From: Heteronotia binoei | Lineage: Eukaryota | Assembly: GCF_032191835.1 (NCBI RefSeq) | Contig: NC_083228.1 | Location: 114,452,001 to 114,516,000, forward strand | Reading direction: 5' to 3' | DNA length: 64,000 nt | Shown here: one piece after another, positions 1-64,000 of the stretch | Layout: each line of letters begins with the position of its first letter | Numbering within the stretch: position 1 is the stretch's first letter | Made by a program: the position numbers and the translations under genes | Notes under the pieces: generated by a model | What the model was told of the DNA's origin: nothing | Seen by the model: the letters and a program-made list of their open reading frames with translations, nothing else | Databases searched by the model: none

Positions 1-660
1 GTCCTTATGAAAGGGTAGTGGAGAGAGAGAGAGATGCAAACAAATGCAAGAATCTCAGTTGTGTGGTTAACTCAGTGGATGTTTGCTGACTTAGAAACAT
101 GTGTAGAAAGTTGTCTGGGTCAATCAGAGAGCAAGTTGATTAATCCAATCAGGATCCTTGTGGGGAGGGCTGACAGCTTAAATTTCAGCTGCCACTACCT
201 TAGTCAGCAGTGTTAACCCCCAGTGGAAGTATAGCCATGCTTCTCATCAGAATACCAATGTCGTCAAGGTCAAGGTCAGCTGGCATTATTGCTGTCTTTA
301 ATTCGATATTGACCAGCCGTTGTCTTCCAGTGCTCAATTTTTTAAGGAAAACCTTCAATTAGAACAATCCAACAAGAATAATTATGGATTGATTTTCAGA
401 TTTAAATGTCAGTGCTTTTTCATGTTACAGTGAAATGAAATAGATTTTTCTTATGACTCCGCCACATTAAGACCTGTTGTAGAGGAAATACTGTTTTAGT
501 ACATTGCTCAGAAATTGCACCTCCCCCAGTTCTTCTTCCTTTAAAAGAAGATTGTTCAGGAGGGGCTCACTGACTCATCATTCATAATGGCAATTTCTTA
601 TTAGGTGTGTTTTCCTCCTCCCTTCAAGAATGTGTGAACATTAGTGCTATCCAATAAGGT

Positions 661-790
661 TGTTTCAGAGGGTAGCCATGTTGGTTTGTGGTGGAACAAT
701 TAGATTCAAGTCCAGTAGCTTTGACAAAAGCTTATACCTAGAAACCCTTGTTGATCTCTAAGGTGCTACTGGACTCAAATCTAACTATTC
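661..790. mobile_element. Penelope-like element terminal-repeat remnant with inverted junction
   Basis: Contains TAAGGTGCTACTGGACTC and CAGAGGGTAGCC..GTTGG motifs typical of reptile Penelope-like terminal repeats. Arms 700-719 and 765-784 are reverse complements of each other. Confidence 0.55.
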
Positions 791-992
791 AATAAGGTTG
801 CATCTTTGAAACAGGCTGATAAACTTGGCTGCCAAAATAGAGCTTAAAAACCAAGCTGGAAGGGGGAAAGTATGTTCAGTTTGGCAATATGTAAGTAAAC
901 AGAGTCCAAAATGCTGTTTCTGTGCAGGCATGAACTTGGCTTTCATAAATACTTAGAAACTATCTGTCTGTCCATCCTTCCACCCACCCACC

Positions 993-1173
993 CAGGGCCT
1001 TTTTTGTAGCAGGAACTGCTTTGCATATTAGGCCACACCTCCCTAATGTAGCCAATCCTCCTGGAGCTTACAGTTGGCCCTGTACTAAGAGTCCTGTAAG
1101 CTCTTGGAGGATTGGCTACATCAGGGATGTGTGGCCTAATATGCAAAGCAGTTCCTGCTACAAAAAGGTCCTG
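993..1173. mobile_element. Palindromic ~180-bp hAT-like MITE (CAGGGC-T-run termini family)
   Basis: Whole element is an imperfect palindrome (GCAGGAACT..TTGCATATTAGGCCACAC / GTGTGGCCTAATATGCAAAG..AGTTCCTGC). The same family recurs at 6077, 42520, 59556, 60660 and 62226. Confidence 0.75.
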
Positions 1174-1489
1174 TATCTACCTATCTCTTCATCTTCCCTA
1201 TTGAGATGTTTTAAGCTGAAGAAATTGTGCCTATCCTATATATATTCCATTAGGGGAGGGTGGGATATAAATTTGATAAAATAAATAAATAAAATATATA
1301 TTCTATATATATTCTGGAATCATCTGGTACCACAATGCAAAACCTGGGGAAATGAAATCTTAAAGTTTTAATTGTTGCACATTGATGCTAAAGCCTATTT
1401 GCATTAAGTCTGGGGACCTATCCTGATGATTGGTCAAATCATGCCTGCATTGTGTTTTAGATATTCTGAATCATCCCACAAGTACACAG

Positions 1490-2583
1490 GCCCAACTCAA
1501 GAAATATCTGGGGACTTTGAGACTGGAGCCAGGAGCCTCTGGGGCGAAGCCAGGAGCAACTTGTGACAAACATGATTGAACTCTTAACAGGAGTTCTTAC
1601 CATCACATTTAAAGGGACCATGCACCTTTTAAATGCCTTCCTTCCACTGGACATAATGGAGTATAGGGGCACTCTCTTTTGGGGCTCATAGAATTGGACT
1701 TCCTGGTTCAAACGTTTTGAAATGTGGGGGCTTTTTTTTAGAGGAGAGGCACTAGATGCTATGCTGAAAATTTGGTGCCTCCACCTCAAAAAATAGCCCC
1801 CCCAGAGCCCCAGATTGATTCTCCATTATACCCTATGGTAGGGATGTCAAACTAATTTGTTATGAGGGCCAGATCTGACATAAAAGAGAGCTTGTTGGGC
1901 CAGGCCATGTCTGGTTGGGGCAAGCCATGTTGGGAAGGGCCATGTGTTACCTATTTAAGATTAGGTAGCGGAGTTTTAAATTTTATAAAGAACCCAGACA
2001 AATACAATTATCTATTTTTTAAAAAACTTAAAACATACTTAAAATGTTAGCACTCATTGGTCTTAAAAGGTGCTTTCTTTGTATTTCTCCCAGGGAATCC
2101 AGGGAACTGGGCAAAGGAAGCTCTGTCTCTTTCCTTCCTTCTGCAGGGACTGGATGGGGGAGGAGCCTCAGTTAATAGAAGGAAGAGAGGCTTGGCTCAG
2201 TAGCTCCACTGTGTGTTTGAGAGAGCCTGGCAAAGCGAGCTATTCCTCCAAAAGGGAGGAGCCTCAGCCAATGGAGAAAATGAAAAGTTTTGTAGCTTTT
2301 GTGCAATTGAGCAAGCCTTGCAAAGCAAGCTGTTATACAGAATGAAGTAAGATATAGGGAGAGGGAAGCAGATGACAGTCAGTTGCTCGGGGACCTGATA
2401 GGAGCCCTGATTAGGCCCTCAAACTGCATGTTTGACACTCCTGCCCTTTGGGAACCAGTCTCCATAGGGTACAATGGAGCGCCCAGTGGACATTTTCCCC
2501 CTCTCATTTTCTGGTAACCCTGAGATGGGGGGAGGCCTCCAAACCAGAGGATCCCATACCCCCAAAGTGGGGATTGGCAACCC
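1490..2583. mobile_element. GGGTTGCC-TIR MITE family copy, 5'-truncated and interrupted by a hAT MITE
   Basis: Matches copies at 17911, 44862 and 60905 (AAGAAATATCTGGGGACTTTG...GGCAACCC). Confidence 0.7.
1839..2443. mobile_element. Non-autonomous hAT element (605 bp) nested in a MITE
   Basis: TIRs TAGGGATGTCAAAC / GTTTGACACTCCTG; 8-bp TSD CCCTATGG (1831-1838) / CCCTTTGG (2444-2451). Confidence 0.85.
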
Positions 2584-3121
2584 AGTAAAGAACCGGTCAA
2601 CTTTGCAGCATAGTGAAGCCACAGACACATCAGAGCTGAGGCACAGAGTGTGGGGAATAAAGAAATTCCTGCCAGGAATAGAGCCCCTGTGTTTCACTGT
2701 TTCCTACTATAGCCTTCCCAGCACCACTAGCAATGCCATTCTGAAAGTTCAGATGTTGCTTTTTAAGCAGTGCAAGAGACTACAGAGAGAAGGGGGTGGT
2801 TAAGAAAGCCACATTCTATTGACAAATTTCCCTTGGTGGTTGTTGGGATCCAATCCAGTACCTTCTTTGGAAAGAAGAAGAGTGCTCATGCAGGATGTGG
2901 AAAGAACTGGGACAGCATACTTGCAGCTTACAGGCACTGTATCTGTTGCAGTTCCCCATATGAATTGTTGTTGCAGATAAAGTGCACTTGTTTCCCCAGC
3001 AAACTTGCTCACAGCTCCTATAATATTTGTGGGTACTGTGGTTGCAATTGTCACAGGAGTCTACTATTCAGTGCCCATGACTATCTCCATGTCCAATGTA
3101 AGGGCCATCAAGACACAATTG

Positions 3122-4121
3122 ATTCATGGCAAAATGTTGTCTCCATCTTCAAGAAGGGAAGGGAGGCTCCAGGTAACTACCAACCCATCAGCATGATGTC
3201 TATATCTGGAAAAGGTTTAGAACAAATCATCAGTCAGTCAGACCTGGAACATTTTGAAAAGATGGCTGAGATTACTAAGAGCCAGCATGGGTTTCTCAAG
3301 AACAAGTCATCAGACTAACCTGATCTCCTTTTTTGAGAAAGTGACTACCATGCTAGATCAGGGGAATGCTGTAGACATAGTTTATCTTGATTTCAGTAAG
3401 GCTTTTGATAAGGTTCCACATACTATCCTTGTTGACAATTTGGTAAAATGTGGTTTGGATCCTGTTACTGTTAGATGGATCTGTAATTGGTTGACAGATC
3501 ACACTCAAAGAGTGCTTGTGAATGGTTCCTCATCCTCTTGGAGAGGAGTGACAAATGGAGTGCCTCAAGGATATAGACAAGCTGGAATGGGTCCAGAGGA
3601 GGGCAACGAAGATTGTGAGGGGTTTGGATACCAAGTCCTATAAAGAAAGGTTGAAGGAGCTGGGCATGTTTTGCCTGGAGAGGAGGCAGTTGAGAGGTAA
3701 TATGATCACCATCTTCAAGTACTTGAAGGGCTGTCATATAGAGGATGGTGCAGAATTGTTTTCTGTGGCCCCAGAAGGTAGGACCAGGACCAACGGGTTG
3801 AAATTAAATCAAAAGTGTTTCTGACTCAACATTAGGAAGAACTTCCTGACAGCGGTTCCTCCGTGGAATGGGCTTCCTCGGGAGGTAGTGGGCTCTCCTT
3901 CCTTGGTGGTTTTTAAACAGAGGCTGAATGGCCATCTGACAGCGATGAAGATGAAGATCCTGTGAATTTAGGGTAGGTATTTGTGGGTTTCCTGCATTGT
4001 GGATACTGTGAATTTAGGGTGTGTGTGAGTGTAGTATTTGTGAGTTTCCTGCATTGTGCAGGAGGTTGGATTAGATGACCCTGGCGGTCCCTTCCAACTC
4101 TATGATTCTGTGATTCTATGA
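3122..4121 (+). mobile_element. CR1 LINE 3' fragment with an internal deletion of the RT core
   Basis: Translates to NVVSIFKKG..PGNYQPIS, QHGF, VDIVYLDFSKAFDKVPH and GVPQG, then jumps at ~3570 to DIDKLEWVQRRATK. Ends in a (ATTCTRTG)n CR1 tail. Confidence 0.93.
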
Positions 4122-4270
4122 CCTCAAGCAAGGGGTTTTCAAGGCAAGTGAGAAACATGTGGTTCACCACTGCCTTCCTTTGCAGAGTCTTCCTTGGTGG
4201 TCTCTCAACCAAGCACCAACCCTGCTTAGCTTCTGAGAGCTGATAAGATGGGGCTCTGCCATGCCATCTT
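4122..4270 (-). mobile_element. 5S rRNA-derived SINE (5S-Sauria-like)
   Basis: Reverse strand carries the 5S-like GAAGCTAAGCAGGG head followed by a GGCA..AACCAC..TTGCCTTGAAAAC body, as in the + copy at 48434. Confidence 0.65.
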
Positions 4271-6076
4271 CCCTCCCATGACTATGTCTAGTGACCAGCA
4301 GTATGCTTCATCTATTCCAAGCTGGTACCACTGTGAAATTAAGACTTGGATATTTTATTTCCAGGCTCCCCACCCCTAGTGAAAAATGAGTGTAATTGTG
4401 CTTACTCCTCTTCATCAACACTGTGATGGATAAATGTTGTGATCATTTTTAAAAAGTGATGTGTGAGGGAGCAACCATGTTGCTCTTTCAGCAAGTCTAT
4501 CTGCACCAGCATCCATACTGCTTCTTTGCTGACAGGTTTTCCCCTCCCTTTTTTGTCCTCTTCAAACAGCCCTGGTGCACACAAACATTGAAATCAGCCC
4601 GTATGAGTGTATTTTAATCACTAGGTATGTTTCCCTTGTTGCAAAAATGTCTTTGGAAAACTATTGGAGGATGCGTGTATAAAACAGAAGCATGGTACAT
4701 TTTAGAATAATTTTTATATGCATCCCCAAATGGTGTTTGTTATTAAGCGTCACCAGTGAAATAGAAAAGAGAATAAGGTTATCTATCAAGAGAGACCATA
4801 TTACAATATGCTTCTTCAGCACCACCTATCTTTATTTTCCTCTCAGTCTTTCTTTTGCATCTCTTTCCCCCCTAATAAATCCAAGTCTGAACTCTGACAG
4901 AAGCATCTGCAGCTGGCAAGTTGTAGTTTGTTTTCTGATCTGGCAAGAATCACCCCAGGTCCATCTTAAGGCCTTTGCCAAGCTGATTACCTGGCAAGAT
5001 GGTTCCTGGTCCAGCCTGTGTTGAAGCAAAGGCCAATGTGTATAATTTTTGTGTGTGGAAAATGCATTTCCTAACAGTGTGGTTGGCAATGCTGGTGATT
5101 ACTCATTAGGAAGCTCTTAAAGAGCACATGACTTGGTTTCTGGGCACCTAGTTCAGGACAACCAAGATGTTTGGTCATGATGGCTGCTTTGAAAATGTGT
5201 CCTAAGCCAGGGGATTGCAGCTAATTTACATATCTTATTGAAGATAATTAACATGATTTGCATGAGGTAGTTGGAAGTCAGAGCAGTATTGGAAGGCAAG
5301 ATCTGTTTCACCAGGATGAATTGCCCAGCCATCTGGCGCAGCAAAGACCCCTGGTATTATGGCCTGTTAACAGCCAATCAGCTTTGTGCTTCACATGGCA
5401 CTATGCTTTGAGGATTCTAAGAACCCAAGTCTTCCATGGGATGTCCCGAAATAAAGTAGTTATTATAAGAGGGGGCCTATAATACCTTAGCTACTTCTTG
5501 AATGGGACCTTGAATTTAGTAACCATCGTTCAGGTCTTCACCATTCTGAGGGTAACCCCCGTCCCCATGCTGGGCCGACAGGCTATGGAAAAGTGGTTAT
5601 TCATTTTACTTATTTGGAGATGTCAGTACATAGTGGTTCAGTAGTAATGTAGTATACAGGTAAGGGCTGGTGTGGGAAGGAAGTACTTTATTGGTTTTGC
5701 CCTTGATGCCATGTCTGTAAGTTTAAATTTACTTTGAATTTGGGAGACTGTCACAAAAGATTTTTCTCTTGCACTTGATAGCATGCTGCATGTGTTTTGT
5801 GAACCTGGTGTAAAGAGTACTGTCAGACCTCATTTTGGGCAGGAGCTCACAGGAGCGGAGCTCTGGAACCTCTAAATTTTATTGTGCTCTTTCTTTCTCC
5901 CCTCCCCCCAACACACTGTTCAAAACTCCTGTGAGAATTTTGCTGAACTCTAATATTGGACAAACTTTCTAATATTTTCCTCCACAAAAAATGGGAAAAT
6001 AACCAAAACATATAAAGCAGACACAAAAGAAAGACATTCAGTTACTATATACTGAAATCAAGGTACTTGTTACTAT

Positions 6077-6212
6077 CAGGGCTTTTTTTGTAGAAAAAAT
6101 ATCCAGCAGGAACTCATTTGCATATTAGGCCATATCCCCTGAAACCGAGCCAGCCAGAACTGCATTCCTGTGCATTCCTGCTCAAAAAAAAGAAAGAAAG
6201 AAAAAAGCTCTG
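6077..6212. mobile_element. Partial palindromic hAT-like MITE
   Basis: CAGGGCTTTTTTTGTAG...GCAGGAACTCATTTGCATATTAGGCC; same family as 993-1173. Confidence 0.65.
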
Positions 6213-8129
6213 GTTACAATAGTATGCTACTTGTTTTCGTAACAGCAATATAGTTATGGTGTCTTAACTATTTAGTGGAATAGAAATAAGTCTTGGTTCT
6301 GGAAGGTTTTGCATTGACATGTTTGAGAAGAGCTGTTCAGATTTCAGAAAAAGCAACTACCCATATTGACCGCTTACTTATTATACTCTGTGTGGTTTCC
6401 TTCAAAACATACAACCCAATCTGTAATTTTAGCTAACATAAATAATCCCAAATTTTTAAGTGTCACTGATGCATTGTAGGAGTATTGTGGTCTACATTTT
6501 TGCAGCACTTTCATTAAGACCTTGATCATCTGTCCCTGGATTTTAGCATCCCTGGAACAGAATAGTTATGTATGCTGTCCTGATCCCTTCCACATGTCTA
6601 CCCTGGTAAGGTAGTGTGTACTATAAGTCCTTCATTTCTTCCTGTCCTTCCAATTGTAACATACGATCCATTGCCCAGTGCTGCAGGCTGCCAATGAACA
6701 GTGGAAAAGTTAAATTTGGAGTGCTGCTGTGACAGCAAACATAACTTTCTCAATTACTTGCATTGACAACAAACACTGTTTATCAGCCTTGAGATAAAGT
6801 GTTCTTAAAAGTGAGAAATTTACTAGATCTGTGTGACCACCAGACAGTTGTAATTTTTAGGGCATTGGTTTAAAGGAACATAAAGTTAGGGGGGAAAAAC
6901 CCACACTGGGAAGTAAGCAAGCAACTTTTAAATTAAATTAAAAAGGTGGGTGACATGCATTTTAATTTTCAGAGTGCCTGTCCTCCCCTGCTAGCGATTG
7001 CATGTTTCAATTCAAAGTTGTCTGGAAAAGTAGCTCTTCATTTTGCCTTTTAAAACCGAGCACAGGTTGTTTGCTGCCTGCTCCCCATTCATTTTCTTGC
7101 AAAGCCAAGGAGATGTTTGGATGGAATTGTCACACAGAAAATAAGTTGCTGGCAGCCCCCATCCTTCATGCCAAAGAGAGGCATGTAATACATTTTGTTC
7201 CCAGAGATAAACGCATCGCTGCTTTTAGATGCGGGGACGGTAAGCAGACACTGTTGTGAATCAAGCTCCAGCTTTGCCTCCGGTGGTTGTCTGGGGAGGT
7301 GGTCAAATAATATAAGCTTTTTTTTTTAAGAGCATTTTTTTAAACTAATGAAGGGGAGAAAATATACTCATAGCTAAGACAACTTCCCCCCAGCAGAAGC
7401 AGAATTGTCATATCTTAACCCAGAAACCATTTCTACATGCTTAAATGCTGGGGGCTACAAGAAAGACCATTTGCCCCACTTTTTCACTGGTTCCTTTGCC
7501 TGCCTCCCCCCGCCCCCTTCAGAATGTTTCTCAGTTAAGATATGGCAATTCTACTTTTGCTGGGGGAAGTTGTCTTAACTATGTGTCTTGGAGTGGAAGT
7601 CTCTGTCTGCACTCTTGGAGGCAGGGCAGGATCTTCCACTAAGTGGCCTAAAGCAGCCACCTGGAGCACAGCAAGGGGGGCACAGAAGAAGGGCTCCCAC
7701 TAAAGTGCACCAGCCTACTCTGGCTTTTCCCCACCCAGACAGTGCACAGCTTTTCAGCTCTGTGTGAGTGCTGTGGCCAGGAGTTTGGGGGGTGGTACAC
7801 GGGCAGCAAGAATAACCTGCAGTGCTACAAGACTTCTAAAAACTCCCATGCCCTTCCTGGTTCCTCTTCCCCTTCCCCTCTTCCCCCTTTCCTTTCCTGT
7901 CTGCTCACAGCCAAAAGGAGGGGTGGGCAGCAGCCCCTGGATTTAGAGGGGAGGGGCAGGAGAAGGAAGTCACTATGGTCCCTCTCTCTTTCCTTCCAGG
8001 CTGGGGAGGGAGAAGTGGTCAGATGTAATATCTCAAGACAAGGGAGCTGGAATGAACCTTAGGGTTTTTAGAGTGCTCAGTCCTACTTCCATGTAAAAGG
8101 TTGTCAACTGGCAGCTAGTTTATCATGAC

Positions 8130-8310
8130 TTTCCTGGGGTTTCCATTACAAGAGGCGCACCGAGGTGGTTCCTTGCCATTGCCTGATTCTGCAGCCCAGG
8201 CAACCCTGGACTTGGTTGGTGGTGGTCTCCCATCCAAATGCTGAGGAGAACCAGCTCTGCTTAGCCTGCCAGATCTGGCAAGATTAGAGCAGCCTGGACC
8301 ATTTGGATCC
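8130..8310 (-). mobile_element. 5S-derived SINE, degraded
   Basis: GGTCTCCCATCCAAAT..CTGCTTAGC..CAGATCTG is the reverse complement of the 5S internal region. Confidence 0.6.
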
Positions 8311-8461
8311 TATGGATAACTCAGAATTCAGTGCCACTGAATTCAATGAGGCTGCTTTCCACATAAACATGCCTAGGATTGTCAGAGGGAGCTACAGAAA
8401 TAATTCCATGTGTATACATACTTGTTATGTTCCTCAAACCAGAGTTAGGAAACCTCTAGTG

Positions 8462-9167
8462 CAGGGGTGACTGAACTTGCTTAATGTAAGAACCTCGTAG
8501 AATAACCGTCAGCTGTTTGAGAGCTGCAAGACATGAACAAATATTACACACATGTCTTCATTAAAACTCTTAATGCTTTCCTTGCACAGAAAGATAAAAT
8601 ACATATGTATGAACTTTACAACACGACCATGCTAGAAGGAGACTTTTTTTAAAAAAAAGCTGAAATAACAGTCCTCATAAGACCAACACAGGGAATTATT
8701 TTTTGGCACCAGTGGGAGAACGAAACACACATGTACCATATATAAATCACTGACCACTGTTTGCATCATTATGCATCTCTCTTTGCCTTGACACCAAAGT
8801 TAGTAAATGCAGCTCCTACAAGAGCTATGAAACTAAGGGGGAACCCTGCACCACCCTCTTTTATTCTGTCCCTCCTTCCAGTGGCTCCCTCAGCTCTTGC
8901 GCTCTTTTCCTCCACTCTAGGTCTTCAGGTGACCTCTGTGGTGGAGGAGAAGAGCTTGCAAGGCTATTTCCCCCTCCTTCCCTGCTTCACACACAGCAAA
9001 AATAGTCACCTACCTATGGGTCAGTACTCAGAGGTTGAATCAGTTCCTGATGCTAAGCACACTTACTTGAGAGTAACCCTGCATTCAGTTCTTTCTTGAC
9101 CTCCGGGAGCTGTACAATATGTGTGAAAGAGCCACATGTGGCTCCCAAGCCAGTTTGGCCACCTCTG
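8462..9167. mobile_element. Non-autonomous hAT (Charlie-like) element, 706 bp
   Basis: Ends CAGGGGTGACTGAAC / GTTTGGCCACCTCTG; 8-bp TSD CTCTAGTG / CTCTAGAG, matching the NTCTAGAN target preference. Confidence 0.75.
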
Positions 9168-9857
9168 CTCTAGAGAATGGCACCTGATTGCATAGCCTTT
9201 GTTTTCTGTATAATAACATGGTTACTGAATTATTAACTCATTTGTGTGCTATAAAGTGAATTCTGTCCCAGCACTCCTTTTCTTGGTGAAGAAAAATTAA
9301 ACCAATAGTCTGGAGAATTTTTTATTCCTTTTCTGTTTTCTTAAGAGTTTAGGGCTACATCCAGCTTGTGAGACAGGTGAGTGTGTGAGAGAGATGATAA
9401 TTGGACAGTGTCACCCAATCAGCTTCTTAACAGACCGGAGATCTGAATCCGTATCTTTCCTGAGTTCAACAATTCGCACCACATTGGATCTCAATGATTC
9501 AGTTAAGATTTAATTTAATTTAATGGAAATTTTATAAACATAACAAAATGGCTTATTTTCATTAAGAACAATGCTTGGTCTTGTGAAATGCAGACAAGAC
9601 AGAGGATAAAGTATTCTTTAAAGGGAGACTTATAGTCATAAAATTCTACAGCTCAGGGGAATATCCAGCACTGGATTACTCATAATGACACCATGGGGAA
9701 AACACTTCCTAAATACCCTAATCATATTTTTCAGAATTAAAAAAAAAATCCCTCTGGTTTATAATGACATAGACAAAGCTGCAGCAACATGGTAAAAAAC
9801 CTTACCATACAGTAAGCTGTTTTGTATTGATTTACCAAACTGTTGTCTGTGGTGCCT

Positions 9858-10082
9858 CAGCATAGTGTAGTAGTTAGAGTGTTGGACTAGGAACTCAGAG
9901 ACCCAGGTTTGAATCTCAGCTCTGCCTTGGAAACATTTTGGGTGACCTTGGGTCAGTCACATACTCTCTCTCTAACCTACCTCACAGGGGTGTTCTGAGG
10001 ATAAAATGGAGGAGAGGAGAATTATGTAAGCCACTGTCGATTCTCATTGAGGATAAAGGCAGGGTATAAAGGAAGTAAATTT
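9858..10082 (+). mobile_element. tRNA-derived CORE-type SINE (Squam3/MIR-like, older subfamily)
   Basis: A/B-box-like head (GTGTAGTAGTTAGAGTG..GGTTTGAATC), CORE-like GGTGACCTTGGGTCAGTCAC, CCTACCTCACAGGG body, GGGTATAAA tail. Confidence 0.75.
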
Positions 10083-11377
10083 AACATACAAATAATTAAA
10101 GGTAGGTTAATGTGGGTGCAATATCCCAGCACTCTTCAAAATACTTGGCAATCTTCAGCATCCATTAAGAAAAACCTTGGCAGATCTCCTTGGAATTTTG
10201 TGTTCAGGTCTACTCAATGGGGCTTATCCCAGTAAAGTGTTCTTAGGTATTTGTTCAACATTGAATAATTTTCAGTCTATTCAATGCTGTATATATTTTG
10301 ATTGACTTGGGATCCACAAGGGAGAAGTTTGTGATTGACGAGTTACAGCTGATGCATACTGTAGTGTCATTCAAAGTTTCTTCACCCACTCAATTTCATA
10401 AAATTGGATGTTATACTTTCATGTTCATGCTCTTTCTTCAGGACATGAAAAGATGCATTTTTGTGTGTGTGCACTGACTGGAGATTGTAGGTTAAATTCC
10501 AGGCAAAACCATTCTGGTTAAGAAGAGCCACCTAGTTAAAGGCTAGTTAGTTAAGAATAAAAAGTATTTTTCTCTCGTGTTCTCTCCCAAATTATTCTTT
10601 GTTGCTTTCTTACACAGCAGAACAAAGGAGCAATCTAACACTTGCATCCTCCCCTGATAAATTAAACACAAATTGGCTCCATTGGGTGCAATATCCCACC
10701 ACGCTTCAACATACTTGGCAATCTTTAGCATCCATTTGACACAGCAGTAGATCAATGATGCTGGCATTCTTACTTTTTTTTTTTTTTAAAGTTCCCCAAA
10801 CCAGAAACCCAGAGTTTGTTTTCCTTGAGCTGCTTTCTGGATGCCAAAATGAATGCTTGTGTGGCTTGCTGATTGGCTTCTTGATTGTGAATCACTCTGA
10901 TATGTGACTACTTAGCAGAAACTCTGTTGGGAAATTATGGGAGAGACAAATAGGTTGGGTCAATGGTTTTTCAAACTATATTCCTTGGCTATTTATCAGG
11001 GGTTCCTTCTCATTAAGATCAGAAATGGCAGACAAGCCTCCTTAAAAAACTGTTTGTCACTATTATAGACCTTCCTCCATAGTCCGTATCTACTGGAGCA
11101 TTTAAAGGGCATGATGTGGTGCATGAGCACCATTTGAAACTGAGAAAGCTATATGACCTGATAGATGCTCCATATGATGCTCCATATGATCTGAGAGATG
11201 AGCACACCCCTAGAATATATACCAGATTCCTTCTATACTAGCCCTGCCCCCAACATGGTGCTCATGGGCACCACAGCATTCATTAACTTTTTAATTTGAT
11301 TGCACTGTTGTATACTGTGTAATCAACCTTGTGTTTCAATGAGAAAGGCAGGCAATAAATAAAATAGAACATGAAGC

Positions 11378-12576
11378 TGTAAAGGACTGCACTTTTAACA
11401 GCTTAAAAGTGCTGTGCAAACATATTAAGGACTGTGAAGGGTTAATTCATCACAGAAGCCAGAGAGTCTTGAGTGACAAGCTGCTCCAAGCAATCTGATT
11501 GACTAACATTAGCTGAGCAGAGAAAGTCTTGAGAGGGCTGGGTGCTAAAGAGAGAGCCAGTCAGATTTCTGCCTTGACTGAGTTAAGTACTGACAGTCTG
11601 ATTTCAGCCGTAGCTGAGAAGAGTTGAGTAATGACAGTTTCTGAATTCGGTCTTATCTGAGAGCAGTTTTAACACAGGCAGGAGAACTGGGGAAAATTGG
11701 CAAGGAAGTTTTATTTTATTTTGATATGATTTGTATCCCGCCCTCCCTGTTGAAGCAGGCTCAGGGCGGGAAGTAGGCAAAGTAGGAAGTAGGCAAAGAC
11801 TCTCATTTGGATCAAAGGAAAAGGATAGATCTTCTAATGAGAGGACAATTTCTTTATCCAGTCAGACAAGGGGTTAGCTCTGATGAGTGCAGAGATCCCT
11901 GGTCTGGTCTGGTTAGAAACTACCTTTAGAGACCTTAAGAGTCAGTTCAAAACTCAAGACAAGTACTGGTGTTTCAAGGGAAAGGGGTTGGGTACTAGAA
12001 CCAGTGTTCCAGTCTTCTGGAAATCAAAAGAATCAGGAAATACTAAAAAAATGTGTACTGGAGTGTTTGGGGAAAGCACTGGAACAAAAGCCTCTTAACA
12101 TAAAGATTTTATGTAACTCTGAAAAGATTAACAGACCCTCATTAGCCTGAAACATAAAAAGTGAAGTCTGTGCATGTGCTGGATTTACCTCAGAAATTTC
12201 AACCCCCTCCCCACCCCGATTTCATCTGACCTTTCTCCTCTATGTTAAATAAAATATTTTGTTATTTTTGAATTTCAAAATGTCTCAAGTCCTATTTTAG
12301 TGGTTTAAAGTCGGTTCCTAATCCTTCCATCAGGTTCCTGGACTGAGTCAACAGTCTAGATATGCTGTTTTGGGGTGGGACAGCCAGAGTTCTTAAGTAA
12401 AGAAGAAAACACATTACTAGGGCAGCTCAGTCCCACAGGGCAAGAAAAACAGAGGGAAAATCCTGCCTCTGAAGGAGGGAAGTGGATGGGGGTCACCATA
12501 GAAGCCAAAGATATAATACTAGCAAATGAATGTGATTTGGGGCTGGGTAACCCCCCCAAGAGTTGTTTTGTCACCA
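11378..12576 (+). mobile_element. Possible solo LTR
   Basis: Starts TGTAAAGG, contains AATAAA at ~12248 and ends in a ..GTCACCA-like terminus; composition is LTR-like. No partner LTR and no clear TSD. Confidence 0.3.
11709..11768 (-). mobile_element. 60-bp L2-type 3' tail insertion
   Basis: Reverse complement is CGCCCTGAGCC...GGGCGGGATACAAAT plus an A-rich tail; flanked by GGAAG direct repeats (11704-11708 / 11769-11773). Confidence 0.75.
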
Positions 12577-15500
12577 AAATCTTCTGTAAAACTACAGTTT
12601 GCTGAAGTTTTTATCATGTCCAGGAATCTTCTTCTATGGAAGTACTGGCAAGTTCAGAAATATTAGTATGATACAGTTATTAATGTTGTAGAAATAGTAT
12701 AACTGCATCACTGTAGAGTTAGATGTATATTATTATTAGCTGGCTTTTGGAATTGCTGCCTAGGGCTTGCAAAGCATGCTCTCAGCTATCTTATATGTTG
12801 TGATCACAGAAATATAGCATTTATCACATCCCTGAATCCCACCCCCCGCCCCCTTGAATGATAGCCTTTTTGCTTGCAGATATTTTCAGAGAGGTTTGCA
12901 TGTGCTATGATCAAAATGTCAATTGGAGAGGAACTGCATATAGATTCTAGTACGCCCACCCCTGAAAATTCGGTAAACAGCTTAATTTTATGTTTTGCTC
13001 CCAGGACACGAAAGAAGCTGCATCAACTCATGTTGTCATTACACTCTAATTTCCTCTATCATTGCTAGCTTTTCATTATCAGTATGAAATATGTTCTGCT
13101 TTTCTTTTGTTCTTTGTTTACTGATTTACATTTGATATTGGAGTTTCTTTGTGGCTTTTTGACTAATTAGGAGTTGCACATCGGAAGGAACTTCTTTCAG
13201 CTAATTCTGACTGTTGTGTCTCTTTGAGTTATATTGCAAACTCAGGCAGATGCGCTTCCAGGGAGGACTGTCCATCAGTGAAGCAATTTTAATTAATGTT
13301 CTGCTTTTAGTTGGTTAATGAATTGGGGCAATCTAAATATGAATAAAACCAAGAATTAATAATGGAGTTTTGACATCCTTCTGGGATTCCCCCCCCGCCC
13401 CATGTTGCCTCCTGGCTCTAGAATTCAGAGGTTTAGTGCCTCTGAATGTGGAAGTTCTCCTTCACCATGGCTAATAGCCACTGATATAGACCTATCTTCC
13501 TCTCATGTCCAAATACTAACCAGCGCTGACCTGCTTGGCTTCCAAGATCTGATGAGATTGGGCTAGTCTGGGCCAACCAGCTCACAGCAATGGGATTGGA
13601 AGTGGAGGAATCCTTGAATGGTAGCTACTGGACAGCAGCAATAATGGAAGGTGACACCGATGGATGACCTTTCATAGACAACAACAGTGTCACTTCAGCT
13701 AATCCTGGTGGGCACTGTTAAAAAGTAGACAAATGGTAAACCCCTTCTGATCATCTCACAGCTTGAAGAGCCCTATGACAAAACTTTGGATTTTCACAGA
13801 TTGGGGAGTTTAGGAAATGCATCATACCACAAACAACAATAGTACAAAGACATGCTGTTAAAGAGGTCAGTGAACTAAATAAAATTAATGCAGGATCAAT
13901 GTGGTTTAGAAAACACAGAAGAGCAAAGGAAAACTCTCTTTATAATCTGTTGATAGAGAGAAGACTAGAAAATGGAAGAACAATGATCAAGTATTTGGCA
14001 GCCTTGACTAGAATAAAATATTTACTATGCTGAAAGAGATAGGAACAGGCTACGAGGTTGAGAATAATACATAATTTATGCATAAACTGGAAGCTCTAAC
14101 GAGAGTAAACAACACAGAACAAAGGACTAGTGTGTGTCAAGGGTGCTTGCTTGTCCTCTGTACTGTTTAATGTACTTACTGAGAAGGCAATAATTATGAA
14201 ATAGCAGAATTGGGTATGGAAGTAAATTGTGACACTGACCATGCAATTCTAGTAATACTTTCCTGGGAGTAAGCACCACTGAACAGATCTGAGTAGGATT
14301 CTGAGTAGAACTGCTTAAGACTATGCTCTTTCAATGTTACTGAAATCTAAGGCTATTTATTTCAGTGGACCTAGACTGGAGTAATTTGCAGCATGCTTAA
14401 GCAAAACAAACAGAAGTGATCAAAGAGAAGTGCAACATGAGGGCAGGCAGGAAGTTTCAGCAGAACTTTTGAATTTCACTCTGTAGATGCTCAGAGGCAG
14501 GCAAAGCCTTCCTAAACCTTCCTGTCTTCCTGCTAGACCATCACCTTGTGCTAGGTAGCATAAATCAACTGCTTAGATTTATCTACAAAGAGAAATTTAG
14601 ATTTATCTACAAAGAGAAATGAAAGAGAAATTATTTTTTTAAAAGAGAAAAAAGAATAAAAGCTGTTGTCTACATCTAAAGAAGTAAAGTCTGGATAAAA
14701 AAAATCCCCTTCTGCATAAGAATACTAGTAACTTTGCATAGAATTAAACTGTTAATGGTATGTAAACTGCAGAATATAACAACCACAATCCAGCAAAATG
14801 AAAAACACACCATTTCTGTTGATTTCAGTCTAAAAGTGAAATATATGTTTAAATCTTTCCCACCAATATCAAAAGGTCTTGAAAAGTACTTAACATGGGA
14901 AAGATGTAAAGAGATATTTCACTTTCCTACTGGAATCAATGGGATTTACAAGAGCTTAAAATAGTGATGAAGCAGACATTTTATGTGAACAGATACCTGC
15001 TGACAGGAAAAAAAAACATCACTGGCAAAGTAACTTTGTATAAATACATGTGGAGCATTGCTTTGTATGAATGAGAAGCGTGAATGGCAGGTAAAGCAGA
15101 AGAAAAGAAAACTGAAGCATTTGGTGGAAATGTGGTGCTGGAGGAGGATTGTAAAGTGAATCAAAGGAAAAAATTACTGATTATATCCAGCGAGAATCTT
15201 GAGTCCAGTAGAGTTCACACAACAGGACTTTCACGCTTCTTCCTAGAGCTCCTTGTTGTTATCCAAATCAATCTCCATGTCAGGCCTATCATGTGAGGAG
15301 CATCCCCTGCATGTGAAATCATAGAATACAAGTTCTGGAGCAAAAGGGGATCTTTCTATATATATACATGGGTTCAAGTTTTGCACAATAAATCATTGAT
15401 AAAGGAAAATGGAGACAAGCACTTAACTAGCAAGTAACGTCATTGCCCTGTCCAAGATACAGAAAAGAAAATGGGGAAATCAAAACAAAATTACATCACG

Positions 15501-15861
15501 GAGAGCAATTGCAATAATACCAAGGGAATTTATATCATAGTTACATTTGGGAAGAAAAGCATAGCAGGAGAGAGGAAACCATATGCTGTCTGTCTTGAAG
15601 AGGGAGGATGTGCTGATTTCATGCTTGTGGTACAATAAGGTTCTGAAGGGGAAATATCTACAAAGACAGAGGGCTTGAGATGCCTTTCATGTTTTCCTGG
15701 GTGCTGATGAACAAGCTCTGATATTGACCTAGGTTGGTGCAGAACTAGGATCCATGATACACCAATATTTTGGAACTTGGTTTTCTACCAATGGGCTTCT
15801 GTTCACATTCTGATTGAGGTAGCTTTGTGATCTGAAGCTCCATTCATGGGAACCCAGGAAT

Positions 15862-16085
15862 CCAGTCAGTGTAGTATAGGGTTAGGATCTGGGAAATCCA
15901 GGTTCAAATCCTCATTTGTGCTATGGAAGCTGCTGGGTGACTTTGATCCAATCACACAGTCTCTCATCCTAATTTGCTTCACAGGGTTGTTATGAGGATA
16001 ACAGGGTGGAGAGGAGAATGATGTAACCCACCTTGGGTCACCACTGGGGTGAAAGGTGGGATACAAATAAAGTAAAATAAATAGC
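15862..16085 (+). mobile_element. tRNA-derived CORE-type SINE (Squam3-like)
   Basis: Same head, CORE and tail layout as 9858-10082; ends GGGATACAAATAAAGTAAAATAAA. Confidence 0.75.
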
Positions 16086-16612
16086 CATATTTGATGTTCT
16101 CCTAGTTTATTGAGGTAGTTAACTCCTTCCTCTTGAAAGCTCCTAGGGAGACTTTCTGCTTTAACCAAGAAATCCAGCTTTGATAGAAAGCTGGATACAT
16201 TTCCCCACACCTCTGGTATCTGAAGGCCGGAGTATCTTGGCAGTTAAATAACATGGCTCTTGGAGGGGGCTGCCATGTAACACTGTGCCCCCTGAAATGC
16301 TGCCCCCAGGGTTCAGTGATAAAGGTGATGAATAACATGCTGAACACCATCCCTTGGTTTCAAGACAAGGACTGAGCAAGGAACTCTGATTTTCCTTGCT
16401 TTTCCGGAAGTCATTTATGATGACATGGGGCCCATCTGTCGTAATAGCCACTTGGGTCAGGAAGCAATGAGGAGGGGGAGAAATGACTGCTTTCTTCCTG
16501 TTCTGTCACTGGACATCTGCTCCTTCAAGAGCAGCTCTGAGTTGGGAAATATTTGGAGATTTAAAGGTGGATCCAGAGGAAGGTGGGGTTCGGGGAGTGG
16601 AGGGACCTTGAT

Positions 16613-17124
16613 GGGGTATAATACCACGGAGTCCACCTTTCAAAGTGGCCATTTTCTCCAGGTGATCTGATCTTTGTCACCTGGAGATCAGTTGCAATAG
16701 CAGGAGATCTCCAGCTACCACTTGGAAGCTGGCAACCCTACCCAAGAGGCAGGCAAGAGCAATTTTATCCCTTTTCCTCTCTTCTCTGCAGCCTCTTGAC
16801 CAGTGTGGCTAGTCTCTGCAGCCTCTTAAACAGGAATATATTTTCCCAGGGTCACAGGTGGCTTCTAGGGGTATAATACCACAGAGTCCACCTTTCAAAG
16901 TGGCCATTTTCTCCAGGTGATCTGATCTTTGTCACCTGGAGATCAGTTGCAATAGCAGGAGATCTCCAGCTACCACTTGGAAGCTGGCAACCCTACCCAA
17001 GAGGCAGGCAAGAGCAATTTTATCCCTTTTCCTCTCTTCTCTGCAGCCTCTTGACCAGTGTGGCTAGTCTCTGCAGCCTCTTAACCAGGAATACATTTTC
17101 CCAGGGTCACAGGTGGCTTCTAGG
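16613..17124. repeat. Tandem duplication, 2 x 255 bp
   Basis: 16613-16869 and 16868-17124 differ at only 3 positions that I could find. The unit is a MITE end plus flanking sequence. Confidence 0.95.
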
Positions 17125-17910
17125 AAGAGAGAGAGCTAAGAAGATTGGTGACTATCACAGCCTTCTGCTGACTAGTCATGAGATCTAGCTCTGTATGAGG
17201 TTCTGAAATGGCAAGGGGAAGATGGAAAATCACCACCACCACCACTCCTTGATGGTGGAAGTGTGTGTCTGCTAGCAGAAAATGACTATACAGTATAACC
17301 CACTGGACAGGACCAGAGGGTAAAGAGGACTAGCTCACAATGCAAAAGAGAGGCAATGAAACATGATAAAGCATATTCAAAGAGATGACAAAACACCCCA
17401 AATATAATTAAAGTATAATTATATGGAAACTTGAAGAACTGCTGCAGGAATGGCTAAATGTATTTACACGCAACATTTTAAAAAGAGAGAGGATGCTACA
17501 CATACTGTTCACCTAAGCAGAGCTACAGCCTTCTAAGACCACTGAACTCAATATGCACAGAAGGGTGTAACTCTTAGGGAGACACTGGTTGTGTTTGCAA
17601 CAGACCAGTTTACAGGCTATAGCACACAAGATAGCTGTTAGTGAAGTTCATCATTAAGAGCTTTCCATCACTGAATTTTGGCAATAAAACTAATCTTCCT
17701 TTTATTTTCTGTACCCCACCCTTCCTTAGAGCTGGAGGGTCTTGTTTCCACTTCCCATGCTTTTCAGAGAGTACTGCTTCTCTAGCCCTTAGATGCAGAC
17801 TAGAAAACATTCTCTTTTACAGCCGGTAAGCCAGGGATTGATTTGCTCCAGTTCCTCTCTGAATAAAGCATGAGGTTGGGTTGAATGTAAAGAGGATTGT
17901 GATCTCTCTA

Positions 17911-18364
17911 GGGTTGCCAACCCACCAATTTGCCAGCCCTCCTCCCACTTCAGAATTATCAGAAAGTGTGTGTGTGTGGGGTCTACTGGCACTCCATTAT
18001 GTCCTATGGAGACTGATTTCCATAGGGTATAATGAAGAATTGATCTGTGGGTATCCGGGGCTCTGGGGAGCTGTTTTTTGAGGTAGAGACACCAAATTTT
18101 CAGCATATCATACAGTGCCTCTCCTCAAAACACTCCCCAAGTTTCAAAAAAGATTGGACCAGGGGGTCCAGTTCTATGAGTCCCAAAAGAAGCTGTCCCT
18201 ATCCTTCATTATTTCTAAATAGAGGAAAGTCATTAAAAGGTGTATGATCTCTTCAAATGTGATTGCCAGAACTTCCTTTGGAGTTCCATCATGCTTGTCA
18301 CAATCTTGCTCCTTGCTCCACCCCCAAAGTCCCCAGATATTTCTTGAGTCAGACCTGGCAACCC
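17911..18364. mobile_element. GGGTTGCC-TIR MITE
   Basis: TIRs GGGTTGCCA / TGGCAACCC; body shared with 21156, 44862, 60905 and 63480. Confidence 0.8.
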
Positions 18365-21024
18365 TGCTTCTCCCTTGTGATGCAGCAATTGACTTCCACC
18401 CTCCCTAGAATGTCATGGGATTACCAAATTGCCATTTGGAGCCAAGTAGGAATTTTGGGGACTTCTTCCTGGATTGGCCATTAGGTGGAGGCTTTTTTTG
18501 TGATATTCAGATTGATGGTGCTAGGAGCTTAACTAGGTCTACTCTTTTGACTGTTTAGGCCAGAACTAGTTTGGCAGGGATAGAGCAGGTTGCTCATGAT
18601 AGGTGGAGACCAGTGGCAAGCACACTAAGCCATTGACCATGATGGAGGGTATGTCCTGAACCAACCATCCCTGGCTTTACAGCAGAATGGGGCTTGTGAA
18701 ACAGCACCTTTGGTGCTGAGCAACATCTTACTGAACCTGGTAGTGGCTGGGGTGAGGGGTGCATTCAGTATAAACTAAAGCAAGTAAATACCCCCCAAAA
18801 TTATTTATCAGTATTTTCGGGTATTTATTCAGCTGAATGCAGATTAGACAATTTGATTCAGCTACTGATATAGCTGGCCTGAATAAAAGCCAATAGCATT
18901 GGGTTTCTATTTGGTCAGCTGGCCCAAATAAAAGCCAATATTATTTGACTTTTGTTATCGCCAAAGTTGCGCCACAACAGTGTGGCTTAGAGAAGGGATT
19001 TGCTTGTGGAAGGGAAGGCATTTTAAAATGCCTTCCTTTCATCGCCAGCATCCCTCCACAAGTAAAGGCCCTGCCTTTCACTTGTGGAGGCATGTCACTG
19101 AGGAAGCGTGACTATGAGGAAGTGTGACTCTGGAGAGGAGAGTAAAGGGAAGGCATTTTTAAAAGCTGAATAAATTCAGGTTTCCTGATTACTTACCTGA
19201 ATCCCAATGTTATACTGATGTCAAGAAATAATGACATTTTTCAGGTCCAATGCACTCATTTAAAACAAACAAACAAACAAACAAATGTGCATGCCCCTAG
19301 TTGTAGTTTTAAGGCACATCAGAAAAAGGGGCTGGGCACTTCTCAGCATAGTATGAGTAGGCAATGACAAACAAGGCTGGCAGTGGCAGCTGGCTGAATT
19401 TGGAGCCAGGGTGGCTTGGCCAGAAGATGGCCGCCATGTATAGGCTGCCTAGCACAGCCCACCCTCAATTAAATATTAGCATAACTAATTGATGACATAG
19501 ATCAGCTAATTTAAATAAACTAGTTAAACCCATACTGTGGTCACATGTCTTTAACTGGGGTAGTGGGGCAATTTCTTCTCTATCATAAAGACATACATTT
19601 TCCATTTTATCTTATCATACTGGTGAAAGGGAAAGAAATGCCTCTTCTACTATTTCCTGTTTATGTATAACTTACATTCAGAGAAATATGTGCCGTTCTG
19701 TAAGGAAACAAATTTCACCTATCATATAGTTGAATATTGCATTCTCACAAGTACCCAGATGTGGAAATATTAGCGCAGTGGGGAATGACATATATGATGA
19801 CTTGGGCAAAAAGACTGAAAATAAATGACCTTTAGAGTAATTCATTGGATGTACAAACTTAACTTGCCCAGTACTATTTGCTTCCCGAGGTCAAAGAAAA
19901 CCAAAGATCTTTCATTGTCTTACTACTTAAGACTCTGTTTACTGGAAGTGTCAGGATTTGAACCTGGTACTTTCTGCACACAATGCATGTGGTCTAACAC
20001 TGAGCCAAGCATGACTGTGTTCATAAATAGCAATGTGGCACTGGTGGTAATAGATGCTTTGAAAATGGGAAATCCTGTTGTAGTTCGATCTCACAGTTGA
20101 TTTTTAAAGGGAAGTTCTTTCTGGACACAGAGACCAACTTATCAATAAAAAATAGTGACTTTTACTGCATTGCTTTTCTCACCCGGAGAGGTTGGTAAAG
20201 AAGCTGTGCTGGGAACTCAAGGGGCTTTTCCTCTTCTTCTTTGTTAGCTATAAAATGCGGTGAAATGTTTCATTGCAAATTACTACCATGGCCTAATTAG
20301 CCCTGGCCTGACAACCAGGCATTCTGACACTATAGAAAGCGAGCATTAATTTTGCTATAATGAAAAACTTTTATAACTAGGTATAAAAATACAGCTTTAA
20401 ATGACATCTTTGTTTTAGCAATTTTTAAGAGCAATGTGCTAGCATTAATAATTTAAAATTAACTCACTTTGCTGAAACTATTTAGTAGAACCATTGGGTG
20501 CTTTGTGGAATCGGTTCAACATGGGAAATTTCTGCTAATTGGGTCACACGAAGTTACTTTGTAGTCAAGCCACCCTGGTCTGTTTCAGTTAATATTATTT
20601 TCTTTGTTTGGTAATGGCTCTCCAAGGTCTTAGACAGTGGTCTTTTGCATCACCTGCTACCTGATCCTTTTAATTGGTGTTGCTGGGAATCTTCTGCATG
20701 TGAAGCAAATGCTCTCTTATTAAGATGCACTGAGGTCATTAATTCTAAGCTTGGTAGAACAGAGCTATCTTTGAGTAAAACCAGGGCCAACAGAATGAAG
20801 ATGCATATTCTTGGAGTATATTTGACCACCACCAATCATATGGAGCTCAGCTCAGAACCCAGTTGATGCGCACAAACATTGTACATCACTATACCCGGTA
20901 ACCAGATACGTGGGAGACCTACATTGATTAAAACTGTGCCTTTAGTGATGATTCACTGAGCTCCATATTCTCAGTTTGATGTTTCTGGTTTCCCCCCCTC
21001 CCCAAGGCAAAAAATGTTCAGAGG

Positions 21025-21665
21025 TGGTTTGCTCCATTGCCTGACTCTGCACTGCAACCCTGTAATTCCTTGGTATTTGGAATCCCATCCAAATACTAAC
21101 CAGGACCAACCCTGATTAGCTTCCAAGATCTGATGAGATTGGGCTAGCCCAGATAGGGTTGCCAGTCCCCAGTTGGGGCAGTGGATCCCCTGGTTTTGAG
21201 GTCCTCCCCCTGCTTCAGGGTTACCAAAAAGTGTTGGGAGGGGGGAGTGTCCACTGAACACTCCATTATACTCTATGGAGACCAGTCCCCATAAGGTATA
21301 ATGGAAAATCAATTTGTGAGTAGCAGGGGCTCTGGGTGGGTTTTTTTTTTTGAGATAGAGGCATCATATTTTCAGCATAGCATCTGGTGCCTCGCCTCCA
21401 ATCTCTCCCCCCCCCCGCCAAGTTTCAAAAAGGTTGGGCCAGGTGGTCCAGTTTTAAGAGTCGCAAAAGAAGGTGCCCCGATCCTCCATTATTTCCAAGG
21501 GCAAGATGGCATTTCAAAGGAATGTGATGGCCAGAACTCCCTTCAGAGTTGAAAACACGCTTGTCACAACCTTGCTCCTGGCTCCACCCCCAAAGTCTCC
21601 CCAAAGTCCCTCCCCAGATATTTCCTGATTAAGCCCTGGCAACCCTAGCTATCCAGGTCAGGTTT
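21025..21665 (-). mobile_element. 5S-derived SINE split by a MITE insertion
   Basis: 5S-like CCCATCCAAATACTAACC..TTAGCTTCCAAGATCTGATGAGAT at 21085-21140; the head resumes (GCTATCCAGGTCAGG) after 21647. Confidence 0.7.
21156..21645. mobile_element. GGGTTGCC-TIR MITE nested in a 5S SINE
   Basis: TA|GGGTTGCCAG ... CTGGCAACCC|TA. Confidence 0.8.
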
Positions 21666-23465
21666 CTCTTACACTCAGAAGTCATTCACTGTATTTTGGA
21701 GTTGTCGGTACCTTTTTCTGAAGCCTTGTTTGCCCAAAAGTACTTGTGCTGATGATTTTAAACGCTGTCAGTGTTTTCATTATGGTGTAAGTACCTAGCA
21801 CTCTGATCAGATCTATATATTAAGAAACACATTAGTCTCAGTAGGTTTATTCTGTTCCAGGATGATTAAAGAAACTGTGATTCATGACTATATTAGACCC
21901 AAATTAGACAGACTAACACGGATGTGAGGTATGTGTTTAGCTTCTAAAAGGAGAAGAGGCAATTACAGATCTCAGTATTCATTTAATTTTTTTTCCTCCC
22001 AAAGCATGAAGATTTGATTGCTGTAGTGCAGTATTTTCTGAGATGTAAGATATTAATTAGAAGAAAAGACAAGATTCTGTTCAGAGCATCAATTTACAGC
22101 AGGGGTCAGCAACTTTGTAATAATTAAAGCCCCAAACTGTGTTAAAATGCAGAGCAAGTGATCAACAAAGCCAGATCTTATTTGCATAACTGAAAATTTA
22201 CAGCTTAACATTACTGATTGATAATTAACATGTTGATTCATAATCCATAAAACCTCTGCAGCCCAAACACTGGTTGTTGTGAGTCCATTATTAGGAAATG
22301 GCACCAGCAAGGTCTCACAATAAATAACAACACATTGAAGCACCCAGCACAATAGTTTTAGTGTGCTGCCATAAATCTGCACATTTTTTGCCCTTGGAAT
22401 ACTGACAGCACTTCACCTCTGTCATTTATTTTTTTTAAATGATGTCTATGAAGCTCTTTAGTTCCATAAGTCCTCCCCCTCCATTCCCTTCACATACTGG
22501 TTGTTTTAGCATCCCACCTTCCCTTCCAATATATCTTAACTTAAAATGCTTCTGTTCTTTTCCAGTCAGTCATATTTGGTTCTTTACTGTGCCACAATTG
22601 GCTGAAAAGCCCTGTGGTAGAGGTCAGTTAGACTGGAATGTATGGGGCAAGATTTATGAGCTTAAGCTACAGTTTCTAGATCAGAATTTTCACAGAAATC
22701 TGGTACTAGGTTATGCTGAAATAAGTGATATCAGGCAAATTAGTTTGTAGGGAGAGCAGAAGAGTATGAAAGATGACATGTTGTTTGAGAGGGGATGATA
22801 TCCATGGACTCTGACTCTCTCCTACCACCTAGGAGTTCTTCAGTCTAGAAAAGAGATAGGAAAGCCTTCAGGCTTGAAAGATGTACTTTATTTGTGAGAT
22901 CTTTCAGGTCTTCTGGTTGGAGTCAGATTCAAAACGGCTTCTTCTAAGAAAGTGGAATCACAATTGCTTACACTACGCTGGGCCATCTACCCATAGAAGT
23001 AGAAATTCGAATCAGGGATTCTATTATCAGATCCCAGCAAGGCCTGTCACAGCCAGCCAATTCTTACTAACTTTTTACAGATGAGGAACACCAAGGCAAA
23101 GAAAGGAGTGAACATTCCTTCTTCTTTGCAGTTTTGAAACAGCAAATTGTATTAGCAGCCTTATTTGTAATTTTAGTAGCTACACATGCTGGTACAGTAG
23201 CCAAGCAGATTGTGCTAACCCTCATATGGGTGCAACTTTCCAGACACATGAATTGCAAGGTTGGGTGGGCTCACATCCTGAGAGCTGTGCGTAAGCCAAG
23301 GAGTAATTTGGCAACAAGGACTTCTTGTAGTTCTTGATTGGGAGCTTTGGAAGGTCTACTACAGTCCAACCTAACATCATGATTCTTTGTGCTCACCTGT
23401 GCCCTGGAACCCTGAACTGCACACCACCTCTTTCAGTTTCATACTTTGTGGAGGAAGAACAAATA

Positions 23466-24480
23466 TCACAATAAGAACATAAGAAAAGCCACATTGGATC
23501 AGGGCAATGGTCCATCCAGTCCAACACTTGGTGTCACACAGTGGCCCAAACCATGTGCCATCAAGAGGTCCACCAGTGGGGTCTCCCACTGTTTCTCCCC
23601 AAGCACCAAAAGCATCACTATGCCAGACATAGTGTTCCATCTAACAGCCACTAATGGGCCTCTGCTCCATATGTTTATTTAATACCCTCTTGAAGCTATG
23701 TGTTTAGCTGCCACCACTTCTTGCAGCAGTGAATTCCACATGTTAATTCTTCTTGGGGTAAAGAAGTACTTCCCTTTATCTGTTCTAAGCCTACTGCTCA
23801 TTAATTTCATTGGGTGATGCTGATTCTTCCTCAATAGCTTTTATTCATCAATGTGCCTACTAATTCTATCTTTAATAATGTGCCTAATAATTCTATCTTT
23901 AATAATGGATTACCCTGTATCAGCATTAGACTGACCAGTCTGTAATTTCCTGTATCTTCTCTGGAACCTTTTTAAAAGATGGGGGTTACATTAGCTATAT
24001 TCTTCAAGAATGGAGATAAATTTTAATGAGAGAGTGCATATTTTTGTCAGGAGGTCCAGAAGTTCACATTAGAGAGCTTTCAGAACTCTTGGATATATGC
24101 CACCTGGGCCTGGTGATTTGTTAGTTTTTAATTTGTCCATCAGTTGTAGGATCTCCTCTCACCACCTCAATCTGACTCAGGTCTTTCAATATCCCTCCCC
24201 AAATCAGCTGTTCTGGAATGGGCCAGCACCTCCCATCTCCAACAGTGAGCACAGAGGCAAAAAACGCATTCAGCTTCTCTGCCATTTCCCTATCATCCTT
24301 TAATAATCCTTTTACCCCTTGGTCATCCAACGGGCCCACTGCCTCCTTGTTTGTTTTTTTGCTACTAATGTATTTGAAGAAATTTTTATTGTTCGTCTTT
24401 ATTTTTGCAGTATGTTCCTCATAGTACCTTTTTACCTGTTTGATCACTGACTTGCGTTTCATTTGCCACAGCCTGTGCTC
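23466..24480 (-). mobile_element. CR1 LINE fragment with internal deletion
   Basis: Minus-strand translation gives KTNNKNFFKYISSKKTNKEAVGPL..EMAEKLNAFFASV and a GNYRxVSL-like motif (~23940), then jumps at ~23820 to the 3' end with an (ATGTTCTT)n-type tail. Confidence 0.9.
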
Positions 24481-26956
24481 CCTTTTATTTACCTCAGTCG
24501 GACTAGCATTCCACGGCTTAAAGGAATCCTTCTTACGTTTTATTTTTACAATGATTGTTCCTTATTGGATTACAACTTGTTTCCAAACATTGGCTTTCTC
24601 TAGTGACTGTAATAGGTTTGTGAAATACAGGCATGCCTGCCATCTCCTATAAGCCAGATGTCATCTGTGCCAGTCCCTTTGCCATTCACTGCTAGATCCA
24701 AGGGTAATAGGATCAGGGCAGGGATAACACCAACCATTACACAAAATGAACGATGCTACATCCATGTTCCAAGTACCTCTTGGCTGTCATTACTGGGGAA
24801 GCTGACATGTGGAAACATCCACATCTTACATCCTGTTCTCTTACTGTCTTAGAGAATAAGCTTCTTTTCTTATGATCAGAAATCCTAGAAATCTTGTGTA
24901 TCTTCCTTCCCTTTTCAAAAGATTTAGAATCTGAACTGACCAAAGTAGTATAAATATGCTGAGGGAAGGGGATGTATTCTGTTTAAAGCATGAACAAACA
25001 TAACTTCTGCATACATTAAACTGTGATTTAGACAAAGTTTTGAAGCACATCCAATATCTTGTTTTTGCTTTTGGGGAGTAACTACTCAGTGGGATGTAGC
25101 ACTTTTCGATGGACCTTTTGCCAATCACATTGGAGGCATTAAGCCCATGCATTCAGCTATGAAGCAGAGAATCCATTCTCCATGAACTAATGAAACATGA
25201 CACTAATGAGGGAATATATTCTTCTTTCCAAAATGCCCAGACCTCTTGTTGTTAGAAGCCAGAAGTGATTGAGAATCACTCCATAACTCTTACCTCCTAG
25301 TTTCTTATAGCTTCTTTTAGATGAAGGTTACTGGTCTCAACGATCTGATAAGACATGGTAAGTCTTACATAACCAACATTACTTCATAAGTATTTCTGTT
25401 GTTTATTACCTTGAAACTTTTACAGAAATTGAGCCCAGTTGATTAACTTTTAGAACCCAACAGCCATCAGAGATGGAGGGAAGTTTGGGTCCTTGATTCT
25501 GAACAGTGCATGACCATTGAGTCTATCTTGTGTAGTCAGTGGTCTCTCAATAAGAACTATGGAATCCCTTTATGGTTACAAAGAGCAGCTGTACAGGCTT
25601 GCAGGCTCCAGGTATCAGGTGCCAGAAGTCAGGGTCATTCCATCCAAGGTGAGGGGTCCAGAAGTCAGGCAAAGCAGAGTTTTTCAGTCCAAGGTCAGGG
25701 GTCCAGTAGTAAGGTAAGGCAAAGTCAGTAACTTACCATCTATCATATACATTATGTCCACTCTTAACAGCCTCTCTTGGTTATGTAGCCCAACACTTAA
25801 GGTCCCTGCTTGCAACCAGTTGCTCAGAAACAATCCTGCAACTACACCTTTGTTATCAGCAGGTAGCTGGTGTCGGGCCAGGTGGTGAGCACTTTGCCAT
25901 CTTGTCTATAGTTCAGTTGTCCTCATTATTTCTGGGCCTGCCTGACTCATAGCAGCTTGGATATGTAATGGTAAAAATTTTGTATATATTCTTCCATGTC
26001 AAACAAGTGATCAAAGCTGATGTGAAGGAACCTGAATGCATTAGTCCAGTAGTCTTTGATTTGTAGATGGGGACCCTCAGGTGGGTTTTGGGGCTTTGCC
26101 TACTGGTTCATGAGCTACCATCTTTTGCTGCTTTTTGAAAAGGCCTGCACACTTTCTGCTTAAGATGAGTAGCAGGTGGCATGCTGAGCTCACTCAGTGG
26201 TGAAGAAGATTGCTTTTTTTTTGCTCAGGTGTGTTCAGAACATGTTCCTGCCAAATCCTCTCTTGCTTTTTCTCTTTTCCCCTCATGGCATGGTGCTCTC
26301 CCAGTTGGGCTACAAATGCTCTATACATGCTATAGCATGGAGCATACCTATGTACTTGTAACTTTGGCTCTTCCCATTTCGGTTTTGTCAAGCGCAACTT
26401 CTTATCACATCTCACAGCTCACTGGGTCCCATGCAATTGTCTCATGATTAAAGGTGGATATTATGTCTGGAAAAATTGAATATCACTGCATTGGGTCATA
26501 TAGAAAATGTGATTTTAATGATCTTGATTCCATCTATACATAATATAGCCACCAAACAACTCACTGGAAAAAAAATCATCAGGTGCCTATTTGAAAATAC
26601 ATGGCTGCAAGTGTTTTGAAGGTGCTGGATTATTATTTTTTGGGGTGGGTGGGGGGGGGGGTGAGATGATAGCAATTGCCAAGCTGTGTATTTTACCAGT
26701 TCAGGGCATGTTTTATGTTTTAATTTGGATGCAGGGATTTTTTTTCCTGGATAATGCCGTGGAACTGAGTTCGCAAACCTCTTAATTGAACAAAATTCTC
26801 AAAAAATGTTTAAAAGTTAATGAAGGGGCACCTATGTGTTTCGCCTTCATTTCCCTCTTGAGAGTTCCAGGACCTCTTTTTCCAGAAAAAAAGCCCTTGT
26901 TGGATGTATTACATTCATGTTGGATGTATTACATTCATGTTGGATGTATTACATTA

Positions 26957-27309
26957 ATTACATTCCCTATGAAGAAAGGTTGAAATGCTTGGGACTCTTT
27001 AGCTTGGAGAAACGTTGACTACGGGGTGACATGATAGAGGTTTACAAGATAATGCATGGGATGGAGAAAGTAGAGAAAGAAGTAGGTACTTTTCTCCCTT
27101 TCTCACAATACAAGAACTTGTGGGCATTCGATGAAATTGCTGAGCAGACAGGTTAAAACGGATAAAAGGAAGTACTTCTTCACCCAAAGGGTGATTAGCA
27201 TGTGGAATTCACTGCCACAGGAGGTGGTGGCGGCCACAAGCATAGCCACCTTCAAGAGGGGTTTAGATAAAAATATAGAGCAGAGGTCCATCAGTGGCTA
27301 TTAGCCACA

Positions 27310-27371
<62 letters not shown>

Positions 27372-27450
27372 TTTGCCACTGTGTGACACAGAGTGTTGGA
27401 CTGGATGGGCCATTGGCCTGATCTAACATGGCTTCTCTTATGTTCTTATG
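26957..27450 (+). mobile_element. CR1 LINE 3' end
   Basis: Encodes YEERLKCLGLFSLEKR; 3' UTR TTGGACTGGATGGGCCATTGGCCTG; ends TTATGTTCTTATG. Confidence 0.9.
27310..27367. repeat. Compound (GT)n(AT)n microsatellite inside the CR1 3' UTR
   Basis: Directly visible. Confidence 0.97.
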
Positions 27451-28995
27451 GGGGACTTTCCTGAGTCTCAGAACAGTTTTCAGTTGTGGTAGGTAAGTAA
27501 GTAAGTAGTTGAAATATCAGGGGGTTGAATGAATTGTAGAATTCTACAACCAGGTCTAGTTCTGTCATGTGGGGTGTTTGTGTGTGTGTGTGAAAGGCTT
27601 TTCCAGCTCAGGTGCCTCAGACAACTCTTTACCAGCTCTTTAATTCATGTACTGAATCCAGAACCTCATGTCGGCAAAGTGTGCGTGTTCTGGAGTGCAA
27701 CTCTCTCTCTTTCGTAGCCCTCAGTTATGTTCTGTTCCCTTTTTCTCAAGAGATAGTGATTCAGATCTGAGGTTAATATACCTTAAAAGGACATGATGGA
27801 TATTGTATAGCTGTCTGTGTCTCACTTCTGTATGGTCCAGTTTGGATATCACTGCCTCGGCAAGTGCCAGGAGAATTAGGGGTTAGTGGCTTGGGAGGGT
27901 GGAGTTTGGGGAAGATGAAATGTCTCTTTCAAGTGTCTCTAGAAATTTCCCCTGAGCTCTATAGCAAAGACCATGGAGGCATTGGAAAATTTCTAGAGTG
28001 TCTCTCTGGAGGCCATGTTTTAATCTTCTCGGTTTCTCAAAGGTGGGAGATTGAGGCATGGGGCAGGGAATTCTCTAGAGGTCGGGCAATTGGGAAGGTG
28101 AGCACAGCCTGGGCATTCAGACATAGAAGCCTGAAGGCTCAATAGAGCTCTGCTTCCTCCCTATGTACTCCTTGCTCCTTACTTTGACCACATATGCACA
28201 CATGCAGGCTGTGCAAGAGGTACTGCAAGGAATGCAAGAACCATGCATTCCTCCCTCACACCCCTCCCTCCTTTTGTGTACTCTGCAAGTTATTTGCTAT
28301 ATTGTTCCCCATGTTGATTTTCTGTCCTGGCAAAATGGGCTAATGGCTATGTTTTAAAAAGCATTTAACAAAGTACAGATAAAGGTCAAAAACCTGTAAT
28401 TGAGATATAAAAAAATGTGCACACAGCATCTTGTTTGCTTTCAGTTGTATAGTAAACCTTCACCTTTGGCTTGTTAAATGGATCCAGGGGGAGAACACAA
28501 TTGAAATGTTGGCATTGATTCAATATGAGTTCATTTGTGGGATATAAAATAAAATCTTTATTGAACTGTACAACATTTTGAGCCTGTTTAACCAATATTG
28601 CTGTTAAAAAAACTACAATTTGTCCATTTAAACTAGAGTCAAGCAAATCACATTTTTATTGTCAATAATTTAGTAACCAAGAATACCAGAAAGATATATT
28701 TTGTTTATGCTCAATTATATTTTCAGTGGCTGTATTGTGTTCTCAGAGTGATGAGTTATGCTAGCAACTTTTCAAATAAAAGTCAAAAGGACATAAAACA
28801 ACAAAGCTCCTTAGCAGCGTACTTATTAGGATGATTTACCTTCTCTTTCTAATAGAAATGTGTATATCTTTAGATACTCTGAATGAGTAGCAATAGCGGA
28901 CAGTCAACATTACATACATTGAACCCAATGCCCATAGAAAGCAAGTGGACACGTACATTTCCTATATACTCCGTGCTCATGAGCTGGTGATCCCA

Positions 28996-29236
28996 CATAG
29001 AACATAAGAGAAGCCATGTTGGATCAGGCCAATGGCCCATCCAGTCCAACACTCTGTGTCATACAGTGGCCAAAAAACCCAGGTGCCATCAGGAGGTCCA
29101 TTAGGGGTGCCAGGACACTAGAAGTCCTCCCACTGTTGCCCCCCCCCAGCACCAAGAATACAGAACATCACTGCCCCAGACAGAGAAATCCAACGATACG
29201 CTGTGGCTAATAGCCACTGATGAGCATCTGTTCCAT
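28996..29236 (-). mobile_element. CR1 3' UTR fragment
   Basis: ACATAGAACATAAGAGAAGCCATGTTGGATCAGGCC is the reverse complement of the CR1 tail at 27400-27450. Confidence 0.85.
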
Positions 29237-29286
29237 AGGCGGTAGGGTGAGGCCAATGCTCATGTCAGGTGGTGGGTCTGTTGGTA

Positions 29287-29590
29287 GGAGAGCCAGTTTG
29301 GTGTAGTGGTTAAGTGTGTGGACTCTTATCTGGGAGAAGCGGATTTGATTCCCCACTCCTCCACTTGCAGCTGCTGGAATGGTCTTGGGTCAGCCATAGC
29401 TCTGGCAGAGGTTGTCCTTGAAAGGGTAGCTGCTGTGAGAGTCCTCTCAGTCCCACCTATCTCACAGGGTGTCTGTTGTGGGGGAGGAAGATAAAGGAGA
29501 TTGTGAGCCGCTCTGAGACTCTGAGATTCGGAGTGGAGGGCAGGATATAAATCCAATCAAATACCATCATCATCATCTTCTTCTTCTGAT
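29287..29590 (+). mobile_element. Young tRNA-derived SINE (Squam3-like gecko subfamily)
   Basis: GGAGAGCCAGTTTGGTGTAGTGGTTAAG head, B-box-like GGTTTGATTCCC, L2-like tail and a (CAT/CTT)n end. Near-identical copies at 39773, 42843 and 50914. Confidence 0.85.
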
Positions 29591-30513
29591 TCTCCTGGGA
29601 TTACAATAGATTTTCAGACTACAGAGATTCCCCAGGAGGAAATGACAGCTTTGGTGGAGGGACATAATGTCATCACATCCTCCCCCCCAACTATGACCTC
29701 CCCAGGTACCACCTCCAAAACTCCAGGAATTTTCCATGGTGGAGTTGGCAACCCTGGGCTGTTGTCCACTCTTTCTCTATGTCCATTGGTTTGTACACAT
29801 GTCCTGTTGTCTACAGAGGGCTGTAGACAACAGGACATGTGTACAATCTGGGTTTGGACTTGAAAATATTCTCCTTTTCTCAAAATGGGTTGTATGAAAA
29901 CCTTCAAGGTGATGAATGCTGAAAGAAAAGTCTGGGATCAGTTATTTGTACAGTCACTTCTTTTTAACGGAGGGCTATGTTAAATTTTAAAATATTTATT
30001 TTATATTTATTTATTTTAAAATATTTGTTTTAAATTTTAAAAATCTCAACATTGGGTAACAATCAGCACCCTCACAATTATGTTTAATGTTTTATTGTAC
30101 AAATAAAACATAAACATGTAACACACTGATAAAATATAGAATAAAACCACAATTAAATGACATCATTTTATATGGTCAGAGTCTTGCAACTTCTGTAGTT
30201 GTGAGTCATTCTCTATAAATACAAACAGTAGTGGCTTCCTTGTGATTCTTTCTGTTGATAGAAGATGTTTGGCCCTCATTGAGTTGGTATCTTTAAAAAA
30301 TTCCCCCAAGAAATCAGAGTAGCAGGTAGATCACATGGGGAGCAATTTTTCACATCCATGTATTCTTTTAGAACTTAAAAATTCTATTAATCTTGAGATC
30401 AAAAATAGCTGTCTGGGGTGTGTGACATTTGTACGAAGAATTAACCTGGTAAGCGGTACAATCTGGTCAAAATTAAGAAAAGATCATTGTGGGATGGCTA
30501 AACTGTAAAATGA

Positions 30514-30874
30514 GGAGCCCCATGGTGCAGAGTGGTAAAGCTGCAGTACTGCAGTCTGAGCTCTCTGCTCACAACCTGAGTTCAATCCTGGTGGAAGGTG
30601 GGTTCAGGTATTTATTTTATTTATTTATTTAGAATTTATATCCCGCCCTTCCCACAAGTGGCTCAGGGTGGGTAGCTGGCTCAAGGTTGACTTAGCCTTC
30701 CATCCTTCTGAGGTCGGTAAAATGAGTACCCAGCTTGCTGGGGGGAAAGTGTAGATAACTGGGGAAGGCAATGGCAAACCACCCCATAAAAAGTCTGCCA
30801 TGAAAATGTTGTGATGTGATGTCACCCCAGTCGGAAACAACTGGTGCTTGCACAGGGGACTACCTTTACCTTTT
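30514..30874 (+). mobile_element. Sauria SINE
   Basis: GGAGCCCCATGGTGCAGAGTGGTAAAGCTGCAGTACTGC head, GGTCGGTAAAATGAGTACCCAGCT body, ACCTTTACCTTT tail. Confidence 0.85.
30611..30670 (-). mobile_element. 60-bp L2-type 3' tail inserted in a Sauria SINE
   Basis: Reverse complement is CACCCTGAGCC...GGGCGGGATATAAAT plus (AAAT)n; flanked by GGTA direct repeats (30607-30610 / 30671-30674). Confidence 0.75.
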
Positions 30875-31445
30875 AAGCTGTAAAATGTTTGCTTTGCTGC
30901 AAGTATTTTCACTTTTATGACCAATACCCCCTGTCCAATGCAAAACATAGCCTCTCCTTAATATGGTTTAGATTAAATTATATTTTAGATTATTCTAGAA
31001 CTCTTGTACTCATGAGTTTGGTGAAAAAGGTTCCTGGTGTATTCCTAACTTTAAGAGGTTTCATACTGTGCATTTTCAACAGTGAGAACTAAAGTAATGG
31101 CAAATTATTCAGCCTAAATCGTCTGCAAGATAGGCCCTATACATTCTAATAGGAAAATGCAGGAGGGAAGAGCTGGCTACTATCTGTGCAAGGTTTTTAC
31201 ACCATGTGACTTCAGTCCATACCCTTCACCAGTGGGGTGGACCCTGCCTCCTTCTTTCTACAAATCTGGTAGACCTCTGACTCCTCCCCTGACTCTGGAG
31301 GTGTTCTTCCAGTTGTAGCATTTGTGGGGGGGGGGGCATATTGGAAGATGGGAGGCAGGGAAGTTTCACTCTGTGGATAGAAGTCCTGCTTTCCATGTAA
31401 ATTTTGAGCAGTATCCAAGGCAATGTGATGTCATTGTGTCTAGTG

Positions 31446-31690
31446 TTTCCCAAGTAGGGTTGCTAGGTCCACCCCCCCGACCACTGGCAGGGGATTGGCA
31501 GAGTGGGGTTGCCAGATCCAGGTTGGGAACCTCCTGGAGATTTGTGGATGGAGCCTGGGGAGAACAGAGATTTCACTGGGAGAGTCCACCCTCCAAAGCA
31601 TCCATTTTCTCCAGAGGAAGTGATCTTCCTAGTCTGGAGATAAACTGTAATTCTGAGGGACCTCCAGGTACCTGGAGGCTATTCTCTAAC
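31446..31690. mobile_element. GGGTTGCC-TIR MITE family fragments
   Basis: Two GGGTTGC(C/T)A starts (31447 and ~31507) and the CCAAAGCATCCATTTTCTCCAG body seen at 16630 and 58090. Confidence 0.6.
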
Positions 31691-31785
31691 CCTGTACCAC
31701 TTAAGTGGCAACTGCAGACTGCAGTGGTAGTGGTGTTGAGAAGAATTCCTGAAGAATTCTTCAAGAATACCTGAAGAATTGCAAG

Positions 31786-32353
31786 TCTGATTTGCCCCCA
31801 ACTTCAGTGAGTTGCGGGCAGGGAGGAGAGTGCGTCTAACAAACATGTAATTGGAACCCTAAAGGATGTATGTTTGGGGACGGAATCTGCAGAGGGAAAA
31901 TTGTGAACAGAAAAAGGGCTAAGTGCTCCTTCACTTTGCCATTTGTCATATAAAGTCAGGATCCAGACTCACCTGGGTCCCATTTGTGGTGTTGCAGAGA
32001 GGGGGAGAGTGGGGGCAGCCATTGCTGCCTCATTGTGAGGTGGAGGGGGTGGGCCAGCAGTCTTCACACGGGAAGCTGGATGCTTACCCACCCTTTTCCC
32101 CTTGCAAGCCTATGGGGTGTCTTGGTTGGAGGGCAGGGGGTGCCTTAAGGCGCTGCACAACTGCCACTCCCTCTCTCTTACTTCCGGATTTGCCACCAAC
32201 TTCTGTGGATTGGGGGAAGGGGGGGGGAGTGCATCTAACAAACATGTAATTGTAACCCTAAAGTATGTATGTTTGGAGATGGAAGCTGCAGAGGGAGAAT
32301 TGTGGACAGGAAAAGGGCTAAGAGCTCCTTCACTTTGCCATTTGTCATATAAA
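31786..32353. repeat. Dispersed direct repeat pair (~165 bp, ~400 bp apart)
   Basis: 31831-31953 and 32231-32353 align at roughly 85-90% (TCTAACAAACATGTAATTG...CTCCTTCACTTTGCCATTTGTCATATAAA), with weaker similarity extending ~45 bp upstream. Confidence 0.85.
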
Positions 32354-33098
32354 AAGCCCTCTTCCTGACCACAGAGTTGCCTTCAGAACTGGTAGTTCCA
32401 TGCATATAACATATAGTTTGCGCTTTAATGTTCACTCCAGGTGCCGAAACTATGTAAAAGTTGCCTCTGAGGTACTGCTTAGCAAAACTAGGCAGACTTC
32501 CAAACTATCGTCTAATTTCAGAGTTTGTATAATAGAATGTTTTCAGGGTGTAGATGCTTTGAATAATATTTAGCCGACAAATTATGTCAGGGTTTTTACT
32601 GTCCCAATGACACGTCCCCTGACAGTATTATTCTCTAAGAGACGGAATTGGAAGGCATTAAAGCGTGCTGTATGGAAAGATGAAAAACAAATATTAATTT
32701 CCAGACTTGGTATTTGCACAAAGCCAGACTACAGAGCGAACAATTTCTATTTAAATCTGAATAACATTGACTCATGACAAGGACCATTCAAATGGATTTG
32801 AAGGGCAAAACTATGAGCTACAGTTATGGAGATTTTGTGATTGTGCCCTCTGTTACCAGGAGTGTGCCATGTACCAAAATGGCATAATTTTGCATGCCAA
32901 AATTGCATGTTCCTGGTTCAGGCTGTAATCCTAAAGATACTTCCCTGGGAGAAAGCCCCAGTGAGAACAAGGGACTGACTTCTGAGTAGATCTTCTAAGG
33001 ATTGCTCTGATTAAATGTTGTTGGCACTAAAAAAAGCAACTATCCTTTGTGATGGCTTCATGTTCCATTAAAAATCCAATATTCATTTAAAACTCTCT

Positions 33099-33307
33099 GG
33101 GGGGGTGGGCTCCCTCTGGGTATCCTACCCCCCCAGGGAAAGTGTATGCGCAATACATAGCCTCTCCTCTCCCGGTGTAGTGAATGCCGCGTGGTCACTG
33201 TCTGGCTATGCCTGGCAGATGGTCACTGCAATGGCCTCTCCTGCATTACTGCATCCGTAGCAACACCTTCTCGCTGGTCCCCCCCGTTTTTCACAGAGTT
33301 TGCTACG
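33099..33307 (+). ncRNA. Predicted HDV-like (CPEB3-type) self-cleaving ribozyme at the RTE 5' end
   Basis: P1 33099-33105 (G7) / 33279-33285 (C7); P2 33256-33263 / 33300-33307; P3 ACC 33265-33267 / GGT 33276-33278; L3 TTCTCGCT; P1.1 C33270-G33286; J4/2 CAGA with C33294. Folded by eye and not tested. Confidence 0.75.
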
Positions 33308-33925
33308 TCATGGTGCGACCGAATTGTCCGGCGGTATAACCGGATGGGCAGGCTGGGCCCACCAACCTTGCCAGCCTAAGAGAAGGAAAACTCTAACATC
33401 AAACCCGGGCAGATAGAGCTCGTTAATGTAACACCTACCACCTGGAGGACTCGCTGCCGGCGTCCCGGCTTACTGGGCCATGGCAGATGACCCCCAGGTG
33501 AAAGGGTGGAGCCAGTACCACGCACACTGGGCTTCACCTAAAAAATTCCTCTGCGCAGGCCTGAAGGGCATATCCACATACACAACCCACAATGCATCAA
33601 GTCCTGCAGCGATGGGCAAGGGGCGAAACGGCAGGTGGAAGGTGCCACTGGAAGCCGCAGTCCCGATCCTGCATGTAGGCGGTTCAGGGTATTGGTCGCC
33701 TGATGCTAACCCGGAGACGAAAGCATTTTTCGGCAGCACCCTGAACGACCAAGCAGCCTTATCTAGGGACAGCACTGCTTGCTCCACACGGAGAGGGGCC
33801 TAGAAAAGGTGGCCTAAACAAAGCTCGTCTCCTCCACCCCAGTTGGCTAGCCGCGGTCAACGGGCATCCTTACTTGCGGTCAAAAAATAACAACAAAGAA
33901 AAGGCATGCACCTGCCTCACAAAGT

Positions 33926-36900
33926 GTGCAAAGACTAAAGCTTGCGTGTTGGAACATCAGAACCATGCTTGACACAGTAGACAGTGGTCGCCCTGAACGA
34001 CGCTCTGCTCTTGTTGCCCACGAACTTCTCAGGTTGAATATCGACATAGCAGCTCTCAGTGAGGTCCGTTTCCCTGAGGAAGGTAGTCTTCAAGAACACA
34101 GTGCTGGCTATACCCTCTACTGGTCAGGTAAGTCAAAGGCTGAGAGCCGCCTTTCTGGCGTTGGCTTCATGGTCAGGAACTCCATTGCCTCCAAACTCGA
34201 AAACCTGCCAACAGGTCACTCAGATCGCATCATGTCCATGCGCCTCCCACTTCAAAACAAGCAGCATGCAACACTCTTCAGTGTGTATGCCCCAACCCTT
34301 CAAGCAGATCCTGCAGAAAAGAACAAGTTCTATGCTGATCTACACAACCTCGTACGGAAGACCCCTACAGAGGACACGGTGATCATCCTTGGCGACTTCA
34401 ATGCCAGAGTAGGTAAAGACTCGGAAGCCTGGAAAGGAGTACTTGGCAAACACGGCATTGGCAACTGCAATGACAACGGGCGCCTCCTGCTAGAATTCTG
34501 CATGGAGCACCAGCTCACCATCACCAACACTATCTTCCAGCAGAAGAACAGTCTGAAGACAACCTGGATGCACCCACGGTCCAAGCACTGGCACCTTATC
34601 GACTACATTCTGGTGCGCCAGAGAGACCTTCAAGATGTCTTACACACCCGAGTAATGCCCAGTGCAGAATGTCATACGGATCATCGTCTTGTACGCTGCA
34701 ATCTCCGTCTTCACTTTAAACCCACACGCAGGAGAGGAGGTATCCCTCGGAGGAAGTTTCAGGTTGGCAGTCTCCAGTCAGCCGAAGTTAAAGCTGCCTT
34801 CCAGGCAAAACTCCAGTCAAGAATTGAGGACCCCAGTTGCCCCACAGACCCTTCTCCAGAAGCACTCTGGGAACACCTAAAAACTACCGCCCTGCAGATC
34901 TCTGAAGAAGTCCTTGGGTTCTCCACAAGGAAGAACAAGGACTGGTTTGATGAGAACAATCAAGAGATCCAAGATTTACTGGCGAAAAAGAGATCTGCCT
35001 ACCAAGCACATCTTGCTCAGCCCTCCTGTCCTGGGAAAAAAGCAACCTTTCGCGCTGTATGTAGCAACCTCCAGTGCAAGCTTCGAGACATTCAGAACGA
35101 GTGGTGGACCAAGCTTGCTGAGAGAACCCAGCTGTGTGCAGACACTGGTGATTTAAGAGGGTTCTACGAAGCCCTGAAGGCAGTATATGGTCCATCATAT
35201 CAGACTCAGAGTCCCTTGCGTAGTGCAGACGGCCAAGTGCTCCTCACAGACAAGGCATCCATATTGAACCGGTGGTCGGAGTATTTTCAGGTTCTCTTCA
35301 GTGCCAACCGCGTAGTTCAAGATTCAGCAATTCACCTCACCCCACTTCAACCAGTGAAAACAGAGTTGGATGAGATCCCCACTCTAGAAGAGACTGTTAA
35401 AGCCATCAAGCAACTGAAAAGTGGCAAGGCAGCAGGAGTTGATGGAATTCCACCAGAGATCTGGAAGCATGGGGGCACAGTACTACATAGCTCACTTCAC
35501 AAAGTACTTGTCACCTGCTGGGAACAAGGCAAATTACCACAGGATTTTCGCGATGCAATCATCATCACCCTATACAAGAACAAAGGGGAAAAGTCAGACT
35601 GCTCCAACTACCGGGGGATAACCCTGCTCTCCATCTCAGGCAAAATCCTTGCCAGAATACTCCTGAACAGACTGGTGCCCGCCATTGCAGAAGAACTCCT
35701 CCCAGAGACCAGTGCGGCTTCAGAGCTAACAGGAGCACCACCGACATGGTATTTGTTTTCAGGCAGCTCCAAGAGAAATGCAAGGAACAGAACAAGGCTC
35801 TGTATGTGACTTTTGTCGACCTTACCAAAGCTTTCGATACCGTTAGCAGGAAAGGCCTGTGGCAAATCTTGGAACGTTTAGGATGTCCCCCAAGGTTCCT
35901 CAGCATGATCATCCAGCTACACGAAGACCAGCGAGGCCAAGTCAGACACTGCAACGACCTCTCGGAGACCTTCCCAATAGGCACAGGTGTAAAGCAAGGC
36001 TGCGTTCTCGCGCCAACTCTCTTTATGATCTTCTTTAGCATGATGCTTCAAAGAGCCGCAGTAGATCTAGATGATGACGATGGTGTCTACATCTGCTATC
36101 GCACCGATGGCAGCCTGTTCAACCTGAGGCGACTAAAGGCCCACTCCAAGACAATGGAAAAACTCATCCGAGAGCTACTGTTTGCTGATGATGCTGCACT
36201 CGTCTCCCACTCGGTATCAGCTCTGCAGCATATGACGTCCTGCTTTGCAGAGGCTGCCAAGCTATTCGGCCTAGAAGTTAGTCTGAAGAAGACAGAAGTT
36301 CTCCACCAGCCTGCACCCCAGGAAGATTATCACCCTCCCTGCATCACTGTGGGTGAATCAATTCTGAAGACAGTCCAGCAGTTCAGCTACCTGGGGTGCA
36401 TCATCTCCTCAGATGCTTAGATCGACAAGGAGATTGACAACAGGCTGGCAAAGGCAAACCGTGCCTTTGGCCGACTGCACAAAAGAGTGTGGAGCAACAA
36501 GCATCTGAAAAAAGGCACAAAGATCAATGTTTACAAAGCGGTTGTGATGACAACCCTCATCTACGGCTCCGAATTGTGGGTTTTATACCGTCATCACCTG
36601 CGACTCCTTGAGCGCTTTCATCAGCGCTGCCTTCGCACCATCCTCAACATCCACTGGAGTGACTTTGTGACCAACACTGAAGTTCTCAAGCGGGCGGAGG
36701 TTACCAGCATCGAGGCACTGCTGTTGAAGACGCAGCTGCGCTGGGCAGGGCATATTTCTAGGATGGAAAACCACCGCCTTCCCAAGATTGCCCTGTATGG
36801 CAAACTCTCCACCGGCCATCGAAATAGAGGGGCACCAAAGAAGAGGTACAAGGACTCCTTGAAGAAATCCCTTGGCACCTGTCGCATCAACCATCACCAG

Positions 36901-37149
36901 TGGTCTGACCTAGCCTCAGATCGCAAAGCATGGAGGCACACCATCCACCAGGCTGTTTCTTCTTTTGAGAACGCATGCATAGCTGGTCTTGAGGACAAAA
37001 GGAGATTGAGGAAGAATCGCACTGCTACAGCACCAACCCTAAATCAGACTTTTCCCTGCAGCCACTGTGGCCGGACCTGCCTGTCCCGCATTGGTCTTGT
37101 CAGCCACCAGCGAGCCTGCAGCAGACGTGGACTATTGCACCCTTCTTAA
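33926..37149 (+). pseudogene. RTE ORF: APE endonuclease + reverse transcriptase + C-terminal C2H2-like finger; disrupted
   Basis: EN motifs LGDFNARVG, HLIDYILV, TDHRL; RT motifs FVDLTKAFD, GVKQG, LLFADD; finger CSHC..SHQRAC. A 1-nt deletion at ~35708 breaks PESQCGFR, and an in-frame TAG lies at 36418-36420. Confidence 0.95.
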
Positions 37150-37834
37150 ATCTTCGTTCGCGAAGCCAAGCTGAGAGACCCCACCATTCTTGCCAAAGTG
37201 GTTCGTAATAGCGGGTCAAGATGCACTGGCATGGACCACTAAGCCCTGACTGGCTAAATCCAAGAGGGGAAATAATTTCATTTAGCTCAAGAGTTAGAAA
37301 AAATACTTTTACTTACTATACTAACTTGTTCATTTGAACAATAAAGTTGGGTCTAACAAGGCTCCCAAACTCTTAACAGAGTCAGTCCATCAGACTCACC
37401 CTATTGAGGATGTCCCCTCTGGAACTAGAAACATCTCCATCTTCATGGCTGGGTTTGGTTCCAGCTTGCTATCCCTCAGCTACTTGACCACAGCATCTAT
37501 GTACCTGCCTAGGCTGGAAAAATAATTTCTGGAGGGTTATTTAAAGAACTGTAGATTTGGACAATCTCATTCAGTGCTTTTTTGCAGCTACGGTATTAGA
37601 AAGCTTGGGAGAAAATACAGATCTATGAATAGTTGAATGGATCTTCTCCCTGCAGAAATCCATTGCTTGAACACAGGAAAAAGGACTGGAAACAAAGTTC
37701 CTCCTATGAGTCTTTGTCATCTATTAATAGTTGGCAAAGTGACTTCATGAAAATGATCGAGGGGGAGACTTGTTCTTCAGATGGCGTTCATCAGGAGATA
37801 AGACTGGAACATTTCAGAAATGGAGGGTGCCAGC

Positions 37835-38050
37835 CAATGTTCCCTCTAAGCTGCAGAGTCTTGTGAGCAAAAATTCTACTTTGTAAGCTACTGGCATTAA
37901 AGTTAGGAGCTACTGGCATTAATGTTGGGAGCTACTGCATAAATTAGTGGGCTCTGGGGTTATCCTTCCTGAGTTAAGACAAAAATGTGTAAACTGGAGG
38001 CTAAAAATCTGTGAGCTAGCTTATGCTAACTCAGCTTAGAGGGAACACTG
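37835..38050. mobile_element. hAT MITE, 216 bp
   Basis: TIRs CAATGTTCCCTCTAAGCTG / CAGCTTAGAGGGAACACTG; perfect 8-bp TSD GTGCCAGC (37827-37834 / 38051-38058). Confidence 0.93.
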
Positions 38051-38415
38051 GTGCCAGCACAAATCATCTTCTGAACAGTGGTTAAAGTTCAGAAAAATAG
38101 GATTCTCACCAGTGTCCTCAAGAGAAGTTCCAGTGTTAAATTAAGCTTCTGTAATTCTGCAGCCATGTAATGTACCTCATTTGCTAGTAGCTAGCTGTTC
38201 ATGGGGAGTGCTGCATATGTTGTAGCAAACACAAAACGGGGGGTATCATTATATGACTGAAGAGGGGCAGTTGCCAAGGCAATTGAGTGGCTACTTTTCA
38301 GAACCCTGGGGGCGGAACAAAGCTAGTGAGAAATCGGTATCATACTGATTTCTCACTAGCCTTGCTCCACCCCCAGGCTTCTGTTTTCCCCAGCACAAGC
38401 AATCGATTTCCCATG

Positions 38416-38844
38416 ATGGAGTGGAAGCATGGGCTCTGCAGAGAAGTGTGGATGCTGCAGGCCAGCAGATATGGCCAGAGGGAACCCTGGATGGAAGAAA
38501 TTGGGGGGAGGAGGAGGAGTTGGACTAGTAGTCACAATTGTTGGCTGTCAATTTCTTTGTTAAGCTAATAGCCCTGAGTGGTTAGCTGATACTTTATCAT
38601 TGACTACCAATGGTTAGGAGATTAATTGATTGCTTCTTGATAGGACTGGAGCTGAAGGCCTTTCCTAGGGCTGCCAAGTCCAATTCAAGAAATATCTGGG
38701 GACTTTGGGGATGGAGCCAGGAGACTTTGGGGCGGAGCCAGGAGCAAGGATGTGACAAGCATAATTGAACTCCAAGGGAGTTCGGGCATCACATTTAAAG
38801 GGACAGCACACCTTTTTAAATGCCTTCCTTCCATAGGAAATAAT
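38416..38844 (+). repeat. 429-bp direct copy of 44611-45039
   Basis: About 97% identical by eye; ~250 bp of unique-looking flank plus the first ~180 bp of a MITE. Confidence 0.92.
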
Positions 38845-38845
38845 A

Positions 38846-39349
38846 ATCGTTCTGATGAGTCTCTACTCTTCAAAGTTTCCCAAGGGCTGGCAACTCTAGA
38901 GCCAACTCGTATTTTCATCAAGGACAATGAAAGCATCACAAGATGCCATGACATTCATATTGATTTCTCTTTAGCATTGTTCTGCCCCCAGGCTTCTGTT
39001 TTCCCCAGCACAAGCAATCAATTTCCCACCAGTTGCTTTGTGGGCACATTTTGATGCACAGCTCCCTTCAGTTCCCCTCATGGTTTTGTAATGTGTGTCT
39101 TTTAAGGATTAAGAAACCGTGAGGAGAATTGGAGGGAGCTGGAGGAGAACTGCCAAAATGTGCCTGCAGAGCAACTGGTGGGAAATCGAGGGGAAACAGA
39201 AGCCTGGGGGTGGAACAATGCTAAAGAGAAATCAATATGAATGTCATGGCATCTTGTGATGCTTTCATTGACCTTGATGAAAATACCAGTAGGCTCTAGA
39301 GTTGTCAGCCCTTGGGAAACTTTGGAGAGTAAAGACTCATCAGAACGAT
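38846..39349. repeat. Long imperfect inverted repeat (foldback), ~240-bp arms
   Basis: ATCGTTCTGATGAGTC (38846) pairs with GACTCATCAGAACGAT (to 39349); complementarity continues inward to a ~30-nt spacer near 39085-39113. Confidence 0.92.
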
Positions 39350-39772
39350 GTTCCCCAACGTCATGATATTTTACTGTAGAGTTTTGAGTGAATGCTAGGT
39401 TGGCTGACAACAGAGTAACATCACAGTTCCAGTTATATAATGACACCAGGGGATGCTGCTCCAGTCCATGCATTCCCCCCCACTGCTTGTCAGGGCTAGG
39501 GTAAGCAATGGAGTGCAGAGGTGGGAGTTCCTCCACTCCCATCTGATATATGACAATCCTAGTCACCTCTAAGATGATGAAATTTACCATGATAGTTCAT
39601 CATGCTTGTCATGTGGAGGGAGCACTTAAAAAGTTTCCTTTGTGCTGGGATAAAAATGCCGCTGTCTACACAAACTATATGAGTGACTACTTATGTTACT
39701 TCCAGGACATATGGTGCAAGGAAGATTCTAAATTTTGAATGTATTTTTTTTTCATGCTGAACAGCAATAATG

Positions 39773-40080
39773 AGAGCTAGTTTGGTGTAGCGGTTAAGAA
39801 CCGGGTTTGATTCCCCACTCTTCCACTTGCAGTTGCTGAAATGGCCTTGGGTCAGCCATAGCTCTGGCAGAGGCTGTCCTTGAAAAGTCAGCTTCTGTGA
39901 GAGCTCTCTCAGCCCCACCTTCCTCACAGAATGTCTGTGGTGGGGGAGGAAGGTAAAGGTGATTGTAAGCTGCTTTGAAATTCTGAGATTCAGAGTGAAG
40001 GGCGGGGTATAAATCCAATAACATCATCATCACCACCATCACCATTATTATCATCATCTTCTCCTCCTCCTCCTCCATGT
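39773..40080 (+). mobile_element. Young Squam3-like SINE
   Basis: Same family as 29287; ends in a (CAT/CAC)n tail. Confidence 0.85.
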
Positions 40081-40084
40081 GTAT

Positions 40085-40318
40085 ATTGTGATCTGAAGAA
40101 AAGTTGGGGTTTTTTACCCTGCTTTCTCCTACCCTAAGGAGTCTCAATGTGGCTTACAATCACCTTCCTTCCTCTCCCCACAACAGGCAGCTTGTGAAGT
40201 AGGTGGGACTGAGAGAGTTCTGAGGTCACCCAGCAGGCAACCTATGGAGGAGTGGGGAATCAAACCAAGTTCTCCAGATTAGAGTCTGCTGCTCTTCAGC
40301 ACTACACCACACTGGATT
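40085..40318 (-). mobile_element. Squam3-like SINE, older copy
   Basis: Reverse-complement head (CAGCACTACACCACACTGG) and B-box (GGGAATCAAACC). Confidence 0.7.
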
Positions 40319-40929
40319 GGATCATGATGTGCAAAGGGAGGCAGGGTTAACCCTCCCCTATACTTTGCTTTCCTGGTAACAGTTTAGGGGCAGTGATTTC
40401 TTTTAGCCTTGCTAGAGGAGGAATGGACACCCATGTTGTATTTTTCCCTTCTCTATCAGGGCTTATACTAACAATGGAGGTGATGTATTTCTGCCAGGAA
40501 TATGTTGCCAGAGAAAAAGATAACTACCATTGTACTTTGTTTGGCTCAAACCTGTCTACTCTATATAACATGTTGCTCAGCTCAAAGTTACCATTTCTTG
40601 AAAGCCCACAATTTCTAAGCTATTTGTAGGAGAGTTGTATCTGCTATCAGGCTCCCTTTAGAACTGCTTCATAACTGCTTCGTGACTTTTCATAACTACA
40701 AAGACCTTGTGCAGCAAAAGGTGTGTAAAAATGTATGCATCATTCATTATGTGAACACTGTGCCTGTTTTGTCATTAGTTCATGGGTTAAGGATAAAAAG
40801 ATGTTGGATCTTTTTTGGGTTTCGGAATGGCTTGTCAGTGCTGCTACATGAGTCATGCTCAGAATTGGTGCCACAGGGAGGGGTCTTAAATCACTCCTTC
40901 CCCACAGAAGGTGATAGGGAAGAATACTT

Positions 40930-41250
40930 TGATGGTATGCACAACCTGGGGTTGATCCACATGGAGGTTTCTCTCTGACTGATTTCCCACCCGGCTTGTT
41001 CCAGTGTTGGAACTCTTTCCCCCCCCCAACTCTTCTGTCGGATTTCGCACAAGCTGCCCCGGGGCTGCGACTCACCCCGCTTCTTTCCCTCGGCAAGCAA
41101 GATTCTCTGAAAACTGGTTTCTGTTTGTCTCAGGAAAGAGGCAAGGAAAGTCGCAGCCCCCAGGGCAGCTTGTGCAAAATCAGAAGGAAGCATCGGAGGA
41201 GGGTGGGGGAGAAGAGCTCTGACACTGGAACAAGCCTAGTGGGGAATTGG
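40930..41250. mobile_element. Palindromic MITE
   Basis: GGCTTGTTCCAGTGT..GCACAAGCTGCCC pairs with GGGCAGCTTGTGC..ACACTGGAACAAGCC. Confidence 0.6.
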
Positions 41251-41569
41251 TCTCTTTCCTTCCTTTCCCAGGGGACCAGGAGGGGGAGGAGCTTCAGCCA
41301 ATAGAAAGAAGAGGGGCTTGGCTTAGTAGCTCTGCTGTGCAATTGAGAGAACCTGGCAAAGCAAGCTATTTCTACCCCCCTTCCTCTCCAAGGGAGGAGC
41401 CTCGGCCAATGGAGAAAATAGTTTTTGCACAATCCTGTGTGATTGAGCAAGCCTTGCAAAGCAAGCTATTTTGCAGAAGAAAGCAAGAGAGAGGGAGAAG
41501 GAAGCAGATGACAACCAGTTGCTCTGGGGGGCCTGATTTGGCCTCCAGGCCACATGTTTGACACCCCTG
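41245..41569. mobile_element. 3' part of the hAT element family seen at 1839-2443
   Basis: Shares GGAGGAGC(C/T)TCAG..AATAGAA..CCAATGGAGAAAAT body and ends CATGTTTGACACCCCTG. Confidence 0.8.
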
Positions 41570-42519
41570 CCCTACACAGTACTAGGCCAATTAGTCTTCT
41601 CAACACAGATGACCACCATGGGACACCCAGTACCTTCCAGCAATTAGCATTACCAAGGGATTTGGTATTGTATTATTCTGGAGGAAATGTATGTTTTCTT
41701 TTAAACTGTATGAGCAGTGCTGTGTATACACTTCAAAAATAAAAAAGGGGTGGCAAACAATCATGATGGTGACATGACGACAGTGTGTGTGGAGGGAGAG
41801 CGATATGCAGTTCACATCTGGTGTGAAAGAGAAATCACAGCTTAACCAAAGTTGGGGGAAAACCACTTTGTGATTAACCCCCTGTGATGTGTGGAATCTG
41901 CTGCAAGTGTGAATTGATGATCCATCCCACCAACAACATAACAACTATGGAAACCCACACTAGTGTAGAATCAGACCTGTTTGCATGCTCTGTTAAGTTT
42001 CAAATGGCAGCGAAAATGTTTAGTTAAAGATAAATTTATGCACAAATCTGTATTTTACTGCTTCTGTCTCCACCTGATTTCTCCCCCGCCCATTTTAAAA
42101 AATGTAATCTTCACAGTCTCTCGTTTGGCACTGCAGGGCTGACCTGCTATAGTATTTATTGTGGTAATACATTCATAAATCGCAGAATCCGATGGGCGCA
42201 CCAGGAAGGGGTTCTGCTGAATTATTGTAAATGTGATAATGAGAGGCTGTACATCACTGTGAAGGGCAAAAATGTCTGGAAATATCTGTGGTCACTGGTG
42301 CTTGTATCCCATGTCTTAAAGCCTCTGGCTTTATTTTTTTTTTTAAAGTCAATTGAATAATAACTGGGCAGGGAAACTAGACAGGAGAAACTGGTATTTG
42401 CTTCACTCCTCTAAGCACTGGACCCTGTCAAGAACCAGCTGGTTGGCCTTCTTAGACCTGAAGTATTGTTTCTCCAGCACACGAAGCTCCCAAGGTCAGG
42501 ATGACAGCATGGAAACTAG

Positions 42520-42696
42520 CAGGGGGGTTTTGTAGCAGGAACTCATTTGCATATTAGGCCACACACCCCTGATGTAGCCAATCCTCCAAGAGCTTACAGG
42601 GCTCTTAGTACAGGGCTTATTGTAAGCTCCAGGACTGGCTACATCAGGGGTGTGTGGCCTAATATGCAAAGAGTTCCTGCTACAAAATAAGCCCTG
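42520..42696. mobile_element. Palindromic hAT-like MITE
   Basis: Same family as 993-1173. Confidence 0.8.
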
Positions 42697-42842
42697 GGAG
42701 CAAGGCAAAAAAACATAGGGCAGAGTAATGGAATGAGGGCAATGCGGGAGACCATATAGAAAAACTCAGAAAGCTGCAGCTGGAGGAAAGAGATATGTTC
42801 TCTTCCTTTGGGTGACTTGAGAAGCTGGGCCAGGTTTCTCCC

Positions 42843-43118
42843 TGTTTGGTGTAGTGGTTAAGTGTGTGGACTCTTATCTGGGAGAACCGGGTTTGATTCC
42901 CCACTCCTCCACTTCCACCTGCTGGAATGGCCTTGGGTTAGCCATAGCCCTGGCAGAGGTTGTCCTTGAAAGGGCAGCTGCTGTAAGAGCTCTCTTAGCC
43001 CCACCCACCTCACAGGGTGTCTGTTGTTGGGGAGGAAGGTAAAGGAGATTGTGAGCCGCTCTGAGACTCTTCGGAGTGGAGGGCGGGATATAAATCCAAT
43101 ATCTTCTTCTTCTTCTTC
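42843..43118 (+). mobile_element. Young Squam3-like SINE
   Basis: Near-identical to 29287; (CTT)n tail. Confidence 0.87.
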
Positions 43119-43929
43119 CCTCTTTTCCCCATCCTTCCAGCACCAAAGGATCTACTTGCCTTCTTGGTTTCAACATTGCCCCACACTTACAACCTTTTAA
43201 AGAAAATGTATGGTTCCCACCACTGTTTCAGATGTCTGTGTGGAAAGAACAATAGACAAAAAGAAAATTGCTGGCCACCTTAAAAAGATCTTGGTATAAT
43301 TATTACCACAACACTCCAATCTCCTTAGTGGGAAATTCTTCTTTCCTGTGATAAGTTTGTTAATTGTATTGCTGGCCTGTTCCTCTATTGCAGGCAGAGG
43401 CTTAGGGAAAAAAAGAGAGAGACTTGTCAAGGTTTAGAAGCTTGGGAAATAATGACTTTAATTTGTTTTCATACTGCTAAACCTGTTGAAATAAAGCAAA
43501 TTGGATGCCCATATGAAGGGCTAGCGCCTTTTGTGTAGTACTGGAGTTGAAAAAGGATAAATTTTATGAGGCTTGGAAAGTACTTTCCTGAAACATTCTT
43601 AAAGGGCATTGCTGTCATCCCAGGTAAATTGAGGAGACTTTTAATGAAGTTTAAGAAATTCAGCTTACTGGTTGTTGGGTTATGCTGAACTCATTTCAGT
43701 TCTGAAGACAGACTCTATAATAGTTAGATTTTTAGAATGTTTACAGCATTGCAATTCAACTGTGCCATATCAGAAGGGACATAACAAGGGTGTAAGGAGC
43801 CAAATGAACAGGGGAAATTATAAAGAGCATTACAAGAAAAGGCAGGGAAACTAGTACTTGCTTCACTCCTTTAAACACTGGGCCCTGTCAAGAACCATCT
43901 GGTTGGGTTGGACATGAAGCTGATCATGA

Positions 43930-44510
43930 AGTAAAGTTTGTTACAAAGATTGGCCGGTTTGTGGTTGCCCGGCATGAACATTTCATGAACCATTTAGCCA
44001 TGGATGCTGGTGCAAACATGCTGGCAGTAGTGAAGGCTGCACATCTCTGCCTGGCTCATATACGTCACCTATTGATGAAGGATGCTCTGGGGCTGAGTAC
44101 TGTCAAGGCCTCCTGGAATGTTACCACCTTTGAGCTGTGGGCCTTGCTGAAGGCCTGCCAGTGCCTGGCTGCCCACTTCTCATGTAACATCAAGTCTTCC
44201 CATCTACTGTGCAAGAGGCAGGGAAAGGGGGAATGAGCATGAAAACTGGCTTATCCTGAACTTGCCCACCCGCTGGAACTTCACCTACACCATGATTGCA
44301 TATTTGGTGGAGCAGAAGAACATAGTGTAGGATGTCATCTCTTCCATGATCATCCTGCATGAGGAAGAGGAGCTCAGCATCAGCTCTAACAATTGGCTTA
44401 CCCTCTCCCATATGGTGCATGTCATCAGGCCCTTCCAGGATGCCACCAACATGGTCTGTGCTCATATGGCCAGCCTGGGGCAAGTCATCCTCCTGTTTTG
44501 AGGGATGGTA
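43930..44510 (+). pseudogene. Decayed hAT-superfamily transposase fragment
   Basis: Translates to MDAGANM (DNGANM-like), CLAH (CxxH), LPTRWNFTY (TRWNS), LVEQK and RPFQDATNMV..ASLGQVI. Frameshift near 44235 and internal stops. Confidence 0.8.
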
Positions 44511-44861
44511 TGGGCACTGGTCTCTGCACTGTAGTCAGGCCTTGAGAGAATGACTGTACCCTCACAGGTCTGGGATTAATGGTAGCATTGCTCTCTGAAA
44601 TGTAGAGCTCATGGAGTGGAAGCATGGGCTCTGCAGAGAAGTGTGGAGGCTGCAGGCCAGCAGATATGGCCAGAGGGAACCCTTAATGGAAGAAATTGGG
44701 GGGAGGAGGAGGAGCTGGACTAGTAGTCACAATTGTTGGCTGTCAATTCCTTTATTAAGCTAATAGCCCTGAGTGGTTAGCTGATACTTTATCATTGACT
44801 ACCAATGGTTAGGAGATTAATTGATTGCTTCTTGATAGGACTGGAGCTGAAGGCCTTTCCT

Positions 44862-45322
44862 AGGGTTGCCAAGTCCAATTCAAGAAATATCTGGAGACTT
44901 TGGGGGTGGAGCCAGGAGACTTTGGGGCGAAGCCAGGAACAAGGATGTGACAAGCATAATTGAACTCCAAGGGAGTTCTGGCATCACATTTAAAGGGACA
45001 GCACACCTTTTTAAATGCCTTCCTTCCATAGGAAATAATGAAGGATGGGGCACCTTCTTTTGGGGCTCATAGAACTGAACCCCCTGGTCCAATCGTTTTG
45101 AAACTTGGGGGGTAATTGGGGAGAGGCACTAAATGCTATACTGAAAATTTGGTGCCTCTACCTCAAAAAACAGCCCCCCCAGAGCCCCCAATACCTCCAG
45201 ATCAATTTCCCATTATACCCAATGAGAATCGATCTCCACATAGGGAATAATGAAGTGCCTAGCAGACATTTCCTCCCCCCCTCTCCCGTTTCTGGAGACT
45301 TTGAAGCAAGGGATTGGCATCT
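44862..45322. mobile_element. GGGTTGCC-TIR MITE
   Basis: TA|GGGTTGCCAAGTCC start, full body, degenerate GGATTGGCATC end. Confidence 0.8.
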
Positions 45323-45877
45323 TTACTCACAAGTTGCTGCCAACTTCTTCAAAGTTACACAGACACACCATCCCAAGAGGAAGCCTTTCTGGTCGGAGAA
45401 TGAAGCCTCCGGAGATGGAAAGTCACATGGTGACTGGGGGGTGGGGCTTCCTCCCACCGGCCAGCTGACTGGGGGGCAGGAAGGAGCCTGGGAAAGTGGA
45501 AGAACCCCCACTGGGACCTTTCTAAACATTACAGTTGGGAGTATCCAACCATGTGCTGCCCATGATCCTCCTGTTATGTACATCTCATCTGAAACTGGCA
45601 CCACGGGCACTGATGTTTTCTGTTTCAGTAGTATGCTGAACCCTGATAGGTGCTCTGTGTAGTTGGATACCCCAAATGTAGCGTCTGAAAAGGACTCTAG
45701 CTCTTTTAGACCTGTTGAACTTGCAATTTTAAACCCCATATTTATCCAGGTACCAGTTTCCAGTTATATATAAAGTGAATGAGTGTTAGCTCTTTCTTAC
45801 AGACAGAAGTTTGCATATATATGCAGGATATTTGTGTATTTACTATAATGTATGTACAGGTTTGAATTGTTTAGGGT

Positions 45878-46165
45878 GAACATAAGAATAAAAGAGAAGC
45901 CATGTTGAATCAGGCCAACAGCACATCCAGTCCAGCACTCTGGGTCACACAGTGGCCAAAAAAACCAGGTGCCACCAGGAGGTCCATCAGTGGGGCCAGA
46001 ACACCAGAAATCCTTCCACTGTTGCCTCCTCCCAGCACCAAGAATACAGAGCATCACTGCCCCAGACAGAGAGTTCCAACAATACACTGTGGTTAATAGC
46101 CACTGATGGACTTCAGCTCCATATGCTTATCAAATCCCCTCTTGAAGCTGTCTACACTTGTATTC
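45878..46165 (-). mobile_element. CR1 3' UTR fragment
   Basis: Same sequence family as 28996-29236. Confidence 0.85.
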
Positions 46166-46234
46166 ACCACAAACTTGAGGGGGTGAAAGTTTGTGGATGT
46201 GTGATGATGGAATTCTAGTTTACAATTGAGAAGG

Positions 46235-47368
46235 GACAAGGGCCATTTCCTCACGGGTTATCTGCCCAGTACGCTGATGACACCCAGCTCTATCTACTTA
46301 TGGACGGCCGGCCTGCCTGTGTCCCAGAAAACCTGGACCTGGCATTGCAGGCCGTGTCTAGATGGCTCAGGCTGAGCGGGCTGAAGCTAAATCCGACGAA
46401 GACAGAGGTCCTTTGCCTGGGTCGCCGTGGTCCAGGGAGGGAGATTCCCTTACCGGCCCTCGACGGTGTGCCTCTGTCAGCGGCACACAGGGTTAGGAGC
46501 CTGGGGGTGCTACTGGAGCCTACCCTAACTATGGAGGCCCAGATAGCAGCCACTGCCAAGTCCGCATTTTTTCATCTTAGGCGGGCAAGGCAGATGGCCC
46601 CTTTCCTGGAGGGCGACGACCTGGCAACAGTGATCCATGCAACGGTCACCTCGAGGCTGGATTACTGCAATGCCCTCTACATGGGGCTGCCCTTGTGCTG
46701 AACCCGGAAGTTGCAGCTAGTGCAGAATGCCGCTGCCCGGCTGCTGTTAGGGCTCCCTAGACGGGAGCACATCCAGCCGGGGCTTCGGGGACTGCACTGG
46801 CTGCCGATAACATACCGAGTTCGGTACAAGGTGCTGGTTATGACCTTTAAAGCCCTTTATGGTCTGGGACCTGCCTACCTTAGGGACCGTCTCTCCCCAC
46901 ATGTCCCCCAGAGAGTGCTGAGGTCGGGGTCTCAGAACCTCCTTACAATCCCTGGGCCAAAGGAGGCCCGTCTGAAAGCGACCAGGGACAGGGCCTTCTC
47001 GATTGCAGCTCCCTGTTGGTGGAATCAGCTCCCGGAGGAGGTGAGGGCCCTGCGGAACCTTGAACAGTTCCGCAGGGCCTGTAAAACAACCCTCTTCCGG
47101 TTGGCATATAATTAACTGTGAGCAGAATGCCTGAATATTAAATCTTAAACATCAGATTGAAGGACTGATTTAAGGAATAGTAAAATAGTGTATATCGATG
47201 TGAGTTTTATGTATTTTTAGGTTTTTATGTATTTTATTGTATAATTTTAATCGTATTTAAATCGACCTCTGTTAGCTTTTATTGTTGTAAGCCGCCCTGA
47301 GCCCACCTCGGTGGGGTAGGGCGGGATATAAATCGAATAAAGTAAAGTAAAGTAAAGTAAAGTAAAGT
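46235..47368 (+). mobile_element. 5'-truncated L2 LINE (RT C-terminus + 3' UTR)
   Basis: YADDTQLY, LKLNPTKTEV, SRLDYCNA, QLVQNAAARL, LHWLP motifs; one TGA at ~46699; ends in a (GTAAA)n tail. Confidence 0.93.
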
Positions 47369-48433
47369 TCAAAGCTGTTGGGAAGGGACTATTTTGTTTT
47401 GTTTCCCCAGAGCATTGTGGTGAATTTCTGCGGTTTCCTGGGCTTTCCCCTTCATCTTTTCAGATCTGCTTTGCTGTGAAGTTTTGGGAACGATTGCTGC
47501 AAAATGCAGATGGGTGTTGTGTGGGTGGGGTTTTCCTAGTCCTGCCCACTTGGCAGCCATTTCTCTGTCTCTGTATGAACACCCGACTAAGGCTGAAGCA
47601 CCTTAGGGTACACGGAATTGTTTTCTGTCATTGGGGATATGAAGTGGGGTAGTAGACCTGCTGCTTTGAGGACAGGCCTGTTTTATTTTTGTATTGTGAA
47701 TAAAGCATATAGCACAGAATCTTTATAACTCACTGCTCCTCTCTCATCCAAACCTGGAGAGAGCTCACTGCTAAGGGAAACAAGGAGCTCATAATATTGT
47801 CAGAATTGTCAGATGGAGAATCTGACATGCAGTTAGACAATGGACCCAGGGAGCTTTGGCATTACAAAGATTCATGTCTTTTGGTTCTTTACACCCCTCT
47901 TTCATACTCTCATCTTAAGCACGTGAGTGGAGAAAAGTAATGTCATTAACTGCCTGTAGATTAGCAGCCAATGAACTGCTTCTGCATGAGAACGGTGACC
48001 TTTTAGCTAAATATCTATCATCTATGATGAAACCCCAATAAAGGAGAATAAGAGCTTAGCTCTTCCATTTATAATGTGTTCTACTTAGACAAGATATTAC
48101 TATAATCTTAAACATCTTGCCCACTAGAAGGCAATCAAAAGGCCATTGATTCTCTTCTCCCTGCATTACTCCTTGGCTTAAAAAGCAAATGAACACTTTG
48201 TATGTTTTTCTGATAGTTCTTGAAGGAGGACACTTCCAGAATCCTGCTCAACTCCAAACAGATAAGGTTACATTTATCCTTTATAATTCAGGTGCCGGCA
48301 TGAAAGGGAAATCCCCAGGCAACTGTTTGAATCAGATTTAAGTCTCTATGTTGATTCTAGACCTGGTCTTTAGGAGTCCCTTCACACATTACATTTTTCT
48401 TGTTTCTTTTTAGCTTGCACATACAAATTGAGC

Positions 48434-48632
48434 TGGATAGCCCAGGCTAGCCTTATCTTGTCAGATTTTGGAAGCTAAGCAGGGTTGTCCCCGCTGTGGT
48501 CAGTATTTGCATGGGAAACCACCAAGAAATACCAGGGTTGTGATGTAAAGCCAGGCAATGGCAAACCACCTCTGAGCGTCTCTTGCCTTGAAAACCGCAA
48601 AGGGTCATCATAATTCAGCTGTGACTTGATGG
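48434..48632 (+). mobile_element. 5S rRNA-derived SINE with BovB-like tail (5S-Sauria-like)
   Basis: GGAAGCTAAGCAGGG..GGTCAGTATTTGCATGGGAAACC is 5S-like; tail GGGTC..CATAA..GTGACTTGA resembles the BovB 3' end at 56838. Confidence 0.75.
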
Positions 48633-50913
48633 GGGGGGGGGAGTATATGCATCTTTTGCTGAGGGGAGATACTGGGTTTTTCTGATGTCAGGTCTCACAA
48701 TGCCAAGACCATGGCCATAAAGCCTGGAAAATCGACAACAGATTAGTTTCCTCCCTCAAAAACACACACAGAAAACTCCAAAAAACTCTGAAAATGCTAA
48801 TGCATATATTTTCTGTGTTCTCCTCCTTCAAAATAAAAACACCCCCCCCCCTCGAAAATGCTAATGCATATATGGTCTCTGTTCTTTCTGTGTCAGCAAC
48901 CATTTGGCTTCTGTTATAGCAGAAACATTTTTGTTGATTGTCACACAGCTGGCTTGAAAAAAAATTCTAAACCCTTTGGGTGCCTCTCTGATTGAAGTCT
49001 TAGCACTCCTTTTTGTGAGTGGGGGGAGGAGGGAAGAAGAAATCTCTTTTCAGCTGGTAGAAAATAAAAGAGTTTGGAGAACCACAACTTTATTTTGATT
49101 TTGTAGGATTTTATGAAGCCTTCAAGGCACAAGATTAGGATTGTTTTAAGATTTACCATAAATTGGAGGAGCAACAGATTGGGAGCTCCGGGGTCAGCTG
49201 AAACCTCAGCTTGCTCCACTGTGGCTAGACAGTGTGTCTTACAGTCTTGCAATGCCAAGTGAAAAAGCAAAGCTCAATGGTATATGATGACAGTTAACAA
49301 TGCAATCTGAGACATAGTAACACGCTTTTAAGCCTTCTGACGTCAATGGAATTATATGGGTGCAACTTTCCTTAGGATTGCAGTGTAATCAAGAGGACTG
49401 TTCTAAATGTTTTATTACTTAATATATACCCTGCTTTTCTTCCTGATGGGGACCTAAGCTGATTTACACCTACCTCCCTGTGAGGTAGGCTGAGAGGAAG
49501 TGACTGGTCCAAGTTCATCCACCTGACCAGCTTCCATGGCAGAACGGAAATTTGATCCTGGATCTTCCATGACCTAATATGACACTGTAACTACTGCGCC
49601 AGCTTAACAGAAGTGCTGCTGAAAGCTGTGATCCGAGCCTCAGTATTTCATGCAGAACAGTATGAAATAATTCTGACTACATTTTATTTGTCAATGAGGC
49701 ATGACATTGAGCAAAAAGATTTTAAACATTTGACCAAAATAAGAGAATGGAACTTTTGGTGTCTCTCAGATATTGGCTTTCAAAGTCTTAGGGCCAAAAT
49801 ACAAAGTATATACACACGTGCATAACCAAACACTGATAGCTGCTTTTGGGAGAAGAATCATATTTGGGAAGGGGCAATTCAGCATGGATAAATGTGTGGA
49901 GGGGTTTGCTCATTCCCACAATTAAAAAGTTGTTTATGACAGGCCAGTATGCTAGACATTTCCGGTTCATCTGTGTATGTGCACATTAACATAAAATTTG
50001 GAACAATATATCTCATATCAATTCACAAATGCCTTCTGAGAGTTGGTGAGTGGTACCTCAGGTCTTCTCAGTCATGCACCCCAAAAATCTTCAGCCCAGA
50101 GCTGGCAACCCTAAAGACAGGTCTCTAATGGAACAAGAGATCCTGTCACATCAGTGCTGTAAGCTAAGTGCTCCATCCAATGATCCAGAAGTTCCCTTCA
50201 GGACTAAGCTAGTAGGTTACAGGAGAGCTGAAAATAAAATCCATCTCTTTACTACATCAATAAACTTTTTTAAATTTTTTTTTAAATATAACCCATCTGA
50301 TCTTGAATGACCTTTTACTTGACTTTACTTCATTTTCCTTGCTACTTCAATATTTTGGTACTGCATATTTCTGAAAGCTAGATGTATTTTTGGTATCCCA
50401 GTTTTGCAAAAATATCTCTGGCCATGAGGACTAGACACATTATCTCTATGAAAGCAAGGGATCTCAAGAACTGAACAATAACTTGGTAGTGTTCTGGCTG
50501 TAAGTGCCTATAATCTTTGATTGTGACGTATATGGTCTCTCTTTAGTAGCAGCAATTACATTTTTTGTTGCTGCAGAGACTATTACCTGTGTCCTAAAGG
50601 CAAAATTCAATTCTCCTGCTTTATTTGGCTATTAGTTTAATCTAGATGACTGTTCCAAAGCATGCCAGTACAAGTAGATGAAGAGATTGGATTTATACCC
50701 TGCCCTTCACTACCCAAAGGATTCTCAGGGTGGTTTATAATCTCCTTCCTCCTCCCCTCCTCACAACAGACACCTTGTACGGCATTTAGGCTTGGCAAAT
50801 GATTCAAAGACAGAAGCAGAGTATCCAGACCCAACAGGACAGATGTTGGTGGCCTTAACAGAGAAAGGATTACTCTGCTCTGGGGAGAGGGGGCTGTCCT
50901 CTGTCTCTCAAAC

Positions 50914-51192
50914 TGGAGAGCCAGTTTGGGGTAGTGGTTAAGTGTGCGGACTCTTATCTGGGAGAACTGGGTTTGATTCCCCACTCCTCCACTTGCACCT
51001 GTTGGAATGGCCTTGGGTTAGTCAAAGCTCTTGCAGGAGTTGTCCTTGAAAGGGCAGTTTCTGGGAGAGCTCTCACAGTCTCACACCTCTTGCAGGGTGT
51101 ATGTTGTGGGGGGAGAAGATATATGAGATTGTAAGCCACTCTGAGACTCTGATTCAGAGAGAAGGGCGGGGTATAAATCTGCAGTCTTCTTC
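50914..51192 (+). mobile_element. Young Squam3-like SINE (an opposite-strand tail fragment lies at ~50672-50775)
   Basis: Same family as 29287. Confidence 0.85.
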
Positions 51193-53399
51193 TATTAAAA
51201 AGGCTTGATGACCAGTAGTCCAAAGAGAGAGTCTTCACACAGCATATGATTTGTCAGTTTTGTCACCCCTGCTGAACTTCACTGACTGCCACTTGTGAGG
51301 ATGGGGAAATTATTAACATCATGATGTCATGTCACTTGATGAATATCTCTAGCTATTTTGAGAAGAACAAAACGCCAGGCTTTTGTTTTTCGCAGCAGTC
51401 CTCCTGCGTGTAAACACCAAATTCCAGTCTACCACACCTGTTAAGTCTAGTTTCCCAGTTACTTGTTTCTTCCCTTTAGAGTTCCTGCCAGATATGTCTT
51501 AATTTGAGATCATTTTCTGGGTCATCAGCTCAGTTTCTGAATGCTTTACAGTCTTGAGGAATCCCATTTAGAACGAGGTCATAGCTTTTAATCATTATAA
51601 CCATCTTGGCTTCCTGCAGTTTCAGAACAAAGCTTTCAACTCTGTGTTCATTACCATGACCTGAAATGCCCTCAACTGTTATAATGCTAACGGCAGACCA
51701 TCCATTGGTATATTGAATCCATGCCTCATCCGTATCACCTCTTCAATCAAGATTAAAAATTAATATTAAAAGCTGAACCGTTTTGATTAAGGACTATTTC
51801 TCGGGTCTTGTTGTCAAACAGGGACCTGAAGCATTTGCCTGTGACTTCTATATCCTCACAATGTGTCATGTTGTGGTGAAAGGGGCTGGTACCACTCAAA
51901 ACACTGATTGTTGCCACATCTTGGATTTAAGCATTGTATTGTGCTATGTTGATTCTGAGGGTTAATTAGCAGCACACTGTATGGTAGAATCCTTCCATTT
52001 TCTTGACCTTCTTGACCACTTCCTGTCACCATTCATAGCTTGACATCAAACACTAGCATATATCCAGGTGGTCATCCTTTCTATGCCCTATTGCCCCATT
52101 GTCCTGGTTTCCCTCTCCTCCCTCCTCTGTTGTGTCTTCATCCTCCTCTTCTTCCCCTGCCATTACCACTGACATTTCCTCATCCTCTCTGCCTCCTTAC
52201 TGTTCTCAGCTTCCTCTTTGCCATTGCCACCACCTTTCCTATCTCTCTCACTTCTTCTCCTGTTGCTGCTAGTTTTCGTCTCCTTTTTGTCTCTTTTCCA
52301 CCCCCTTTGTTGCCATCACTACTGTCGCTTTCTTTCATTCAACATCTGCCTGTACCAAATCCAAGTGACAACAAATTATTAAAACTACCTATGAGGATGG
52401 TTTCCCCTATCTGAAATTTGATATGGACAGCCCCTTAAAATTTTATCCCTGTCGAGTGGAAAACAAAAGCCCCCAGTATGGGTAGGAAAAGTATACTGAA
52501 GAAAATACAGAAAAATGTTAAAGACAAATTTATATTTTGTAGACTGTGGGAGAATGCCTGCACCTTTTATGTCTACATTAACAATTTGATAAGTTCTCCA
52601 GTGGGGGGAGAGCACAACTGGACCCATTTCATGTTGAATTGAGGCCCAATTTCAAACATAGTCACTGACTGAAGCGTGAGATACATGCTGGAACCAAGCC
52701 CGACAGGCCAGGCAAGTGGGACCCAGAACCCAGTGCATGCTGAGCTCTGCGATTCCTTTCCCTCTGTTTATGCCCAGCAGGAAAATGGTGTTTGCCCAAG
52801 TCAGATCTGCATGCTAGTTTTCTAGAACAGGCATGAAGAGCTTGGCAGTGGGATGCCTTGCTCTGATTCCATTCATGTGCAACATCCCTTCTGCTGCCTT
52901 CAGAAATCCTGAAGAGCTGTGAGAAGCTGCTGTTTTAGTCTTTAAAAAGCAAATCTTCAAAGGGAATTGTTTCACAACAGGCCCAGAGCTGGGTATTATT
53001 GCTGATGTGACAAAGTGAAAGAAATTAGCATTCGTTTTTCCTCCTCAGTTATGCAGCATGCCACATGTAGGAAGCAACCATTCAGCCTTGAGAAGCTCCC
53101 TGCAGTATTCTTTCCCACTCCCAGATTTTTGGATGCTGAAATTCATATATTGCTTATGGGTGTGTCTTAGATTTATTAAACAATTGATAGAAGCTGAGGA
53201 TAGCATGCTGTTATAATCAGTGTTGGAGGAAGACCAAGGAGATCTGAGTTTATTTATTTTATCTAGGAAATTTATTTTATAGTATATTTAGGAAATTTAT
53301 ATTATATGAGTTCAGTTTCTCAGTCAACCATAAAGCCCACTGGGTGACCTTGTATATGTCATTCCATATAGGAATCCAACCATTCTTTATAATCCCAAA

Positions 53400-53770
53400 A
53401 TACTTGATTAACCTTAGAGTACCAAGCTACAGGTGAGCAATTATACTGCAGCATTAAATGCGCTACCGTCTACAATCTCTGAAGACTGTATACTATGTAT
53501 ACTATTTTCAGATAGCTATTGCAGTTGTGATTTAGGGATCATAGAAACCATGAAGCATGTCCTATTTGAATGTCTGTGGTATATGGAGGCTAGACAGAAA
53601 TGGATCAAAACACTTATGTGCCAGTGAAACAAGCTTCCCCTAGATATTTTAGTTACTGAATTTTAATGGATTCCAAGCCAGCAAATATTCTTTTCTTAGC
53701 TAAATTCCTTGTTCAGGCCATGAGAGGTTGGGCAGATTATGGCAAGACATCTCCAATATGGTATAGTTTG
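53400..53770 (+). mobile_element. Degraded LINE ORF2 3' end with CCHC finger (RTE-X/Tx1-like)
   Basis: Translation CSCDLGIIETMKHVLFECLWYMEAR fits C-x-C...ETxxHxxxxC of non-LTR elements. Confidence 0.55.
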
Positions 53771-54179
53771 TCCTCTCTGGCTTGAATTCTTCCTTGCTAT
53801 TTTTTATTCCTAGTTGGGACAGACTGATACTACTGAAGATCTGCAAGTCAGAGGAGGAAAGGAAAAAAAAAAAAAGAATCTGTCATGCTAGACCTTTTCA
53901 GTTGTTATGTTTTTGGCACATCCTAGGAAAGTTTGCTATTATTTATCATGTCAATAAGTGCAGTTGCCATTGTATGTGGCTAGGGAAAATATATGTATTT
54001 TTCCAGCTTTGTTGCATGCAAATGTGTACCCTGTAAAAATCTGAGCTTCCAATTGCTTATACTGAAGCTGGAAAACATGTGATTTTGCCTAGTCCCATGA
54101 AACAGCAACCCAGTGTACTGAGAAGACTGTGCATAGCATGTTATCCTGGTACACAAGTCACAGTTGATTTATGGTTACC

Positions 54180-54352
54180 CTGTGGGATTTTCAAGGCAAG
54201 ATGTAATCAGAGGTGGTTTGCCATTGCCTGACTCTGCATCGTGACCCTGCATTTCCTTGGTGTTCTGCCATCCAAATATTAACAAGGGCCAACCCTGCTT
54301 GGTTTCCAGGATCTAATGAGATTGGGCTCGCCTGAGCTATCCAGATCAGAGT
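54180..54352 (-). mobile_element. 5S-derived SINE
   Basis: Reverse complement of the 48434 family. Confidence 0.7.
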
Positions 54353-55639
54353 GCGCAAGGTGGGATTGTCAAATTCATAATGACTGAAAAAGACTTTCAC
54401 AGCTTTAGCCAACTTTCCAGGATTGTTGTGAGGATAAAAGACAGAAGACCCATGTATGCTGGCATGAATTCTTTTGATGAAGGGCTAGATAAAAATCTAA
54501 TACATAATATAGCTTCCTCTGCATTCCTTTCTGAGGAAGAGAAGATACGTATTGCTTGCCTATGGCAGCTGTGACGCTGACAGTTGTCCCATGACTTCAT
54601 CATAATGCATGTAGTCTGTAATTATGCTGCAATAATTACAAGTTTAAAGTCTTCTGATTGGATTTGAACAGTTTGTTCTGCAGCTATTAGCATGTTCTTC
54701 CAAGTCGAGGAACATTGTATAGCTGATGAAACAGATTCATATAATGGTGGAAAGCTCCTTGTACTGGATGGATTGGGCCAGCGGAACAGTCTGGTAAAAT
54801 CTAGCCTTTAGTTTAAATGCAATTTTTTTCTTAACTTAGATTAATTATAATGTGTTAATCAAACACATCTGGTCATTAATTTGATTTTCAAAAATCAATC
54901 AATCAGTTGCATTAAGTAGGTTAATTCAAAATTATAAAAAGTTAAGACATTAATTCTAAGGCAATTCCAGGTCGTGCTGGGTATTTGAAGCTTATCTACC
55001 TTGTTTAATCCTTTTACTGAAGATCACGGTGAGTGGATTCCTATGAAGTGTAGTATAGTTCTATGTTCTTCTTCCACACTGGGCTCGCCCCAGGTAGGGC
55101 CAACCCACCACAGCCATTACTTCCAATGGAAGGGCCATTTCTACCTTGCATATATTATTATTATGTAATTAAAACCTAAGGTGGCTTTATGCAAACCATT
55201 CTTTCTCAGAGCCTTAGAGGGATGACCATACAGGTTTACCTCACAGGACTAATATGTATTTCTCTTTTAGAAAAGTGTATCAGAATATTGAGGGGGGTTT
55301 TTGTATTGACATACTCAAATAAGGGATTTTGGCTGTTTATCTTATTACATATACTAACCCATCCTCCACTGTATTTTAATGTATTCCTTTTTTTCTGGCA
55401 AACTATAGTGATGTTATAATCTCTTGAGTAACTATGCCCTCAATTTAAACCCAAAACTAACAAAGGCAGAATGTTACCCAGATTTATGGCATGTCACACC
55501 TACAACATCAATCTGCTTTTTATCACCCTCCAATGTTGTTTCAGCCCAGTTAACAACACTGACAAACACAGACCCCAATTTGTGATTCTTTAAATCTGCT
55601 AAAAACATTCCCATGATTCTACATACCAACTCACTGCCC

Positions 55640-55805
55640 ACTTATATTAAGAACTGCCGCTTACCATTCCATTTTTGTCTGATGAAGTCTGCTTAGAGCA
55701 TATGAAAGCTTACATTCTGAATAAAACTTAGTTGGTCTTAAAGGTGAACTTGTCTACTGCTTTGTTCTGTTGCTTCAGACCAACACAGCTGCCCACTTGG
55801 ATCTA
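55640..55805 (+). mobile_element. Penelope-like terminal-repeat remnant with minimal hammerhead core
   Basis: CTGATGA-AGTCTGC-TTAGA-GCATAT-GAAA-GCTT-ACA, then AATAAAACTT..GTTGGTCTTAAAGGTG..CAGACCAACACAGCT; related to 661-790. Confidence 0.65.
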
Positions 55806-56837
55806 TCACAGGTCTGTTGTTAAGGATTACTGAAATAATTTGGGGGAAGTTCTTGGAATGCCAAAAGTGCTAAATGTTCTATGTAGACAGGGCAAGACCA
55901 ATCAGGGAAAAGGGCAGTGTTCTGAATGCAATCACTTCATACTGGTTTTCTTACTTTATGTCTATCTGAATTCTGCACATGCCGATTTTTTTAAAAGGAT
56001 CACAACTGTACGTGTGTGTTTGCTTCTCCAAGGGCATCTCCTGTTCTGGAGCCTTTGCCATTTGAAACGATTATGATACCAGAGAGATTTTAATTATTTT
56101 TCAGGTGGAACAACTACAAATATTGAAAATTAGATTAAAATTTGGAACTGTTGGTTTTAATTTCGGGAAAAGGGGAGAGAGAGGAAGCCAACCATCTGTG
56201 TTGCATAGGCTTTCAAGCCAAGAGGCAAGCAGCCAGTGAGCAGAGCCACCAGCAAGGCCAAGCCTCCCCACAACCTGCCAATATGTGGGTTTGGGTATTA
56301 TATAAGCCATGGCAAATTGGCAGAACAGCTTGGAACAGCATTCAAAGAGACGTCATTAACTGATCTGTGCTCTGTGAAAGAAGTGGGTAGCATGTTCTGA
56401 ATTTCAGTAAAGGGTCAAAAATTCCTATTTCTTCTCTTCACTGATCAAACCGAGAAAAAAAATGAGCTTTCTTTATAACTGTGACTTCTGGAATTCTGAA
56501 CTCTTTCATGATTTGTACAATCAACTATGAGTGAGATTGTGCTATCTTATTGGTTGTAACGTTTCTTTTGCATTAATAAATTTCTTCCTTGTTATGACTC
56601 TTTTGGTGAGCAAAATGAGGAATTCAAATGATAATTATTGATTTAAAGATGGCAGCCCATAGGTTAAGAATGCCAGAAGAATTCCACATGAATGTCACTG
56701 TCGAGGCATAACCCTAACAGTTTAAAATAGACAAGTTCTTCTATGATACACTTTTGTTCAGTAATGAAAGAAGATTTGAAGTACAATCCTAAACAGTGCC
56801 ATACCATTCAAAATTCTTGTCAGTGGGCTTGTATATA

Positions 56838-57122
56838 TGCATGTGTCATCAAGTTACTTCTGACTTCTGGTGAAGAGATGAATTAATGACCTCCAAAATG
56901 TCCTTTTGTTAACAGCCTTGTAAACTGAGGGCCACGGCTTCCTTGATTGAGTCAATCCATCTCAAGTTGTCTTTTCTTTTCCTGCTGCCTTCAGCTTTCC
57001 CTGGCCATTATTGTCTTTTCCCATGATTCTTGTCTTCTCATAATATGACCAAAGTATTATAGCTTCAATTTAGTCATTTTAGCTTCTTGATAGAGTTAAG
57101 CCTGATCTGATCTAGAACCCAA
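56838..57122 (-). mobile_element. BovB-type RTE 3' end fragment
   Basis: Minus strand reads like the BovB C-terminus (AKMTKLxL.YFGHIMRRQES.EK..M..K.EGSRKR..RWIDSIKEA), degraded. Confidence 0.7.
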
Positions 57123-58284
57123 TGGGTTTAGGACTATGTAATTCTGCTTAAAAATGTAGTCCTAGTTATGACCCCTTCTAATTTTTGATGGTTAAGTGTC
57201 TCTTATTTGGGAAGCAAAGTTAAGCCACCTGAGGGATGAGATAGGCCTTTCTGCCTACTGAGCATTTGTTCTGATGTGCACGGAAAAAAAATTTACTTCA
57301 TCAGTTTAAAAAAATGGCCTGATAAGGATTGAGTATGCATTAGGAGACATGAAATGCTGAGGACAGGAGAGCATTAATTTAAAAGAGCGACAAAAGAAAA
57401 TGGGATTAGGGAAATGGTCCTCTGCATGCCCCCAAGTACTTATAGGGTGAGAACAGATGGCAGACCAAAAAAACACATCCACATGTGCACATCTGCCTCC
57501 CATCCCACCCCAGAGTTACCCCTGGCTTGCCAGGAGCTGGCTTGAAAAGGCACCACTTTGAAAGTGGTGCCTTTTCACTGGGGTACCTCTGAGGCGCCTC
57601 CCCGGCTATCTGGATAGCTGGGAAGCACCCAGAGAGTACCGGCGAGCTGTGGACGGGACGCATGAGCATTCCAGATACTCTCTAGGTGCTCACAGCCCAC
57701 CCCTTTCCCAAGTACCTTCCGGAAGCTCTGGGACACTCTATTTTCAGCCGGCTCTTTTTGGGGCAGGAACCAGCTGTCTGTTGTCAGCTGTAGTTTCCTG
57801 GAAGGGAAGATTTGGATCAGACAAGAGCTCTCAATGGATCTCCAGTTTGTTAATAATCCACTGAAGAGGAGAGTTTGTTAATAATCTACTGGAGTTAAGA
57901 AGGCTATAATGTAGATGTGGATTTTTCATTGGTCAGAGTACCCAGTCATTTTTAGATCCTTTCCAGTCATGAAGGCATCTTTTGACAATCTGTACATCAC
58001 ACATCAAAATAGTTTTGGTAAGGCACCTTTTAAGGCAGCCAGCTTCCAGGTGAGGTCTGAAAATCTCTTGCTTCTACAACTAATCTCCAACTGACAGAGA
58101 TCAGCTCCACTGCAGAAAATGGCTGCTTTGAAGGATGGACTCTATGGCATTGTACCATGCTGAGGCCCCTCCCCTCCCCAAAACACACCTTCTCCTGGAT
58201 CCACCCCCAAAGTATCCAAGTATTTTCCAACCCTAGAAACTTTACACGTTTCACCTGAGCTATTGAAGGAGGAAGCTAATGGAG

Positions 58285-58495
58285 AGGGAGTGTGGCTCAC
58301 TGACAGAGCATTTGTTTGGCATGCAGAAGGTCCTGTTCAGTCCCCTGCATCTCCATTTACAAAGATCAGATAAGAGATGATGTGAAAGACCTCCATCTGA
58401 GTCCCTGGAGAGCTGCTGCCAGTATGAGCAGAGAATACTGACTCTGATGGACCAAGGTTCTGATTCTGTATAAGGCAGCTTCATGAATTCATGGG
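58285..58495 (+). mobile_element. tRNA(Ala-like)-derived SINE
   Basis: GTGGCTCA..AGAGCAT..TTGGCATGCAGAAGGTCC head; GATGGACCAAGG..CTGATTC.GTATAAGGCAGCTTCAT tail. Confidence 0.65.
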
Positions 58496-59555
58496 TCCAA
58501 GGATGGTGGGAAACAACATGAGCTGGGCAGGAACTGCTAGGGATATGCATTTTTTTTCTTAGTTCTTCCCCAGTTCAGGTCTATTGGACCCATTTTTTTT
58601 GGGGGGGGGAAGGGATTTTTGAGATATCCTAGATCCTGATACTGGCAAAGATCCAGAATTTTTCAAAAACTCCTGTTTTTGAGGGGGGGGGGAGGTGTGC
58701 AATAGACCCAGGATAAAAAAACCCAACAACAATCCCCCCAAACAACCCAGGCGGAGCAAAACACATCTGAGCAGTGGAAGCATATTGCTTCTGCCTTGCA
58801 ACTGTTCATCCCCCCCCCCTCCAATTTGTGAAGTATTTGTGAGCTTTCTGCATTGTGCAGAGGGTTGCAGTAGATGACCCTGGAGATCCCTTCCAACTCT
58901 ATGATTTCTTCTGGAGTCCCTTTAAACCATCCTGGTTTAAAGCAGGGCTTTTTAAAATCAGGAATGCACAGGAATGCAGTTCCAGCTGGCTTGGCATCAG
59001 AGTGTGGCCTAGTATGCAAATAAGTTCCAGCTGGGCTTTTTTTACAAGCCCTGGTTTAAAGGTACTTGGAAAGAAAGCGAGAGGAAAGAGCTGAGACACT
59101 CGGATCAGTGTGCACACTCCTCAGCTCCCCCCCCCCACTTTTTTCTGCAGTCCCTTTAAACCACGTTGGTTTATAGGGACTGCAAAAGACATTGGGGGGG
59201 GGGGCAGCTGACCTCTCAGCTGTTTTCCCCAATCTTCCTGGTTCCCAAAAATATCCAGTGTTTTTTCAGGTTCCTTCACCACCACCACCACCACCACCAC
59301 CCCCCCCCGAAAAATCCTGGATACTTATGTGAAGTTGATATGGTATTTTTTCAGGTATGTTTTTTTCTCGGAAAGATTCAGATGCACACCTCTAGTACCT
59401 TCTTGAAGTCCCTGCTTATCGATGAACTCACAATTTAGCCATGAGCTAATGGCTATTCTGTAAGCTTCAGCACCATCAGCAATGTGGAGATAATTGTACT
59501 GGCCTCCCTTGCAAGGCTGCAGTGCAGATCTCTGAGATAATATATATAGGAAGCA

Positions 59556-59748
59556 GGGCTTTTTTTCAGCAGGAATGCACAGGAACACAGTTCTGGCCAG
59601 CTTGGTATCAGGGTGTGTGGTCTACTATGCAAATGAGTCCCTACTGGGATTTTTCCACAAAAAGCCCAGTTCAAATGGTGACATCAGGGGTGTGTGACCT
59701 AATATGCAAATGAGTTCCTGCTGGGCTTTTTCTACCAAAAAAGCCCTG
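59556..59748. mobile_element. Rearranged palindromic hAT-like MITE(s)
   Basis: CAGGGCTTTTTTT start, two TATGCAAATGAGT arms, AAAAAGCCCTG end; a related partial copy lies at 58943-59052. Confidence 0.7.
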
Positions 59749-60659
59749 ATAGGAAGTACATTGAACGTCTTGGTTGTACTAAATGATGATTATTGGGTTG
59801 GACCCCAGACAAAATCTGCACTGAATGAAGAATTTTGTTCAGCGAAGAAGGAATTCCCCTTCCTGACACAGTCCAAAAAGCTTCCTGTGATGCTGCTTCT
59901 GGCAACCCCAGGAACAGAATGACAGGGGGATCAGTGAAAATTGTCCCTCCTCCCTTCCTTCGGCAGAAATTTTCTGCTGGATCCAACTCACTGTGTCTGC
60001 TTTGCGGGAATAGCCCCGATTAAGAGCTTTGAGAGAGTTTCTGACTCTGAATTATATCAGATGATCTTAATGTCTGGTTTTATCTTGCTCAATCGGTTTT
60101 TCGTGCTCCTCATTTATTCTTCTGTGTGTACCGCATTAAAATATCCTTTCTCTTTCTTGTGTTTGCACCCTAGAGCTCTGGCACCACGTTTATAACAAAC
60201 CAATTAAAAATGAACTGCCTACAGATTGGCAATGTGACATATCATTTCCCTCCAGAATATTGCTCCATGCCCTATGGCAGGCCACAAAGCGTATCTCGCT
60301 GTGCAGTTCTTTGCTTTAATAATATGCCAAAACTTCACTAAGGAGTACATGTTTTGTGTTAGAGGGCTGTGTTAGTACATTTCTCTCTCTTTTAAACTGG
60401 AAGCTGGAGTTGCTACATTTTCTCCTGCAGCCTTTGTAAATCTTTCTTTTTGTCCAATAGTTCTCCCCCTTTGCCTCCATTCCTCTATAACCATTTTTGT
60501 GGCAACACTGTTGATTAATTGTATTATTATGATCTCTTTGAAAACCAAAAGGCCCTTTTGACAAAAAGAGGGAAATATTTGTTTAGAGCTAACCACAAAG
60601 AGCTAGGAGAGAGTGTAATGGATATTTTCTTAGTAATGTTACTGACTCCTTTTAGAACA

Positions 60660-60835
60660 GATGTTTTTTCTAGCAGGAGCTCCTCTGCATATTAGGCCAC
60701 GCACCCCTGATGTAGCCAATCATCCTGGATCTTACAGTAGGCCCTGTACTAAGAGTCCACAAAGCTCTTGGAGGATTGGCTACATCAGGGAGCCATGACC
60801 TAATATGCAGAGAAGCTCCTGCTAGAAAAACAACC
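60660..60835. mobile_element. Palindromic hAT-like MITE
   Basis: Same family as 993-1173. Confidence 0.75.
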
Positions 60836-60904
60836 TTTCCACATAGATGTCATGGAGGATATAACTAGACAATCCATAATCAGATTTCCTGATGCCTTTA
60901 ATTT

Positions 60905-61708
60905 AGGCTTCCCAACCCCCCCTGCCCTGGTGGGGGACCCCCAAATTTGCAGCCTCCTCCCCCGCTCTCCAAAAATCCGGAAGCGGGGGGGGGGGAGGAG
61001 AACATGCATGTAGGCATCATGTAGTTGTAGAGCTCCTGATCCGTTTGTAAAATGTGTGCCTTTAAGGCTGCGCAGGAAACAGGAAGGGCTTCATTGGAAA
61101 GGGTCAGTAATAGTTTCCATGGAGAACGGCCCCTCCCTTTCTTTTGCTTTCGTTTTAACAGCAGGTAGAGTTCTGCAGGAAGAAGATCTAGTAAGTATTT
61201 GTGTGTGAGAGAGAGGGAGGGGGCAGGGGATTCCCTGGTTTGGAGGCCCTCCCCCCCTTTAGAAAGCGTGGGGGGGGGAAATGTCTACTGGGCACTCTAT
61301 TATTCCCTATGGAGAACGATTCCCATAGGGAATAATAGGGAATTTATCTGTAGGTATTGGGGGCTCTGGGGGGCTATTTTTTGAGGTAGAGGCACCAAAT
61401 TTTTAGTATAGCATCTAGTGCCTCTCCCCAAAATACCCCCCAAGTTTCAAAACATTGCACCAGAGGGTCTAATTTTATGAGCCCCAAAAGATGGTGCCCC
61501 TATCCTTAATTATTTCCTATGGAAGAAAGGCATTTAAAAAGGTGTGCTGTCCCTTTAAATGTGATGGCCAGAATTCCCTTGGAGTTCAATTATGCTTGTC
61601 ACATCCTTGTTCCTGGCTCCACCCCCAATGTCTCCTGGCTCCACCCCCAAAGTCTCCTGGCTCCACCCCCAAAGCCCTTAGATTTTTCTTTAATTGGACT
61701 TGGCAACC
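60905..61708. mobile_element. Long (~800 bp) GGGTTGCC-TIR family element
   Basis: TA|GGCTTCCCAACC start, longer internal segment (61000-61260), ends TTGGCAACCC|TA. Confidence 0.75.
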
Positions 61709-62225
61709 CTACTTTAATTGTATTTAAAGCAGTTGTAAATATAGAGAGGGGTGAGAGGGGCTAGCTTTATTTACTGATGAGTTATGCCATCCACAGTCAG
61801 GCAGACTTTTATTATTGTAGATAAATATGGGTCATTGCAGCATAAATCCAAGAGCAGTGGTCTCCAACCTTTTCAATCCTGCAGGCACCATTGTAACTCT
61901 GACAAAGGATTGTGGGCATAACCATGTAATAGCCCTGTCACAAAAGATGGAGCCGACCACACAATGTCTGGAGTGAAATTACACATAACTCTAATAGTAA
62001 TGCTTCAACATTTCAGGCAGAAGCTCTGTTTAACAGAATTTTTTAAAAATATGAACATATTATTAAAAATTGTTGCATATACACACACACTTAAACAAGT
62101 GACTATCTTTGAGCTGTGTGGCAGCTGTTGCTAAAGCATGTTTTAAAAACTTTGCACAACCAATCAAATCTCCAGTGGCATTGCTAGGCAAAAGCCCACT
62201 TGCACCCATCCACTTTCTGAAAAAT

Positions 62226-62407
62226 CAGGGCTTTTTTTGCCGCAGGAACTCCTTTGCATATTAGGCCACACACCCCTTTTGTAGCCATTCCTCCAAAAGC
62301 TTACAGGACTCTTGGTACAGGGCCTACTGTAAGCTCCAGGAGGATTGGCTACATCAGGGGTGTGTGGCCTAATATGCAAAGGAGTTACTGCTTCAAAGAA
62401 AGCCCTG
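62226..62407. mobile_element. Palindromic hAT-like MITE
   Basis: CAGGGCTTTTTTT / AAAGCCCTG ends; partly matching flanks TGAAAAAT / CTGGAAAT. Confidence 0.8.
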
Positions 62408-63233
62408 CTGGAAATACTTGGCGGGTGCCAGGAAAGGTGTCAGGGGATGCCATGATGCCCTTGGACATTATGTTGGAGACATCTGTTCCAAGAGTTTACT
62501 TTTATGGATTCTGCTCAGAGCATGAAACCCAGATAAATACTTGGGGAGGGTTACAAGAACTTCACTGTACCTAGGCTGGTTGGTTGGAATAAGTTGTCTG
62601 CTCCTGGTGATCTCTCCTGCTTAGCTTCTGAGATGGGGCTATTCTGGGCCATCTAGGTCAGAGATATGGGTAGCACATAATCTAGCCAGGCTGAAAATAC
62701 TTTGATCAGTTGATAGGAAAGAGATAAGGTGAGAAAATAATATATATGCACTATTTTACAGAGGAAAGCATAAAACCCTTCTCCAGCTTGAGGACCCTTT
62801 TTCCAATTTAAGTGGAAGAGCCAATGATGTTCTAGGAACTTTCTTCTTATCCTAGAGGAACTTTCTTCAAGATAGGATATTTGCCAATGTCCACTGTGAC
62901 TTACTATGTTTTGTGTAGGCTGCTTGTAGGAAAAAAGGAGAGAATTAATTTGAGAATCTTGTTGATTCAAGAACACAGTAAAAAAGTTAATAGAATATTA
63001 ATTGCTGGATGTGAAGTTGGTGGTGTTCAGAGATAAAGTGCTACTTTCTGTGGATAAGGTTCTAAACGACTTGGACCTAGGACTGCTTCCTCTCATACTG
63101 TCCACCCCACCTTCTGTAGGCTTGCCACCCTCCAGGTGGTACATAGCGATCTCTCACTTTTACAATTGATCTCCCAGTGACCAAGTTTGCTTCCCCCGGA
63201 GAAAATGGCTGCTTTGGAAGGTAGAGTCTATGG

Positions 63234-63368
63234 CAGGGGTGGCCAACAGTAGCTCTCCAGATTTTTTTGCCTACAACTCCCATCAGCCCCAGCCATTGGC
63301 CATGCTGGCTGGGGCTGATGGGAGTTGTAGGCAAAAAACATCTGGAGAGCTACTGTTGGCCACCCCTG
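63234..63368. mobile_element. 135-bp near-perfect hairpin hAT MITE nested in another MITE (~63115-63478)
   Basis: TIRs CAGGGGTGGCCAAC / GTTGGCCACCCCTG; perfect 8-bp TSD GTCTATGG (63226-63233 / 63369-63376). Confidence 0.93.
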
Positions 63369-63479
63369 GTCTATGGTATTAGATCCTGCGGAGGTCCCTC
63401 CTCTCCCTAAACCCTGCCCTCTCCAGGTTCCACCTCTCCCCCAATCTTCAGATATCTCCCAACCCAGAGCTGGCAACCA

Positions 63480-63899
63480 TATCCTCCTGACAAGCCTGCT
63501 GGGCACTCCATTATTCCCTATGGAGACCAATTCCCATAGAGAATAATAGAGAATTGATCAGCGAGTATCTGGGGCTCTGGGGGGAGCTGCTTTTTGAGGT
63601 AGAGGCACCAAATTTGCAGCATAGCATCCAGTTCCTTTTCCCAAAATACCCTCCAAGTTTCAAAAGTATTGGACCAGGAAGTCCAATTCTGTGAGTCCCC
63701 AAAGAATGCACCCATATCCTTCATTATTTCCAATGGAGCGAAGGCATTTAAAAGGTGTGCAGTCCCTTTCAATGTGATGGGCCAGAACTTTTGGAGTTGA
63801 ATCATGTTTGGCACACCCGTGCTCCTGGCTCCACTCCCAAAGTCTCCTAGCTCTATCCCTAAAGTCCCCAGATATTTCTTGAATCCGACTTGGCAACTC
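63480..63899. mobile_element. GGGTTGCC-TIR MITE
   Basis: Same body as 17911-18364; ends CTTGGCAACTCTA. Confidence 0.75.
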
Positions 63900-64000
63900 T
63901 ACTTGTTAAGCATACATGAGTGACTTCCTTTCTGGGTTTCTTGAAGCTTGTTTGTCTACTGCTGAAGTGTGGGGGAGAGGTTTTGATATTCAGGTCACAT

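Follow-up and report, generated by a model that had tools for sequence, protein, structure and literature searches.

The element at the locus

The window (the whole stretch of 64,000 nucleotides analysed here) contains an RTE-type LINE copy whose 5' part carries the elements of an HDV/CPEB3-like ribozyme fold (Table 1). The element encodes APE (Exo_endo_phos) and RVT_1 domains. Its 3' limit at 37178 is the point at which matching ends in hundreds of genomic copies; there is no A-tail at this end, and a search at this copy for a target-site duplication of at least 5 nt found none. The defining features of the RTE clade are present, namely a single long ORF with an N-terminal APE followed by RT, a length of about 3-4 kb, frequent 5' truncation and the lack of a poly(A) tail, and related elements encode a single protein of 1055-1062 aa. 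Indirect support for this placement comes from the source names of relatives, 'craniofacial development protein 2' and 'endonuclease-reverse transcriptase', names such as the former being typical of RTE-derived sequences.

Table 1. Coordinates of the element and of its ribozyme-like 5' segments in the window
Feature	Position	Strand	Remarks
RTE-type LINE copy	33098-37178	+	about 4.08 kb; young, high-copy; terminal 5' G-run lost; ORF2 broken
Spacer T	33098	+	first element-derived base here; divides the 5'-terminal G-run from the second run in full-length copies
First J1/2 hairpin	33099-33134	+	GGGGGGGTGGG (33099-33109) with CCTACCCCCCC (33124-33134), 11 bp; MFE folds
Structured J1/2 domain (long hairpin)	33174-33255	+	MFE fold; partly conserved in L033, L089 and L038
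P2, 5' strand	33256-33263	+	CGTAGCAA; pairs with 33300-33307
P3 and L3	33265-33278	+	ACC (33265-33267) with GGT (33276-33278), closing L3 TTCTCGCT (33268-33275)
P1, 3' strand	33279-33285	+	C7
G38, U39 and linker	33286-33293	+	G38 forms the lone P1.1 pair with C33270; 6-nt linker replaces P4
J4/2	33294-33297	+	CAGA; C33294 in the catalytic-cytosine position
P2, 3' strand	33300-33307	+	TTGCTACG; pairs with 33256-33263
ORF2 remnants	33926-37149	+	three frames
ORF2 remnant, APE	33926-35809	+	
ORF2 remnant, RT	35746-36420	+	
ORF2 remnant, C-terminal part	36487-37149	+	with Cys/His motif

In comparison with an ORF-intact copy, the window copy has a 1-nt deletion after 35708. Its broken ORF2, together with the absence of the 5'-most G-run found in full-length copies, points to a dead, slightly truncated insertion in which the ribozyme core is intact and the proper substrate strand appears to be missing. 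Shortly before the element's 3' end, the C-terminal part of ORF2 (37060-37125) encodes a Cys-X2-Cys ... His-X3-Cys motif (..SHCGRTCLSRIGLVSHQRAC..).

In the 2.63 Gb genome at least 1532 5'-end candidates and at least 7561 3'-end candidates were found at 99-100% identity, more than 1800 copies bear the head, more than 100,000 ORF fragments of the family were flagged, and an uninterrupted 1099-codon ORF2 frame is present in at least 43 genomic copies. The 99-100% identity of the copies, the many ORF fragments and the intact frames indicate that the family is very young. Beyond this genome, relatives of ORF2 at 60-80% identity occur in fish, shrimp, sea urchin, bird, molluscs and amphioxus. This patchy distribution among hosts suggests horizontal transfer of the RTE lineage and fits the horizontally mobile RTEs known from marine animals (PMC7846101). 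ORF2 relatives at 69-80% identity were seen in teleosts, penaeid shrimp, a sea urchin, a manakin, sea slugs and many metagenome contigs. An exact DNA pattern across the ribozyme had no match in the JGI metagenomes; a protein-based metagenome scan yielded 80 related loci.

The predicted ribozyme core in the window copy

All of the pairings proposed in the initial annotation were found in place when positions 32900-33600 were read, including the perfect complementarity between G7 at 33099-33105 and C7 at 33279-33285 that had been listed as P1. The segments follow the HDV-type order P1-J1/2-P2-P3-L3-P3'-P1'-P1.1-(P4)-J4/2-P2', a nested double pseudoknot, and the core nucleotides of HDV ribozymes are present: U20, C22 and G25 in L3, G38 (G33286), and the catalytic C of J4/2 (C33294) within CNRA. 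The G1-U37 wobble is missing, position 37 being a C of the C7 run in this genome's family; U37 is present in the relatives L033, L038, L089, L090 and L113, and the wobble is not obligatory for every HDV-like family member. A P4 helix is likewise absent, the GU being separated from the catalytic C by only 6 nt. Positions 33285/33286 (C37-G38) form a CpG, and many dead copies in the same genome read ...CCCCCCCA or ...CCCCCCTG there. These changes are what methyl-CpG decay would produce, and the TG form recreates the canonical G1-U37 wobble.

In the unconstrained MFE structure of the window copy P2 is retained, as is a long hairpin within J1/2 (about 33174-33255), in agreement with the earlier claim that J1/2 folds on its own. 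In MFE folds the G7 run and the TGGG that follows it pair locally with CCTACCCCCCC in an 11-bp hairpin that sets C33128-33134 opposite G7. Forcing P1 in the window copy costs about 8 kcal/mol relative to the unconstrained fold, because the hairpin at 33099-33134 must break. This hairpin is kept in an older subfamily, with a U-A to U-G change.

A covariance-model search had been proposed in the initial annotation. Rfam cmscan of the window, at 10 kb and at 241 nt, and of the P4-less relatives L113 and L090 returned no HDV-family match, even at E<=10 on short stretches. This null is uninformative for the P4-less form, since the models can accommodate neither the pseudoknot nor a J1/2 of 150 nt nor a missing P4. 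The models used were RF00094, RF00622, RF02682 and the drz-Agam families, whose accessions we take to be RF01787 and RF01788.

Conservation and covariation

Homologous 5' heads were picked by BLAST of the 5' regions of related RTE elements (ORF2 identity 47-80%), without a structural criterion. Those of L033 (ORF2 identity 80%), L038 (71%), L089, and L113 with L054 keep all of the helices with compensatory changes, and in total 13 lineages keep the segment order and the pairings in the same manner. As MAFFT alignments misplaced the core in L033, L089 and L038, pair tables were computed by script instead. P1 takes the forms GGGGGGG/CCCCCCC (window), GGGGGGU/GCCCCCU, GGGGGC/GCCCCU and GGGGGG/CCCCCU, and the 3' strand in relatives, which reads GCCCCCT, GCCCCT, CCCCCT or ACACCT, is in each case complementary to the first 6-7 nt of its own element. 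Pair 7, G-C in the window, is U-G in L033 and L038; L089 has pair 6 the other way round, as C-G. P3 is ACC/GGU in the window, ACG/CGU in L038, GCC/GGC in L113 and GCC/GGU in L089. Among the forms of P2 are CGUAGCAA/UUGCUACG, CAACCUUCAG/CUGUUGGUUG and CCACCACAC/GUGUGGUGG; four unrelated yet complementary sequences are found in all, those of L038, L113 and L090 being wholly different, and when the strands were swapped between sequences at least 6/7 pairs were formed in only 5 of 156 combinations. Compensatory changes across the relatives are found in each of P1, P2 and P3, the three helices for which the initial annotation had proposed a covariation test.

Six lineages share an L3 of the form UUCNCGY(U). 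In every one of the six P4-less lineages P1 is followed by GU and a variable linker of 6-8 nt replaces P4. J4/2 fits CNRA throughout the 13 lineages, which differ in its N (CAGA, CUGA, CGGA, CAAA, CGAA and CUAA). J1/2 is between about 40 and about 165 nt long. Not all of the relatives have the ribozyme head; among close relatives, in the contigs at hand, L031/32, L034, L035, L036/37, L039 and L040 have other or truncated 5' heads.

The 80 metagenome loci were also searched with a strict descriptor (P1 of 6-7 bp with G as its first base, P3 of 3 bp, L3 UNCNNGN(N), G after P1, CNRA, and a contiguous P2 of at least 8 bp), which replaced a relaxed version allowing a P2 defect that had proved too permissive (13 antisense loci). 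It matched 9/80 loci in the sense orientation, all of them upstream of ORF2, against 0/80 antisense and 0.15/80 per set in 20 dinucleotide shuffles, so that the descriptor signal is enriched on the sense strand. Six of the nine loci (L050, L057, L059, L070, L076 and L095) are HDV-like in the classical manner: GG comes after P1, L3 reads UCCACGN or UCCUCGU, and the energies of the P4 hairpins run from -6 to -27 kcal/mol. In L104, a compact relative, the alignment covers the whole of the Rfam HDV_ribozyme model (36.4 bits, E=0.06, below the gathering score of 50). These classical P4-bearing loci and the alignment of L104 place the putative window ribozyme at the reduced end of a series that runs within one RTE clade.

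Compensation is also seen between copies of the same genome. RNA reads pointed to the variants 33259 A>G and 33304 T>C, at positions that are partners in P2. Genome-wide pattern counts gave A...T in 1291 copies and G...C in 552, with G...T in 11 and A...C in 6, i.e. only 17 mixed pairs. The switch from A-T to G-C was probably a single evolutionary event dividing two subfamilies, which otherwise differ within the core at the variable N of L3 and in the linker.

G-run heads and the RNA's 5' end

The initial annotation had taken G33099 as the exact 5' end of the element and had placed the ribozyme cut between T33098 and G33099. Comparison with other copies supports neither position. Most alignments begin at T33098, and about 85% of sampled full-length copies reach 5-16 nt further 5' with one or two extra G-runs. 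In 24 of 30 near-identical copies the run matching 33099-33105 is preceded by one or two extra (G)nT units, and the single-run copies, the window copy included, are all preceded by T (4/4). In 100 heads drawn by a nearly unbiased pattern, about 86 have at least one further G-run, about 8 have a single run (preceded by T in 6/8) and 5 have one long run. A clean start at a run of 7 G or fewer, with neither a preceding T nor an extra run, was found at 0/30 loci and in at most 2/100 heads. The 5' ends do not pile up at G33099, where the initial annotation had proposed to look for such a pile-up; the paired segments are conserved. In full-length copies and in relatives the flanks diverge at the 5'-most G-run, which the window copy is without.

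L140 and L141, two copies with intact ORFs, carry two and three G-runs, and in their unconstrained MFE structures a long-range helix joining an upstream G-run to C7 of the core occurs together with P3 and with the hairpin of the second run. P1 of these intact copies thus comes from a G-run that lies upstream of the position corresponding to 33099. The GGGGGGU P1 of L033 and L038 aligns by length with the first G-unit and not with the second. On these folds 33099-33105 is most likely the arm of the first J1/2 hairpin and not the P1 strand; the true P1 strand has probably been lost from the window copy, the simplest cause being reverse transcription that ended 6-8 nt short.

The spelling of the heads is informative as to their origin. 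That of the older G...C subfamily is fixed as G7-A-G4-T-GGGCTCC, and heads ending C-GGGGG-T-GGG-T-GGGC or T-GG-T-GGGGGG-T-GGGC are found again at unrelated loci, in step with the 4T/5T linker variants. An A or C that recurs at the same position in the head is not remade each time, which argues that the heads are copied from RNA, and inheritance of the heads in turn puts the RNA's 5' end at the 5'-most G-run. The extra G-runs could nevertheless be partly new, arising from slippage of the reverse transcriptase. The G/C homopolymers permit register slippage, and which G-run serves as P1 cannot be fixed from sequence alone.

The heads are arrays of G-runs split by single T, A or C residues, with sub-subfamily-specific spelling and an outermost run of variable length (window 33098-33109; L002-L030 and L120-L141). 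Such an array suggests that the substrate strand has repeatedly been duplicated by slippage and lost by truncation. With the GGG at 33107-33109 and 33118-33120 it could also form a G-quadruplex.

Expression

In three raw-read RNA-seq runs from one organism the element is covered at low depth and about equally in both orientations, while the flank at 32950-33089 has no reads in the sampled data. A pile-up of read 5' ends was sought in the three runs and none was found; a few reads cross the G-rich heads into other flanks. The idea that the window copy might cut host pre-mRNA finds no support here, there being no transcription of the flank in the sampled reads of the three runs.

A model for 5' processing and its alternatives

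Pairings, covariation and the descriptor search support the identification of an HDV/CPEB3-like double pseudoknot at the head of an RTE-type LINE. We consider it probable, though with appreciable room for doubt, that the 5' head of the family is an HDV-like self-cleaving ribozyme that uses the 5'-most G-run as P1, and that the window holds a truncated copy of it. From the pairings, their covariation, the structure of the heads and the fold energetics we infer catalysis, the position of cleavage and the cause of the truncation. Read-through transcription, on which RTE elements depend, would come first. P1 would then fold with the core, aided by the structured J1/2, and the phosphate 5' of G1 would be attacked by means of the J4/2 cytosine. 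The cut, just 5' of the terminal G-run, would leave a 5'-OH element RNA beginning with P1, and this released RNA would serve translation and target-primed reverse transcription; the role in 5' processing of the element RNA that had been predicted for the ribozyme gains support at the level of sequence. In intact copies the 5'-most G-run would be P1 and the second run would close the first J1/2 hairpin with C33128-33134. The ribozyme would be of a reduced HDV type, in which P1 is rich in G/C and 6-7 bp long, J1/2 is structured and spans about 150 nt, P2 has 8 bp and P3 has 3 bp, L3 is UUCUCGCU, P1.1 is a single C-G pair plus U/U as in CPEB3, P4 is missing and J4/2 is CAGA. In the window copy reverse transcription would have stopped short, with loss of the 5'-most G-run and a start at T33098. 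The model is weakest at the C, not U, opposite G1, in the slippage that homopolymers allow, in the absence of an Rfam match for the P4-less form and in the absence of an RNA-seq 5'-end pile.

An alternative that we regard as unlikely, but worth weighing, keeps G33099-33105 as the working P1 with a cut at T33098/G33099; the upstream runs would be integration junk removed in the next round, or the second run would be a spare P1 by which truncated copies stay cleavable. The perfect complementarity of G7 to C33279-33285 is in its favour, homopolymer strands would let either G-run pair, and in R2 the junction additions are regenerated at each insertion (PMC3774820). Such a reading is difficult to reconcile with the near absence of clean starts (0/30 fetched loci, at most 2/100 heads) and with heads containing A or C that recur at independent loci and track subfamilies, i.e. 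are inherited. The local 11-bp hairpin moreover beats this P1 by about 8 kcal/mol, and the P1 of L033/L038 matches the first unit by length.

It is less likely still that the head is a non-catalytic pseudoknot of the 5' UTR (for example a reverse-transcriptase binding site or an IRES-like structure) and that an internal promoter with its start in the G-run sets the 5' ends. HDV-like folds of R2 are known also to bind protein and support translation (PMC6765202), uncleaved junction reads occur in the RNA-seq data, and position 37 is C and not U, all of which such a structure could accommodate. Yet the nucleotides that define catalysis (U20, C22 and G25 of L3, G38 and the C of J4/2) are kept in 13 lineages while the helices covary, the compact relative L104 scores on the Rfam HDV model, and related RTE ribozymes have been reported to be active (PMC4908430). 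As for a chance look-alike with no conserved structure, to which low-complexity G/C homopolymers and the want of an Rfam match might give some colour, it is refuted by the covariation in three helices, the descriptor enrichment and the compensatory subfamily of 552 copies, and we give it next to no credence.

Relation to known ribozymes

HDV-like ribozymes are established on R2, L1Tc, baggins and RTE elements (PMC6765202; PMC7761336), the RTE examples including those of Ruminski et al. 2011, cited in PMC6765202. The closest comparison is with drz-Agam-2-1 of Anopheles, an RTE ribozyme that structured J1/2 domains speed up (PMC4908430). Like the heads described here it lies at the 5' terminus of a promoter-less RTE-type LINE, folds as a nested double pseudoknot with a large structured J1/2 and presumably releases the element from co-transcripts. 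The window family differs in having no P4, one P1.1 pair and a P2 of 8 bp, not 12 bp, and is known here from sequence.

The combination of a long J1/2 with almost no P4 had been called an unusual architecture, but both traits have already been described in R2 ribozymes of silkmoths (Bombyx mori and other Bombycoidea), which have an exceptionally long J1/2 and no P4 stem, P4 being dispensable, while the abalone ribozyme has a 5-nt replacement for P4 (PMC3774820). As in the silkmoth ribozymes, the region of L4 and J4/2 conserves little beyond the catalytic C and one A. Unlike the present element, R2 is site-specific, has a restriction-like endonuclease and takes the 5' strand of P1 from 28S rRNA, whereas P1 of the window family is made from element-encoded G-runs in an APE-type RTE.

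With the mammalian CPEB3 ribozyme, whose P1.1 is one G-C pair plus U-U (PMC4836649), the window family shares a G-rich P1, a P1.1 of G-C plus U/U, U20, C22 and G25 in L3, and CNRA as J4/2, and the relatives L089 and L090 also carry A23, giving L3 UUCACGU. The CPEB3 ribozyme differs in its P4 hairpin, short J1/2, single-copy intronic position and G1-U37 wobble. The head in the window belongs to a LINE present in many copies, lacks P4 and drew no CPEB3 match from Rfam; it falls outside this class. What we take to be the CPEB3 sequence has the same L3 as L089/L090 (UUCACGU), the same P1 as L089 (GGGGGC/GCCCCU) and the same GU after P1, the core of L089 being nearly identical to it. It is conceivable, though very improbable, that the P4-less heads with a single P1.1 pair and UUCNCGY form one lineage that moved horizontally among aquatic animals and vertebrates, an intronic head being ancestral to the mammalian CPEB3 ribozyme. 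Genomic HDV (RF00094) has the same topology, a 7-bp P1, a 3-bp P3 and an 8-nt L3, and the relative L104 aligns to its full model; L3 of the window presumably differs at one position from the HDV UCCUCGCU. HDV is unlike the window ribozyme in its two-pair P1.1, its P4 and its short J1/2, and the window sequence scores nothing on the model.

No description of this RTE family or of a vertebrate RTE ribozyme was found in the literature covered, outside which Webb 2009 and Ruminski 2011 fall. Ribozyme-bearing RTEs and the P4-less form with a long J1/2 are already published, and this family is one more example. It would add to the ribozyme-processed RTEs a family of very high abundance, with numerous intact-ORF copies in a genome that is large and presumably vertebrate, and it offers a natural series within one RTE clade, from compact P4-bearing forms to P4-less forms with a 150-nt J1/2, that is useful for the study of peripheral-domain substitution. 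The G-run heads show inheritance, duplication and loss of a ribozyme substrate strand at LINE 5' ends. For the window copy itself the message is negative: it is truncated and frame-broken, and transcription of its flank was not seen in the sampled reads.

Other features of the 5' UTR and 3' flank

Downstream of the ribozyme core a non-coding block at about 33440-33560 (CTCGCTG...CCCAGCTTGCTAGGCCATGGCAGATGAAC...AAAGGGTGG...GCGCAGGC) is conserved at the nucleotide level, and is kept even in relatives with different or missing 5' heads (upstream regions of L031-L040). An ATG-initiated frame in the block is not kept open, with a stop in L033. The block may be an RNA element or an internal promoter. 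A tandem module of about 60 nt (...ggcagg...tctaggaNaaggaaaaNtctgatNtNaaacc...), present in one to several copies, occupies 33330-33420 of the window and occurs also at 280-480 of L031, 1-130 of L032, 300-480 of L038 and 380-800 of L039; its varying copy number indicates that these 5' UTRs are modular and evolve fast. Beyond the element, two long near-perfect hairpins at 38284-38395 and 39031-39178 give sub-threshold Rfam matches to assorted miRNA families (34-37 bits against gathering scores of 64-105), and are probably remnants of inverted-repeat transposons.
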